NCBI GenBank assembly: GCA_035221665.1
Contig: CM069137.1
Span: forward strand, 32,240,001 to 32,304,000
Origin: Okamejei kenojei
Taxonomy: Eukaryota
Direction of reading: 5' to 3'
DNA length: 64,000 nucleotides
Part shown: positions 1 to 64,000 of the stretch, piece after piece
How positions within the stretch are numbered: position 1 is the stretch's first letter
How the letters are laid out: every line of letters begins with the position of its first letter
Position numbers and translations under genes: made by a program
The notes under the pieces: model-generated
Told to the model about the DNA's origin: nothing
Database searches by the model: none
What the model saw: the letters and a program-made list of their open reading frames with translations, nothing else

Positions 1-499
1 ATTGTCACCTTTACTGACGCTAGCTTTTTATTTTAATTTAATGTACCCAGCTGCCACAGTGTGATTCAAATTCAATGACTGCACACCACGAGTCTTGGGT
101 TCTGGATACCAGGCCAGATTATAATTTTAATTGATCGTCAGTTGTGCACCAGCTTGGTCACCATTCTGCACATCCCTGGTCTCATGAGCAAATGAATCTG
201 CAACACGCAGTTCAACAGGAATAACGTCAAATGGCATTTTGCCTTGTTTGGATTCTCACAACCTACTACAGACCCAGTTTGGCAGCTTCAGGAGTCTGTC
301 AGCTTGGTTCACAGTGTCACTTCTAAGTGGCAATTGATAATGGACATTGAAGTTTCCCACACCTTAAGCATATGCTGTGATCTTGCTGCCTTCATTGGTT
401 CTTTCAAGTGGTGTTCAGCATGTAGGAATACTAATTTGTCAGAAGGATGATTCCTTACTCATATTCAACATGATTCCATAAGACTACATAGCCTGGAAT

Positions 500-1847
500 T
501 GTAAGATTTGAGAAGTTTTCCCTCATGCTACAATCAACAAAACCAAAGAGCTGCATTTTGGACATTTTTTATACGGGACTGGGACTGAGAGAGAGAAAAG
601 CTGCGGTCAGTTTTAACAAGGGATGTCACAATTAGTGGGGCCCAAGATGGCCGCGGGACCTCGTGACCAGCCACAAAAGCGAAACCCCACAGCCCAGTCT
701 CTGGGTTTCTGCAAAGTCACAGCCTGAACAATAGATGGATATTGGCCGTGCAGAAACCCCTGAAACCAGGTGGAAGTCCAGACACTGGGGCGCTGACATC
801 AGCAGACATCACAATGCCCCAAGTCGACCTACATAGTTAATCTCGTTAAGGGGAGCACAATAGCCCATAGAAACCTACCTGGCCGGTGATGGGAAAACCA
901 GTTAAACCCATCACCTCTTATCGAGAAACAAATTAACAGACCGTCTAGCCATCACCGGTACTCCCGGACATAACGTAGAACAAAGAGAGAGCTCGAAAAC
1001 CCATCTTGTAAGCAAAGAGATCCCGAGATCTGGCGGGAGATGGGACGGGTCAGGATTAGAATAACTGGCCACGATTTTTGGGTTTAAGAAGGGAAAAAGA
1101 AAAAGGAGGGAGAGACAATAGGAGTCACTGAACGAATCTGGAGACTTGCAGAGAGAGAGAGGACACAGGACAGCGCTTAAAAGTACACGGTGTCTAGTGT
1201 GACACACACTCCGGCTGGAGTCCCCGCCACGTGGAAAGAAAAGGAATGCAGTAGGACCCCTGGGCGAGGTGAACCCCTGGGACCACCCAAAAGACCGAGA
1301 CGACCGCCGACGACCCTTCCACAGCCACCTAATCGGAGGAAGCAGCACGACCAGCCAGTAACTTCAGTAATCGCCCCATGGTGAGCATGTACCCCGATCC
1401 TGCACATCCTGGACATAGTTTAGTGTAGAGGGGAGGGGGTTATATTAACGTGGGTGTAAGTGTACATGTGTTGGCAAATTTTATGATGAGCCGTACATTC
1501 CCCATCCCACATTCGAGTATGGTATCGTAGTTATTGCGTCTATGATCCCGAAACAGGAACTGTAATTATGCATATGCCTTATAGAACTGTGTCAAAGTAT
1601 TCGTGTATCGTAGTCCCAACCGCTAAATAAAAGTTATTTTCCTGTTTAAACCCTGATCTTCAAATCTGGTCTGGTTGAACTTTCTGCACTATCAACGCTC
1701 CTGCAACTAAGTCCAGTGTCCAGAACCGTAGGGGGTGAGTGGGTCGAGCCACTCACGGGGAACCAGTGTGCGCGGCCTGGTTGAGGGACCAGAGCAAACC
1801 ACAGGGACCATAGGTCGGGCGAAAGCTCGATGCAGAAAACCCTTACA
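500..1847 (+). repeat. 5' LTR (1348 bp)
   Basis: Terminal inverted repeats TGTAAG...CTTACA. Followed 5 nt later by the PBS. The first ~375 bp match 8734-9109 at about 95% by eye. AATAAA at 1626-1631. Confidence 0.88.
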
Positions 1848-1851
1848 GATT

Positions 1852-3616
1852 ATGGCGATCACGAAGGGACGCTGGCAGCAGGACAATAGGGTGCCAGAAA
1901 AGGAGTTGAAGACTAGGGACGTAGTGGATGAGCGCATTGCGGACTATGTTTTTAGCAAGGTCAATATTACCAAACAGTGGATTTGTGATTTATTGGAGGA
2001 CAAGCGCCCACTGGATGCAGCGATCCGGTGGACGGCCAACAAAGCCCATAAGAAATCTGTAGAGAAGGCGGTCTGGCTGACATGTTATAAAAAACAGGTA
2101 CTGCTCTTGGACCGCGTGATTGTGGCGCAGGCAGCCCAGATCAGGGACCTTCTTGAGGAGGTAGAAAAGAAGGCCGCGGGTGGGCACCAGTTGATTGAGG
2201 CTCTGGACTCCTTAAACAAGGAGCGCCGGACCGTGACCAACCGCCACGAGGCCAGGGTAGAACCCATGGAGTGCCAGATCACTGAGGCCATGCTCAGTGA
2301 GGGCAAGCTCAGGGAGCAGTGCGCGTCCCTGAGCCGCCAGCTGGAGGCCCAGGAAGAGAACCTCAAGGGAGTTAGGGCAGCCTTCAAAATGGCTTTGGAG
2401 GACAGGTCGGAAGAGGCCGACCACGGGGCCTGCCTGCAGGAGATAGAGGGTCTGCGGAGTGCTTTAAATAAAGCAAGCGGGCTGGTCTACCTAATGAACC
2501 CCCCAGCGAACCAGTCGCTAGCGGTTGTGAAGGTCCCGGTTCCAGCCCTCAGAAAGACCATGGTGGCTTCGGCCCCCAAACTCCACGTCCCCCCTTGCTA
2601 CGAGGCATCCTGGGAAAGGGGTAGTGTAGGGGAGAGAGGCGGGGGAGCTCCCAGTCGAGGACTCGGCACCGGCGCCCATGTGCCCGGTCCTGGAAACCAG
2701 ACGGGGACCCACCGCGCCGAATGGGGACACCGGACCCATTCAAAGCGAGATCGTGGTGCCCCACAACTCCCAGCAGTTAAGGGCCATGATCAGGCATGTA
2801 AAGAAATTGTCCGAATCAGGGGACCTTTCACTGCATTTTAGGGAGGTTGAGCAAACCGCCGCAATCAACGGTTGCGACGAGGGAGAACGGGCAAAAATGT
2901 TGCTGTTCTCCCTGGACAGCTCAATCCTCCAATGCCTCTCAGATGAGAGTAAAAGAGGGACCAGAACCTACGTTTTCTTACGGGACGAGGTCCTGGAAGT
3001 TTTGGGGATGGACGGTGAGGGTCCATTTGCCCGATTGGGGAAGACCCTCCAGATGGAGGGAGAACCCCCAAAGGTTTTTTGTGGCGCGACTGTGGCCAGT
3101 GTATCAGAGCAGCTGCCCGCATGTCCCCGCGCGGGATGACCTGGTCGGGAATGGGAGAGCCCAGTGGCTCCAATGTTTGGTGTCAAACAGCCTGACGGCC
3201 GTCAGGGTAGCAGGCGAAGGCCTGGTTTGATCCCACAAATAGCACGGAGGAGGCGGTTTTGGACCGTCTCACCGTAGGGTATAGAAACACCCGGAGCACG
3301 TCTACCCGATTCGTAAAAGGGAAGGTGCATGTGGCGGACGCTACTGCACCGGCCCAAAAGGAGTGGCGACAGGGGGGTAGCCCTACCGCACAGTCCAAGT
3401 GTTTCAGGTGCGGTAAGGTGGGGCACTGGCGGAAGGATCCACACCAAGGAAGATAGGGTTGGCACCACCCTGCGCGCCGATATCCCAGTCAAGCCCGAGA
3501 TTATCGAATCGATGATCGAGGTGATGCGGTCCCTCATGGCCGCACAGGGGAAGGTGGCAGTCGCTTCCGGCTCCCCGGGTGCGGGGGGAGGGAGGGCACT
3601 GGACATTCCCCAATGA
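1852..3616 (+). pseudogene. gag: gag: N-terminal coiled coil, capsid-like region, zinc knuckle; frameshifted
   Basis: ORFs 1735-2841, 2678-3139, 2847-3230, 3259-3456 and 3329-3616 tile the region. MHR-like QMEGEPPKVF..RL. Knuckle CFRCGKVGHWRKD(P). Ends at TGA 3614-3616. Confidence 0.8.
1853..1870 (+). promoter_or_regulatory. Primer-binding site, tRNA-Arg(UCG)-like
   Basis: TGGCGATCACGAAGGGAC is complementary (one G:U) to the recalled vertebrate tRNA-Arg(UCG) 3' end ...GTCCCTTCGTGGTCG-CCA. Confidence 0.75.
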
Positions 3617-5720
3617 CATCAGCCCGCCTATCTGTGTCCGCTCCACTACGATGCATGCAAGAGGCGGCTTGTGGTGATGGTAGTGGAGAGGCAAAGGGGC
3701 AGTTACCTGGTGGACACGGGGGCTTCATGCCGAAACCCGAAAAAGGCACGGATCGGTCTGTCAGAAGTTAAATTCTTGGGTCTGACCATCCGCGCTGGGG
3801 AAAGGGCCATAGATAAGGCTAGGAGGGAGTCAGTACAGGAGTTGCCGATTCCCTGCACAGTAAGGGGTGTGAGGTCTTTTCTGGGATTGACCGGGTATTG
3901 CAGGGACTTCATCGAGGACTACGCGGCCACCGCAGCCACCGCAGCCCCGCTACTCCGACTCCGACACAAGGGAGTGGAGTGGTCTTGGGATGTGGGTTGC
4001 CTCAAGTTAAAAGGGGATCTGCGAACCGCACCAGCCTTAGGAGCCATAGATAGAGAGAAAGGGTTTTTTCTGGAGGTGGCAGCCAGTGGGGACAGCCTGA
4101 GTGCTGTGCTGCTGCAGGAGGGCACGGCAGGCTGCGACCAGCGGTGTACTCCTCCAGGGTGCTCACCGATGTGGAGAGGAGTTTCTCCAATTGCGAGAGG
4201 CACCTTTTAGCCACGCATTGGGCAGCAAAGCGGTTGTTAATCTTCACAGGGACCTCTCCCATCACTCTCCTCACCCACCACACACCCACCCAGATGCTTC
4301 TGGATGGAAGGATCAAGGTTGGGACTGTCAGCAGCGCCCGCATCGCGAGCTGGACCCTCCTCCTTTCACAGATGGATCTGAAGGTTGAGGGCCTGTGCGA
4401 GCCCAAGCTCGCGGCCAATTTGGTATATCCCGGAATGGCCCATCGGTGTTCCATGGAGGGGGTTTGGGACGTCGACATAGGTTTACGGGCTGGGATCCAT
4501 CCCACAGGCCGGGAGATCTAGGTGGACGGCTCCAGCACGGTGTCAGCTGGCGAACGACTCACGGGGTGTGGAGTTTATGACCCCGAGGCAGGCATTGCCT
4601 TGGCGGTTCAGCTCCCCAGCACCATGAGAGCGCAGCAGGCCGAGCTGTCCACAGTGGCATACGTCGTTACCCACCCAGAGATGTTCCCAACCCCGTACAC
4701 GATCTGCTCGGACAGCATGTTCACCTGCAACTCGTGTACCGAGTACCTGGCCATCTGGTCCCATCGCGGATACACTTCCTCACGGAAGGCTTTTAACAGT
4801 TTAGCCCCTGCTAGAGCAGATCTTGGCCGCAGTAGGGGAGAGAGGGGAGGTCTTCATTCACAAGGTGAAGCCCATTCCGCCACAGAGCAACAGGCGGACG
4901 CCCTGGGGTGGGAGGATAGCAGCGACCAACATCGGGCGGACGCCTGAGGACTGTCCAAGCTCAGGATCCTGTTTTAAAAGCCATCCTCAGAGCGCTTAGT
5001 AAGGGCGAGCAGGTAGAGGGTCTCTACAGAAAGGCGGCCCTCTCCGTAAAAGAAGGCATGCTCTTCCATGCCGAACAGTGGGTTGTGCCAAAGCAGCATA
5101 GGAGGGAGTTGCTCCAGCTGGCACACGAGGGTCCAGGGGCAGGGCACCCCAGACCGGAGGTTACGTGGCAGTGGAAAGAGCAGGCGGGATGGTGGCCGGG
5201 GCTTAGGGACGATGTCCATGAGTTCTGCGCCAGCTGCCTCGTCTGTGCTGCCAATAACCCAGAAAAGGAAAGCGCCCATGGGACACGTCAGGAGAGTGGA
5301 GGGACCTTGGCAGTTGATCCAGATTGACTACATCGGGCCCTTGCCCACCACCCAAGGAGGCTATAAGTACTGCCTCGTCCTGATAGATGTGTTCTCTAAG
5401 TGGGTGGAGGCTTTCCCCTGTAAGACAGCTCCGGCACTGGGTACTGCCAAGATCCTGGTCCGGGAGGTGTTCTCACGGTGGGGGCTCCCTCGGTTTGTGG
5501 AGTCTGACCAAGGGAGTCACTATAGTGAGAGGTAGGAGAGGCAGGAGCGAGAGGTAGGAGAATTAGTAATGGTTCGGAACTACGCTAGCGTAGGTAGTTT
5601 AGAACCACTCTACATTGGGCCCTACAGCGTTGTAGATAGAGCCAGCCCCATGGTCTACGCCGTGAAGATGCCCCGGCGGGTTAAATGGTTTCACATTAAC
5701 CAGTGCAAATCATGTAAGCC
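3617..5720 (+). pseudogene. pol: pol: protease fragment, RT thumb, RNase H-like tether, RNase H, integrase; with deletions
   Basis: YLVDTGAS is fused by a deletion (YxDD core lost) to NPKKARIG..VKFLG..VRSFLGLTGYCRDFI. Then LEVAAS..YSSRVLTDVERSFSNCERHLLA, VDGSS..AQQAEL..SDS, the IN zinc finger H..GH..CASC..C, IDYIGPLP..DVFSKWVEAFP..SDQGSH and GPY. Confidence 0.9.
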
Positions 5721-6393
5721 TGGAGCACAGGGGTCAACCACAGAGGCAGGTCACGCGGGCAGGCAAGGTTGCCTGCGTGAGGGGGGGGGGACATTCTCCA
5801 GGAATGGAGAGTCTCGCGTTTTGGGTGGGATTCAGATGAGGAAGAGCCTGATCAGCTCGACCAGGGGCTGGACCCCATTACGGAGGAGGAGGAGTCGGAG
5901 GGGGACGACAGCAACGTTCTCGACTCAAGCACCAGAAAGGCGGGGGTAGCGGGCGGAGGCTCACCACCTGTAGGTACTGGCAGGGTGAGGCCGGATGCCG
6001 TGAGAATACCCAGCACCGGGGGGGGCAGAGCTGGATGAGGAGGGGCCAGGTTCGGCAGCTGCGGGAGGTACCCGAGCTGTGACATGGCAGGAACCGGTCC
6101 TCAGCCAGGCTGTCCAGGGGGCAGTGTCTAAGGTGACTCTCCGTAGGCCTAATAGGGAACCCCAACCTAGAAAGTTTTTGCCAGAGGTCAATCTCGCCCC
6201 GAGGTACGGGAGTTTAGCGTTTCAGAGGAGGTTTCACCCCCGACAAGCAGCGACAGGCGGCGGAGGGTCAAAGGTGGGGGACAGCGTGGTGCAGCCACAG
6301 GAGACGACCCGCTGCAGCCTTGACATGGATTAGCTGAGCCGCCCTTGGAAGGTGGCACTGTATTATAGTGTAGATAAGGATAAGGATAGGTAA

Positions 6394-8241
6394 TATGGAT
6401 AAGTTTGGGGGAATAGTTTTAGACAAAGTTGATGCGTCCAGGATGCAGATGTGGGGTGCGGGTTGAGGGTCAAGAGGCCCGCCCGCAGAGGCGTTTAACA
6501 AAGCCCAGCGCTCCCCAAGAGGCTGGCTATACCATATTTTATCTGTTTTCTGGAGCGGAAGGAGGCTCCCAGGCTTGTGGGGTCCCCCTTCCCCCGATCC
6601 CGGCAAACGCCACTGAACTCATCACACGACCGCGCACAACCTCTCCCACAGTTCCGCTGGCAGTAGCACAGGAGGGCGAGTGCCCTAAAACCACTAAGGG
6701 GCCCGGGAATGGCCTGGTACTGATACCAACTGACCAGGTATTGTACCGGGGGTGCACTACGCGGTGGCCTCGGTGATCTTAAACCTCACCGAGGTGTGGT
6801 TGCCGGAGTGGTGCCCCAGGGAAACTGAAAGACTGTACCAGGTGCTACTGATTAACATGTTCCGGCAATTTTACGAGTTCGACCTTGCCAGCGTGGACAA
6901 GGAGAGCTTATATCACCAAGAGCCGGAGGACTGGGGTCGGACAGGGAGGCAAAAGAGGGGTGTAGTGAATGATGTGTTTACGGGCTTTAACACCCGGACA
7001 TCTGTGGTCAACGCTTTAGATAACATGGAGCTGCAGACACAGATTAACGGGTTAAAGTCGCAGTTGAAAGGCATCCTCACGGACGGGAACAAGGTCGCCG
7101 GGTCCGAGCTGCACGAGGACCAGGCGATGACACTACACCTGTGCAAGATCATCGCTGAGCTGGAAAGGCATGCCGGCGCAGTGAACGCAATGATTAGGGA
7201 AGATCGGAACGTGTCCGAATCAGGCAGCGCATAAAATGAGGTGTGCGTACTGTACGGGGCGGGATTGCTGGTCGAGGGCCACAGCAACCTCGAGGACCTG
7301 AAACAAGGATCGGTCCCATCCTGGATCAGTAATAAACACCTACAAGCGCTGCTACCCTTCCAGAACACCTCACCCCGTGCCAGCTCAGGTTAGCGTCGGA
7401 GGCGTACCCTGTTCCCGTAGATTGTGGCCAATCAAACCACACAATCATGGGAATAGTGGTGCGGATGCCGTTGTTGGGCAAGACGACAAAGCCCACACCA
7501 GTGTACAGGGTGGAGAGCATTGGAGTCATTCAGGGGGGAGCCCATATTCGCTATGCAGCGGTCCCACCGTACGTCATCCGCTGGGAGCAGTCGATGACGG
7601 GTACTGACCTCTCGGTGTGTCGGAGCCGGGGAGCATATATTATATTGTGTCCTCAGCACTTGAATGTCCTTTTGAAACAGCAGTGCGGGTTCAGGACTGT
7701 TGGCGCGAAGCCTATGAATTGTACCATGGAGGCAATGGCACAGGGCCATGTGCCGCCACAGGTGGCATACATAGGGGGTGGCACCTATTGTGTTACCACT
7801 GCCGCGCAGCACTATCGACACGGGCAGCATGGTTCGTGTCCGGTAAGGGACAGCAGCTTCTGTTTTAAACCCAGGGCAGAGGTTCAAGTGGCACAGCAGC
7901 GAATTGTCCCCATTCCTGAACCCTCCACGGTTCACCTAACTGTACAGAAAAACTTCACCGACCTTCAGCGATTTGTAGCGCATTTCGGGTACGCCATTCC
8001 CCCTCTCCCCGAACATCTCACCACCCTGTTAAAGGCAGTCGCCGTATCACAAAGGCACTTTTACGCCCTGGAGCAAAACACAAGAGAGATAGTGTCCGAG
8101 ATATTGGACATTGTGGTTCCAGCATGGTGGGACCTGGTCACCACTATCGAGGTCCCGTCTTGGGTTAGGATAGCGTCACACGCATTAGTTATTGTACAAG
8201 CAGGAATAGTGTTATATTTACTATGTGTGAAATATAAATGA
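6394..8241 (+). pseudogene. env: env: class I fusion glycoprotein with Mononegavirales F-like layout
   Basis: ORFs 6429-6776, 6752-7234 and 7447-8241. Early furin site RQKR at 6947-6958, followed by a fusion peptide and heptad repeat, a Cys-rich mid-domain (PPYVI..DLSVC..LCP..C..CV), a second heptad and a TM segment (ALVIVQAGIVLYLLCV). Start is approximate. Confidence 0.85.
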
Positions 8242-8733
8242 GGGCAGCGCCTCAATGACCGGATAAATAAAGGAGAATGGAGAGACCGTTACGTGCGGGT
8301 GGGCGAGCAGGATCCAGCCGCAAGCTGCTAGGAGGACAGGCCCCCTCCACACCGAGTGAACTGTGTTTTGCCCATTTCAAAATTTTTTTTTGAAAATTGT
8401 TTTGAAAGAATGCACGAAAATGTATCATTTTGCTGTGGTTTTGTTTTCATGTCCTACATTAAAGCTTACACCAGCAGGAGGATGGCAGAGGCATCGGCCT
8501 GGGGCAAGGTGTAAGTGTATAAGTAGACACAAAATGCAAATGTTAGTAATATAGTTTTGCCCGGGACACGGACAGTATGGGTCAGCCTAAAAGATGGGGA
8601 CTGTATGTTCGTAATGGGGCACTAGTTAGTTAAAACCTCAGGGGTCTGGATGTGGGGAATCGGGAAAACATTGCTCAACCACATAATTTAATTGATTCGA
8701 TAAGCTGGGGTTATGCAAATCAACAGGAGCGAC

Positions 8734-9375
8734 TGTAAGATTTGAGAAGTTTACCCTCATGCAACAATCAACAAAACCAAAGAGCTGCATTTTGGACATT
8801 TTTTTAATACGGGACTGGGACTGAGAGAGAAAAGCTGCAGTCAGTTTTAACAAGGGATGTCACAATCAGTGGGGCCAAAGATGGCCACGGGACCTCATGA
8901 CCAGCCACAAAAGCGAAACCCCACAGCCCAGTTTCTGGGTTTCTGCAAAGTCACGGCCTGAACAATAGGTGGATATTGGCCGTGCAGAAACCCCTGAAAC
9001 CAGGTCAAAGTCCAGACACTGGGGTGCTGACATCAGCAGGCATCACAATGCTCCAAGCCGACCTACATAGTTAATCTCGTTAAGGGAGCACAATAGCCCA
9101 TAGAAACCTGTTAAAGAAGGAACTGCAGATGCTGGAGAATCGAGGGTACACCAAGGGCTGGAGAAACTCAGCGGGTGCAGCAGCATCTAAGGAGCGAAGG
9201 AGATAGGCGACGTTTCGGGTCGAGACCCTTCTTCAGACTCTTCGGGTCGAGACCCTTCTTCAGACCATAGAAGCCTACCTGGCTGGTGATGAGAAAACCA
9301 GTTAAACCCATCACCTCTTATCGAGAAACAAATCCACAGCCACCTAATCAGTAACATGTACCCCGAGATCCTGGT
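8734..9375 (+). repeat. 3' LTR, interrupted and truncated
   Basis: Matches 5' LTR 500-~933, with an insertion at 9110-9264, then short pieces matching ~1319-1335 and ~1387-1398. R/U5 are lost. Confidence 0.85.
9110..9264 (-). mobile_element. Short Penelope pseudo-LTR-derived insertion with tandem hammerhead-like cores
   Basis: Flanked by the 12-bp duplication CCATAGAA(A/G)CCT (9098-9109 and 9265-9276). Minus strand reads CTGAAGA-AGGGTCTCGACCC-GAA twice. Confidence 0.75.
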
Positions 9376-9890
9376 CAAAACACAGATCACATCCAAGAGC
9401 CCCTATCCTTGCTGTTCACTTCAAAGAGACCTCATACACTTAAGAGGGAAAAGGGCTTGGAGAAATACACAAAACAATTGGAAAGCAGAGAACCGTGCAG
9501 TGCACAATCACCAAAAGAGACCGAAAACCTCATGCTATTCACGGCAGAGCAAAATAACAAAGAAGATGTGAACACTGATGGTCTGCATTGGTGGTATCAG
9601 TAGAGCCCACAATTCATTTTCTACTTACTAATTGAAATCGAATTTTCATGAATTCATCAGAAAAGATAATTTAATGAGACACAAAATGACTGTTTCTTTT
9701 ACCTTTCTTGCTGTTTTCATCCCGATCTGTTATTGTGCAAAGTCTGTCCTGGTTTGAAAACAGGTGCATGCAGTGAGCAAATTAACAAGCATCTCTATTT
9801 ACTTCCAGTTTTGAAGTGAGGAGATGGCTGTTTGGGAAGATGGTAAGGAAAGCAAATTATTAATAACTATTATAAATGCTTTAACTTTAA

Positions 9891-10180
9891 GGGTAACATG
9901 GTGGCGCTGCGTTAGTGTTGCTGTCTTACATCGCCAGAGACCCTGGTTCGATCCTGACTACGGGCGCTGACTGTACGGAGTTTGTACATTCTCCGAATAA
10001 TGCATGTGGGTTTTCTCCGGAAGCTCAGGTTTCCTCACACACTCCAAAGACGTACAGGTTTGCAGGCTAAATGGCTTGTTAAATTTGTGAATAAGATAGT
10101 GTTAGTGTGCGGGGAACGCTGGTCGGGGCGGACTCGGTTGGCTGAAGGGCCTGTTTCCATGCTGCATCTCTAAACTAAGC
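9891..10180 (+). mobile_element. tRNA-derived SINE (V-SINE/HE1-like)
   Basis: A box TGGCGCTGCGTTAG, B box GGTTCGATCC, V-domain-like core, CR1-like tail ending CTAAACTAA. Confidence 0.75.
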
Positions 10181-10706
10181 TATTCCAGGTTAAAATAATT
10201 GCTTCTGCCTGCATACAATTGGTATCCCTTCATTCATGCTCATCCACGCACATAATTGTGCAATTACCTAATTGGATCTTTTGTAAGTTGGACAGGTATA
10301 ATCGCATCCAGAATTCTGTTTATCCATAGATGAGCTCTTTGAAATCGTGACATTTCTGCCAGAGCTCATTTTAATTTGCGGGTCTTCACTGATCCCCAAG
10401 AGCCTAATGGCAAACAGTAAAGTTCTAACAGGCAATTACCGATTTGCTATCTCAAGCTTTGAAAACAAAGATTTCCATTTTATGAATCTCTGGGATCCAT
10501 AGGTAATAAAAGCAATTCCACCTTCAAGGAATGTGGAAAAATAAATATTTGTATTGTAGAAGCCTTGAAAAAAATTGCTGAGCAGTCACTTCCCCAGCAG
10601 CCGAATGTCAACACACACAAAGCTTCATAACACTACTGGGACTCTGATTCTCCCATCTTGGAGTTAGATCCAAAGTCTCTTTGAGCATATGCCCTTTCAA
10701 GTGAAA

Positions 10707-12400
10707 TTTTACTTCGGAGTCACGAGAGTGACTACATGAAGAAGCCCCGCCAGGCGCATGCGCGCCATTACGTCCGCGTATGTCGCACTGAACGGGCTGG
10801 AGGGCACAGCTCCACCATTTCTTGGTGCATCCGGTTACATGAGAAAGTCACCCTTTACATGACCATATTAATTATTGGTCTGCGGGTTCTGACCAGACAT
10901 TTCCAAAGACTTGGATTGTCGAACAGGGCCATGGTGGTTCACACTGCAAGCTGGCGAAATAGCACTCAAAAAACAATATATGGTTCACATAAAGAAATGG
11001 AAACTGTTTCTGTGTACAATCCTATATGTCTTATCATAATGCAAGCATATGTGATGTGTTGGAGTTCCTTGCTAAGTTGCATTTTGATGAGCACCTGCGT
11101 TATAATGACATTACCAGCACTCGGAGTGCGTTGTCCTCTTATTGCGAGCAGTCTTCAGAACAACATCCTATCGAGTCTCATCCGTTAGTATCCCGATTTA
11201 TGAGGAATTTTTAATAAAAACCCTCCGAAACCTCGCTATACAGAAATCTGGGACATCACTCCTGTTCTCACAATGCTTCGGCAATGGGCTCCAATTACTT
11301 AATTATTTACGCAGAGATTAACTCTTGCTGTGGTTATGCTAATAGTGCTGGTTTCAGCACAACGTGTACAAACAACACAATTCTTACGAATACCTTGTAT
11401 GCATTTGTTTGTCAATGACATTAACTTCTATGTTTATGATTTAATCAAACAAAGCAGGCCCGGTCTGGCTGGAATCAAGGTGACGTTTAAAGCCTATCTT
11501 GTTAACCAAATGTTATATGTAGTTACACCATATAACTTAAGCCAATATATTAGGTAACAAGGAGTCTCAGAGGTTCTGAGAGAGGACTGCTCATTAGTCA
11601 CAAAAAGACATATAAAAGAGTGTCAGCACAAACTATTTCTACATGGTTGAAACAGGTTCTCAATTATGCTGGAGTCGACATTCCTGTCTTTAACTCTCAC
11701 TCCACCAGGGCGGCATCAATCTCCGCGGCGAAGGCTCAGGACGTGCCGCTAGACCAAATCTTCGAGGCCGCAGGATGGTCTCGAGAAGCAACATTTTCTC
11801 AATTTTCTGACAAATCTGTACAGACCGTGCCACGGTGTGGGCATGCTGTTTTGGGTTCCATTTAATTCATTTGCTTTGTTTTCTATCATTGTTTGTAATT
11901 TTCCCTGAGACAGAGGGGTTATTCCTGTGTTTATTATTGTTAACAATAGTTATTGAATAATTCAAAGCAATGTTCAATATATTATTTATTCCCTACTGTG
12001 TCAACCGAAGCAGATTGTGGTATGGTGTGCATCTACGGCATGAAAATACAGATCTTTGAAATCTTCACGTAGTCACTCATGTGACTCCAAAGTAAAATAG
12101 TAAGATTAAACGAGAACTTACCAGTTCAAAGTTTGATCCTTATTTTATGAGGAGTGACGTTGAGGGATTACGTGCCCTCCGCTCCCACCCTCATAATCTA
12201 AGAGATCATCTGGTAGTTCTAGTCTTCTACGAGCCTTACTACGTTACTTCGGCTATTTGTTTTCTGTGTTTTCACGCCGCTGCTTTGAAGTATGACGCGC
12301 ATGCGCCAGGCGGGGCTTCTTCACGTAATCCCTCAATGTCACTCCTCATAAAATAAGGATCAAACTTCAAACTGGTAAGTTCTCGTTTAATCTTACTATT
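10707..12400 (+). mobile_element. Internally deleted DIRS1-type retrotransposon (left ITR, YR, ICR, right ITR)
   Basis: Left end TTTTACTTCGGAGTCAC..GCGCATGCGCG. ICR ~12063-12175 is complementary to both termini. Right end ...TTTAATCTTACTATT. No gag or RT. Confidence 0.9.
10910..11865 (+). pseudogene. Tyrosine recombinase (DIRS), degenerate
   Basis: DVLEFLAKLHFD..RSALS..HPLVSRFM, SAQRVQT, QTISTWLK..FNSHSTRAAS..AAGWS. The catalytic Tyr position reads F-S. Several frameshifts. Confidence 0.85.
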
Positions 12401-13189
12401 AATCAATCTCTTGTCACAGCATCTGGAGCTGCAATTATTATCACACTGCTGAGAGCAAAATGAAAAGTACCAATCACAGGGGGAGTCTGGTTTTAGAAAT
12501 TGCACAAGCAAAGTTTAATTATGTCCTGACTTCAACAACAATTCCACTAACTATTTTCTGAGCTCTCTGCTGTTTTAAAGGTGGAATTATTGCAATTCCG
12601 CGTCTTTATTTCAACATCAACTCAAGCTATGCTACAAGCCAAAATGAGGTGTCAAAAATATTAATCCCCCAACAATAGCAAGGAAATATCTAGATCTTTA
12701 CGTTTGTAAGTGCAAAAGTAGCCATGATAGTAATTTTGTCGAATGACGCTTGTGAAGCTGTACACACTTTACCATTGTTGTCCTGTGAAATGCAACACAA
12801 AACACATGTCCCAGAATTTCCTAGCCACAGCATGCTCACTAATCATCTACCCACTAAGCTCAAAGCTAACTTGTGCTTATTAACTGGCAAACAACTATTT
12901 GGAGAATGTGGCAACAAAGATTCCATGGACATAAATGGCAACATGTGATAAGGTAAGAGCTAAATCTTGTACATAGAAATGCTAATCCAGCTCATAAATT
13001 CTAGGCCATTCGGCCCATCAAGTCTACTACACCATTTTAACATGGCTGATCTATCTTCCCTTCTTAACCCCATTCTCCCACCTTCTCCCCATATCCCCAG
13101 ACAACTCACATTTAGCTGACATGCCAACTACCTTTGAATGCTGTTGAAACCATCATTAAAAAAAACATACAAAAATGTACTTCGTACTT

Positions 13190-13470
13190 AGAGATGCAGC
13201 ACCAAAGAAGGCCCTTTACTTTGGCCCACCGAGCCCACATCAACCATCAATCACCCATTCGCACTAGTTCTACGTTATCACAGTTTCACGTCCACTTGCC
13301 ACACACATGGGCCAATTTACAGCAGCCAATTAAGCTACAAATCTGCATGTTGTTGGGATGTGGGAGAAACCCACATGGTTACAGGGAGAACATGCAAACT
13401 CCACACGGGTCAGGACCGAACCCAGGTCTTTGCCGCTGTGAGGGAGCAATTCTTCCAGTTGTGCCACTGT
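13190..13470 (-). mobile_element. tRNA-derived V-SINE-like element
   Basis: Reverse complement of the SINE family at 9891 (GGGAGAACATGCAAACTCCACAC). Confidence 0.65.
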
Positions 13471-15219
13471 GATGAAGATTACTCGCATGTCTTTTAAAAC
13501 CCAATGCTTAAAGGTAAAAAATATTTTAAGAATATGTTTGTTTTTTTTTATCACAAATTAAGAAAAAGAAATCGATCATTTCATCTCTACAGGCATTTCT
13601 CAGCATTAAAGGCAAGTTGAGATCAAACTGAATACGCAAATTGGAGGAACAGCACCTCATAGCAACAACACAATGGTATGAACACTGAATTCTCCAAATT
13701 AGGCAACACTGTCCCCTGACTTTTCCCCGCATCTCTTTCATGTGCCCCACCCTGATGTGCATCCAACGTCCCCACTATCTACAGTACTACCCTTTCCCTT
13801 CTACTACAGCACTGTGATTATTTCTGTAAATCAGCATCTGCAAGTTCTGATCTGTCATAGGTCCGGAAGGCAGATTTCCCAGTACATTTGCTGGGATATT
13901 GTAGGAAGCTCATTCAGCATCAAGTCAGCTGACTGAGTTGATTACAGCTGGGAAATTGCGCTGTATTTCTGCTGAATTTTTCAGGAAAATTTCAATGCAC
14001 ACAGTGAAGTGATAATGTGAAAAATTGATAATGAAAGGTTATTGTTCCCACAAGCCTTTGATAGTAAATTCACTTAAGAAGCAAATCTCACCATTTATTA
14101 TATAAGCCTATTAAATTGAGAATGGGCTTTCACAGCAAAAGCTGATCCATCAAACGCTTTACCATCTTTTAATACGTGTTTATTAAACAACAATCCTCCA
14201 GCCAACACGGTTTCTATAGAATATCCATAGCATCTTTGCATTTTTTTGATTTAACAACCAATCCTTCTTCTCTCTTTTGAGTATATTAATAATTTTAGAT
14301 AGCTGCAGAACCAGATTTGAATACCTAAACAACCAATCCTTCACTAAATATGTTACTTTTGATATGAGAAATGCTTCTTTTTAAACAATAAATGTAAAAC
14401 ATCATTTATTGCAACAAAAGAGATTCCTATGGTTACATTGGCAAATTGGAAGGTAATTGAATGATATATCATGGAAGTCATTTATTTAAAAAGATTCAAT
14501 CAACAATGGACATTTTAAATTAGTGGTCATAATCAATACTAGTTTTTCTCCAGCAATTAACAGATATCCCATACATCAATAAAATTAAAGGTCACAACTA
14601 GCTGCCATTAGGAACCAACATTTAACTTTATTCAGAGTAAAACATTCACATATTTTGCATCAATGAATGAATATGCAATTTCTCAGTTCATTCTCATTTT
14701 TAATAATCCACTACAAGGCTGGTAGAACACTGGAGAAATTCATTTGGTTTCCACAACTATATTCACATACTGCCCCTCTGATGGCATGAGTGAAAAACTT
14801 CATGAATAAACATACTCCTATGTGTGTAGACATAGCTATTACTGGAGACAGATTAGCCTATTTCAATCTGTGGCAAAACTCGAGAGCATAAACAGATTGC
14901 CTGATTTACAGGCTGCCAAATGTGCACGTGAAGTCAAGATGAGACCATTGCAACAAGAAAAATATTATTATTTTAAAGCTTTACCCGATCTCCAGATGTA
15001 CTGTGTTTCTTTAAGTGCTTCAAGATTAGCTGGTGTTTGTAGAAAAAAGAAGATCCAAAGTATCATAGCTTTTCTTAATTGCTGCCATGTCCATTCCAGC
15101 AGGCCAAATTCATCTCTCAGGCTCATAGTCCAGATAATTTCAGTTTTAACGCTGCAGTTTCTGGGGAAGAAACAATTAAAAGATTAGCAACTGCTTCATG
15201 ACCACCAGTTCCCAATTAC

Positions 15220-16117
15220 TAGGTATGTTACAATACTTACCTTCAGCGCTGCAGTTCTGCCACTGCCCGTGTGCGCGACTTTGGCGCCTTTGAGAGTGTG
15301 CGCGACTTTGGCGCCTTTGAGAGGGGGCCAGGTTTAAAATGCGATTTTTCTTCAGACTATTCAAATCGAATTTGAACAGACTGTTTAGTTGCTGAAGAAA
15401 AATCGCTTCGACTGCCGTTTTATTAAGTTTATTAAAATTAGCGCAGGATAATTTAATAGCAGTAGTAAATTAAAAATCATCTTTTAATGCCGTCAACACC
15501 AACAACGGGACGGATCTCACGTAGGGGACAAGGCAAGGTATACTGTCTATTTTTTCATATAAACTTGCTTCTTAGGATGCCTTTAATCAAAATTTCATGT
15601 TGCGAAAAGGTGAAAAATTCATGACAATGAGATTTAAAAATAATGTTATGTTGTGAATTCTTGTGGAAATGTTATTTGGACACTTAGGCTTTTTAAAAAT
15701 GTTAACCTTTTCTTAAGAAATGGATTCATGTTTAGATCTAGTAATTGCATTTTGTAATTAGCTACAATTAGGTAACTAACTAATTATATGCTTTAATTTC
15801 AGGTCATCCAAGTAAGATTGTTTCATATTTGTTTCAGAATGCTTCAATCTATAATAATTGAAAATGTCATTCAGTTCTCTTAATTTTTAAGAAAGTCATG
15901 GGTTTTTGACTGTCCTTGATCACAGCTTTTGTGTTGTCAATGGAAAAGCAATAGGGAACAAGATGCTAATTTCTGAGTATGAAAATGGCCATAACTTTTT
16001 TAATACAGAAGATAGGAAAGTGAATTAGGTGTCAAATTAAACTTCTTTTTATGCTTTATCTGATGGGATAAATTGCAGACTTGATTTTTAACATCTCAAA
16101 ATTTTGTAACATTGCTA
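15220..16117. mobile_element. Non-autonomous DNA transposon (MITE) with 7-bp TSD
   Basis: Imperfect TIRs TAGGTATGTTACAA / TTGTAACATTGCTA. CAATTAC is duplicated at 15213-15219 and 16118-16124. Internal 27-bp tandem duplication at ~15269-15322. Confidence 0.75.
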
Positions 16118-16220
16118 CAATTACACTATATTTTAGAAGGCGATTATAACGTGGAACAGTACAATACAGCAGTAACAGGCCCTATGACCTACAATGTCCA
16201 TGCTGAACATGATGCAAGCT

Positions 16221-16355
16221 AGGTCTGAAGAAGGGTCTAGATTCAAAACATCACCTATTCCTTTTCTCCAGAGATGCTGCCTAACCCACTGATTTACTCC
16301 AGCATTTTGTGTCTATCTTTGGTTTCAACCAGCTACTGCAGTTCCTTCCTACACA
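16221..16355 (+). mobile_element. Penelope pseudo-LTR-derived short repeat (degenerate hammerhead motif)
   Basis: GTCTGAAGAAGGGTCTAGATTCAAAACATCACCTATTCC...GCAGTTCCTTCCTACACA. Confidence 0.65.
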
Positions 16356-16689
16356 TTTGGTAAACTAATCTCCTCTATCTGCACATAATCTATGTCCCTC
16401 AATTCCCTGCATATCCATTCTTTGAGAGAAGTATTCATCAGACAAATGCAGAAGACAACAAACTGGTCCAACAGAAATTATAGAGGAATGCAACTTTCAG
16501 TCATTTCTCAAAGTATTCTGGATTTCCAGAATCAACCCTGATACCAAGATGCAGGAGATATCAACCAAATGATTGAGCAGAGAGATTGTATGATGAGGAA
16601 CAATTGTATAAATATAGTATATTCTCACAGGGGGAAAAATTGTTTGTCATAATATTATTATTGTTGTTGTTGGAATTCTAATTGGACCA

Positions 16690-19290
16690 TATTATGTTGA
16701 CAATAATTGGTGAACTACCTTCAGCGATTGAATCAGCGATAATCAATCTATGGGTCAGACTCCTCGGATGCAACAATTGGTATTTAGATCAATTAAAAAT
16801 CTCTTACAAAAAGTAATAATTTTTACATTGAATATCTGAATAATTTGAGACCAGTATATAATAGCTGTTGCACACTTGGGAGAGTGCATCGGAATTTGAG
16901 GAGGTTATCCAATACTGTCCTGCATTAGGGATTTCCTCAAGTCACAGCTGCTGTGCTTGCATTAAACACATCAAAGAGACAGTGTTCTGATCTGAGAGCA
17001 ACTCCACCATAGGCCCAGACAGAGCTGGGCTGTGGAGGCTCCGAACGGGAGCAGGTGGCCGGACTCGAGAAGCTGACTGACGCGACATGTACAGCTACCA
17101 CCGGTGAGGCTGGTCAGACACGGCTTGAAACAGCTACTGCCTTGAGGCTCTGAAAGCGAGCAGGCGGCTGAATGCAGAGAAGCTGACGGGCGCGACCTGT
17201 ACAGCTACCTCTGTTGAAGCTCCGGAAAGGAGCAGTCGGGAGTCACTAGCTGGCCCCGCAGGTGCAGCCTGTTGAACCAGGCTTGCAGTACTGGCAGGCG
17301 TGACCTGTCCAGTGAGCCCCGCTGAGGCTCCGAAGGAGCAGCCTGTTGATCACAGTCAACTCCAGTAAGGCTCCAAGAAAGGCAGAAGGCCCGCAGGAGC
17401 AGCCTGTCGAGTCAGGCTCAGAGTAATGGCAGGCGTGGCCTGTTCAGTGAGCTCTGCTAAGGCTGCGAAGGAGCGGCCTGTCAAACCAGGTTGAGAGTAA
17501 CTGGTAGCGTGACCTGCACAGTAAGCTCCAGCAAGGCTCCAAAGAGGCTGTAGGCCGAAGGAGCAGTCTGTCCCATTGGGCTCAGAAATGCTGGCAGGCA
17601 TGTCTTGCACAGCAATGTCGCTTTTAAGCTGCGGAAGGGAGCTGTTTGGCAAGTGTGGGGCTGAAGATGTGGTCAGACATGGTCTGCAATGGAACTTCGC
17701 TGAAGCTCCAACAAGGAGGTCGACCTGGGCTCAGAGATGCTGACAGGTAAGGTCTCTTTACTAACCTCCATAAAAACTCCGAAATGGAGCATTCTGTTGA
17801 CCCGGGTTTGGATTTACTGGCAACATAGTCTGTCTGGTACCTTTCACTGTCTCTGGAGAAGAGCAGGCTGATGCAGAGACATTGGCATTGGCAACTATAC
17901 TAGCCGAGCTGAAAGAATTAAGCATGTGTTGAGGGAAACCTCAAACTACCTCACTCTACTTTAAACAGAAGGAGCAGAGGTTTGTGGTTTCTTTCAGTTT
18001 GGGTTTAAGAGAAACGATTATGTTATAGCACAATTGACACTGCTCTTGCTGCTTTTCCATTGCATCGAATTCTATAAGTGGGATAACAAATGATTGGTTA
18101 TTCACCCACTGTTGACTAAGGTTATGAAAGGTGTCTTTTATATGAACACTCTAAAGCCTTGATTCAAAGTAGTGTGGAATGTGTAATCAGTATAATTTAT
18201 TATGCAGATATTCATCTACTGTATTCCAAATGGTTGAGCAGTATCTTTTAAGTTAATTATGCTTCTGACAACTGATTATAGCACAAAGTGCACTGTCTTT
18301 ACTCAATCTCCGGCTGGATGTCTGGGTCATATCTGACATAAGGGTAGCTTTTTATGGGCATGAACTCATAAAGCAAACAGGCATGGTTGGGTAAATTGGA
18401 GTTGACAGCATACCCACCAGAGCGGAGATTGGTGGTGTTTATTATGTAAAAAGTATACTGAGCTTACTAGTACCTATGAAGCGAAGGATAGTTTCTTCAT
18501 AGTTATTTAATAGTTTCACAAGAGATTGTTGATGCAGACTATTTCAAGATGGATAGAGTGTAAGCAGCTAAAAGCGGGAGTGAATTCAAATAATTTCAAG
18601 TCTCACTCTACCGGGGGGGGGGGGGGGGGGGGCTCGCTCGTTAGCAGCCAAAAGAATGGATTTTCCCCTTTGATCTTCTTGCAACAGCAGGAGGCTCAGA
18701 AGCACACTTTCAGAACTTATACAATTTTGTTGAACATGTCTGGATGGATGTAGATAGAATTCTGAACAGTGGTGCATGAGCTATTGTCTAACCCAAAGGC
18801 AATTGGGACAGTGGTCTGATTAAGGGCAATGTACATGTATGTAAGTTAGCATCATGTTGTTAATAGCCCATGTCTTTTCTACCAGTTATGGTTTATCTGT
18901 TTAGTGTTTAACACACAGATTGGTTTACTGCATGAAACCACAGAGCTTCGAAGACTTCATGTAGTCTCATCACGAGACTTCGATATAAAATAGAAAGATT
19001 AAACAAAAACTTACCGTTTGAAGTTTGATCTTTAGTTTATGAGAAGTTGGAGAGAGACTCCGTGCCCTCCACTCCCAACCCTGAATCTCATAAAGATCAT
19101 TCGGTAACTCTAGCGTTATTAATTTTTCTATAGTTTAAGTTCGTGCAAGTGGTCTGTCGTTTCATACAGTTGCTTTGAAGATTGACGCGCATGCAGGCTG
19201 GCGGATTCTTGATGTAGTCTCTCACTCCAACTTCTCATAAAATAAAGATCAAACTTCAAACGGTAAGTTTTCATTTAATCTTTCTATTTT
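16690..19290 (+). mobile_element. Old DIRS1-type element (YR remnant, ICR, right ITR); left part not recognised
   Basis: YR remnants LCYSTIDTALAAF, HPLLTKVMKGVF..WNV (~18103-18183) and QTISRWI..FKSHST. ICR ~18955-19065 is complementary to the right end 19205-19290. Left boundary uncertain. Confidence 0.75.
17030..17870 (+). repeat. Degenerate GC-rich tandem array, ~65-80-bp unit
   Basis: Recurring unit approximately GCTCCGAAGGAGCAGCCTGTTGA..CTGGCAGGCGTGACCTGT..GCTGAG, about ten diverged copies. Confidence 0.7.
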
Positions 19291-20180
19291 ATTTAAATCC
19301 GTTTCAGTTGTTATATGGAACACAATTGTTTTGTTGCTCTTCAGATGCTAATGGATCCATTGACGTCCAAGATTCTGCCTATTTTATATTTCTAAATTCT
19401 TTAAGACACGCTCTTTTTATTTTTTTTGGTGAATTGTGTACAAGGGATTGAATGGTTCAATGAACCAAGAACATGGACTGTAAATTCTCTGAAGAGATTG
19501 GACAAGAATAAATACTTTTAAGCAAGAGGTTGAGTGTGACATTTTGCAGAAAGGTTAACTAATGTAAATGTAAGCAAACTATTTCACTTGAATTATAAAT
19601 TCAGATTCAGTAGATACACACATGCAAAATAAAAATGTTTCACTGAGAATTAGAAACGTTTGCAAATAGTGGAATAAATTGTGAGGAAAAGTAAATACTA
19701 TATTTATCAACTTCTTCGGGCAACAAAATAAGCAATAGATATCCAGGCTCGGAACAGAATTAATGTTAAAAGGATATGCCATGTACTGGCATGATCAAAG
19801 TCTTTAGAACAAAGATCATGAAAAAGGCAACTAAAAAAAAAAAACAGAATTGAAAAGCGAGTCACTATGTAATTACTTATTTTAGATCTATGCCCAACTA
19901 TCTATGAAGATAAGGAAAACAACAGAACCACTTTCTTTTGGGACTTACTATATAGCATAGGGCATGGTTTGGAGAAAGTGAAACTTCTACACTTGCTTGT
20001 GTTTGATTAGAGGGAAACAAAATGGCAAAATGCATTTTTACTCAATCCATTTTACAATATAAGATTGCACTGGATGAAAGAAAAAAATATTGCTCAACTG
20101 AATCTCAGGTGTAAAATGCAAGAAAGGCAAAAAAAAATGCAGTCATTTCCAAAACCAAAAGGTAATCAACAATTTACTTT

Positions 20181-20380
20181 TGGAGGCCAGTTTGTTGGCC
20201 ATATTTAAGAGGGAGATGGATGCGGCCCTTGTGGCTGAAGGGATCAGGGGGTATGGAGAGAAGGCAGGTACAGGATACTGAGTTGGATGATCAGCCATGA
20301 TCATATTGAATGGCGGTGCAGGCTCGAAGGGCCGAATGGCCTGCTCCTGCACCTAATTTCTATGTTTCTATATTTCTATG
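20181..20380 (+). mobile_element. CR1-type LINE 3' end
   Basis: GGCTCGAAGGGCCGAATGGCCT..CCTGCACCTA followed by a (TTTCTATG)n tail. Confidence 0.7.
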
Positions 20381-20699
20381 CAAACCGATCAACTTCTTTG
20401 CCTTTAGTTCTAGTTGCATGGAAAATGGGTATCACAAAATATCAACATGCTTTTCTATATCGTAATAATATTTTTATTAGAAGTAATCCATCATAACAAC
20501 GGTATAACAACTTTTCAAATACACAACCAACTTATTTCAATAAGTATACGAATGTCATGAATAATTCTTATAAACTTCTATTTCATATTAAAAAAATAGA
20601 TTATAGTATACATCTTAATAGTGAATAACACAATTACAAATAGCGATATCAATAGAGACATGTATACAAATCAAAAAAAAAGAGAGTTATTTTAATCTA

Positions 20700-21455
20700 A
20701 TCCTGCCGGGTACCCATTGAGTTGTGATGCCAAGAACAGCTACCCCTTCAAATATTCTGTATATGGAGACCATATCTGTTCAAAGAGTTTGTATTTGTCC
20801 ATTAGGACAAATCTGATTCTTTCCAAATGCAACGTCCCCAACATTTCCACTGTCCACATTTTAATTGTGGGGGATAATGTTCCCTTCCAAAATTTCAGTA
20901 TTAATTTTTTCCAGTTATCAAACAGTAATCCAAGAAATTTCTTTGGTTTACTGTTAATATTAAATTTGAATCTGGAACTCCTAATATTATTAATTTTGGA
21001 TCTGGGTCCAGTTTAATTTTAAGAACTTCAGAAATAACTCTAAAGATTTCTGTCCAATAATAATTGAGTTTTATACATGTTACAAAACTATGCGTTAAAT
21101 TAGCTTCCAAGTTCTGACATTTATCACAAATAGGAGAAATGTTAGGATAAATTCTATTTAATTTCGTTTTTGAATAATGTAATCTGTCTAGCATTTAATG
21201 AGCAACGATGTATACGTTGTAGGCTTTCTTCCCAAATATCTTTCATTATAGATAAATCTATTTCATTTTCCCATGTTTGTCGATATATTTCCGAAGTTGG
21301 GATTTCCCTATCCAAAATAGTATTGTATATATACGCTATTAATTTTTCTGTATTTGGGTGTTTATTAAACAATTCATCTAATAATCTTGGTTTTCTATTT
21401 TTATAGTCTTGCGTATTTGACTTAATATAGTTTCTAATTTGTAAATACCTAAATA
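20700..21455 (-). mobile_element. L1/Tx1-clade LINE ORF2 C-terminal fragment
   Basis: RLHYSKTKLNRIYPNISPICDKCQNLEANLTHSFVTC (CCHC) and WENEIDL..IWEESL. Confidence 0.8.
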
Positions 21456-22379
21456 TGTTACTTGACTGCTTTTCTTTCCCATAGTCAGAATGGAGGAAAC
21501 ATCAACATTTATTGTCTATTGATTATTAGACCATCAGATTAGACTTAGCTCAATGGCAACTACCGGAATCTGAAAGTTGCAAGTTCCAGTGGATTTCCTA
21601 GGATTAGAGCAAATAAATTAGGTTGACACTTCATTTCTCCTTGGGGAAATATAATGGATCCTATAACAAGCGCTGGTGGATTTGTGTCATGTCCTGGGAA
21701 ACATTTATATCTCAATCAGCACTGTAAACAGATGATCTGATCATTTATAAACGAGTGCATCCTGTTTGTAATTTGATGACCACTTTTTTTAAATATTTAC
21801 ATTTCCAAAAAAAGTTCATGTTGCTGTGGTGCATCCTACAAATATTATTGCTGCACTTGATATTTGATGGCCGAGAATATATATATATTGTGCCAGGTAT
21901 CAACATTATAACCGCTCCCAAATGGTGGCAGGATTTGGTGCAGCTGTAAAGACACATGACAAATAATCCAACAGTTAGGGAAGATTTGACAACTGGTCAA
22001 AGGTTCCAACTTTGGGTGTCAGTAGGGACATTAGCATTAGTAACAGATAAACTGCTGGAGGAATGCAATGAGTCAGGCTACATTTATGGAAGGAAACAGG
22101 CAGATTAAGGTTTTGGATCAGGAATGTTCTTCGGAATAATCATCAGTGATTTGGCAGAGAAGATTGTGATATTACCAAGCCTATTGTCACAATAGGGCCT
22201 GTACATCGGGCCATCCTTAGCAGTGACTATGGAGGATTTATGGCCCTGACCACGGGTGAACAAGGAGGAGGACAGGCTGAACTTTGTTGCCTTCCACCAC
22301 AGTGAAGAATGCTGTGGTGGATGTTTGTGTTAAATTTTATTGTGCATTGTGTGTTCTTTTTAAGTGTATCGCTACTGGC

Positions 22380-23820
22380 AAATTCATTTCACAGCACCTT
22401 CGGGTGCATATGAGGAATAAAATTGACTGACTTTGACTATAACTTAGGATTGAGAGTGGGGACAAGGGAGAGGGGGTGGATAGAATACAAGATGACTTAC
22501 AGGAGATTAAGCCAAACTGAGCAAAAGGGCAAGAACATGACACAATGTAGCACTCTCATGGCTCCTGGGACTTGGATTCAATCCTGACCACTGGAAATTA
22601 GAGGGAGTTAATGGCCACATGATATAAAATGGGTTACGGGGAAATTTAAAAAAGGAAATAAGATTCAACATTTCAAAGAATTGCCGAGGATTCATTAAAC
22701 CAAATGGCTATGTCATAAGAAAATATGTAATTTAATGTAGATAAATGTGAAGTTATTCTTTTTGGTGCACAAGCCAGAAAAAATGTATATTTTTTAATGG
22801 TGAGAGATTGGGTAATGTTGGTGTACAAAGGTGCCTTATACACAACATACAGGTGAGAACTAGCTAAGACGACAAATTATGATGGCAATAAATTATGAGA
22901 GGATTTCAGTACATACATGAAAGTGCATTACTGAAATTATATGGGGTCTTGCTGAGACTGCACCTGGAGTATGGTGTATAGCTTCATTGGTCCCCTTACT
23001 CAAGAAGGAATATACTGCCAAAGAGGTGGTGCAGTGAAAGTTCATTAGATTATTCCAGGGATTATGGGTTTGCTGTATGAGGGGGTTACACGGCAGGAGA
23101 ACGAGGTTGAAGGAATTGTAGATCATCCCTGATCGAATGATAGAGCAGACATGATGGGCCAAATGGCCTAATTCTGCGCCTATTTCTTATGAAAGATGCA
23201 CAAGTAAGTTAAATTACTTCCAATAAAACAAAATACCTGAGAAAGGAAGGAGGACAATGATGAAGATATTTTGGATAAATGCTCCAGAAGATTAGAACTG
23301 TTCTCCTTAAAAGTTTCGAAGAATAAGAGGAAATCTCAGTGAATAGATTGTTACAAGGCTTGACAAGCTAAAAGCAGAGTCGATGTTTTCCCTGACCGGG
23401 GAGACTGAACCATGGGAATCCAGTGTAAGTGACACCATTTAGGACTGAGATTCAGACACCTTTATTTGTGTGTATAAAATCATGAGAAGAATAGACAGGG
23501 TGAATGCACAGAATCTTGTACCCAGAGCAGGTAAATAAGCACAAGCAGACCTGGTTTATGGTAAAAGGGTAATGATTTAATAGATACCCTGAGGGACAAC
23601 GTTTTCCTACAGTGGGTGATGGATCTAAGGAATAAGCTGTCCAAAGAAGTAGTTGAGACAGGTACTATAACAACATTAAAAAGACATTTGGACAGACATT
23701 TGGGTAGGAAAGATTTAGATGGATGCGGGCCAAACACGGGCAGGTGGAACTAGCATAGATGGGTCATCTTGGTCGCCATGGGCAAGTTGGGTCGAAGGGC
23801 CTTTTTCAGTGCTGCACGAC
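22380..23820 (+). mobile_element. Cluster of degraded CR1 RT/3'-end fragments
   Basis: FNVDKCEV-like and HLEY-like remnants, with CR1 3' tails. Confidence 0.55.
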
Positions 23821-24139
23821 TCTTTGTATATGGTGGTGAATCTTTGGTATTCTCTATTTTGAAGAATCAATTATTTAGCTCACACAAAACATAGATCACC
23901 AGATTTCTGAATATTGAAGGAATCAAGTGACATGGGGTTGATGCAGGAAAATGTTGACCTTGGACAAATGATGGGGCAGCTTCAAAGAGCTACATGGCTT
24001 ACTCGTGTTCCTGTCCCTTTTGTTTGTATAAAAACTACTGAACTACATGAAGTATCTCCAATCTCTTCACTGTCCTTAGGTATTTTACTTGTAACAAATT
24101 AACTCATTCATCTTTCTTTTTTTTAGTCCATTATAAGTA

Positions 24140-24470
24140 TGGGTGGGACAGTGAAAATGCTGTTGGAGACACTGCCTCACAGATCCAGCAACCCAGGTTC
24201 ATTCCTGATCTCCTGTGCAATGCACAGAGGTTCAACGTTCTTCCCGCCTTCACATAGGTTTCCTCTGGACGCTCCAGTTTTCATCCCACATCCCAAGAAT
24301 GTATGCATTGGTATGTTAATTGGCCACTGTAAATTGTCCTTATGAATGGTAGAATCTGGGGTTGTGAGCAGAAGGGGCTGATGCTATGTTGAAAATAAAA
24401 AAGGTTGCCTGATGGTCAACATAAATTGGATGGGCTTAAAGTACTGTTTTCATGTTGCATTTCTCCATGA
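24140..24470 (+). mobile_element. Degraded V-SINE-like element
   Basis: tRNA-like head and GCTCCAGTTTTCATCCCACATCCCAA core. Confidence 0.55.
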
Positions 24471-25649
24471 CTCATAAGTACATGTTTGCATATACTCATT
24501 ATCAGTGATTTCAGGGCTTACTTGCCCAATTATTTTCCATTATTTCCTTTAAACCACTGACCCCACACACCACTGAGCTTTTTAATTATATCATTTTTAT
24601 TTTCCCCATTTAGTTTAAATTTGTGTTTCCCCTCATCCTCCCCAATTGTCTCACATGTAATGCATATGTTCTTTCTCTTCTAACCACATACACAATCAAA
24701 TATGTTCTATAGTCCACTTCACACTTCATTTGCCTCTCACACTCCAATGTGCCCCGCCACCCAATCTTCCTGTCATGTGCAATATTTTTTCTCGGAATGT
24801 ATTTGTCTGGAAAATACTGGATTATGAACTGCAAACAGTTCATGATATCACAGGTAACTATTTCAAAAAAATGACCCATATCCAATAGCAGAAAACAAAT
24901 GTACTCTGGGAAAAAGTAAATCTAATGACCAGATTTGTTTCATAAGTTCTTTTAAAGTAAAAATTACGCTCAGGTGGTCCATTGAGGTTCAAATCAAATC
25001 AAACCAAAAGGACCACAGGAGGAAGCTTTTTAATCAGGCTCCGAGGTTGAAAAGGATAATAGGGTAACCTGAACATGAAAATGTTTCAGAGGCAATAGCA
25101 GCGAGTGGTTCCCTATAGATGCAGGCATATTTGGGTATAGTAGGAAGTCAAGGATGCACAAGATGATAGATGGAGAAATATAAGAGATCTTGAATGGTTG
25201 CTGGTCTGGAGACAGGTGAGACAATGTGAATGTGGAGACAATGAATACCTTGAAGATAAAGTTAAATTCCTGGCACTGTTGAGCCAAGATTCAACATGGA
25301 TCAGCAAGCATAGGCTTGCAAGGTCTGCCACAATTGTCCGGAGGTAACAAGAACAGAGTTAATGACTACAACCACAGTGCAGAACACAGTGCAGAACACT
25401 CTGTAAGGGCAGAAGAAGATAACATTATATAGGTGGAAGGAAGTGATATCCATGAAGTGGATATGGCATTGAGTCACTGGATGGAGGCAAATAGGTTGCC
25501 AAGCCTTCAACATATCTTGTTGAGCTTGAGCTGATGGTTTGGGAGGAAAATCAAAATTATAGTAAAAGTACAAATTTATGGCAGTGTCCAAATCTTTTAG
25601 CTTTGATTTTCTCATATTCTTGAAATGTTAAGGAAACTATAGATCATCC

Positions 25650-26190
25650 ATTTATCACGCCACCGGGTTATAGACTATCCAGGGAGAATATGAGGTGCTG
25701 TTCGGTTTGAGAAGCGAAATTAAAATGGCTTGCAAACTGGAACTCCAGATATCCACAACAGGCAGAGAGCAGCTACTCGGCAAAGCAGTCATCTAGACTG
25801 TGCTTGGTCTCACTAATGTGGAGGAGGCCACATCAATGGCATCAAATACAATGAGCAAGGTTGGAGGAGGCGCAAATAATTCTCTGCATGACCTGAACGA
25901 GCCGTTTTATAATGATAAGGACAAGTGTTATGCCTCCTACAGATGCAGGATAAAGTGCCTGGGGGAGGGGGGGGGTGGATAAGCCAAGGAGTCATGTAGA
26001 AAGGAGTGGGGAGGGACAATTGCGAGCGATAGAGATGTCACATTACAGCTGGCGGAAACATCGGAGAATAATGTGCTGGATGCAAAGGCTGTTGAGGTGA
26101 AAGGCAAAAACGAGAGAATCTCGATTCTGACTTGGCTGGAGATAGGGTGAAGGTAGAAGTGTGGGAAACCGAAGGGATCCAGGTGAGGCC
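25650..26190 (-). mobile_element. Degraded Penelope-like element fragment (GIY-YIG region)
   Basis: Collinear, by eye, with the better-preserved copy at 35900-36500. Confidence 0.55.
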
Positions 26191-26664
26191 CCCACCTGGG
26201 ATTTTGGAAGAATGAATGGCAATGGCGAATATTTATATGAATATACTATTAATATGAAGACAATTCAAAAGAGACTGCCTGCTGGTGTAAATTCTTATGG
26301 AATTAACAGATTTATGGTCATATCGCTGATTCCCACAACTATTTCTTGTGGTCTTTTAGCAATTTACCCTCTAAACTGTAAAGAATAGTATCTAGATTGC
26401 ATAAACAACTTGATTTGAAAACATTTTTGAATGGAACATTACATTTCTCTACAACAGACAATTTTGTTGTTTCATAAAAATGCCAACACTAAGTGAACAT
26501 CTGAAGGATACAAATCTGAGGTCAAGCATTCATCTCCAGGATAAAATATTCTGTTCTCGTTAGATTTTCCCTGCAACATCTCGATTGAGCACTGACAAAT
26601 CCAATCCAAACTAACCTAAACTAGTCAATAACAAGCAGCTCCGAAATTTGTACTGAGAAGTTAC

Positions 26665-27140
26665 TTAGAGTCATAGAGAGTGATGCAGTGTGGAAACGGC
26701 CCTTTGGCCCAACTTGCCCCACACCGGCCAACATGTCCCAGCTATACTAGCCCCACCTGCCCGCGTTTGGTCCATATCCCTCTAAACCTGTCGTATCCAT
26801 GTACCTGTTTAACTGTTTCTTAAATGTTGGAATAATCCCTGCCTCAACTACCTTCTCTGGCAGCTTGTTCCATACACCCACCACCCTTTGTGTGAAAACG
26901 TTACCCCTCAGATTCCAATTGATTTTTTCCCTTCACCTATAACCTATCTCCTCTGTTCCTCCATTCACCTACTCTAGGCAAAAGACTGTGCATTTACCCA
27001 ATCTATTTCTGTCATGATTTTGTACACCTCTATAAGATCACCCCTCATCCTCCTGCACTCTAAGGAATTGTGTCCCAGCCTACTCAAACTCTCCCTACAG
27101 CTCAGACCCTCTAGTCCTGGCAACTTCCTCGTAAATCTAT
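26665..27140 (-). mobile_element. CR1 LINE 3' fragment
   Basis: RFTRKLPGLEGLSCRE..LECRRMRGDLIEVYKIM, plus 3' UTR. Confidence 0.8.
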
Positions 27141-28957
27141 TTGGAGGAAGACACATGCCTATGGATCCAGCTGCTGCATTATCCAAAATGTTAGATCAAT
27201 GTGGTATTATAAAAGTACTAAAATATTACATGGAGTTGTAATTTAAAACAAAGTCAATTTATTTCAGCTAGTGTAATCATTTCAGAGAAGTGTTGTAATC
27301 AATTAAATTGTACAGATAGCTGAACTTTGAAGTTTAATTAGGAGCTCTATTCACATCAGCTTTTCTAATTACCGGAAATGTGCATGTATTGCGTGAAGGA
27401 GGAAAGTAGCCCAGGCTATTAAACGTGGAACAATGTAAATACATCAAAATAAAATTACCTCCATATTGTCCTCAGTGACTTGTGTGCACTTGTCATCAAT
27501 CTCCTGCTAAGTTTGAACTTATCTTACTCACATCACATAGTGTGAATTGACTATGGAAGTCTTTCTAATCCTCATCAAAATGGCTTTGTAATGTAACAGG
27601 ACATTCTTCCGGCCTGGCGGGGTTGAGAGAGGCCAGAGAAATTTATGCCATAAAATTACTAAAAAATAAATTTTATATTTAAACTAACTTTTTCACACAA
27701 AGGTTGGTGGGTGTATGATGACAATTTGCAGACGAGATTTTCTATAGATTGCTTGGAATTTAGCTTGGTAGCAATAACCATCTACTTGCATTAATTGCCA
27801 TAAAAGTGATCCAAACTACAAATTTATACGAACAGATAAAAATAAATTAGTTCAATTTTTTTTAAGCCAAGGGAATAACAAAGTTTGATGTGCTGCAAAA
27901 AAACATCTTTCAAGTGTTTTTTGTTACAATTACATTTTCAATACAATCAAAGTAAAGCATGCATAATTAAAATGCCAAGTATATAAACATTGGGAAATTA
28001 TATCTTCTACACATTGAAAGATTTCATGCAAATACATTTCCAATTTTACTAGAACACTGGGAATTTTGTACATCAATAATTCTGTATATGGATGTTTTTG
28101 TTTGTGTGAAAGCACCTTCGTTTAAATCACAGTAGACATTAACACTTACACAGTAACTGAATCTTTAAAATGATGAAATATGGATTAATAGATTGTATAG
28201 TTACATTACTGCTCATGGAGTTCAAGCATTTACTGTAGGTTTGAACAGATGACAGAACAACAATGACAAAATGTCAGACATTTTGTAAGAAAAGGACACA
28301 AAGTTAAGCAGCATCTCCGGAGAAGAAGAGGTGATGTCACCTATCTTTGTTCTCCAGAGATGCTGTCTGACCCATTAACTTCCTCCAGCACTTTGTGTCC
28401 TTCTGTGCAAACCAGCATCTGCAGTTCCTTGTTTCTAAACTTTTTGTAAAATTTAATTGATATTAAAACATGTTTTTTAAAGATTGCTTTAGAGATTTAA
28501 GTGGCTCTTACCCAAAATGCTGGATGGAATTATCACCTACAATTGCACCAGAATGTTTTGATGTCCAGTCTTTTCCAACTTATGACTTTTGAGCTGATCT
28601 CCAGTATAAACATTATCTAGTCATTGATCCACTGGGACCTCCTTTGGGCAAGATGAATTTCCAATCAATCGCTAAGGGTCGTACATGTCTAAGGAGATCA
28701 TCTTCACACTTCTTGGGTCAGAGAACCATTAGAACATCAGAGGGAACATTAAGTTAGGTGTAATTTAAAAATAAAACATTAAACCTACTTTTAGGAAACT
28801 GAGGCAATTACAATCTATTCAATTATATTGTATTTTGTAGCTATACTTTGCATAGTGGGAGGTATTATTGATAACGTGACTTACAATTTCAATAGTTATT
28901 TAATTGACATGTAAATAGCAAAGAGTCCATCCTAAATGTAGTAAATATATCAAGTTG

Positions 28958-30585
28958 CAGGTAACCCTCATTATAATGGAACATAAGGGAGGGAATGTGT
29001 AGCAAGGAACAGCAGATGCTGGTTAAAACCAAAGAACACATAAAGCCGGAGTAACTCAGCGGGACTGGAGAGAAGGAATGGGTTATGTTTCAGGTCGAGA
29101 CCCTAATATATATTATCTTCAGACTGAAAGTCACGGGAAAGGGAAACGAGAGGTATAGACAATGGTGTAGCGAGATATACAAGGATGAATGAAAGATATG
29201 CAAAACATTAACAGTGATAAAGGAAACAGGCCATTGTTAGCTGTTTGTTGGGTGAGAAAGATAAACTGGTGCGACGGGTGGTGAGGGATAGAGAGGGAGG
29301 GAATGCAGGGATTACTTGAAGTTAGATAAATCAATATTCATACCACTGGGCTGTAAGCTGCCCAAGTAAAATATGAGATGCTGTTCCTCCAATTTGTGTT
29401 TAGCCTCACTCTGACAATGGAGGAGGCCGAGGACAGAAAGGTCAGAGTGGGAATGGGAAGGAGAATTAGAGTGTTGGAGGAAGTGCAAGTGAACCTCTGC
29501 CTAACATCCCTTCCCAAAAAAAGCACCCCCTCTCCAGGTACTTTCCCCAGTAACCGCTGATGCAGCAACAGCTGTCCCTATACCTCCTTCCTCGACTCAG
29601 TCCTGGGACCCCAACAGTCCTTTCAAGTTAGGCAGAGATTCATTTGTACCTCCTCCAACCTCATCTACTATATCTGTTGTTTAAGATGTGGACTCTCATA
29701 CATCGGCGACACCAAACGTAGACTGGGCAATCATTTTGCTGAACACCTTTGACCTACCAGATCTCCCAGTTGCTAAACACTTTAATTCTCCTTCCCATTC
29801 CCACATTGACCTTGCTGTCCTAGGTCTCCTCCATTTTCAGAGTGAGGGTAAACTCTGAAAGGAAGAGCATCTCATATTTCGCTTGATCAGCTTACAAACC
29901 AGTGGTATGAATATTGATTCTCTAACTTCAAGTAATCCCTGCATTCCCTCTCTCTCCATCCCTCCTTCACCCAAGTCGCACCAGCTTCCCTTTCTCACCT
30001 AACAAACAGCTAACAATGGCCTGTTTCCTTTATCATCGTTACTTTTTTGCATAACTTTCAGCTATTTAACTGTTCAATATCTCTCTACATCAATGTCTAT
30101 ATCCCTTGTATCCCTTTCCCGTGACTTTCAGTCTGAAGAAGGTTCTCGACCCGAAACGTCACACATTCCTTCTCTCCAGAGATGCTGCCTGTCCTGCTGA
30201 CTTACTACAGCTTTTTGTGTTTATAGGAGAGGGAATTATGTCTGTTATAACCAATTCTCCACTATAACCGAGTAGGGGATTCGCTCCAACCACCTCCAGT
30301 AGCTGTCACTCCTTGAAACAACGTTGTTTTCAAATAAAAGTTTTTTTAACATCTAAAAATGCATTTTTGCTACTGCAAGCTAAAGGCTGTTTGTTACATG
30401 TTTCAGGGAGTATCATTGCATAAGTGTCGATCGAAGCAATTGCTTGTCATTTTCATTAACATCCCGCAGTGTAACGAGCAGCCTATGTTCTTATAGAGAC
30501 AGTGGTGTCTGATTACAGTGGGAACGCTCTGTCAGCTATCAACAAAATCCATTATAAAGCAGTCCATAATAACAAGGATAGATTG
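28958..30585. mobile_element. Tigger/pogo-like MITE split by a Penelope insertion
   Basis: Ends CAGGTAACCCTCATTATAA and ATAACAAGGATAGATTG-TA. GAGGGAAT is repeated on both sides of the insertion. Confidence 0.45.
28997..30224. mobile_element. Penelope-like element with inverted 3' ends
   Basis: 28997-~29475 is a minus copy of EN-end plus pLTR. ~29505-30224 is plus-strand GIY-YIG (FQVRQRFICTSSNLIY..YIG) plus pLTR with a hammerhead motif at 30133-30160. Confidence 0.85.
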
Positions 30586-31479
30586 TATAGCAATGAAATC
30601 AGCCACCTGCAAATACAACCATTGCCAAGGTGTTTTTACGGTGTGATAGTAAATGCAACCTGTTTAGTTTGAAACCAAGATAGGGAATCTAAATTTAAAA
30701 GGTAGACATTGAGATCAATTTTAGCTAGCATGGGTTTTCAGAAAAAGCCTGCATGCAGCATAATATACAGTCAAATGCATGGTGCCAGAAGCTTGGCCCC
30801 TGGTTAAACATGTAGCCATTATATTCAATTATATACTTTACAGATCAAATGAATTAAAAATAAATTATAGGTGAAATTTTAAACCCAGAATAGAAATTAT
30901 GATTTGTTCTTAGATTACTAATTATTCTGCGATTAAATTATATACTTTGTTTTGTTTTGCCAATGATGCTTCTGAGGTTTGTGCCTCAACAGTCGGCACA
31001 AATGAAAAGCAATCATTACATATGAACAGCCTTTCAAAGCTTTGATTATAGCATATGAGAAGAGCTGGTTTATAGCTGTGGGAGTGTTATTGAATGGGAT
31101 GGGGAAAGTAATTGGTATAATTTATGCTATATGTAACATCACATAGAATGCAAGTTATCTTAGAAACTAGACTGAAACAAATTTGCATCCTTTTTTGTAT
31201 CAGCATTTAACGCCACTCGTCTCTGCAACACCATTTAAAATGAAAATCCATGTGCTAGCATTCATAACACTTAGCCACAAATGTGACTACTTTTCCATTT
31301 AATCAATGAATCAAATGATTCAAAATTCTCTGACAATATTGCCACCATTTGTTCCTTACTGATTGAATCAAATAATTAAACATAAACAAAAGTGCTATCA
31401 TTTACAGTATTGCATTTAGTCAAATTGCTTTTTTGGACATTATGTGCAAATATTGCGTGTGTAATGGTAATACCAAATA

Positions 31480-31760
31480 TGAGAGGGCATAAATTTAAGG
31501 TGCGGGGTGAACATTTAAAAGGAGATAGGCAAGGCATGTTAGACTGTTAGACAGGTGTCTGGAACATACTGCTGGGTAAGGTGCAAGAAGCAGATACAAT
31601 AGCAATGTTTAAGAGACATTTAAGCAGGCACACGAGCAGGCAGGGATTAGAGGTTCACAGACCATGTTACAGCAGATGGGTCTGGTTAAATTGGTATTAT
31701 GGTCAGCATAGACAACATGTGCCAAAGTTTCCTGTTCCTGTGCTGTACTATTCTATGCTC
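31480..31760 (+). mobile_element. Degraded CR1 3' end
   Basis: RGHKFKV and EADTIAMFKRHL-like remnants, plus tail. Confidence 0.55.
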
Positions 31761-33911
31761 TGTGTAAAATTATCTATTATGTTTATGCATTACAATATTG
31801 ACTTTATTTCTTTGAAGTTGTTGCATCACAAAATTGTGGTGATATGTATTTGGAATGGTCAAAGGCTATGAGGCAGTCTATTGTTAATCAATATGATTCC
31901 TCGAACCAAAATTAAACGACAACATTGATGTCTAAAATAGCAGGTCTTTGAGGCCAAGTCTTCCACTGTTTGTCTGTGTGCACTTGAAAAAACATTGATG
32001 AGTCCTCCCTCAATGGTCCCTCGTTTTCTGCAGCAACATCACTCTTCTCAGAAATATTTTCTGCTGAAGCAGTTTTATTATCTGCCATGGATCAATTGAG
32101 CTGAATGATTCAGGCGTCACAACAAATTGTGTCATTCCAACCATTAAGGAATGGAAAGTTGGTCTTCATTAAAGAAACATAGAAAATCCAACACTGGCAC
32201 ATAAAGAAACATTTTAACAAAAAGTGAAGCAGATGAATACTTGATATGTTCTCAGCCAAACCTTTGAGTGACATGTGTTGCCACTGTAATATTTCACTAT
32301 TAGCAAAAAAGTAGACTTTACTGATGTTGAGTGAAGGCTCATTCAATGTGCATATTAGCAAAGAGCTAACTTGCACTTAGCAACCTTTCTTACATTACAA
32401 CAGTGGCTAATCAGTGAATTAATACTTTAAGAAGAGAGTTTTGCAGATTCTGTGGTTGTGAATTGCACAGTGAATTGTTGTGATTTGTGAATTGCCTGCA
32501 CAGTGTGTCCCTTTTTCCTCTTGTTTACAATTGGTGCCTTTTTGATGTGGGAGCAGATCGCCCCGATGCGGAGGACCCAAACGCCGCCGGCTACGGCAGT
32601 CAAGATCGTGCCATCAACGGAAGGCACAAGCCCCCCGACCGTGGGAGAACAAAGAAGGGAAGAGATTGAACTTTTTTCCGTCTTCCATCACAGTGAGGAA
32701 TGTGGAGCAGTCACTCAGGTGGATGCCTGGGCAGCGAACTGCATGATATTCTGTGGATGATACATACTACTGCCGCAGCAGCGAAAGGAATGACCATTCA
32801 TGTCAATTAAGCAGACAGCTTCATCGTGGATGTAGCAGAGTTTTGGGGGTTTATGCAAGACCCTATATCCAGGTAGTGGAGGTTATTCCAAAGTATGCAT
32901 TTCGACAGTGGAATGTTTTGGGGTCTCAGGAGTTGAGTCACTCACCACCTGATATTCTGGGTTTGTGCTGGACATTAAGTTAATGTGACTGGTCCAATTA
33001 AATTTCTGGATAATGATAACATCAAGGTTGGTTTGATTGGTATGATTGTTTTTTAATCAATCAGATAACAGTATCACAAGTCATTAAGGTAGACAAAAAA
33101 TGCAGGAGTAACTCCGTGGGTCAGGCAGCATCTCTGGACAAAAGGATTAGAACACTTCTTCAGACCCGAAACGGTCACCTATTCCTTTTGTCCTGAGATG
33201 CTGCCTGACCCACTGAGTTCCTCCAGCATTTTAGAAACATAAAACCATAGAAAATAGATGCAGAAATAGGTCATTCAGCCCTTTGAGCCAGCACCGCCAT
33301 TCAATATGATCATGGCTGATCATCCAAAATCAGTACCCCGTGTCTATCTACAATATAAACCAGCATCTGCAGTTCCTTCCTTCACAAGTCAAGTTAGTAA
33401 GGCTAACTTTGCTGATAGCAAGAATATTACTTGCAATAGCCATGAAATTCACTTTTACCTTATTAAACTTTTTTTAAATCCAATTTTACCTTAATATGCA
33501 TAACATATTCAGTTGGACAGAAACAATAAAATGAGGAGTAACATAAATTTTCAATTTGTTAAATTGCCGTTCACTGTTTGTGAACATTGGGAATTGGCAA
33601 TGAATAAATCCCAGTCGGCGCTTTTAATTAAACTGCAGCATATCAAAGCAGACGAAAATTGAAGAAATCTGAAACAGGGGAAATTAGTTAGATGCACCTT
33701 GTAATAACCCAAACTACAGTAATTCTGTAAAGGCCATGGATAAGTAGATTGTGAACATGTACCCTTAAACTGCTTGCGGGTGCTATAGAAGCCACAGTAA
33801 AAGGGGGAGCCGGCGTTCTTTGTAACTTTGTAACTTTGTCAGCGACATAGGTGGCTGCTATTTGTATACACTGGGTAGGCAAGTAAAGAATTTCACTGTG
33901 CCTTTTCATTC

Positions 33912-35640
33912 CATCAGGCAGCATCTCTGGAGAGAAGGAATGGGTGACGTTTCTGGACGAGACCCTTCTTCAGACTAGTCAGAGGAAGGGGAAACGGAAA
34001 ATATATACAGCAATGTGGAGAGATATAGAATAAATGAATGAAAGATATGCAAAAAAGTAATGATGATAAAGGAAACAGGCCATTGTTAACTGTTTGCTAG
34101 GTGAGAACAGGAACCTGGTGCGACTTGGGTGGTGCAGGAGTTACATGAAGTTAGATAAATCAATGCTCATTTATTATGGACGTTCAGTAACTCTACACCT
34201 CCATCCCCCACCAGGATGGCCTTAAAGTTCTCCGTTTCTTCCTCAAACGCTGAACCAACCAATTTCCCTCTACTAATACTCTCCTCCACCTAGCGGAGCT
34301 GGTCCTCACCCTTAACAACTTCTCCCTCGACTACTCCCACTTCTTCCAAATCAAAAGCATAGCATGGGCACTCACTTGGGCCCCAGCTATGCCTGCCTCT
34401 TTATAGGGTACATTGAACAATCCCCGTTCCAGGCATACACTGGCCCTATCACCGAACTCTATCTCCATTACATTGATGACTGTATCGGTGCTATCTCTTG
34501 CAGCCATGCCGAACTCATGGACTTTATTAACTTCACCACCAATTTCCATCCTGCACTTGAACCATTTCCAACACATCCCTCCCATTTCTTGATCTCATCA
34601 TCTCCTTTACAGGAGATAGACTATCGACCAACATCTATTACAAGTCCCACAACTATCTCGACTACACTTCTTCCGACCCTGCTTTCAGCAGATTCTATCC
34701 CCTACTCCCAATTCCATCTACGCTGTATCTGTGCCCGAGATGAGATGTTCCATACCAGGACATCCAAGATGTCCTAATTCTTTAGGCAAGGAGCATTCCC
34801 CCCCTCCTCTAATATGTCTCTGTAGTACCCTGCAGCTCTGCCTTGCTCCCCCTTTCCTTAGTCACAGCAGGGACAGAATCCCCATAGCCCTTACCTTCCA
34901 TCCCATTAACTGTCGCATATAACACATAATCCTTGGCCATTTTCGCCACCTCGAACCCACCACTAGTCACATCTTCCCATCTACAACCCTTTCCACCTTC
35001 TGCAGAGACCGTTCCCTCAACAACTCATCGCTTCCCAACCTAACCACCCTCTCCCAAGGTACCTTCACCTGCAACCACAGGAGATTCAACACCTGTCCCT
35101 ATATCCCCTCCCTCGACTATGTCCATGGACCCCGACAATCCTTACAGGTTAGACTGAGATTCACTTGCACCTCCAACCTCATCTACTGTATCCGTTGTTC
35201 AAGATGTACATTGGCCGATCATTTTGCCGAATATCTTCGCTCAGTCTGCCTGAACCTACCTGACCTCCTGGTTGCCAAACACTTTAATTCCCCTTCCCAT
35301 TCCCACACTGACCTTTCTGTCCTAAGCCTCCTCCATTGTCAGAGTGAGGCTAATCAAAATTTGGAGGAACAATTTTGCTTGGGCAGCTTATAACCCATTG
35401 GTATGAATATTGATTTCTCTAATTTCAAGTAACCCGTGCATTCCCTCCCTCTCCATCCCTCCCCACCCAATTCACACCAGGTTCCCATTCTCATCCAACA
35501 AATGGCTAACAATGGCCTGTTTCCTTTATCATCGTTACTTTTGAGCACATCTTTCATTCATTTGTTCTATATCTCTCTACATCACTGTCTATATCCCTGG
35601 TTTCCAGTTCCCCTTACTAGTCTGAAGAAGGACACAAAAA
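33912..35640 (+). mobile_element. Penelope-like element (RT, GIY-YIG, pLTR) preceded by an inverted pLTR
   Basis: MGTHLGPSYACLFIG..YIDDCIG; HFAEYLRSV..VAKHFNSPSH. Minus-strand pLTR at 33912-34170. Confidence 0.85.
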
Positions 35641-37645
35641 TCTGGAGTAACTCCGCAGGACAGGAAGCATCTCTGGTGAGAAGGAATGGGTGACATTTCG
35701 GGTTGAGACCCTTCTTCAGACTGGTTTGGGATAGGGGACACAAGAAATATAGACGGTGGTGTGAAGAGATAAATATCAATGAATGAAAGAAATGCAAAAA
35801 AGTAACGATGATAAAGGAAACAGACCGTTGTAAGCTGTTTATAGGGTGAAAATGAGAAGCTAGTGTGATTTGGGTGGAGGAGGGATAGAGAGAGGGGATG
35901 CTGGAGCTACCTGAAGTGCGAGAAATTAATACTCATACCACTGGGATGTAAGCTGCCCAAGCGAAATAGGAGATGCTGTTCCTCCAATTTGCATTTAGAC
36001 TCACTCTGACAATGGAGGAGACCAAGGACAGAAACATCTGTGTAGAAATGGGAAGGAGAATTAAAGTGTCCAGCAACCGGGAAATCAGGTTGGTTCACGC
36101 GGGCCGAAGGATGGTGTTCTGCGAACCGATCGCCCAGTCTGCGTTTGGTCTCGCCGATGTATAGGAGTCCACGTGAACAATGGATACAGTAGATGAGGTT
36201 GGTGGAGGTGCAAGTGAACCTCTGCCTAAACTGAAAGGATTGTCAGGGTCCCTGGTCTGAGGTAAGGGAAGAGGTATAGCGACAGGTGTTGCATCTTCTA
36301 TGGTTGCAGGGGAAGGTACCTGGGGAGGGGGTGGTTTGGGTGCGAAGGGATGAGTTAACCAGGGAGTTGCGGAGGGAATAGTCTCTGCTGAATGCGAAAA
36401 GGGGTGGATATGACAAAACGTGGTTAGTGGTGGGATCCCGTTGGAGGTGACGGAAATTTTGGAGGATTATTTGTTGTATGCGACAGCTGATGGGCTGGAA
36501 GGGGGACTCTGTCTCTGATGTGACTAGGGGGAGAGGGAGCAAGGCGAGAGCTGCGGGGTACCAAGGAGACACGAGTGAGGATCTCATCTACGATGGGAGA
36601 GGGGAACCCCCGTTCCCTCAGTGGGTTTGTAATAGACGTTGGTCAATAGTCTATTTCCTATGATGGAGACTGTGTGATCAAGAAAGGGGAGGGAGGTGTC
36701 GGAGATGGTCCAAGTAAATTTGAGTGTAGGATGGAAATTAGTGATGAAGTTGATGAAGTCCGTAAGTTCTGCATGGGTGCAGGAGGTAGCTCCGATGCAG
36801 TCATCAATGTAGCGGAGGTAGAGTTCGGGGATAGGGCCAGTGTACGCCTGGAACAGGGATTGTTCAATGTACCCTACAAAGAGGCAGGCATACCTGGGGC
36901 CCATGGGTGTGCGCATAGCTATGCCTTGGACTAGGAGGAAGTGGGGAGAGTCAAAAGAGAACTTGTTGAGGGCGAGGACCAGCTCCGCTAGGCGAAGTAG
37001 TGTTAGTAGGGGGAAATTGGATGGTTCTGCGTTTGAGGAAGAAACGGAGGGTTTTAAGCCTTCCTGGTGGGGGATGGAGGTTTGGAGTGACTGATCATCA
37101 TTGTAAAGATAAGGGAGTGGGAGCTCGGAAAATGGAAGTCATTAAAGAGACGAAGGGCCTGTGAGCTATCTTGGACATAGGTCAAGAGAGATTGGATCGG
37201 GGGGAGATATGATGTAGTCGAGGCATGTGGAAATCATTTCCATGGGACAAGAGAACGCAGAAACAATGGGTCTGCCAGGGCAGTTAGGTTTGTGGATTTT
37301 GGGGAGAAGGTAAAAACGGGCTGTGCGGGTCTGGGAAACGATAACGTCGGAGGCTGTGGAAGGCAGACAGCCAGAAGTGATGAAGTCAGTAATGGTGTTT
37401 AAAATTAAAGCCTGGTGTTCATCTGTGGGATCATGGTCCAAGGATAAGTAGGAGGAGATGTCTGAGAGTTGTTGCCTGACCTCAGCCCAGTAGAGGTCAG
37501 CAGGACAGACTATCACAGCACCTCCTTTGTCGGCGGGTTTGATTATGTCAGGGTTGCTGCAGAGTGAGCGGAGGGCTGTATGTTCAGAGGGGGTGAGGTT
37601 GGAGTAGGTAATGGGAGTAGAAAAGTTGTGATGGTTGATGTCACG
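35630..37645 (-). mobile_element. Penelope-like element (RT and GIY-YIG), degenerate
   Basis: NLTPSEHTAL..IIKPADKGGAV; FYLLPKIHK..PGRPIVS; MGPRYACLFVG..RYIDDC; EEQHLLFRLGSLHPSGMSI. Confidence 0.9.
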
Positions 37646-38950
37646 GGGCGGGGAGAGGGGGGGGGGGAGAGGGGGGGGGAGGGGGGGAGGGGGGAGGGAG
37701 AGAGGGAGGGGGAGAATGAGGGGGAGAATGAGGGGAAGAAGGAGAGAGAAATTAAATAGAAAGTCACATAAAGGCTGCAGTCTTAGTAAACAGTTGGAGT
37801 GTTGTTGACAGCAATTTAAGATAATGTCATCCATTATCCTTTCCATTAAACAGTGCCACTTACTTTAGGAAAGAGAAAATAACTTAAAATTAAGAATCAA
37901 GAATACAAAGAGAGAGTTAATACACATTAATTTAGTATTTTATCTTATGCAGATGTTTTTAAAAAAATCTCTCATTGTTAGCTGTATGGATCAAATGTCC
38001 AATAAATTCAGATTTAGCTCAACTAGTATCACTGTGTTGATCCGCAGCACAATTCAATCCATGATTCTGCATAAATTGAATCTCATTTAAGCAGTGCACA
38101 CAGATGGTTGGTAAGGAGTATCATAGATTTAAGGTACAAGAATCAAGGATTACGTTTGCGAAAGTGGATTGAAAGCCACATAACAGAAGGAGATTTAATC
38201 TGCATCCATCTTGTTTGATGATTGAATACCAAAAAGATAGGAACGTGTTCTATTTCATTTTCAGATGAAGAATTTCAACTGTTCTCAAAGAGCTGCAAGT
38301 TATTAATTATTCCACAGCCTTGTTACTCTTTCATTTGTCAGGGAACTATTTCAAATCTCGCAGAAGAGACTTATTGCAGTTAACTGAATGCTGGAATAGT
38401 TTTCCATGTTCAGTGTTGATAAGTAATTTTGTATTTTTGTATCCTTCTGCTATTCAGAACTGAAGACCTTAAAGAAAATAGTACGGAGCACGTTCTCTGC
38501 TGGCTAAAAATTAATGTACAATATGATCAACCAGCTAAAGGCAAAAGTCAAGGAAATAACAGAAGCAATTGTTTTCACACAAGCTTGCAGACAGAGGGAA
38601 GTCAATGGAAATGTTGCATCCCTTCTAGCATATCTATTAAAGGATTACAACATTGATCATCAATGATAGTAAAACAATATTGCTGACAGGTGAGTGGGAG
38701 CATTTGTGTGAAAGCCAAACAGTGTCTCATGCTGGCAAAATGGTGTTCATAGACTGCCTCCTTGTAAAGAAGCTCATCGTTTTATTTTCCATTTGATCAA
38801 ATTATTTGGGCATATACAAGGAGGGAATAAAAAAAGATTACTGCCTGTTCCAAATTATGAATGTGGTAAATTATGAGGAAGTTTGCAGGGGTCTACACAA
38901 AAATACTGGGCAATGATTCTAGGAAATGATTAGACTCACACATTGTGATT

Positions 38951-39099
38951 NNNNNNNNNNNNNNNNNNNNNNNNNNNNNNNNNNNNNNNNNNNNNNNNNN
39001 NNNNNNNNNNNNNNNNNNNNNNNNNNNNNNNNNNNNNNNNNNNNNNNNNNNNNNNNNNNNNNNNNNNNNNNNNNNNNNNNNNNNNNNNNNNNNNNNNNN
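38951..39099. other. Assembly gap (N run)
   Basis: Run of N next to a GA-rich tract. Confidence 1.
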
Positions 39100-40541
39100 G
39101 GGAGGAGAAAGAGAGGTAGAGGGAGAGAGGGGGGAGAGGGGGAGAGGGGGGAGAGAGGGGGAGAGAGGGGGAGAGAGGGGGAGAGAGGGGGAGAGAGGGG
39201 GAGAGAGGGGGAGAGACGGGGAGAGGGGAGAGATAGAGAGGGGGGAGAGAGGGAGAGAGAGCTCTAATAAGCCTGTGGGTGGCTCAATAGTATGAGTGAC
39301 ACTAATCTGCATCCTCCCTCTTAAAGAATTAAATGCAAATGAAAAACTACATAGTATGTGGCAATAAACTGGAGGAAGATCAAACATAGCCCAGGTACTT
39401 TACGGTGGGCTTACAAACACAACCAGCACGCATACGGTACAGTCCTGCATCTCCTCCCATCACTGGGGACAAACTCGGTGGTGAAATAGGTGTCGGAGAC
39501 TGAAACGGCAGTCCCGGGGATGAAACAGGAGATTTTGGCACAGATGGAGGTGGCGTAGCCATAAGCAAAGTAATCAAACCAGAAACAGGTTGTTCTGGTG
39601 CAGTCGGGCCGATGCTGCTGGATGTGGATGGAAGTACACTTGTGCAGTCAGGATAGTACGGAGCTGGCTCCTTCACAGGCAGGATATGTTGCTTATTACA
39701 TCTGTAGGTGCTGCCATCGGCATTGACCAAGTATGAACGTGGCTCGGAGGTGGTCGTGTCCTTTGTCAGTTTGCAGACGCAACACTTGACCCTCGGCTAG
39801 TGGTGGAAGGGCCGAGGGACAAGTGTTGCATTTTGTCATACCACCCTTTCTGAATGTCGCGCTTTTGTTGTAGTCTGGACTGGACCTCTGATGGTGGGAC
39901 CACTTGCAGAACTAGTGCTTGCTTCGCCAGAGGCAATGTGGCTCGAGTCTGCCTTGACATCAGATGCTGAGTGGGTGAAGCCAATATTGGGTTGCGGGAG
40001 ATGTTAAGCAGCTCCAGGTGCACATCTGAATTTGCTCTGTGGGATCATTCCATTAATTGTTTGTCAAACCTGACGGAAGGTTCAGCCAGTACATTCGACT
40101 GAGGATGTTCAGGTATTGTTTGCCATGCCACTCCGTGATGAACTAGTACTACAAGATGGCATTATCGTAAAAGGCCACAAGGCTGTAGTTCCTGCCTCAC
40201 TACACAGAAAGTATTTTGATGCTGTCCATGCGGGACACCCAGGCCAGAAGCAACTGTCCTGCGAGCAAAAAACATGTTTTACTGGCCTGGCATGACCGAT
40301 TACATTCAGGAGAAAGTGGAATCCTGTGCAGTGTGCAACAGTTTGGCACCACATCAACAAAAGCAACAACTTTTCTCACACCGGGCTCCTGCCCCTCCGT
40401 AGTCCATAGTGGCAACTGACATATTTGAGGGGCATGGCAAACAATACCTGGTTCTTGTCGACTCGTATTCTGGTTGGTTTGATATCGATCTTCTTAGTAG
40501 CCCCACTTCTCATGGGGTAGTTCAGAAGCTGGGGCGACATT

Positions 40542-40584
40542 TCTCCAACTGGAGGCGTGGGTTCGAATCCCACTTCTGACACCA
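40542..40584 (+). other. 43-nt copy of the 3' half of tRNA-Leu including CCA (extended PBS; not a tRNA gene)
   Basis: TCTCCAACTGGAGGCGTGGGTTCGAATCCCACTTCTGACACCA comprises the variable arm, T arm, acceptor strand and CCA. The 5' half is absent. Confidence 0.85.
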
Positions 40585-40677
40585 TGTAGGAAATGATCAG
40601 ACTCACACATAGTGATTAGAATCCATAGTCTTTTATTAGCAAATCTGTGGAGGAAAAACAAGGTGCTTCCGTCTCCA

Positions 40678-40776
40678 CGAGAGCGAGAGAGCGAGAGAGA
40701 GCGAGAGAGAGCGAGAGAGAGCGAGAGAGAGCGAGAGAGAGCGAGAGAGAGCGAGAGAGAGCGAGAGAGAGCGAGA
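40678..40776 (+). repeat. (GAGAGAGCGA)n microsatellite inside the Gypsy LTR
   Basis: Near-perfect 10-bp repeat. Confidence 0.95.
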
Positions 40777-42014
40777 GATCTCAAATAAGCCTGTGGGCGG
40801 ACGAATAGTATGAGTGACACTAATCTACAGCGATGAAGCAAAAGAAAAACACAAAGTCCTGGAATAATGTTTTGTAATCAAACTATTACAAAGTATTAGG
40901 TGAACCACAAAGAGTTTATTAAAACCTATGCAGAGAGAATAATACATACTGCAGCATTTGTTGTATCATCTTGCAGACTGCCGAGCTCAGGGGTGAACAG
41001 GGTTGTTATCAGTAACTGCATTCCTTACTCAAATCCCAGACTGGATTACATAGCACGGTGGAATGTGTATCATGCATAGTATATGTGGTGAAGGTTATAT
41101 TGACAGAGATAAATATCTACAAATAACTCAGCGGGTCAGGTATCAGCTCTGGAAAACATGAATAAGTAGGTGACACTTTGGGTCGGGACGCTTCTTCAGT
41201 CTGAATAAAGGTCCCAAACTAGGATTTCCAGTGATGCTGCCTGACCCATTGAGTTACTCCAGCACTTTATGCCTTTTTTTGTTAAGAGCATCAACAGTTA
41301 CTTGCAACTCCTCTCTAGTAATGAAGGAAGCTTAATTCAGGGAAACAAGCAAGGAAGCAAAATGTTCTGTCTGGGCATGGCAAGATCCAAGACTCCTAAT
41401 CTACAAATATTTGAATGCAAAAGTCTATCAACTATACAAGTGGTCCTTTTATAAATCAGAAATGTGAGAAATCTGAATGTGCACAATTCACGCCCAGGTG
41501 CTCTAAAGAAGCTTCAGTACATTGAATAAGTACAATTTATTTTACAGCTTCTAATAAATGGATCACAGCACATGAAATTGTGGACTCCTTGGAAGGTTCC
41601 CTCGCAGGCCATGTTTTATCTTTAGGTTTTATTCTATTCTTGAAGTGGCAATGCCATGATTATTTTTGTAATTCAAAGTGGTACATGTAACATGGAACAG
41701 TACGGACGATAGACACACAAAGCTGGAGTAACTCTGCGGGGCAGGCAGCATCTCTGGAGAGAAGGAATGGGTGACAAAGGGTCTCGACCCAAAACGTCAT
41801 CCATTCCATCTCTCCAGAGATAGTGCCTGTCCCGTTGAGTTACTCCAGCTTTTTGTGTCTACAGTATCTTCGGTTTAAACCAGCATCGGCAGTTCCGTCT
41901 TACACGTGATCTTACACACCATATATCCGAATTATGATGTTGTTAATTTCCTCTACGTACATGTCATCCAGATCCCTCCATACCCATATCCTGTCATTGG
42001 TTATTCACATATAT

Positions 42015-42830
42015 TAACCATATAACCATATAACAATTACAGCACGGAGACAGGCCCTCTCGGCCCTTCCAGTCCGTGCCGACCATTTGTTTTCCCCTAG
42101 TCCCATCTACCTGCACTCAGACCATACCCCTCCATTCCCTTCACGTCCATATACCTATCCACTTTACTTTTAAGTGTTAAAATCGATCCTGCCTCCACCA
42201 CCTCTGCTGGAAGCTCATTCCACACAGCCACCACCCTCTGAGTAAAGAAGTTCCCCCTCACGTTACCCCTAAACTTCTGTCCCTTAATTCTCATGTCATG
42301 CCCTCTTGTTTGAATCTTCCCTACCCTCAATGGGAAAAGTCTATCCCTTTGGGGGGTACACAAAAAGCTGAGAAACTCAGCGGGTGCAGCAGCATCTAAG
42401 GAGCGAAGGAGATAGGCGACGTTTCGGGTCGAGACCCTTCTTCAGACTGTCCCTTTCATCATTTTAAAGACCTCAATCAAGTCCCCCTTAACCTTCTGCG
42501 CTCCAAAGAATAAAGACCTAACTTGTTCAAACCTTTCTCTGTAACATAGTTGCTGGAACCCTGGCAACATTCTAGTAAATCTCCTCTGTACTCTCTCTAT
42601 TTTGTTGACATCCTTCCTATAACTAGGCGACCAAAATTGTACACCATACTCCAGAATTGGTCTTACCAATGCCTTGTACAATTTTAACATTACTTCCCTA
42701 CTCCTATATTCAATGCTCTGATTTATAAAGGCCAGCACACCAAAGGCTTTCTTTACCACCCTATCTACATGCGATTCCACCTTCAGGGAACTATGCACAG
42801 TTATTCCTAGATCCCTCTGTTCCACAGCAT
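42015..42830 (-). mobile_element. Young CR1 3' fragment interrupted by a pLTR/hammerhead insertion (42355-42447)
   Basis: LYKALVRPILEYGVQFWSP..IERVQRRFTRMLPG; FFTQRVVAVWNELP; (TATATGGT)n tail. Confidence 0.85.
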
Positions 42831-45800
42831 ACTATTAAAAATACTATTAAAACCAGTATGGTTTCAGAGGATCTTTTAACCTTTCAAAGCAGTGCTACTT
42901 AATTAAGTTGTGAGTCAAATCAATGAAAAGCATCAATTTTACTGAATTAACAATATAATAGTCAGCTAGAACCTGATTTAGGGCTTCAGCATAAACTAGG
43001 TGCAACAAAAGTGGTAGATTCTTCAATTCGAGCCAAATTGTAAAAGAATGTTTGAGTGTGTATTTTTGAATACTTTGAATGTAACACTTCCACCCACTGA
43101 TCCCAAGGTCTGTGTCATTCATGACTGTCAACGCAAGGAATTCTTTATGAGTCCATTTCAGCTACACTTTTACCAGCTCAGAGGCCAGAAAGTCAGGCAG
43201 TTACAGAAAAGAATGAAAGATTTTATGTTAATACTTACTATATAAAAAAAAGATCAGCTTGTTGCCCACTACAGCAAACACAAAATGAAAATCTCCCTTG
43301 TTCATAAATAGGAGAAAAAATAAATATTATGGTTTTATTTAGAAGCAAACTCACTGCCCAAGATGAAAACCTGTACGCAGAAACTATCAGTTTAACATCG
43401 GTAAATAGGAATATCTAGCAGCATCTGCAACTGATACAAACAACTGCAGTAAATCTCTATTTGAAACATTCTCTACAATCACACCAACATGCACTATATA
43501 ATAGAAAACCGTGCACCATGTTATTTGTATGGGTGAGTTCAGATTATTTTTTCAGATTGTTAGGCTGTCATTGGTTATATCATCCCATCACATGGACTTG
43601 AGAATCCAAATGCACCCTCTAAGAATTTCAAAAGCAGATAGGTTATGAATTTTCAATGGAGATAACCTGAGAAATTCTCATCAAAAAAAAAAATCAGAAG
43701 CCTGTAACATGTACTCTATTTTTCACAGATGATCTACCAGTATTTCAGCTGAAGATTGATTGAATCATAAAATTGTTCACAAAAACAAGAATGTATTCAG
43801 AATTTCAGCAGTTACCACAAAACTTGCTGACATTACAGCGTGTAATTGGAAGCCCCCAGAAGAAAATAAAGCTCATAATCTTTATGTCCCTTTAAGGATG
43901 AAGAATACTGCAGAGCATTAATTAATATGGATTGCACCGCAAGGAATAATTAATGGAATCCAATTGTGTGGTGCAGTTATAAAACAATTCCTTAATCGTC
44001 AGCAATGCATGGTGCCGACAAGCATTTGATCCACACTCTATAGACTGAATGTGTACCATATTTAATGAGGCAGGTTATAATCTTACAAAATGTACCATAT
44101 AGAACTTTGAGTAAAGCTGTAGGAGCATATTTGAAAAAGAAAACTCCTACTGGCAAATAAAAACACGGCAGTTCAATTAAAAGGTGTGGGCAGAGAGCAG
44201 AATTAACGTGGTCGATGAACTTTCATTAGAATTTCGGCATAAAAACTAAATTTGTTCAGTTATAGGCCACATTCTAATTACTCATTTTAACAACCACCTT
44301 CTCCCACACACCAAAAACATGGCGCTTACATATTTACAACATCTTTCAGATCAAAGATGCTTTGATAGGTTTTTGTCAGGAAATAAGAAAGCCTTGTTTG
44401 AGATTTTGACTTCCTTGTGAAGAGCTAAGTGACGATAGAGAATCTCTCTGACAAAGTACCAAATTAAATTTTTTTTCATCTTTTCTGGACTCAAACTGAG
44501 TTGCTAATAACAAATTTTTGGTTCGTAAATGCTTAACTAAAATTATTTTGCTTAAATCATGATCATTAGTCTTTTTTTAATTGTCTCACCTTTTGAAAGG
44601 TTTATAATGCAGTTAATTGGTTTGGCTTATTTTACATCTTCTAACGCGTTGAAAAGCCAATGATTGTACATGCTGGAGATCCAAAAAATAATAGAAAATG
44701 CTGTGGACCTAGTATAAGCAATCAGCTAAATGCAGCACAACATTCAAATCAACTTAAATTTTTTTTTTAATATTTTATACATTCATTAAAATGGGGTAAT
44801 TCCTTGCAAGAACAGCATTTATTATTACTCTGGTAATCTAAACAAGATGGTTGCACGTTATCATTTTGAACTTCTGAGGTCCCAGAACAAAGTAGCATCA
44901 GGAGTTTCAGTACTCTATCACAGCAACAATGAGACAACTGTGATTTACAGTCAAGTCCAAAAGATGTGATGGGTTTTGGAGTGTGAAGGGGTGATCCAAG
45001 GCCGACATGGACTTGGCTGGCTGAAGGGCCTGTTTTCAGGCTGTATCCCTAAACTAAACTAACAGGTGCTGCTGATAAGGACTCGTTGAATTGCTGCAGT
45101 GAAACTTGCCGTTGGTATGCATTGCAACAATGATACATCAGACGTGATGGATAGGATGCTGCATGTGATTAATCTTGGATATTACTGATGTCTGGTGTTG
45201 GTAGAGGTGGACTATTGCAAGCAAATATACCATTGTACTCCTGAGAACTGTTTATGATGGGATGGTTTATGTGGGTCGGAGGTAAGTCAGTCACAAGAAG
45301 AACCAATAAAAGAAGGAAGTGCAGCAATCCCTTGTAAGACCAGCATTTATTTTTCCTCTGTTCACTTTAACAAGGTTGCATGTTATCATTTTGAAACTCT
45401 AGTGTCCCTGTGATGAACACAGTTCAATCAGGAGTTTCAACAAGCATTGTAAACACTCAGTTGATCAGGCAGCATCTATGGAAAGAGAAAAAAAAAATTC
45501 AGGTCTGTCACACTTCTTCAGCACTGAAAAAGAGAGAAAGTTCATTTTCATTGGAGTGACAGAGAAGTTGAGAAAGGGGTGGGTAGAAGTAAGTGAAAAT
45601 CTCTGATAGGGATAAACCAAATTAGTTAATATAGCAGATAGAGTAGAAACATAGAAAACATTGAAAATAGGTGCAGGAGTAGGCCATTCGGCCCCTTGAG
45701 CTAGCACCGTCATTCAATATGATCATGGCTGATCATCCAAAATCAGTACCCCTTTCTGGCCTTTTTCCCATATCCCTTGATTCCCTTAGCCCTCAGAGCT

Positions 45801-46368
45801 AAATCTAACTCTCTCTTGAAAACAAGGAGCAGCATGTGGGAGAACATTATAACAGTGAAGAAGTGGAATTGATAATGTTCTGAGCTTATATCTGTTTCAA
45901 ATCCCTAATTGGAGATGGCCAGCATCTAGCACATGTGGCACTAATATTTTGTAACTACCAGCCCAAGAACAATCTGCTTTGGCTTTATCGCATCAAATGG
46001 AAATTCACTTCTTCTGACTTCTAATGCCCCAAAAATCATGGTTAGTACACATTTCACCCAGGCCAGTGACCTGAACAGCACCAGCAAGAACTCCTTTGGG
46101 AATAAGCTAATGGCATAATTTTATTCTGAAGAGTCCAGACTCGAAACGTCACTTATCCATGTTCTCCAGGGATTCTGCCTGACCTTTAGACTTTCTACTT
46201 TAGACTATAGAGAAACAGCATGGAAACAGGCTTTTTGGCCCACTGAGTCTGCACCGACCAGTGATCACCCCGTACACTAACACTATCCTACATACCAGTA
46301 ACAACTGTACAATTTACCAAAGCCAGTTAAACTATAAACCTGTATGTCTTTGGAATGTGGGATGAAAC

Positions 46369-46924
46369 TTTGCGCCCCACCCAAGGTTTCCGTGCGGTTC
46401 CCGGAGGTTTTTGTCAGTCTCCATAATGGTCGAAAGTGGTTTCCGCTTCTTCTATGTTCCGGCGATTATTTCAAAAAATTCAAAACCGGCCGCGACTAAA
46501 AATAGGTTGCCGTTTTAAAAATCGGTAATTTTTTTAGTCAAAAGTCAGTTGCAATGCTAGTTGAAGGTGGTTGCCGGAGGTTGCAGGTAGTGGAAGGTAA
46601 GACCTTTTTTTCACCCAGTTTTATTCCACCAGGGAGGTCTTACCTTCCACTACCTGCAACCTCCGGCAACCACCTTCAACTAGCATCGCAACCGGCTTCG
46701 ACTAAAAAATTTACGATTTTTAAAACGGCAACCTATTTTTAGTCGCGGCCGGTTTTGAATTTTTTGAAATAATCGCCGGAACATAGAAGAAGCAGAAACC
46801 ACTTTCGACCATTAGGGTGACTGACAAAAACCTCCAGGAACCTCCGGGAACCGCACGGAAACCTTGGGTGGAGCGCAAATTCTCCAGAGGTTTCCGTTCA
46901 GGTTTCCTAAGTGGGACAGGGGCA
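46369..46924. mobile_element. Palindromic MITE, PIF/Harbinger-like; left tip missing; inserted in a SINE
   Basis: Arms 46369-46604 and 46636-46879 are near-perfect inverted copies. Right end AAGTGGGACAGGGGCA followed by TTA. Confidence 0.75.
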
Positions 46925-47624
46925 TTAGGCAGCAACCCTACTGCCGCGCCACTGTGCTGTTTCTGCTGAGTCGCCCCAGCATTTTGTGTCCTTCCTTTGT
47001 GTATCAGCATCTGCATTGCTTGTTTCTACAGCATTATTTCATTCTTTTGAGATGCAGATGACTATCAAGTGGAGAGTTCTCTGTCTGATCTCAGCTCAGC
47101 TTTAGTAGCTTACCACAAACAATCAAAAACCTGGTATATTATTGTCACTTGCAACGAGATATAGTGAAAAGCTTTGTTTGCATGATATCCAGTCAAAATC
47201 TGATGTCGGGGCAATCATTCTCATCTCACCTCTGGGATTCAGCATTCTTTCCCACGTTGGGTCGCCGAGATTGCAATGTTTAGAGCTAAATTACATAACC
47301 ATGACCCAAACCAAATAAATCAGTGAGAAGTTTATTATTAACTGTCACTCATTACCACTATTGATGATACCATCCATCACTTGACTAGAGTTGATTAAGA
47401 AAGTGATTAGGTGGATTGGAATTGTCATTCTTTCATGAACAGGATGTACCTTCACATCAAAATGATCAACTAATTCTGCAGATGCTGCAAATTTAAAACA
47501 GATGCAGAAAATGCTGGAAACACTCAGCAGGTCTGATTCAGATTCAGATTAGTTTATGTCAGATACACCAGGGTGCAATGAAATTCTTTGCTTGCATGTA
47601 GCTCATGAGAAAACAGTATACATG

Positions 47625-47840
47625 GGTGATGGGTGTATGGAACAAGCTGCCAGAGGAGGTAGTTGAGGCTGGGACTATCCCAACGTTTAAGAAACAGTTA
47701 GACAAGTACATGGATAGGACAGGTTTGGAGGGATATGGACCAAATGCAGGAAGGTGGGACTAGTGTAGCTGGGACATGTTGGCCGGTGTCGGCAGGTTGG
47801 GCCGAAGTCCTTGTTTCCATGCTGTATCACTCTATGACAT
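47625..47840 (+). mobile_element. CR1 3' end
   Basis: WNKLPEEVVEAGTIPTFKKQLDKYMD, plus tail. Confidence 0.75.
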
Positions 47841-48789
47841 TGTAATGACAACAATAAATACAACAAGTGCAACATAGCAGAATGTTGAAGATAGTTGTGC
47901 AACCTGAAGTTTTACTAAAAGAAAATACCAAAGAGCAATAACAAAATAACTAAACGAGGTAGAATGAATAGTAAGAGTTTGTGGCAGCACCTCCAGAAAT
48001 AGGGTGTGAAAGAGATGATTGGTTCAAGAGAAAGAGGTGATTCTTTCAGACGTTTGATTGCAGCATCTGTGGAAAGAGAAAAATAGTTACTGTTTCCATT
48101 TTTTCCACAGATGTTGCCCAACCTAATGTTGTTTCCAGCATTTAAAAAAAATATTTATGCACCTGAACATTTTACTACTTTGGTGCATGGACTCTGGACA
48201 CCCGAAATAGCTTGGCTGGAGATACAGGTAATGATAGTGTACCCATGGGAGCATCATTGAGGCTATAATCCTTGCTGCTCCTCTACTGCACAATGATGAG
48301 CAGCAATAGCAACAATGGACTCTATGCAGTTTTATCAATATTCTTTGATGCCCTAGATACATTTTGGGTTTGTGGTCACCAGACAATTCATGTTTATTTA
48401 TGTTTATTATTATCATGTGTATTGAAGTACAGTGAAAACCTTTAGTTTGAGTGCCATCAAGTCACAGGCTATACATTAATACAAACAAGCTGTCCACAGT
48501 ACACAGATAAAGGAAACGACATTCAGTACTAAGATACAACATTGAAACCAGATAAAAGATAGTTTAAAGGTCTCCATTGAGGTATGTGGGAGGTCAGGAA
48601 TGCACTCTGCCTGATGAGAGGACCATTCAGTTGCCTGATAACAGCAGGCAAGAAACAGTTCCTTACCTGTTAGTTTGGTAATACAATTCCACACAGCCCT
48701 TTGGTGGTTATCTTAAGGAAACTATGTTCTATTTCGTCGATCACTGTTTTGCAAACTTATTTTAATAACAATACACAGTACACAGTGAG

Positions 48790-50850
48790 GAGGGTTATCT
48801 AAATTTACAACAAGATTTAGGTCAGTTGGGAAGGTGGGCAAAGTGATAGCAAATGGAATTTAACTCTGACAAAAGTGTGAGGGGTTGCACTTTGTTATGC
48901 CAAACCAGGGGAGGGCTTACACAGTAAATGAGCCCTGGAGCAATGTGGAGAACATTGAGATTTGGAAATACACCCCCAAAGTAGGTATAGAAACATAGAA
49001 AATAGGTGCAGGAGTAGGCCATTCGGCCCTTCGAGCCTACAGCGCCATTCAATAGGATCATGGCTGGTCATTCAACTCAGTATCCTGTACCTGCCTTCTC
49101 TCCATACCCCCTGATCCCTTTAGCCACAATGGCCATATCTAACTCCCTCTTAAATAGAGCCAATGAACTGGCCTCAACTACCTTCTGTGGCAGTTGGAGG
49201 TGGGTATTGAGTACAAAAGTTGGCACATCATGATGCCACTGTAACAAGTCATTGGTGCAACCTCACATGGAATACTGTATGCAGTTCCAATTGCCCAGCT
49301 ACAGGAAGGATGTCATTAAGTTGGAAATGGTGTATAAGAGATTCATCAGGAGATAACATCATGGTGAATCTCCTCTGCACCCTTGCAAACTTGAGATATA
49401 GAGAGGGGTTGGATAGGCTGGGACTTTTTTCTTTGGAGTATAGGAGGTTGAGGGGGGACCTTATTGAGGTGTACAAGATCATAAAGGGTATGAATAATGT
49501 GAATGCTCACAGTTTTTCCCGCAGGATGAAGGATTCTAAAACTAGATGGCATGGCTTAAGGTCTTCTTCTTATCGAGTCCACACACAAGATTAGAGGTTG
49601 TTCAGCCAGAGCTGAACTCACTTCTCGGCATCTGCATAGACTTGTGTCTGTCTTGCGCTTCTTGTGCGTGGTGGTGGAAAGATTGGTGAAAATAGGGCCG
49701 CGACATGAACACTCTTTCCTTGACCCCATGGCTTAAGGAGAGAGGAGTAATATTAAAAGAGACCTCAGAGACATCCTTTTAACTCAGAGAGTAGCCCATA
49801 TCTGGAATGAGCTGCGAGAAGAAGCTATAGAAGCAGATACAATTATGACTTCTCAAAGTCATTTGAACAGATGTATGGATAGGATGGATGTTGACAACAT
49901 GGATGCAAATGGTCAAATATGCCAACTTGGTCAGCATGGACTAGATGGACCAAAGTTCATAATTCAGAGGAGCATATGTAAGCCATTCAGCCCATCGAGT
50001 GTACTCGCCATTCAATCACTGCTGATCTCTTTCCCTCTCAACTCCATTCTACTACCTTCTCCCGATAATCCTTGACACCTTTACTAATTAGGTATCTGTC
50101 AATCCCGCCTTAAAAATACTTAATGCCTGGGCTCCGCAACCCTCTGTGGCAAAGAATTCCACAGATTCACCACCCTCTGACTACAGAAATTACGCACCTC
50201 CTTCTTAAAGGTTTGTCCTTTTATTCTGAGGCTGTGCTCTCTGGTTCTAGATTCTCCCACTAGTAAATACATCTTCTCAACATCCACTATCCTGGTCTTT
50301 CACTAATCGGTAAGTTTCAATGAGGTCTTCCTGCATCCTTCTAAACTCCAGCAAGTACAGGCCCAGCGCTGTCAAAAGCTTGTCATATGTTAACTCACTC
50401 CTTCCTGGGATAATTCCTGGGATCATTCCAACGCAAGCACATCGTTCCTCAGATATGGGGCCCAAAACTGCTCACAATACTCCAAATGCAGTCTGACCAG
50501 TGCCTTATAAAGCCTCAGCATTACATCCCAGTTTTTATGTTCTAGTCCTCTCAAAATAAATGCTAACATTACTTTTGCCTTCCTTATTGCTGATTCGACT
50601 TGCAAATTAACCTTTTTAGGGAATCCTACACCAACACACAAGTCTCTTTACATCTCCGATTTCTGAATTCTCTACCCAATTTTAAAAGTAGTCTATGCCT
50701 TTATTCTTACTACCAAACTGCATGACCACACACTTTGCTACACTGTGTTCTATCTGCCACTTCTTTGCCCATTCTCCCAACCTTTCCACGTCCTCCTGCA
50801 GAGTCCCTGCTTCCTCAACACAACTAGCCCCTCCACCTATCTTCATCTGC
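48790..50850. mobile_element. Nested CR1 fragments in both orientations
   Basis: RLGLFSLEYRRLRGDLIEVYKI on +; LYKALVRLHLEYCEQFWAP on -. Confidence 0.75.
49562..49726 (-). mobile_element. 5'-truncated LINE (RTE-like) 3' end with (GAA)n tail
   Basis: 12-bp TSD CATGGCTTAAGG at 49550-49561 and 49727-49738. TCTTCTTCTT tail on +. Confidence 0.6.
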
Positions 50851-51039
50851 ATAGACCGGATATAATCGCGGAATTGCTTTATACAAATGTTCTATTTGCT
50901 GGAAGTACCAACTCTGTGATTTTTAACAACTCTCTCCTGGTATTTTATTACTATGATTCATCTTTTATTAATTTTCAAAATATTTATTAACTGCCCTGGA
51001 TCTAAGTAGATGGACTTCAAATTTACTAATCAGACAAAA

Positions 51040-52005
51040 GAACTTGCCCTCACCCTCAACAACTTGTCATTTAACTCTTTTCACTATCTTCAAGTTAAAG
51101 GTGTAGCCATGGGCACTCACAGAGGCCTCAGCCATGCCTGCTTTTGTGTTGGTTATAGCAAACAGTCATTGATTCAATCATAAACTGGCAATATTCCCCA
51201 ACTCCTTCTCTGCTACAACAAACTGCATCGAGGCTCTCCCCTGCATCCGTGCAGAACTCATCAACTTTGCAATTAACTTCCACTCTCCCCTCAAATTCAC
51301 TTGGACTATCTCTGACACCTCTCCCCTTTTTTGATCCCCGATCTCATCACAGCGGGCAGATTCTTGATTGACATATACTACACACCCATTGACTCCCATT
51401 TCTGCCTCTTACAAGTATGGCATCCCAAACTCTCAATTCCCTGTCTCTGCCACATCTGTTCCCAAAATTAGGTTTTCCATTCCAGGATATCCAAGACATC
51501 TTGTTCAGCAAACAGTTTCCCTCCTGTTGTTGTGAATTGATCCCTCACCCCCATCTCCTCTGTTTTCCACAGTCCTGTTGTCAACTCCCCCCCCCCCCCC
51601 CCCCTTCCCCTTGACGAAACAAGAGTTCTCCTGGTCCTTACCTTTCACCCCACCTGCTTCCACATCCAACTTCAACATTTCCGCCACCTTCAACATAACC
51701 CACCATCAGTCACATCTCCCCATCCCCACCCCTTTCCACTGAAACCACTCCCTCCACAACCCCTTAATTCACTCAACCCTACTACCCAAACTACCCCCTC
51801 CCTGGATATTTTCCCTGCAACCACAGGAGATGTAACATTGGTCCCTACACCTCCTCCAACACCTCCAACTAAGGTCCCCAGCAGCCTTGCCAGATGAAAA
51901 GGAGGTTCACGGGCACCTCTTCTAACTTCATCTAAGCATTTGGTGCTCCTGCTATGGCTTCCTTTACATCGGCAAGACCAAGCATCAACCAGGCAACCGT
52001 TTTGC
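51040..52005 (+). mobile_element. Degraded Penelope-like element (RT and EN)
   Basis: QVKGVAMGT; LKFTWTISDTS; YIGKTK-like remnants. Confidence 0.7.
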
Positions 52006-52199
52006 AACATGGGGGAAATAAAATGGAATTTGCGCAAATGCGTGCGTGCTAATTGGTGCTCAGTGGACTGATTTAATTCTGTTTTAATTCTCTCTGATTT
52101 TCAGGCCTTGCACGACAGGATGCGGGCAGTTAAAGCCCTGCTGTTTTGATAATTAAATGAGCCCCCCTAAAAATGCCACAGGGGCTTTTTGGCTTTTTT

Positions 52200-52560
52200 T
52201 GGATAGGATGGATCAGTTGCCTGATAGCAGCTGGAAAGAAACTGTCTCTGAATCGGGAGATATGCGTTTTCCAACTTCTGTATCTCTTGCCTGATGGGCG
52301 AGGGGAGAAAAGAGAGTGATCGGGGTAAGACACGTCTTTGATTATGCTGGTGGCGTTAGGAAGTAGAGGCATTGGTGTAATTTCTTGCCCATTGCTTCAA
52401 TATGCCTGGTCGAAGACAAATTGCGGGTGATATTTACTCCTCAGAACTTGAAGCTTTCAACCATCTCTACTTCGGCGCCATTAATGTATACTGGGGTGTA
52501 CATTTCACTTCTGGACTTTCACTTCCTGAAGTCGATCACAATCTCCTTTGTCTTGATGAC
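52200..52560 (-). mobile_element. Rex1/L2-like LINE 3' fragment
   Basis: HSLFSPRPSGKRYRSWKTHISRFRDSFFPAAIRQL. Confidence 0.65.
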
Positions 52561-53411
52561 ATATCAAATGCCTTTCAGAACAACCCAACCCAATTTTCTG
52601 GAGAAAGCTATAATTTCCAGAGCAACACAATTTGAATCGATAAATGTTTTACAATTATATTCAACAAATTAGTTTTGAGATATAGCATGGAAAGAGGACC
52701 TTCCACCTGCAGAGACCACGCCATCCATCGATCACTCTTTCACACTAGTTCTATGTTATCCCCATCTGCCAAACCTTCATGTTACTTTATATTCATGATC
52801 AGTGATTTACTTGTTCGTCCACTCGATACACAAAGGGGTAATTTTACAGAGGCCAATTATCCCCCCCCCCCCCCAACTTATATCTTACATGTGGGAGGAA
52901 TCCAGAGCACCTGGAGGAAACCCACATGACCATAGAGAACATCTAAACTCCACCCAGGTAGCACCAGAGGTCAGGATCGAACCCAGGTCCTATGAGGCAG
53001 CAGCTCTATCGCTGCACTACTGTGGCAGCTCTGGAAATATCCCATTTTCCACAGTTGTGGTAGTAAAAAAGTATTTGTGACAAACAGAGATTTTAAAGAT
53101 CTTTAAACTGAACTATTAAATACATATGCATCTATAACCAAAATCAGTTAAAACATTAAAACAAACTAAAATCTACGAATACAAGTGCTTACCATAATCC
53201 CTCTAACTCTTTATCCTTTGTAATCATTACAATAAAAATCTTCACTGCACCAGGTCTGGACTGGCACAAGTTCATGTAGCAGATTCCCCAGCACTTAAGC
53301 TGGGGAATTATTGAAACTTAACATTCCACTCACCAGCAGATCATTTCCAACCAGTTCAGAACTACTGCAGAAGTGCCAACATTTCCCTCCATTATTTCCA
53401 GTGCAGTTCAC

Positions 53412-53480
53412 TCATTTAGATGGAGAGGATTTGATATTATTAGCAGCTGTAATGAGCCTTTCAAGATCCTCAAGCAGCAC
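53412..53480 (-). CDS. Candidate terminal coding exon of an unidentified host gene (VLLEDLERLITAANNIKSSPSK*)
   Basis: Acceptor TGTTTCTAAG|G, phase 0, in non-repeat sequence. Joins in frame to the 56710-56908 exon. Confidence 0.4.
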   Translation of the reverse strand: MLLEDLERLITAANNIKSSPSK

Positions 53481-54599
53481 CTTAGAAACATAACGGTTGG
53501 AGAATTTGATCATCCAATTGTTATGCACGTGATTTTAGAGAAAAATGGTTCGTAGCCAGGTGTGGGAATGGACTGTAATTGATGGTAATAATGCAGAAAT
53601 ATAGACCCACTTGTGTTGACAGGTCCGTGGCAAGCACAGAAGACAAAGAATGACATGATATTGCAGAACAGACAGTGTTTTCAGAAGGCAAGAATATTAG
53701 TGTGAAATGCCAATACAGGATGCAAATGAAAGAAAATAACAATTGCTTAAGAATTACACAGAAGTACGAATACTAGTAATAATGTAAGAAGATATTATAA
53801 GTAGTAATTTTATGCAACTTATATCTTACATGTCATGATGGGAGTGAATGCAGAAAGGTTTTCCTTAGTGCTATTCACTGTGCCCCATTTCCACCTGCTC
53901 CAGCTGAAAATGACATAATGGGGCTTAATGAAATCTTTGTTGAGCTCAACGATGTCAAAATATTTGGGGCAGGTGGTAAAGTTTCTGCCTTACAGCGCCA
54001 GGGACCCGGGTTCGATCCCGACTAGGAGTGCTATCTATATGGAGTTTGTACATTCGCCTCATGACCATGTAGGTTTACCCCGGGTGCTCTGGTTTCTTCC
54101 CACACTCATAGAGTCATAGTCATAGAGTGATACAATGTAGAAACAGGCCCTTCATCCCAACTCGCCCTCTTGCCTGCTCTTGGTTCATATCGCTCCAAAC
54201 CTGTGTTATCCATGTACCTGTCTAACTGTTTCTTAAAAGGTGGGATAGTCCCAGCCTCAACTACCTCCTCTGGCAGCATGTTCCATACACCCGTACAGTT
54301 AAAATCCCCTACTACAACAACCTTATTTGGCCTGCAGCTATCTGCAAAATCTCGACACATTTATTCTTCTAATTCCCGTTGACTATTCGATGGTAGTACA
54401 CCCCCAACAAGGTGATCATCCCTTTCTTAGTCCTCAGCTCCACCCATATAGCCTCACTAGACCAACCGTCTGTAATGTCACCTCTGAACACAGCCGTGAC
54501 AACCAACAAAGCAACCCACCCCCCCCCCCCCCCCTCTCTTTTTCCCTCACCCCTGTCTCTCCTGAAGCTCCTGTAACTGGGAACATTGAGCTGATAGTC

Positions 54600-55660
54600 C
54601 TGCCCCTCCCTTAACTAGGGTTCAGTCATGGCTACAATATCCCAGTCGCTCTAGGCCCTTAGCTCATCTGCCTTACCCATCAGGCCCCTTGCATTAAAAT
54701 ACGTGCTGTTTAAACCAACTCTCCTTCCTCTCTCTTCGCCTTTCACCTGCCTATTCTGTCCACTTATCTTTCCCACATCACCCTCCATACCAATTTCTAG
54801 CCTCTCACATGCCTGCACTAAATCCCCCCCCCCCCCCTCCCCCCAACCAATCTAGTTTAAACCCTCCCGTGTAGCATTATCAAACCTTCCCGCTAGGATG
54901 TTGGACCCCCTCCAGTTTAGGTGCAGCCCATCCCTTTTATACAGGTCACCCCTGCCCCCTGCACCAACTCCTCAGCCACACATTCATTTCCCCTATTCTT
55001 ACCTTCACTAGCTCGAGGTACTGGAAACAATCCTGAGATCACTACCTTGCAGGTCCTGCTTTTCAGTCTTACACCCAATTCCGTAAATTCTTGTTGCAGA
55101 ACCTCCTTCCTCTTTCTACCTATATCATTTGTGCCAACATGCACAACAACCCCCGGCATCTCCCTCTCACTCTTGAGGATGCCGTGCAAACACTCCGAGA
55201 TATCCTGGACCCTGGCACCAAGGAGGCAACGCACCATCCTGGAGTCTTGCCTGCTGCCGCAGATTCTCCTGTCTGCACCTCTGACGATGGAGTCTCCCCC
55301 ACTATAGCTCTGCCTGACGTCACTCTTCCCCATTGAGCCTCGGCACCAGGGTTGGAATCACAGCCTTGGCTACGTTTCAATCTTGTGTCATCCGCTCCCA
55401 AGAGAGTGTACCTGTTTTCAGTAGGCACAGCCACTGGGATCTCTGCACTCCACGTTTGCTCCTCTTTCTTATAGTCACCCACCTTTGCTCTATCCTTAGT
55501 GTGACAACCTCACTGTAGGTCCTGTCTATGAAACTCTTGTTTTTCCAGATGGCCCTGAGGTCATCCAGCTGCTGCTCCAGTTCCCCAACATGTTCATTCA
55601 GGAGTGGCCCTGACTTCCCACATCCTGCAGGAAACACACTGTACCAACTTGCCTGCCATA
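54600..55660 (-). mobile_element. CR1 5' region: ORF1 (Zn-finger remnant, SGNH esterase) and start of ORF2
   Basis: LVQCVSCRMWE; GDSIVRG..VVVHVGTNDIGRK; YFNARGL..DIVAMTE. Confidence 0.85.
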
Positions 55661-56471
55661 TCTTTAGTGGACAAAAAAAAAATCACAACATTCAAAGACG
55701 TACAGGTTTGTAGGTTAATCAGCTTCGTTAAAAATTGTATACTGTCCCTAGTGTGCAAGATAGTGCTAATGTATGGGGATCGCTGGTTGGCGAGGACTCG
55801 ATGGACCAAAAGGCCTGTCTCTACGCTGTATCTCTAAACTAAACTAAAAGCTAAAGATAAATGCATAGCTCCACAGCTTTGTAAATTGCATATTGGGAGC
55901 ATATCGGGCTCCCATCGGGCCAAAGGTATAGAAGTGTGAAAATGCACAACTTCAAATTCAGGGACAGTACCTTCCCAGCTGTTATCAGGCAACTAAACTG
56001 TCCTACCGCAGCCATAGAACAGTCCTGAACTACTATCTACTGTACTTCATTGGGAACCCTGGACTATCTTTGATCTGACTTTACTGGCTTTACCTTGCAC
56101 TTAACATTACTCCCTTATCATGTATCCATACACTGTGAATGGCTCAATTGCAATCATGTATTGTCTTTCCGCTGGTTAGTTAGCACGCGACAAAAGCAAC
56201 AAAAGCTTTTCACGGTACCTGTGACAATAAACTAAACTGATCGGAACTGATATTCCACCTCAAGTTCTGACATGGTAAAATGAGTCAGAGGATTTTCATT
56301 TTACAATGAAAAGTTGCTATTTATATCTATGTTATAGACAACACCAAGGCCACTGAACGACTGTCAACCTTAATTTTTATACAGCTCGTTAAGGAATCAA
56401 CTTCATGCTTTGTTCATAACTAGATGGTCTATTTAGCAAAATAATTCAGTTTATTCCAGTCAGTTTATTCC

Positions 56472-56603
56472 AGTCTGAAGAAGGGTCTCGACCCGAAACA
56501 TCACCCATTCCTTCTCTCCAGAGATGCTGCCTGTCCCACTGCTACTCCAGCATTTTTTGTCTACCTTCGATTTAAACCAGCATCTGCAGTTCTTTCCTAC
56601 ACA
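56472..56603 (+). mobile_element. Short Penelope pLTR insertion beginning at a hammerhead motif
   Basis: CTGAAGAAGGGTCTCGACCCGAAACATC. Flanked by duplicated TATTCCAGTCAGTTTA (56452-56467 and 56604-56619). Confidence 0.7.
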
Positions 56604-56709
56604 TATTCCAGTCAGTTTACTGTTGCACCTTTCCTGTAGAGATGGACCAACTAAACTTTACTGGTCTGACTCATGTAAATGTAAACTGCCTGTTCACTAA
56701 CCTACACAC

Positions 56710-56908
56710 CTCCCTGAAAGGAATAAAACCTGTGGTCACTTGAAAGTCAGATCCAACTTTTTTTAAAAGATCAAAGGCCCTTTTGCAAGTTATTCCAATA
56801 TCTGGAACTTTGGGCCTTGCATTCGGGGAAGTAGTTCCCAGATGTGCCATTTCAGAAGATAATCGATCTTTTTCTAGCCTTAAAATCACCATCTTTAAGT
56901 GTCGTACA
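56710..56908 (-). CDS. Candidate internal exon of an unidentified host gene
   Basis: TTTGCAG| ... GAG|GTGTGT, 199 nt, open frame VRHLKMVILRLEKDRLSSEMAHLG...GFIPFRE. Phase 2 to 0. Confidence 0.45.
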
Positions 56909-57374
56909 CTGCAAATATTTAAGAGTGTGCCAAATTAAGTAATAACAAGGAACTGCAGAAGCTGGTTTATGCCAAAGGTAGATACAAAATGCTGGAATAA
57001 TTCATTGGGTCAGGCAGTCTCGCTGGAAAATATGGATAGGTAAACAAAATTAACTTTATTCGTGAATTTAAAAAAAACATATGCAAAAGAAAAGAGTGTG
57101 CATAATTTTTTTATATAGTGTAACACATACATCTATATGGACATAAAATGCCTGAGTAACTCAGCAAGACAGGCAGCATCTCTGGAGAGAAGGAATGGGT
57201 GATGTTTAGCATTGAGACCCTTGTTCCTGGGTAAACCAGCATCTGCAGTTCCTTCCAAGTCTGAAGAATGGTCTCTAACCGAAACGTAACCCATTCCTTC
57301 TCTAATGAGATGCTGCCTGACCTGTTGAATTATTCCAGCATTCTGTGGCTATCTTTGCCAAATTAAGTACTTAC

Positions 57375-57439
57375 TGTGATATGACCTCAGGCATCAAGTA
57401 GACTTGTGAATGTACTGCATACTCCATCATCACACTCTG
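57375..57439 (-). CDS. Candidate internal exon of an unidentified host gene
   Basis: CAACAG| ... CA|GTAAGT, 65 nt, QSVMMEYAVHSQVYLMPEVIS(H). Phase 0 to 2, matching the next exon. Confidence 0.4.
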
Positions 57440-60400
57440 CTGTTGTGACAACGCTCACTGTCAGAACTCAGTTAACACTTGTCTCCAGGAAACTCATTTT
57501 ATTATACTTTCATTCTTTCATGTTTACTTTGCTATTCAGTTTTTCTAAAATGCCTACTTCCATCATTGAATGGCCACTGTGACACAATAGAAATTAACAG
57601 ATATCATATGAATAGTTCTATTATATTGCTGACTCCAGTGAAAGAACCATCCATAATTATCACCATTTGCTTTCTACCCCTATTCCTGCATTAATTTCCA
57701 CATTCTTAACTAATGAACAAAGTTCATGAACTTTTGTCACTGTGATCCAATTATTGTAGGTGTTTTTTGCGACCATCTTCCCCCACCACTCACCACTTGC
57801 CCAGAGTTACAAATGGTTCCCCTCAGTCAAGTTTTTCTCTCTTATTCTCCCCTCATACCTTCTCCAGCTCATTAACAAGATTTCCTTCCTGCTCCTTTGC
57901 CCCAATAACCTCCAAACTGCACACATTCAACTCCCCTTCATCATCTCCATATTGACAATGGTAAAATCTGTGCCAACAAAATGAAGTTGCCCTGTTCTTT
58001 TAGATTTGCAGAATTTTCAGTTTAAGAAGATGCTTAATCTAAAAAAAAAGGCAGGGTTTGTACAGTGAGGTAAAACAAAGGAGCAAAGGGATCTATCGAG
58101 TACATTGATGGACTTCATTGTTTTGTCCTTCAAAGACAATGGAGAAGATTTCAAAGGTTTCAAAGGTCGTCTATTGTCACGTGTACCAATTTAGGTACAG
58201 TGAAACTCGATCACCATACAGCCATACTAAAAAAAGCAACAAGACACACAACTATATAAAAGTTAACATAAACATCCACCACAGCGGATTCCCCACATTC
58301 CTCACTGCGATGGAAGGTAATAAACCAAAAAACTAAAGTAAATTGGTTGAACACCAAAGATGACAAAGATCTCTCAGTGGACTCTCACTCCCACAGGCAC
58401 TCAGAAGCAAGATCGCCTAGGCTCAGTGCCAAAGAATTCTTCTGAAAAGTCATTTTCAGCTGCGGTAATCATTATTCATTTTAAGCTAAAATGCTGGTCT
58501 CAGCTGATCCAGAGAACGTCTGGATTTTCCTCCCCCCATTGACACTTGACCCCTATAACATTCAGGTATAAACACTGAAAAGTTTGAGCTCCAGTGTTAC
58601 TGATCGTCATTGTTGCTTTTCTTTATTTTTGGGAACTGACAAATTATATTTGAAATTATCAAACCCTTTAGTTTTAGATATAACAAATTCCAGTGGATCA
58701 TCTCTGAAGTTGCTATTTCTGTTGTACATGGGACGGGGGACTAAGCAGAGTAATCTTGATGGAAAAGAGACACGAGAAACTGCAGATGCTGGATTCTTGA
58801 GTAAAATACAAAGTGCTGGAGCAACTCAGCCAGATGGTGCGGCCAGGACTTGAATGGGAAGTCGAGTTCATTGATGAAAATATTGATATCTATCAACTGT
58901 AAAAGGCCTCTAGATAAACTAAGCTGTAATCAATTGAAGTGGAGAACAAATTCTTAGGTGTGACAATGGAGAGAAGGTTGGAAATGGGAAGCTCCTTATT
59001 TTCATAATTAATGCCAAGACATATCACTGTTTATCATTGTTACTCTTATTCAGGTCATTTATCACAGCCTTTAGAAACCATAAACATTCTAATATTTTAC
59101 AAATGGCAAAGAGCACAGTGTGAAGAGCTTTCAAAGAGCAACTCTGTTTGAACTTATTTTGATCAAATTATGAAGAATATTCTCACAAGTAGCTTACCTG
59201 AGTAGTTAACAACATAGAATATTTTGGGGTTTCATCATCATGGGTAGGTAAACATATTAGACTTTCTTTGCTCCACATTCAAGGAACTTTATGAACACAA
59301 TCAAAATGTGAGAAAACTATCATCGCAATTATCAATGGAAGCTTATGGAAAATAAACAGTTGTTGTTAACCAATAGCCAATCATTGTCACATTTTATTTT
59401 ACAGATACTCCCACAAGGCTAAAAAATATTAACTCCAAAATGATTTCTAACTTATTTTCTAAATCAAACAACTTTACAAGTCATCCCCAGTATACAAACA
59501 CTTGACTTACATGCAAGGTAGACACAAAATGCTGGAGTAACTCAGCGGGACAGGCAGCAACTTTGAAGGGTGACGTTTCGGGTCAAATTATCATTTGAGA
59601 GACTGGTGGATTTTCTAGCTGCAAGGTTACAGATGACTTTACTTGACATTAGCTGAACTTCTGCCACATTGAATCCACGAAGAATACATTCTAGTTAACG
59701 CATTGATGTCCATTTTGTGAATACTTTCAAGATCCACCACCAGGGTTGGTGGCAGCATCCTTTTTAAAACTACCAACGGCAATAAAATATTTTATAAGAA
59801 TATTATTATTACCCTGAGATAGGCTCGAGCTAAGTTTGTTAATACCAACTTTACTGTTAAGAATGACAAAATTAGACTTAAATTGCTTCTCCAGAAAACC
59901 TAGGACATTCCATCTCTGCAGGCATCTGCTGTGTGGAATTCTGTTCCAGCCATATTTATAAACTGTTCAGATTACAAACAGTTCACAGGAACAACCAGGG
60001 AAGGACCTGTATTTATTTTGCTTGGAAGTGAAAATAGATGAGAAAAGAGATTGCCTCAGATGAGAGGCTTTCTACTTTTGGCAATGATAGTTATCAATTT
60101 TCTATAAAGTGTCTTTCAAATATTACTTCTTCAACATCCTTGTTAAACTAGCATCTTGGCCCAATGTCTGGAGGTCACTGACTGGACCACATTGCAAACT
60201 TATTGAAATTAATAATGAAAATTTACCCCATATTATGTTTCAGATGTCAGCTTTCTATTTTGCAACGCTCGCCTTATGATTTGAAGTCGAATGCAGGAGG
60301 CCCAATTAAGATGACCCTCCATATCCAAGAGGAATTCCATGAGGTGAAGTGGCCTCTGAGAAACAACTAATGCTCAAGTCTGTGTGCTGCTAATGTCCAA

Positions 60401-60519
60401 CTTCTGGAATATACCGACACCCGTGATGCGGCGACAGGCAAGATTTTTATTGCACTGTACCTCATCGTACTTATGCATATGACAATAAACTTGGCTCAAA
60501 GATTATTGAAATTTGTCGG

Positions 60520-61030
60520 TACATAGAACAATATGGCACAAGAACTTCAGCCCATAAAGTCTGCACCAGACATGATGCCAAGTTAAATTAATTTCCTCTG
60601 CCTGCTCGTGATCTATATCCCACTATTCCCTGCTTATTCATGTGCTTATCCATAAGCCTCTTAAATGCTACTACTGTATCTGCTTTCACCACTGCCTCTT
60701 GCAGCATATTCAAGGCAATCACTACTATTTGCACACAAAAAAACCCACCCCAAATACCTCCTATATACTTTGCCCCCTTTCACCTTAAAATTATGCCCTC
60801 TTGTCTACTTGCTCCTGGGAACAAAGTTCTGACTGTCTAGTCTATCTCTGGCTCATAATTTTATCCATTCATCCAGTCTCTACTGAGCATCCGAAACTCC
60901 AGAGTAAACAATCCAAGTTCGTCCAACCTCTCCTTGCAGCTAATGCCTTCTAATCCAGGCAGCATTCTGGTCATTTCGGCACCCCTCCAAAGCCTCCCCA
61001 TCCTTCCTGTAATGAGATGACCAGAAATGC
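60520..61030 (-). mobile_element. Degraded CR1 3' fragment
   Basis: TRMLPGLEGISCKERLDELGLFTLEFRML. Confidence 0.7.
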
Positions 61031-62450
61031 ACACAATCTCTGACAGAGGCATTTACAATTGTTGTTATCGTTTAAAAACTTGAAAATAAAAGCATAACAG
61101 AACATGTCAAACAACTTTGGCCACAGGACCTGCAAACCCTTTCATTTCAACAAACTCACCATTTATACACCAGCCAGCATTGGTGTAATCCAATGTGAAA
61201 TGCTCCACTCTGCAGCATTTCAATGCACTGCTGCTGAGCCCAAAGGCAAGTCCAGCAGCACGGTGGGAGTTTTAGTGTGCAGTGTGTGTCTGCGCATGAG
61301 CAAAAGTCTAACTACTGTTCTCTTTGGCTCATGACTGGTTACATCATAGCCTGGTTCGGCAACACAAATGCCCAGGAACGCAGAATATTACAAAAAGTGG
61401 CAATCCTCAAACAAGGCAGATCGCACCTTTAGGGACCCGCACCACCCTGGCCATGCTCATATTTCACTCCTGCCTCAAGATGATTGGTCTCAGATACCAT
61501 CTCTTGGAACTCTCCCAACAACCTTCAGTCAACGGCAAAACAGGGGGCCAAACTTTGACCAAAGTCAAAGGGGGAAAACTTACATAATGTTGACATTCAG
61601 AGATATGTTAAACAATTTTGAAATTGCTGGATAAAATTTTAAAGTTTGTTAAAACCACAAAATCGCTTACAATCATGTAAAATATTAAAATACTTAATTA
61701 TATGCCTTTCTAACTCCTCAGACCGAGAAATCTCATTCTCAAGTGATTGGCAGATTATTAGGATACTGTTGGGAAATGGCAGTGAGCCGAGTTTCCACTG
61801 TAGGTGTCACACTGAGTGCCTTGACAGGGCAGAGTGACAAATCCGGCACTGAGCCGTGGATTGCAAACATGTCTGTGCAAATCTAGGAGTTGCTTCAGTG
61901 TGAAACTGCTGAACACCCAATGTTCCCTTTGCCCACAGCCAGCCCCATTTGGTCCTATAATTTTATTTGTGCAATTTGATTATGGTTAAGGAAATTAGTA
62001 AGATTAAACGAGAACTTACCAAGTTTGAAGGTTGATCTGTATTTTACGAGGAGTCGCGGTGAGGGATTTCGTGAAGACCCCACCAGCACGCATGCGCGGC
62101 ATCCTTCAAAGCAGCGGTGTGGAATCACAGAACCAAACCATGACTAAAAAATAGTAAGACGAAAACGTAGAACTACCTGGATGACCTTATGATAGAGGGT
62201 GGGAGCGGTGGGCACGAAATCCCTCACCGCGACTCCTCGTAAAATACAGATCAACCTTCAAACTTGGTAAGTTCTCGTTTAATCTTACTATTTTACTTCG
62301 GAGTCACGTGAGTGACTTCATGAAGATTTCAAAGCTCTGTGATTTCACGCCCTGGACAACGTCCATGCTTATCACACTGCCGCCAGTCTGATGGAGGAAG
62401 GCTGTTAATGGAGTTCAGTCGAATACTGGCTGAAAAATCAACACAATTTA

Positions 62451-63425
62451 TTAATCAAATAAACAACAAACCCCTAAATCGGGGCCAGACATTATACTGA
62501 GCGGTACCCAGGATAGCTTCTGCGAATGTCGCAGGGGCGGCCAGAGGCTTGTTATAGAACCGTTGAAAGGTTTTTTCCCACTGGCCCAGCCCGCGGTGGC
62601 GAGAATGTGGTCCATGGGCACCTCCATGGCTCTCGCCGCTGATATGGATGCAGCCCTGGTGGAATGAGACTTAAAAATGTTAGTAGCAACTCCTGCTGCA
62701 TCCAGCACCACCCTGAGCCACCTGGCGATCGTCTGTGTAGTCACCCGATGATGCGGAGGTTTATGACTGATGAGGAGCCCCTGTTCCTTCATCCTGATAA
62801 CTCCAGTAACTCGGATGTAGTGGTGGAGATGGGTGACTATGCAGAGAGTGGCATCTACAGGGTACGCCCGAAATTCCAACTGCAGCCCATGCGCCCCTGG
62901 CCTGTGCTGTTTTAATAATTCTTTGACAAAGAAATTTATTTGACCAGGGGTGGCCACCATGCTGTCCAGTTGCAGTTTCTGTAACGTCTGGGCTCGTTGG
63001 GCTGTAGTCAGTGCCATAAGCATCACCACCTTGAGGGTGAGCTGTTTCAATGGTAGCTCATCTATTGGAGCCCAGCTCCTCAGTAGGGTCAGCACGATCC
63101 CCACATCCCACGTTACTGTATATCTGGGTCGTGGAGGATTGGTGTTGAACACTCCCCTCATTAGTTTAGACACCAGGTGGTTGGAGCCGACACCTATATC
63201 CAGGTATGAGGACAGCGCACTCCTGGCGCTGTTGATGGCACTGTAGCTGAGGCCAGCATCGAAATGGAGGCCTGCTAGAAACTCCAACACATCAGGTATT
63301 GTTGCCGAGTTGGAAGACTTGTTGGTCCGGGCACAGAATGCCTCCCACTTTCTGATTTGGGTGAGGTATTGTTTCCGAGTTGATTCTTGGCATGATGCGG
63401 CGATAAGGTCTATGGCTCTTAACAA
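62451..63425 (-). CDS. DIRS tyrosine recombinase (near intact; late frameshift)
   Basis: 324-aa ORF with LSYSAINSARSALS, TAQRAQT, FKSHSTRAAS and AGWAS. The catalytic TFQRFY segment is one frame off at a G3A6 run near 62575. Confidence 0.88.
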   Translation of the reverse strand: MLRAIDLIAASCQESTRKQYLTQIRKWEAFCARTNKSSNSATIPDVLEFLAGLHFDAGLSYSAINSARSALSSYLDIGVGSNHLVSKLMRGVFNTNPPRPRYTVTWDVGIVLTLLRSWAPIDELPLKQLTLKVVMLMALTTAQRAQTLQKLQLDSMVATPGQINFFVKELLKQHRPGAHGLQLEFRAYPVDATLCIVTHLHHYIRVTGVIRMKEQGLLISHKPPHHRVTTQTIARWLRVVLDAAGVATNIFKSHSTRAASISAARAMEVPMDHILATAGWASGKKPFNGSITSLWPPLRHSQKLSWVPLSIMSGPDLGVCCLFD

Positions 63426-64000
63426 GATGCCTGCCCGGATGAGTGGTCTTTCAGAACCTGCAGGCCACCAAGTTTAAATGACCATGGCAAGGATGACTGA
63501 CCCCCCCCCCCCCCCGTAATGGAGTGAGTAATCAATTTGGGATGTTTCCCAATCGCCATCCATGGTTGTTTTAAAATTTCTACAACCATCGGGTACCATG
63601 GTTGTGTAGGCCAGTCGGGAATGATCAATATGCCAGTTGCAGAGTCTAGTTTAATTTTCTGCAATACCCGACTGGTGAGGCAGAATGGGGGAAATGCGTA
63701 GCAAACCATTTCCCCCAATGGATAAAAACGCATCCATTGCTATTGCCCCAGGGTCTGGTTCCCACAACACATACGTTGGTATTCGATGGTTCAGCCTGGA
63801 CGCAAATAGGTCAATATCTGGTGTCCCAAAATGAGCTATAATATCTCCAAAATTTGGGGGTTCAACATCCACTCAATGTTGTCATTGAAGACACGTGACC
63901 TGGTGTCTGCCACTGAATTAAGCTTCCCAGGCAAATAGGTCGCAGTAATCCAAATATTTCTTTCAATGCACCAGTGCCAAATTGTATTAGCCAATTCATC
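63419..64000 (-). pseudogene. DIRS RNase H C-terminus and Dam-like methyltransferase domain, frameshifted
   Basis: IWHWCIERNIWITATYLPGKLNSVADTRSR; DIDLFASRLN; YAFPPF; ILIIPDWPTQPWY. Confidence 0.85.

Follow-up and report, generated by a model that had tools for sequence, protein, structure and literature searches.

A multi-copy endogenous retrovirus family, probably of a skate, that appears to pair a canonical-type RT with a predicted F-type envelope core related to that of lokiretroviruses

We analyzed a 64,000-nucleotide stretch of DNA (the window) and found that positions 500-9349 form one defective provirus, with the order LTR-PBS-gag-pol-env-LTR. This provirus is a dead member of a multi-copy endogenous retrovirus (ERV) family. 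We consider it probable (roughly 0.78) that the family combines an RT of the canonical group, likely class III of SnRV-like grade, with a predicted paramyxovirus-F-type Env core that is homologous to the Env of lokiretroviruses (Loki). The assignment to a class III ERV with a Loki-homologous Env is based on RT trees, AU tests, a tRNA-Arg primer site and an Env profile. Judged by the RT position that defines lokiretroviruses, the family falls outside that group, although its Env would work like a Loki or paramyxovirus F envelope.

Structure of the provirus

The features of the provirus are listed by window coordinates.

500..1847, + strand: 5' LTR, TGTAAG...CTTACA, 1348 nt, with a full-length LTR match in sibling L014
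1853..1870, + strand: primer-binding site, tRNA-Arg(TCG), 17/18 matching by comparison with the host tRNA gene
1852..3616, + strand: gag, split over several frames, with an N-terminal coiled-coil region; a CCHC zinc knuckle (zf-CCHC E 3e-5) lies at about 3397-3438, and the stop that closes gag (3614-3616) is in the pol frame
3617..3730, + strand: protease start (DTGA), directly 3' of which about 1.0 kb has been lost, the RT fingers and palm among it
3734..4520, + strand: RT thumb and tether, a degenerate RNase H (RT_RNaseH E 3.8e-10)
4522..4914, + strand: second RNase H, of retroviral type (RNase_H E 8.6e-8)
4944..5715, + strand: integrase remnant, consisting of the H2C2 zinc domain, the first part of the core, a deletion and the SH3-like tail
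6520..6680, + strand: env 5' remnant with a pyrimidine-rich AG (candidate splice acceptor) and, at 6565/6566, the junction of a deletion; neither the leader nor the head domain is present
6681..6958, + strand: F2-like segment, by the fold of a sibling, from a CP..GP motif to the furin site RQKR (6947-6958); frame break near 6750
6959..8331, + strand: F1-like subunit, whose N-terminus is weakly hydrophobic and is followed by a heptad, Cys-rich beta domains, another heptad, a TM (about 8170-8229) and a tail; it is interrupted by stops at 7232 and 8239 and by a frame break near 7369
8734..9349, + strand: what is left of the 3' LTR after truncation and an internal deletion; a SINE-like repeat has inserted into it (9110-9261)

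The loss of the RT palm and fingers amounts to 1034 nt relative to the one sibling measured, and residues 20-366 of a relative have no match in the window copy. Two RNase H domains, the RT_RNaseH tether and a second RNase_H, were found. This dual arrangement is not diagnostic for Loki because it is common to all retroviruses; with the gene order and the RT clade, it belongs to the canonical Retroviridae features that we recovered. The target-site duplication of the window provirus is not readable because the right junction is gone. A sibling provirus has an apparent 4-bp duplication, GTTT (L013:207-210, L014:1674-1677).

Several other observations concern the locus and its surroundings. At 1852-1870, the start of the primer site shares bases with an ATG that opens gag, with no leader between PBS and gag, and the same arrangement is seen in L013 and L023. 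Further copies of the SINE-like repeat occur elsewhere in the window. Positions 10990-11865 hold broken frames with HSTR and AAGW motifs, which are reminiscent of the tyrosine recombinases of DIRS- or Crypton-like elements. A 654-residue RT frame, likely from a LINE, lies immediately before the start of the window (L017:3793-5754).

Copies, host and age of the family

Of the 169 candidates from a search with the C-terminal piece of env, 131 were scored; they gave 138 matches, which divide into two subfamilies of about 90% and about 64% identity. In all four natural 10-kb stretches tested, the RT motif and the env motifs occur in order on one strand. A cartilaginous-fish host had been thought probable, and the nearest named Env proteins agree with this, as they come from the skate Rhinoraja longicauda (88% over 139 aa). 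On this indirect evidence, the host is likely a skate. The two LTRs of the window provirus differ by a K2P distance of 0.045 over 372 nt. At the two rates quoted in PMC4422223, this corresponds to an insertion age of about 10-100 million years. We also inspected four sequencing runs from four organisms. In two of them, a contig continues out of the flank into the LTR for 27-28 letters, which is suggestive and falls short of the 31 letters required for a bridge; in the other two, the flank continues into other sequence, as an empty site would.

The envelope gene in the window copy and its siblings

The window copy retains the series of elements first described from its letters: the furin site RQKR (6947-6958) comes first, then GVVNDVFTGFNT, a helical heptad region, a beta region rich in Cys (10 within 7336-8238), a second heptad and a TM. 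The absence of a CX6CC/ISD was likewise upheld, as CX6CC is missing from both window env pieces and CX6CC and an ISD-like motif are missing from the sibling Env. The env interval 6394..8241 is not a single ORF. Only 23 codons separate the ATG at 6394 from the stop of its frame, there are frameshifts near 6750 and 7369, stops fall at 7232-7234 and 8239-8241, and homology extends to a stop at 8329-8331.

The original prediction also described a short N-terminal subunit of about 130 aa and no long SU. The siblings have a longer subunit with a long N-terminal part, and the short appearance is an artefact of a deletion, as the window copy has lost about 595 nt that are carried by 5/5 siblings. All five close siblings covering both sides have extra sequence at window position 6565/6566. 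Measured between fixed anchors, the missing stretch is 595, 595, 590 and 618 nt long in four of the five (one anchor was not found in the fifth), and it includes a hydrophobic leader. The frame of a second-subfamily sibling has 275 residues ahead of the F-like core and its furin site at residue 365.

Heads of about 150-190 residues occur in six of the eight distant shark and frog homologues listed; one has 22 residues, and a skate gene model has 229. The model of the family's head is of low confidence, with a pLDDT of 31. Its Ig-likeness is a hint at most (Ig_3 in 3/9 rows, best E 0.13), and the head gave no alignment with the heads of two relatives. The first 25 residues after the furin site have mean hydropathies of 0.21 and 0.10, versus 1.5 in the Loki locus. 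This weak hydrophobicity is like that of SnRV and unlike that of Loki.

In the window subfamily, the leader frame lacks an ATG and is preceded by a pyrimidine-rich AG, which suggests a spliced env message. Splicing may not be general because the second subfamily has in-frame methionines. In SnRV, by eye, a short hydrophobic frame ends at a GT donor upstream of gag.

Predicted fold of the Env core

We modeled a 554-residue core from a natural sibling frame using a 47-row alignment. The model has a mean pLDDT of 71.2 and a pTM of 0.57, with low confidence around the cleavage site and the first heptad. In a Foldseek comparison with the PDB, all listed matches are paramyxovirus or pneumovirus F proteins; the best is hPIV3 (1ztm, E 4.4e-11), and 243 of the 500 listed matches have E ≤ 0.001. 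The VIA comparison, which is a second look at the same Foldseek matches and not independent of them, gave Z 11.3 and an rmsd of 4.9 over 286 residues, and 50/50 listed rows are F proteins. The F-type architecture proposed from the sequence is thus recovered in the predicted fold of the sibling core, which supports the view that the Env core of the family is a paramyxovirus-F-type fusion protein. This predicted fold is shared with the F proteins of hPIV3 (1ztm), henipavirus, RSV and hMPV at 7-16% identity; the family Env differs in its N-terminal head and its retroviral context. Likeness to Mononegavirales F proteins by fold and profile is accompanied by an RXKR site, a coiled coil and a TM.

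Pfam F0 (PF00523) matches 0/47 family Env rows, Pfam and PDB sequence searches of the window env pieces returned no family, and the family Env profile has only matches at E 0.03-0.2 in the PDB. The Env of the Loki reference L082 matches PF00523 with E 0.002. Among many insect-virus glycoproteins, the BFVD matches of the core model include the Envs of WEHV1 (4.2e-12), WDSV (8e-9) and feline foamy virus (2.4e-4). The best BFVD match, A0A384ZVF2 (E 7.8e-17, 928 aa), could be a closer viral relative. The Atlas yielded one chordate cluster at 0.82, which we treat as a lead only.

Relationships of the envelope

Profile comparisons connect the Env to several retroviral groups. With hhalign, the family Env profile aligns to Loki with a probability of 98.0 over 375 columns, and to WDSV, SnRV and foamy Envs with 95.3, 88.9 and 85.4, respectively. 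The controls gave 19.9 and 6.4 for gamma Envs (TM region only) and 0.3 for SnRV Pol. HMMER bit scores of the same profile are 54.3 and 54.7 for Loki (E 4e-19), 21.9 for WDSV and 18.5 for SnRV; the foamy Envs score 16.0, 6.5, 3.3 and -4.4 and the gamma Envs 9.8 and 8.3. The foamy link is weak by HMMER because 3/4 foamy Envs do no better than the gamma controls. Pairwise BLAST between the family and SnRV Envs was not significant. The matches to SnRV (L057:6131-9532) and the WDSV-type reference (L095:5962-9648) involve the C-terminal halves of their Envs.

The analysis addressed whether the Env would match gamma TM instead of F proteins. It matched F proteins, and a gamma-type Env was rejected, given the low probabilities of the gamma profile alignments and the lack of CX6CC or ISD. 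The original prediction had treated Loki as the only retroviral group with an F-type layout. This does not hold, as foamy Env is F-like (PMC11468914) and the SnRV and walleye-virus Envs match as well.

A search of a 1.84-billion library returned 45 Env homologues. Names were looked up for 25 of them, and those that carry one belong to several sharks and frogs, one sawshark and one skate. The family lies apart from the two Loki rows in the Env tree, where the shark and frog homologues are nearer; deep branches are weak and there are long-branch warnings. Long shark and frog homologues (P0054, P0061, P0071, P0080) have differing N-terminal heads; one is titled 'Ig-like domain-containing' and one has a weak V-set match. 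Mantella aurantiaca contributes 16 near-identical members. Fragments of the family Env are fused into predicted shark gene models, namely Niban-like, cadherin-like (by eye) and fbxo15 (P0006, P0055, P0079), and represent either annotation artefacts or exonisation. No related loci were found in the viral contigs searched.

Placement of the RT

The RT placement relies on siblings because the RT palm of the window copy is deleted. The sibling RT motif is LPQGFHNSP, versus CPFGY.NSP in Loki. Sibling RTs are 41.8% identical to SnRV, the nearest named reference, and 43-45% identical to coelacanth and other elements; the values are lower for Loki (33-34%) and for foamy viruses (31-34%). We built three RT trees, using 32 of 46 rows, 28 of 49 rows, and 31 rows with class II added; the rows dropped were redundant foamy, gypsy, epsilon-like and sibling sequences, and the trees are without Odin, FLERVs, ERV-L/S, ERV4 and CmiERV-I. 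With these Loki, foamy and gypsy references, the comparison suggested at the outset placed the sibling RT inside the canonical retroviruses. All three trees have Loki as the sister outside, with support of 100/97, 99/97 and 95/94. The clade holding the family includes SnRV, foamy and gamma/epsilon viruses, and class II in the third tree. AU tests rejected a grouping of the family with Loki (p 0.004 and 0.003). The proposed membership of the lokiretroviruses is contradicted by these results, and a sister position to them is not supported. The Gypsy and chance readings were also rejected.

Within the canonical group, the position is less certain. Grouping with SnRV is borderline rejected by AU (p 0.045 and 0.056), and the family is not sister to SnRV in the free trees; it falls in a weakly resolved basal grade near coelacanth and turtle elements. 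Coelacanth and turtles are hosts with described SnRV-like ERVs (PMC4977317). The integrase is more similar to Loki (43.8% identity, 217 bits) than to SnRV (35.7%, 129 bits), and the integrase tree, from which CGIN1 is absent, has no resolved placement.

The SnRV reference (L057) was identified by its length of 10,688 nt (PMC12193657) and its RT letters. The Loki references (L071, L082, L085) match the Loki RTs of Dataset S2 (PMC7947760) by eye, and the labels of the foamy (12 records), WDSV-type, gamma-type and class II references rest on motifs. A metagenome scan gave 23 stretches, of which three are Loki-type and one is gypsy-type. The Loki-type elements L071, L082 and L085 have long open frames and come from the metagenome collection; they are probably host-fish DNA.

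Comparison with SnRV, Loki and foamy viruses

The primer site of the window provirus matches the host tRNA-Arg(TCG) gene, that of SnRV matches tRNA-Arg(ACG) and that of one Loki locus matches tRNA-Met. SnRV is said, in a description attributed to Hart in 1996, to have a tRNA-Arg primer and a coiled-coil Gag. In the window family, SnRV and the Loki locus alike, gag ends with a stop in frame with pol. The Gags of the family and SnRV match zf-CCHC, and the Loki Gag tested does not.

The family has the canonical-type RT and tRNA-Arg primer of the SnRV-like group or clade Huo, which comprises SnRV, CmiERV lineage I of the elephant shark (PMC4422223) and clade Huo (PMC6001957); CmiERV-I is likened by description only, its sequence being outside the comparison. 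Family and SnRV also share a coiled-coil Gag with one CCHC, the in-frame gag/pol stop and an Env whose homologous F-like core follows a long N-terminal part. They differ in the tRNA-Arg isoacceptor (TCG in the family, ACG in SnRV), a sister relation of the two is borderline rejected by AU (p about 0.05), and the family has an integrase and Env core nearer to Loki and a shorter head without detected likeness to the SnRV head. With Loki (PMC7947760, PMC9040795), the family has in common the dual RNase H, an RXKR-cleaved F-type Env and a similar integrase. It differs in having an RT outside the Loki clade and tRNA-Arg instead of tRNA-Met; about 270 residues of additional head precede its Env core, whereas the Loki core begins near the signal peptide, and no hydrophobic fusion peptide stands directly after the cut. 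Foamy Env (PMC11468914) is similar in that a canonical retrovirus there, too, carries an F-like fusion core (class Ib). In foamy viruses, however, the RBD is inserted between the subunits (PMC11468914), whereas the extra domain of the family is N-terminal, and the RT does not group with the mammalian-type foamy rows of the trees.

In the ancestral virus, Pol would have been produced by read-through of the in-frame gag stop, and Env probably from a spliced message with a furin cut at RQKR. This cut may have yielded an N-terminal subunit, made up of the head of about 270 residues and the F2-like segment, alongside an F1-like subunit anchored in the membrane, whose refolding to a six-helix bundle would fuse the membranes. 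The head is likely an attachment module, a task that lies on a separate protein in paramyxoviruses.

Origin of the F-type envelope

The family Env most likely resembles that of Loki because both were inherited from an F-type Env in the ancestor shared by Loki and canonical retroviruses. The counterpoint is that an env and integrase swap with Loki would generate the same pattern. We tentatively propose, at a little under even odds, that the shark, skate and frog Env lineage bridges Loki and canonical retroviruses: it would have branched early among the canonical retroviruses and retained the F-type Env and the integrase of the ancestor. In that case, retroviral envelopes would have begun as a paramyxovirus-F-type protein, which would have been kept in Loki, this family, SnRV, the walleye epsilonretroviruses and foamy viruses, with the gamma- and HIV-type Envs as later replacements.

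Somewhat unlikely in our estimate is a recombinant origin, in which a class III retrovirus took env, and perhaps integrase, from a lokiretrovirus and the F-type Env is a later swap. Env and integrase are both nearest to Loki among the references, and domain replacement is documented in retroviruses (PMC7947760). However, the Env tree does not nest the family beside the two Loki rows and has the shark and frog homologues nearer (its deep branches are weak), and the segment after the furin site has a hydropathy of 0.21 compared with 1.5 in Loki. The Envs of SnRV, WDSV/WEHV and foamy viruses are F-like too, so a single swap provides no explanation. A search of the host genome for the Loki RT motif gave 0 exact matches, which does not imply absence.

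A foamy-like ERV of cartilaginous fish is very improbable, although foamy Env matches weakly and cartilaginous-fish foamy ERVs are cited in print (PMC11468914). The family RT is apart from the mammalian-type foamy rows in all three trees (fish FLERVs are absent from these), its Gag has a CCHC knuckle with pol in frame, and its furin site follows the F2-like segment without an inserted RBD. Foamy viruses are not known to have a CCHC knuckle in Gag or an in-frame pol. Least probable of all is a true lokiretrovirus that extends the lineage to Chondrichthyes, for which the dual RNase H, the F-type Env, the top Env and integrase similarity to the Loki locus and the shared in-frame gag/pol stop can be cited, but whose required RT position is contradicted by three trees and two AU tests. 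The family also departs from Loki in its RT motif, in the tRNA of its primer site, in the character of the fusion peptide and in the head of Env, and its Gag, like that of SnRV, matches zf-CCHC, which the Loki Gag tested does not.

Implications for retroviral envelopes

Part of this picture was already known. Class III ERVs have been reported from cartilaginous fish (PMC4422223, PMC11089739), SnRV-related ERVs from the elephant shark (PMC4422223), and clade III makes up the majority of chondrichthyan ERV RT loci in print. A resemblance of foamy Env to F has been described (PMC11468914), and the available text of a published screen has Loki in 0/6 chondrichthyan genomes (PMC7947760). For the Env link between Loki and canonical retroviruses, we met no precedent in the texts examined. 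We found no F-type or Loki-homologous Env for class III ERVs, SnRV or the walleye viruses in the available text of PMC12440569, PMC12583693, PMC11521997, PMC10699275, PMC13709493, bioRxiv 2023.10.26.564294 and bioRxiv 2024.03.17.585361; Hart 1996, Wang, Chen and Cui 2023, Calcraft 2024, Repbase, the bioRxiv supplements and the rest of the Loki supplement were beyond the scope of this search.

Wang and Han 2022 preferred independent origins of Loki and canonical retroviruses since their Envs 'did not share detectable similarities' (PMC9040795). A family with a canonical RT and a Loki-similar Env conflicts with this premise, as stated in the available text. The window locus itself is a dead copy, and the finding gains its weight from the Env similarity that ties Loki to canonical retroviruses. 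Our results suggest that the F-type envelope is more widespread among retroviruses than published. With an Env profile that links Loki, SnRV and WDSV, the origin of the retroviral envelope becomes testable by sequence and structure trees.

Follow-up and report, generated by a model that had tools for sequence, protein, structure and literature searches.

The window analysed here, 64,000 nt of the genome of Okamejei kenojei, contains an LTR element in which the 5′ LTR is followed by sequence complementary to a tRNA-Leu and then by part of the integrase gene in the wrong orientation. The question that this locus raises is how an element with such a structure came to be made and inserted. The first-pass annotation had proposed a rare accident, in which reverse transcriptase read through an unmodified A58 of the primer tRNA, switched to plus-sense RNA and back at short homologies, and gave a product that was then integrated.

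As judged by its sequence, the element is a Ty3/Gypsy retrotransposon that has undergone internal deletion and inversion and that carries 43 nt copied from mature tRNA-Leu(CAA) (Table 1). Direct LTRs with TG...CA ends, a primer site and a polypurine tract mark it as Ty3/Gypsy, and its integrase piece maps at 62% onto the integrase (Integrase_H2C2/rve region) of a relative, L224, whose domains follow the order aspartyl protease, RVT_1, Integrase_H2C2, rve, the Ty3/Gypsy order with integrase last; the window's own 53-aa stretch gave no Pfam match. The 3′ LTR is identical to the 5′ LTR at 45 of 52 positions at its start and 30 of 33 at its end (both counted by eye), start and end each being one base off TGTA/TACA. 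The two LTRs also differ in the 10-nt microsatellite unit (39117-39252 versus 40679-40778). A possible placement is the Mag clade of Ty3/Gypsy, which is characterized by short LTRs and a tRNA-Leu primer. An LTR length of ~190-210 nt and the LTR ends agree with the Mag C row in the accessible part of PMC3601003, which serves as a lead only. Elsewhere in the window are three open frames of 301-369 codons (1732-2841 and 7336-8241 on the forward strand, 62451-63473 on the reverse), a decayed inverted repeat ~2.9 kb across (34179-37099; nested inverted arms, 78-88% complementary) and a near-perfect, MITE-like palindrome of ~520 nt (46364-46884; 93-95%).

Table 1. Features of the element and its flank (positions in the window).
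Feature	Position	Strand	Support
5′ LTR (TGTA...TACA), contains the 10-nt microsatellite	40585..40829	-	
43 nt complementary to the 3′ terminus of mature tRNA-Leu(CAA), from CCA to the foot of the variable arm	40542..40584	-	
Junction 1 microhomology, tRNA copy/integrase, 4-8 nt depending on the relative compared	40542..40546	+	20 relatives
Integrase, from the zinc-binding region to the beginning of the core; antisense relative to the element, with frameshifts and stops	40134..40546	+	
24-nt sense piece; overlap GA at its 5′ junction (junction 2), CCTG at its 3′ junction (junction 3)	40110..40133	-	
Source of the 24-nt piece, within the inverted segment	40427..40450	+	23/24
Integrase 3′ remainder and 3′ region, sense	39323..40113	-	
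Polypurine tract	39312..39322	-	sequence
3′ LTR (38951-39099 = N)	38918..39311	-	
Left flank, possible decayed 5-bp target duplication, weak	40830..40834	-	3/5 match 38913-38917

The tRNA complementarity was confirmed at 43 of 43 nt against the host tRNA-Leu(CAA) gene L094 plus CCA, and it includes the right base opposite A58 (T) and opposite the variable-loop C. Between 4 and 8 of the 43 nt are common to integrase, leaving a tRNA-only part of 35-39 nt. ARAGORN found no tRNA gene within the window and Rfam gave a chance match only, because the tRNA piece is too short. When the element is laid on a copy of its family, L257, its parts follow in the order antisense 4294-3885 (88% identity), sense 4185-4208 (100%) and sense from ~4410 (the alignment itself starting at 4438), which bears out both the antisense integrase segment and the 24-nt piece as an inverted copy of sequence within that segment, with one mismatch. 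From the point where the inversion begins to the point where the sense sequence resumes, about 117 nt of parent sequence are missing (114-123 nt in comparisons with 14 of 20 relatives). Microhomology is present at junction 1, as had been claimed; in comparison with 20 relatives it is TCTC in 15, the motif originally given, TCTCC, in 4 and an 8-nt overlap in L020. Junction 2 overlaps by merely GA (10/20 relatives), and the CCTG described at junction 3 was recovered with 14 of 20.

Mis-assembly was rejected as the source of junctions 2 and 3. A short-read contig from run X4, which may be the assembled sample and which extends 28 nt on the short side of junction 2, spans 40043-40161 with zero differences, at a depth of 93.3 as compared with 85.6 in the neighbour, indicating single-copy sequence. 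A contig from run X6, from another sample, joins a tRNA-like tail to integrase at a different place, corresponding to window position 40311. The inversion is likewise rejected as a multi-copy arrangement: it was present in 0 of 29 related loci and in none of 10 further members of the family whose primer match is long, and the other loci keep the normal order.

The supposed rarity of the event did not survive a survey of this one 2.76-Gb genome, with one primer tRNA and with samples taken from C1. An exact LTR-end CA followed by the 18-nt primer site occurs 1578 times in the whole genome, and 477 of these sites extend past 18 nt (any base followed by six more tRNA bases), which makes the window element one of a class with at least 477 members. 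An exact match to the initial 35 nt of the tRNA complement, with CCA, was found at 125 places; each of the 30 inspected lies behind an LTR-like end, from several families, and 26 of these ends are CA. Among the first 100 CA plus 18-nt sites on C1, taken as an unbiased sample, 45 were extended by an extension score whose threshold was reached at 0 of 20,000 random positions. A 3′ LTR lies within 7.2 kb in 27 of the 45 and is lacking from that distance in 18; the internal parts of the 27 paired copies measure 27-4113 nt, as compared with ~4310 nt in long copies. Target duplications of 5 bp (4-5 of 5 matching) flank 11 of the 13 extended copies whose TG and CA ends are clean.

We then consider how the tRNA tails are joined. 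Among 81 distinct extended copies the joined sequence is in the sense orientation in 45, antisense in 10 and unmapped in 26, at positions that range from ~360 to 4090 of the element; antisense joins are found also in 22 of 54 18-nt copies. An ungapped match to a close relative was available for 23 of the 81, and 17 of these joins are flush; microhomology of at least 3 nt is present at 10 of the 17, as compared with 8.6% by chance, while six further joins carry a few unexplained bases. In the 45 unbiased copies 11 end-points fall at 35-37 nt and nine at 42 nt; these copies give the fair picture, since in the pooled set the search pattern of 35 nt itself contributes to a peak at that length. The majority of extended copies finish at 34-48 nt, away from a modified base, and mid-copy switching or trimming must therefore be assumed.

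Just three pairs among the 81 share a junction. This bears on the proposal that a few founders with a long primer site were amplified as non-autonomous families, which would have inherited any mismatch at nt 19 of the primer match. Such amplification could account for L177 and L178, which share one 36-nt extension and junction (by re-mobilisation or segmental duplication), and for the tandem pair L042/L043, but dropping one of each pair still leaves 78 of 81 junctions, all four bases are present at nt 19 inside one young family, the joins are spread from ~360 to 4090 of the element, and the junction of the window element recurs in none of the 29 related loci. We regard amplified founders as highly improbable. 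Short tandem units consisting of an LTR end, the primer site and the tRNA tail, in which the tail runs back into the LTR end, were seen at L042/L043, L161/L162 and L006. L205 is a long copy in which a 24-nt extension (C opposite A58) is followed by leader-like sequence and then by ~2 kb of inverted gag-pol; being itself inverted, it is unsuitable as an orientation reference.

Some antisense sites are shared between copies of different families, three extended copies joining at 3478 and nine 18-nt copies at 3742. The nine (L138, L143, L152, L157, L188, L192, L198, L204 and L222) all use the same antisense integrase site. An amplified family was considered for them; their LTR ends differ, however, as do the downstream parts of the four that could be mapped, so that a hot spot is the more likely explanation, and the site is likely to be one at which priming is favoured. 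Taken together, the counts confirm that insertions read as tRNA-extended and wrongly joined are common in this genome, nearly all of them with a junction of their own.

The primer match of ~18 nt that the first-pass annotation took as usual is not the native state in the two families checked. Among 30 LTR ends of the window element's family, 15 have no primer site, 11 have a near-perfect 18-nt site (five of them extended, the window element included) and four have a match of 9-10 nt. All four of the latter run on into leader and gag. The long tRNA match is indeed abnormal for the family, as had been supposed. Twelve window-family copies with a long match were refetched; seven join deep inside the element and five have no reference match. 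A young sister family has 1007 exact LTR ends, of which the first 100 on C1 were taken; with 23 downstream pair members left out, the remaining 77 comprise 32 3′ or solo LTRs and 45 5′ LTRs. Native sites, with an exact run of 4-10 nt, follow 31 of the 45 5′ LTRs, while seven have the perfect 18 nt and seven are extended. Native copies with a partner LTR are more than 4000 nt long in 17 of 21 cases. The leader is kept by four of the seven perfect 18-nt copies (three are deleted) and by none of the seven extended ones. In L187 a 24-nt tRNA extension is rejoined in the leader, which is kept; this copy and the four perfect 18-nt copies show that tRNA-copied ends are not always accompanied by deletion.

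On these counts, the native primer site of both families checked is one of exact pairing with ~7-10 nt of the tRNA. Most 18-nt matches are thus themselves copies of the tRNA. A genomic primer site differing from the tRNA has thus been kept in 31 of 45 young 5′ LTRs and in four of four gag-retaining window-family copies, and tRNA-copied ends, whether perfect 18-nt or extended, make up 14 of the 45 integrated young-family 5′ LTRs. A primer site annotated as a perfect match of 18 nt can belong to the aberrant class.

The explanation first offered for the long copy, an unmodified A58, was not upheld. The base opposite A58 is T in 198 of the 477 extended copies and A, C or G in the other 279; among the first 100 of the 279 listed, A occurs 67 times, G 19 and C 14 (by eye). 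In the unbiased sample, nt 19 is mismatched in 25 of 45 copies as compared with 17 of 616 non-CpG neighbour positions (Fisher p 4e-22), the neighbours being somewhat favoured by the extension score and position 19 being unscored. Read-through of m1A by reverse transcription leaves mismatches (PMC4787781, in the part of that paper accessible). With 279 of 477 copies mismatched at exactly this base, as is characteristic of m1A read-through, A58 was in most cases not unmodified; it is likely that it was mostly read through while carrying m1A, with errors. The window copy, correct at both A58 and the loop C, is compatible with a modified as well as with an unmodified primer.

It could still be held that a rare tRNA without m1A58 let reverse transcriptase run on and gave a one-off product. 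The correct T in the window element and in 198 of the 477 is what this predicts, L373 (see below) is correct at 58, at the loop C and at 37, and loss of m1A58 causes read-through in HIV and MLV assays, according to the accessible part of PMC8599865. As a general rule the idea is refuted by the 279 wrong bases, and an event so common in the genome is not a one-off; moreover, the right base stands at 58 and at the loop C together in 8 of 37 copies, which is about the expectation for independence, so that no separate unmodified class is visible. We consider this explanation doubtful, though it deserves more weight than the other alternatives raised here.

Errors were seen at further tRNA positions. 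L086 and L175 copy the spliced anticodon, both with a wrong base opposite G37, and in six of the 81 copies the tRNA sequence ends one base short of G37 (two of the six form one tandem pair). At L373 (C7 near 5.54 Mb) an LTR-like end is followed by the complement of the entire spliced 87-nt tRNA-Leu(CAA) with CCA, matching at 84 of 87 positions, and one of the three mismatches is at G26. In the variable loop, C is present in 16 of 16 alignable gene copies, whereas the element copies read A in 24 of 37 and T in one; this mismatch is independent of isodecoder and of the base at 58. The gene set derives from 21 hits, 20 fetched loci and 16 alignable intron-bearing genes, and intron-bearing tRNA-Leu(CAA) genes, together with variants, are clustered at C13:62.99-63.22 Mb. 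In the accessible parts of PMC11417395 and PMC7969016, m3C at e2/47d is known for Leu-CAG and Ser, not for Leu-CAA. The variable-loop signal could reflect a new modification site or tRNA genes missing from the assembly, and we treat it as a lead.

The same copies bear on whether the tRNA sequence was acquired from genomic tRNA genes, or from tRNA pseudogenes made by LINEs, through recombination or gene conversion. A cluster of suitable genes does exist in the genome. These genes, however, are without CCA and carry an intron of 30-31 nt, whereas the copies begin with the CCA complement right at the LTR end (30/30 LTR-like, 26 of them CA), cross the spliced junction and show position-specific mismatches absent from the genes. 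L086, L175 and L373 contradict a gene source directly, and we give it next to no credence.

The extra sequence in the window element is thus best read as a reverse transcript of mature primer tRNA followed by template switches at microhomologies and integration, and in this respect the original proposal is supported. We estimate a probability of about 0.8 that, in the class as in the window element, synthesis of the first plus-strand strong-stop DNA continued into the primer tRNA and this strand then changed template at a short internal homology. In the normal cycle, as in yeast Ty1/Ty3, a tRNA-extended plus strand would be discarded; here it would often be rescued. The tRNA tail being unable to pair with the short primer site, it would therefore switch at a chance homology. 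Sense deletions would arise when the growing minus strand jumps onto the tRNA tail, and inversions when the tail finds its template in plus-sense RNA that the minus strand has still to copy. In the window element and in L270, L156, L198, L138, L143, L226 and L269 the last sense part begins again 3′ of the point at which the inversion starts (the relation is ambiguous in L192), consistent with a tail that primes ahead of the minus strand. The enzyme probably passes m1A58 with errors, and unmodified tRNA would not be required.

For the window element in particular, the tail may have primed at TCTCC, ~117 nt upstream of the minus-strand front, and copied ~410 nt of RNA. The next 24 nt would have come from a minus-sense template, either the strand itself by fold-back or minus-strand DNA, after which the strand would have joined minus-strand DNA at CCTG. 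Fold-back fits the position of the source of the 24-nt piece, inside the inverted part, and L226 has a similar piece of 36 nt; in L143, however, the sense piece lies outside the inverted part, so fold-back is not general and other templates occur. The homology at junction 2, 2 nt only, speaks against this scheme. Both LTR ends are intact, which argues that integrase inserted the product; later changes are possible, given a target duplication matching at 3/5 and LTRs ~88% alike.

Such later change is the basis of another explanation, in which only the tRNA copy is due to reverse transcription and the inversion and 24-nt back-copy were made by chromosomal break repair, through templated insertion of the polymerase-theta type or fork switching. 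Break repair typically leaves short templated inverted pieces that overlap by 2-4 nt, and the window element, which is old as judged by its LTRs and has a poor target duplication, would fit. It is nevertheless hard to reconcile with an inversion that starts exactly where the tRNA copy ends, with the recurrence of the layout in young copies such as L269 (LTR ends 100% identical) and L270, with the hot spots shared across families at 3478 (three extended copies) and 3742 (nine 18-nt copies), and with the antisense joins in 22 of 54 18-nt copies. We think break repair improbable, and return to template switching during reverse transcription as the preferred reading.

The individual steps have precedents. 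In the accessible part of PMC5371799, which reviews Lauermann and Boeke 1994 and 1997, the first plus strand of yeast Ty1/Ty3 extends 12 nt into the tRNA, is then displaced and builds up as a dead-end product, while a later, tRNA-free plus strand is transferred and the primer is not inherited. The elements described here resemble these in their short primer site and in a first plus strand that enters the tRNA, and the 31 of 45 native copies fit non-inheritance of the primer of the yeast type; unlike the 12-nt dead end of yeast, 18-87 nt of tRNA have been integrated here, mostly with deletion or inversion. In HIV-1 and MLV, the accessible parts of PMC8599865 and PMC13191261 describe a plus-strand strong stop at m1A58, a stop whose dependence on m1A58 has been debated for decades, with minor stops at 55, 54 and 37, and report that copying past A58 blocks completion and integration. 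Stops at A58 (the 18-nt class) and just before position 37 (the 49-nt class) are found here too; in contrast to HIV-1 and MLV, longer products have been integrated by the hundred, and read-through misincorporates.

Illegitimate template switches at short homologies, at or near the primer site, are shared with retroviral vectors. Vector work of the 1980s and 1990s described deletions with insertions and deletions anchored at the primer site, as rare single-cycle products. Such aberrant strand-transfer products, together with tRNA sequence in cloned retroviral DNA, are reportedly the subject of Pathak and Temin 1990, Parthasarathi 1995, Pulsinelli and Temin 1991 and Colicelli and Goff 1986. The insertions reported here differ from vector products in forming a frequent germline class, found in many LTR families, and in carrying a modification signature that can be read. 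That signature, with mismatches at m1A58, G37 and the variable-loop C, is like those of tRNA modification mapping (PMC4787781, PMC8062790 and PMC11417395, in their accessible parts), except that in place of the laboratory a natural reverse transcriptase acted in vivo and its errors are stored in the genome.

A literature search, which did not extend to older subscription papers or Repbase, found no genomic class of this kind and no such record of tRNA modification, and the accessible parts of PMC3187697, PMC7197481 and PMC7472051 contain nothing on tRNA-extended integrated ends. On this evidence, which is weak as evidence of absence, the steps are known, while their frequency, the integrated outcome and the readable modification signature appear unexpected. 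It is likely that a by-product of replication hitherto regarded as a dead end is often integrated and records host tRNA modifications. We would go further only at even odds, to the joint proposal that the insertions preserve a fossil record, open to dating, of germline m1A58, m1G37 and an unreported variable-loop m3C of tRNA-Leu(CAA), readable from assemblies across species and ages, and that rescue of the tRNA-extended plus strand is a main route of replication failure in Ty3/Gypsy families with short primer sites, giving about a third of new insertions. The class offers a mechanism for the many deleted and inverted LTR elements of such genomes. In its hundreds of natural germline insertions, the frequency of stopping or passing at A58 and the base inserted there can be seen, without any experiment, as they occurred in vivo, and comparison of old with young insertions would make past germline tRNA modification testable.
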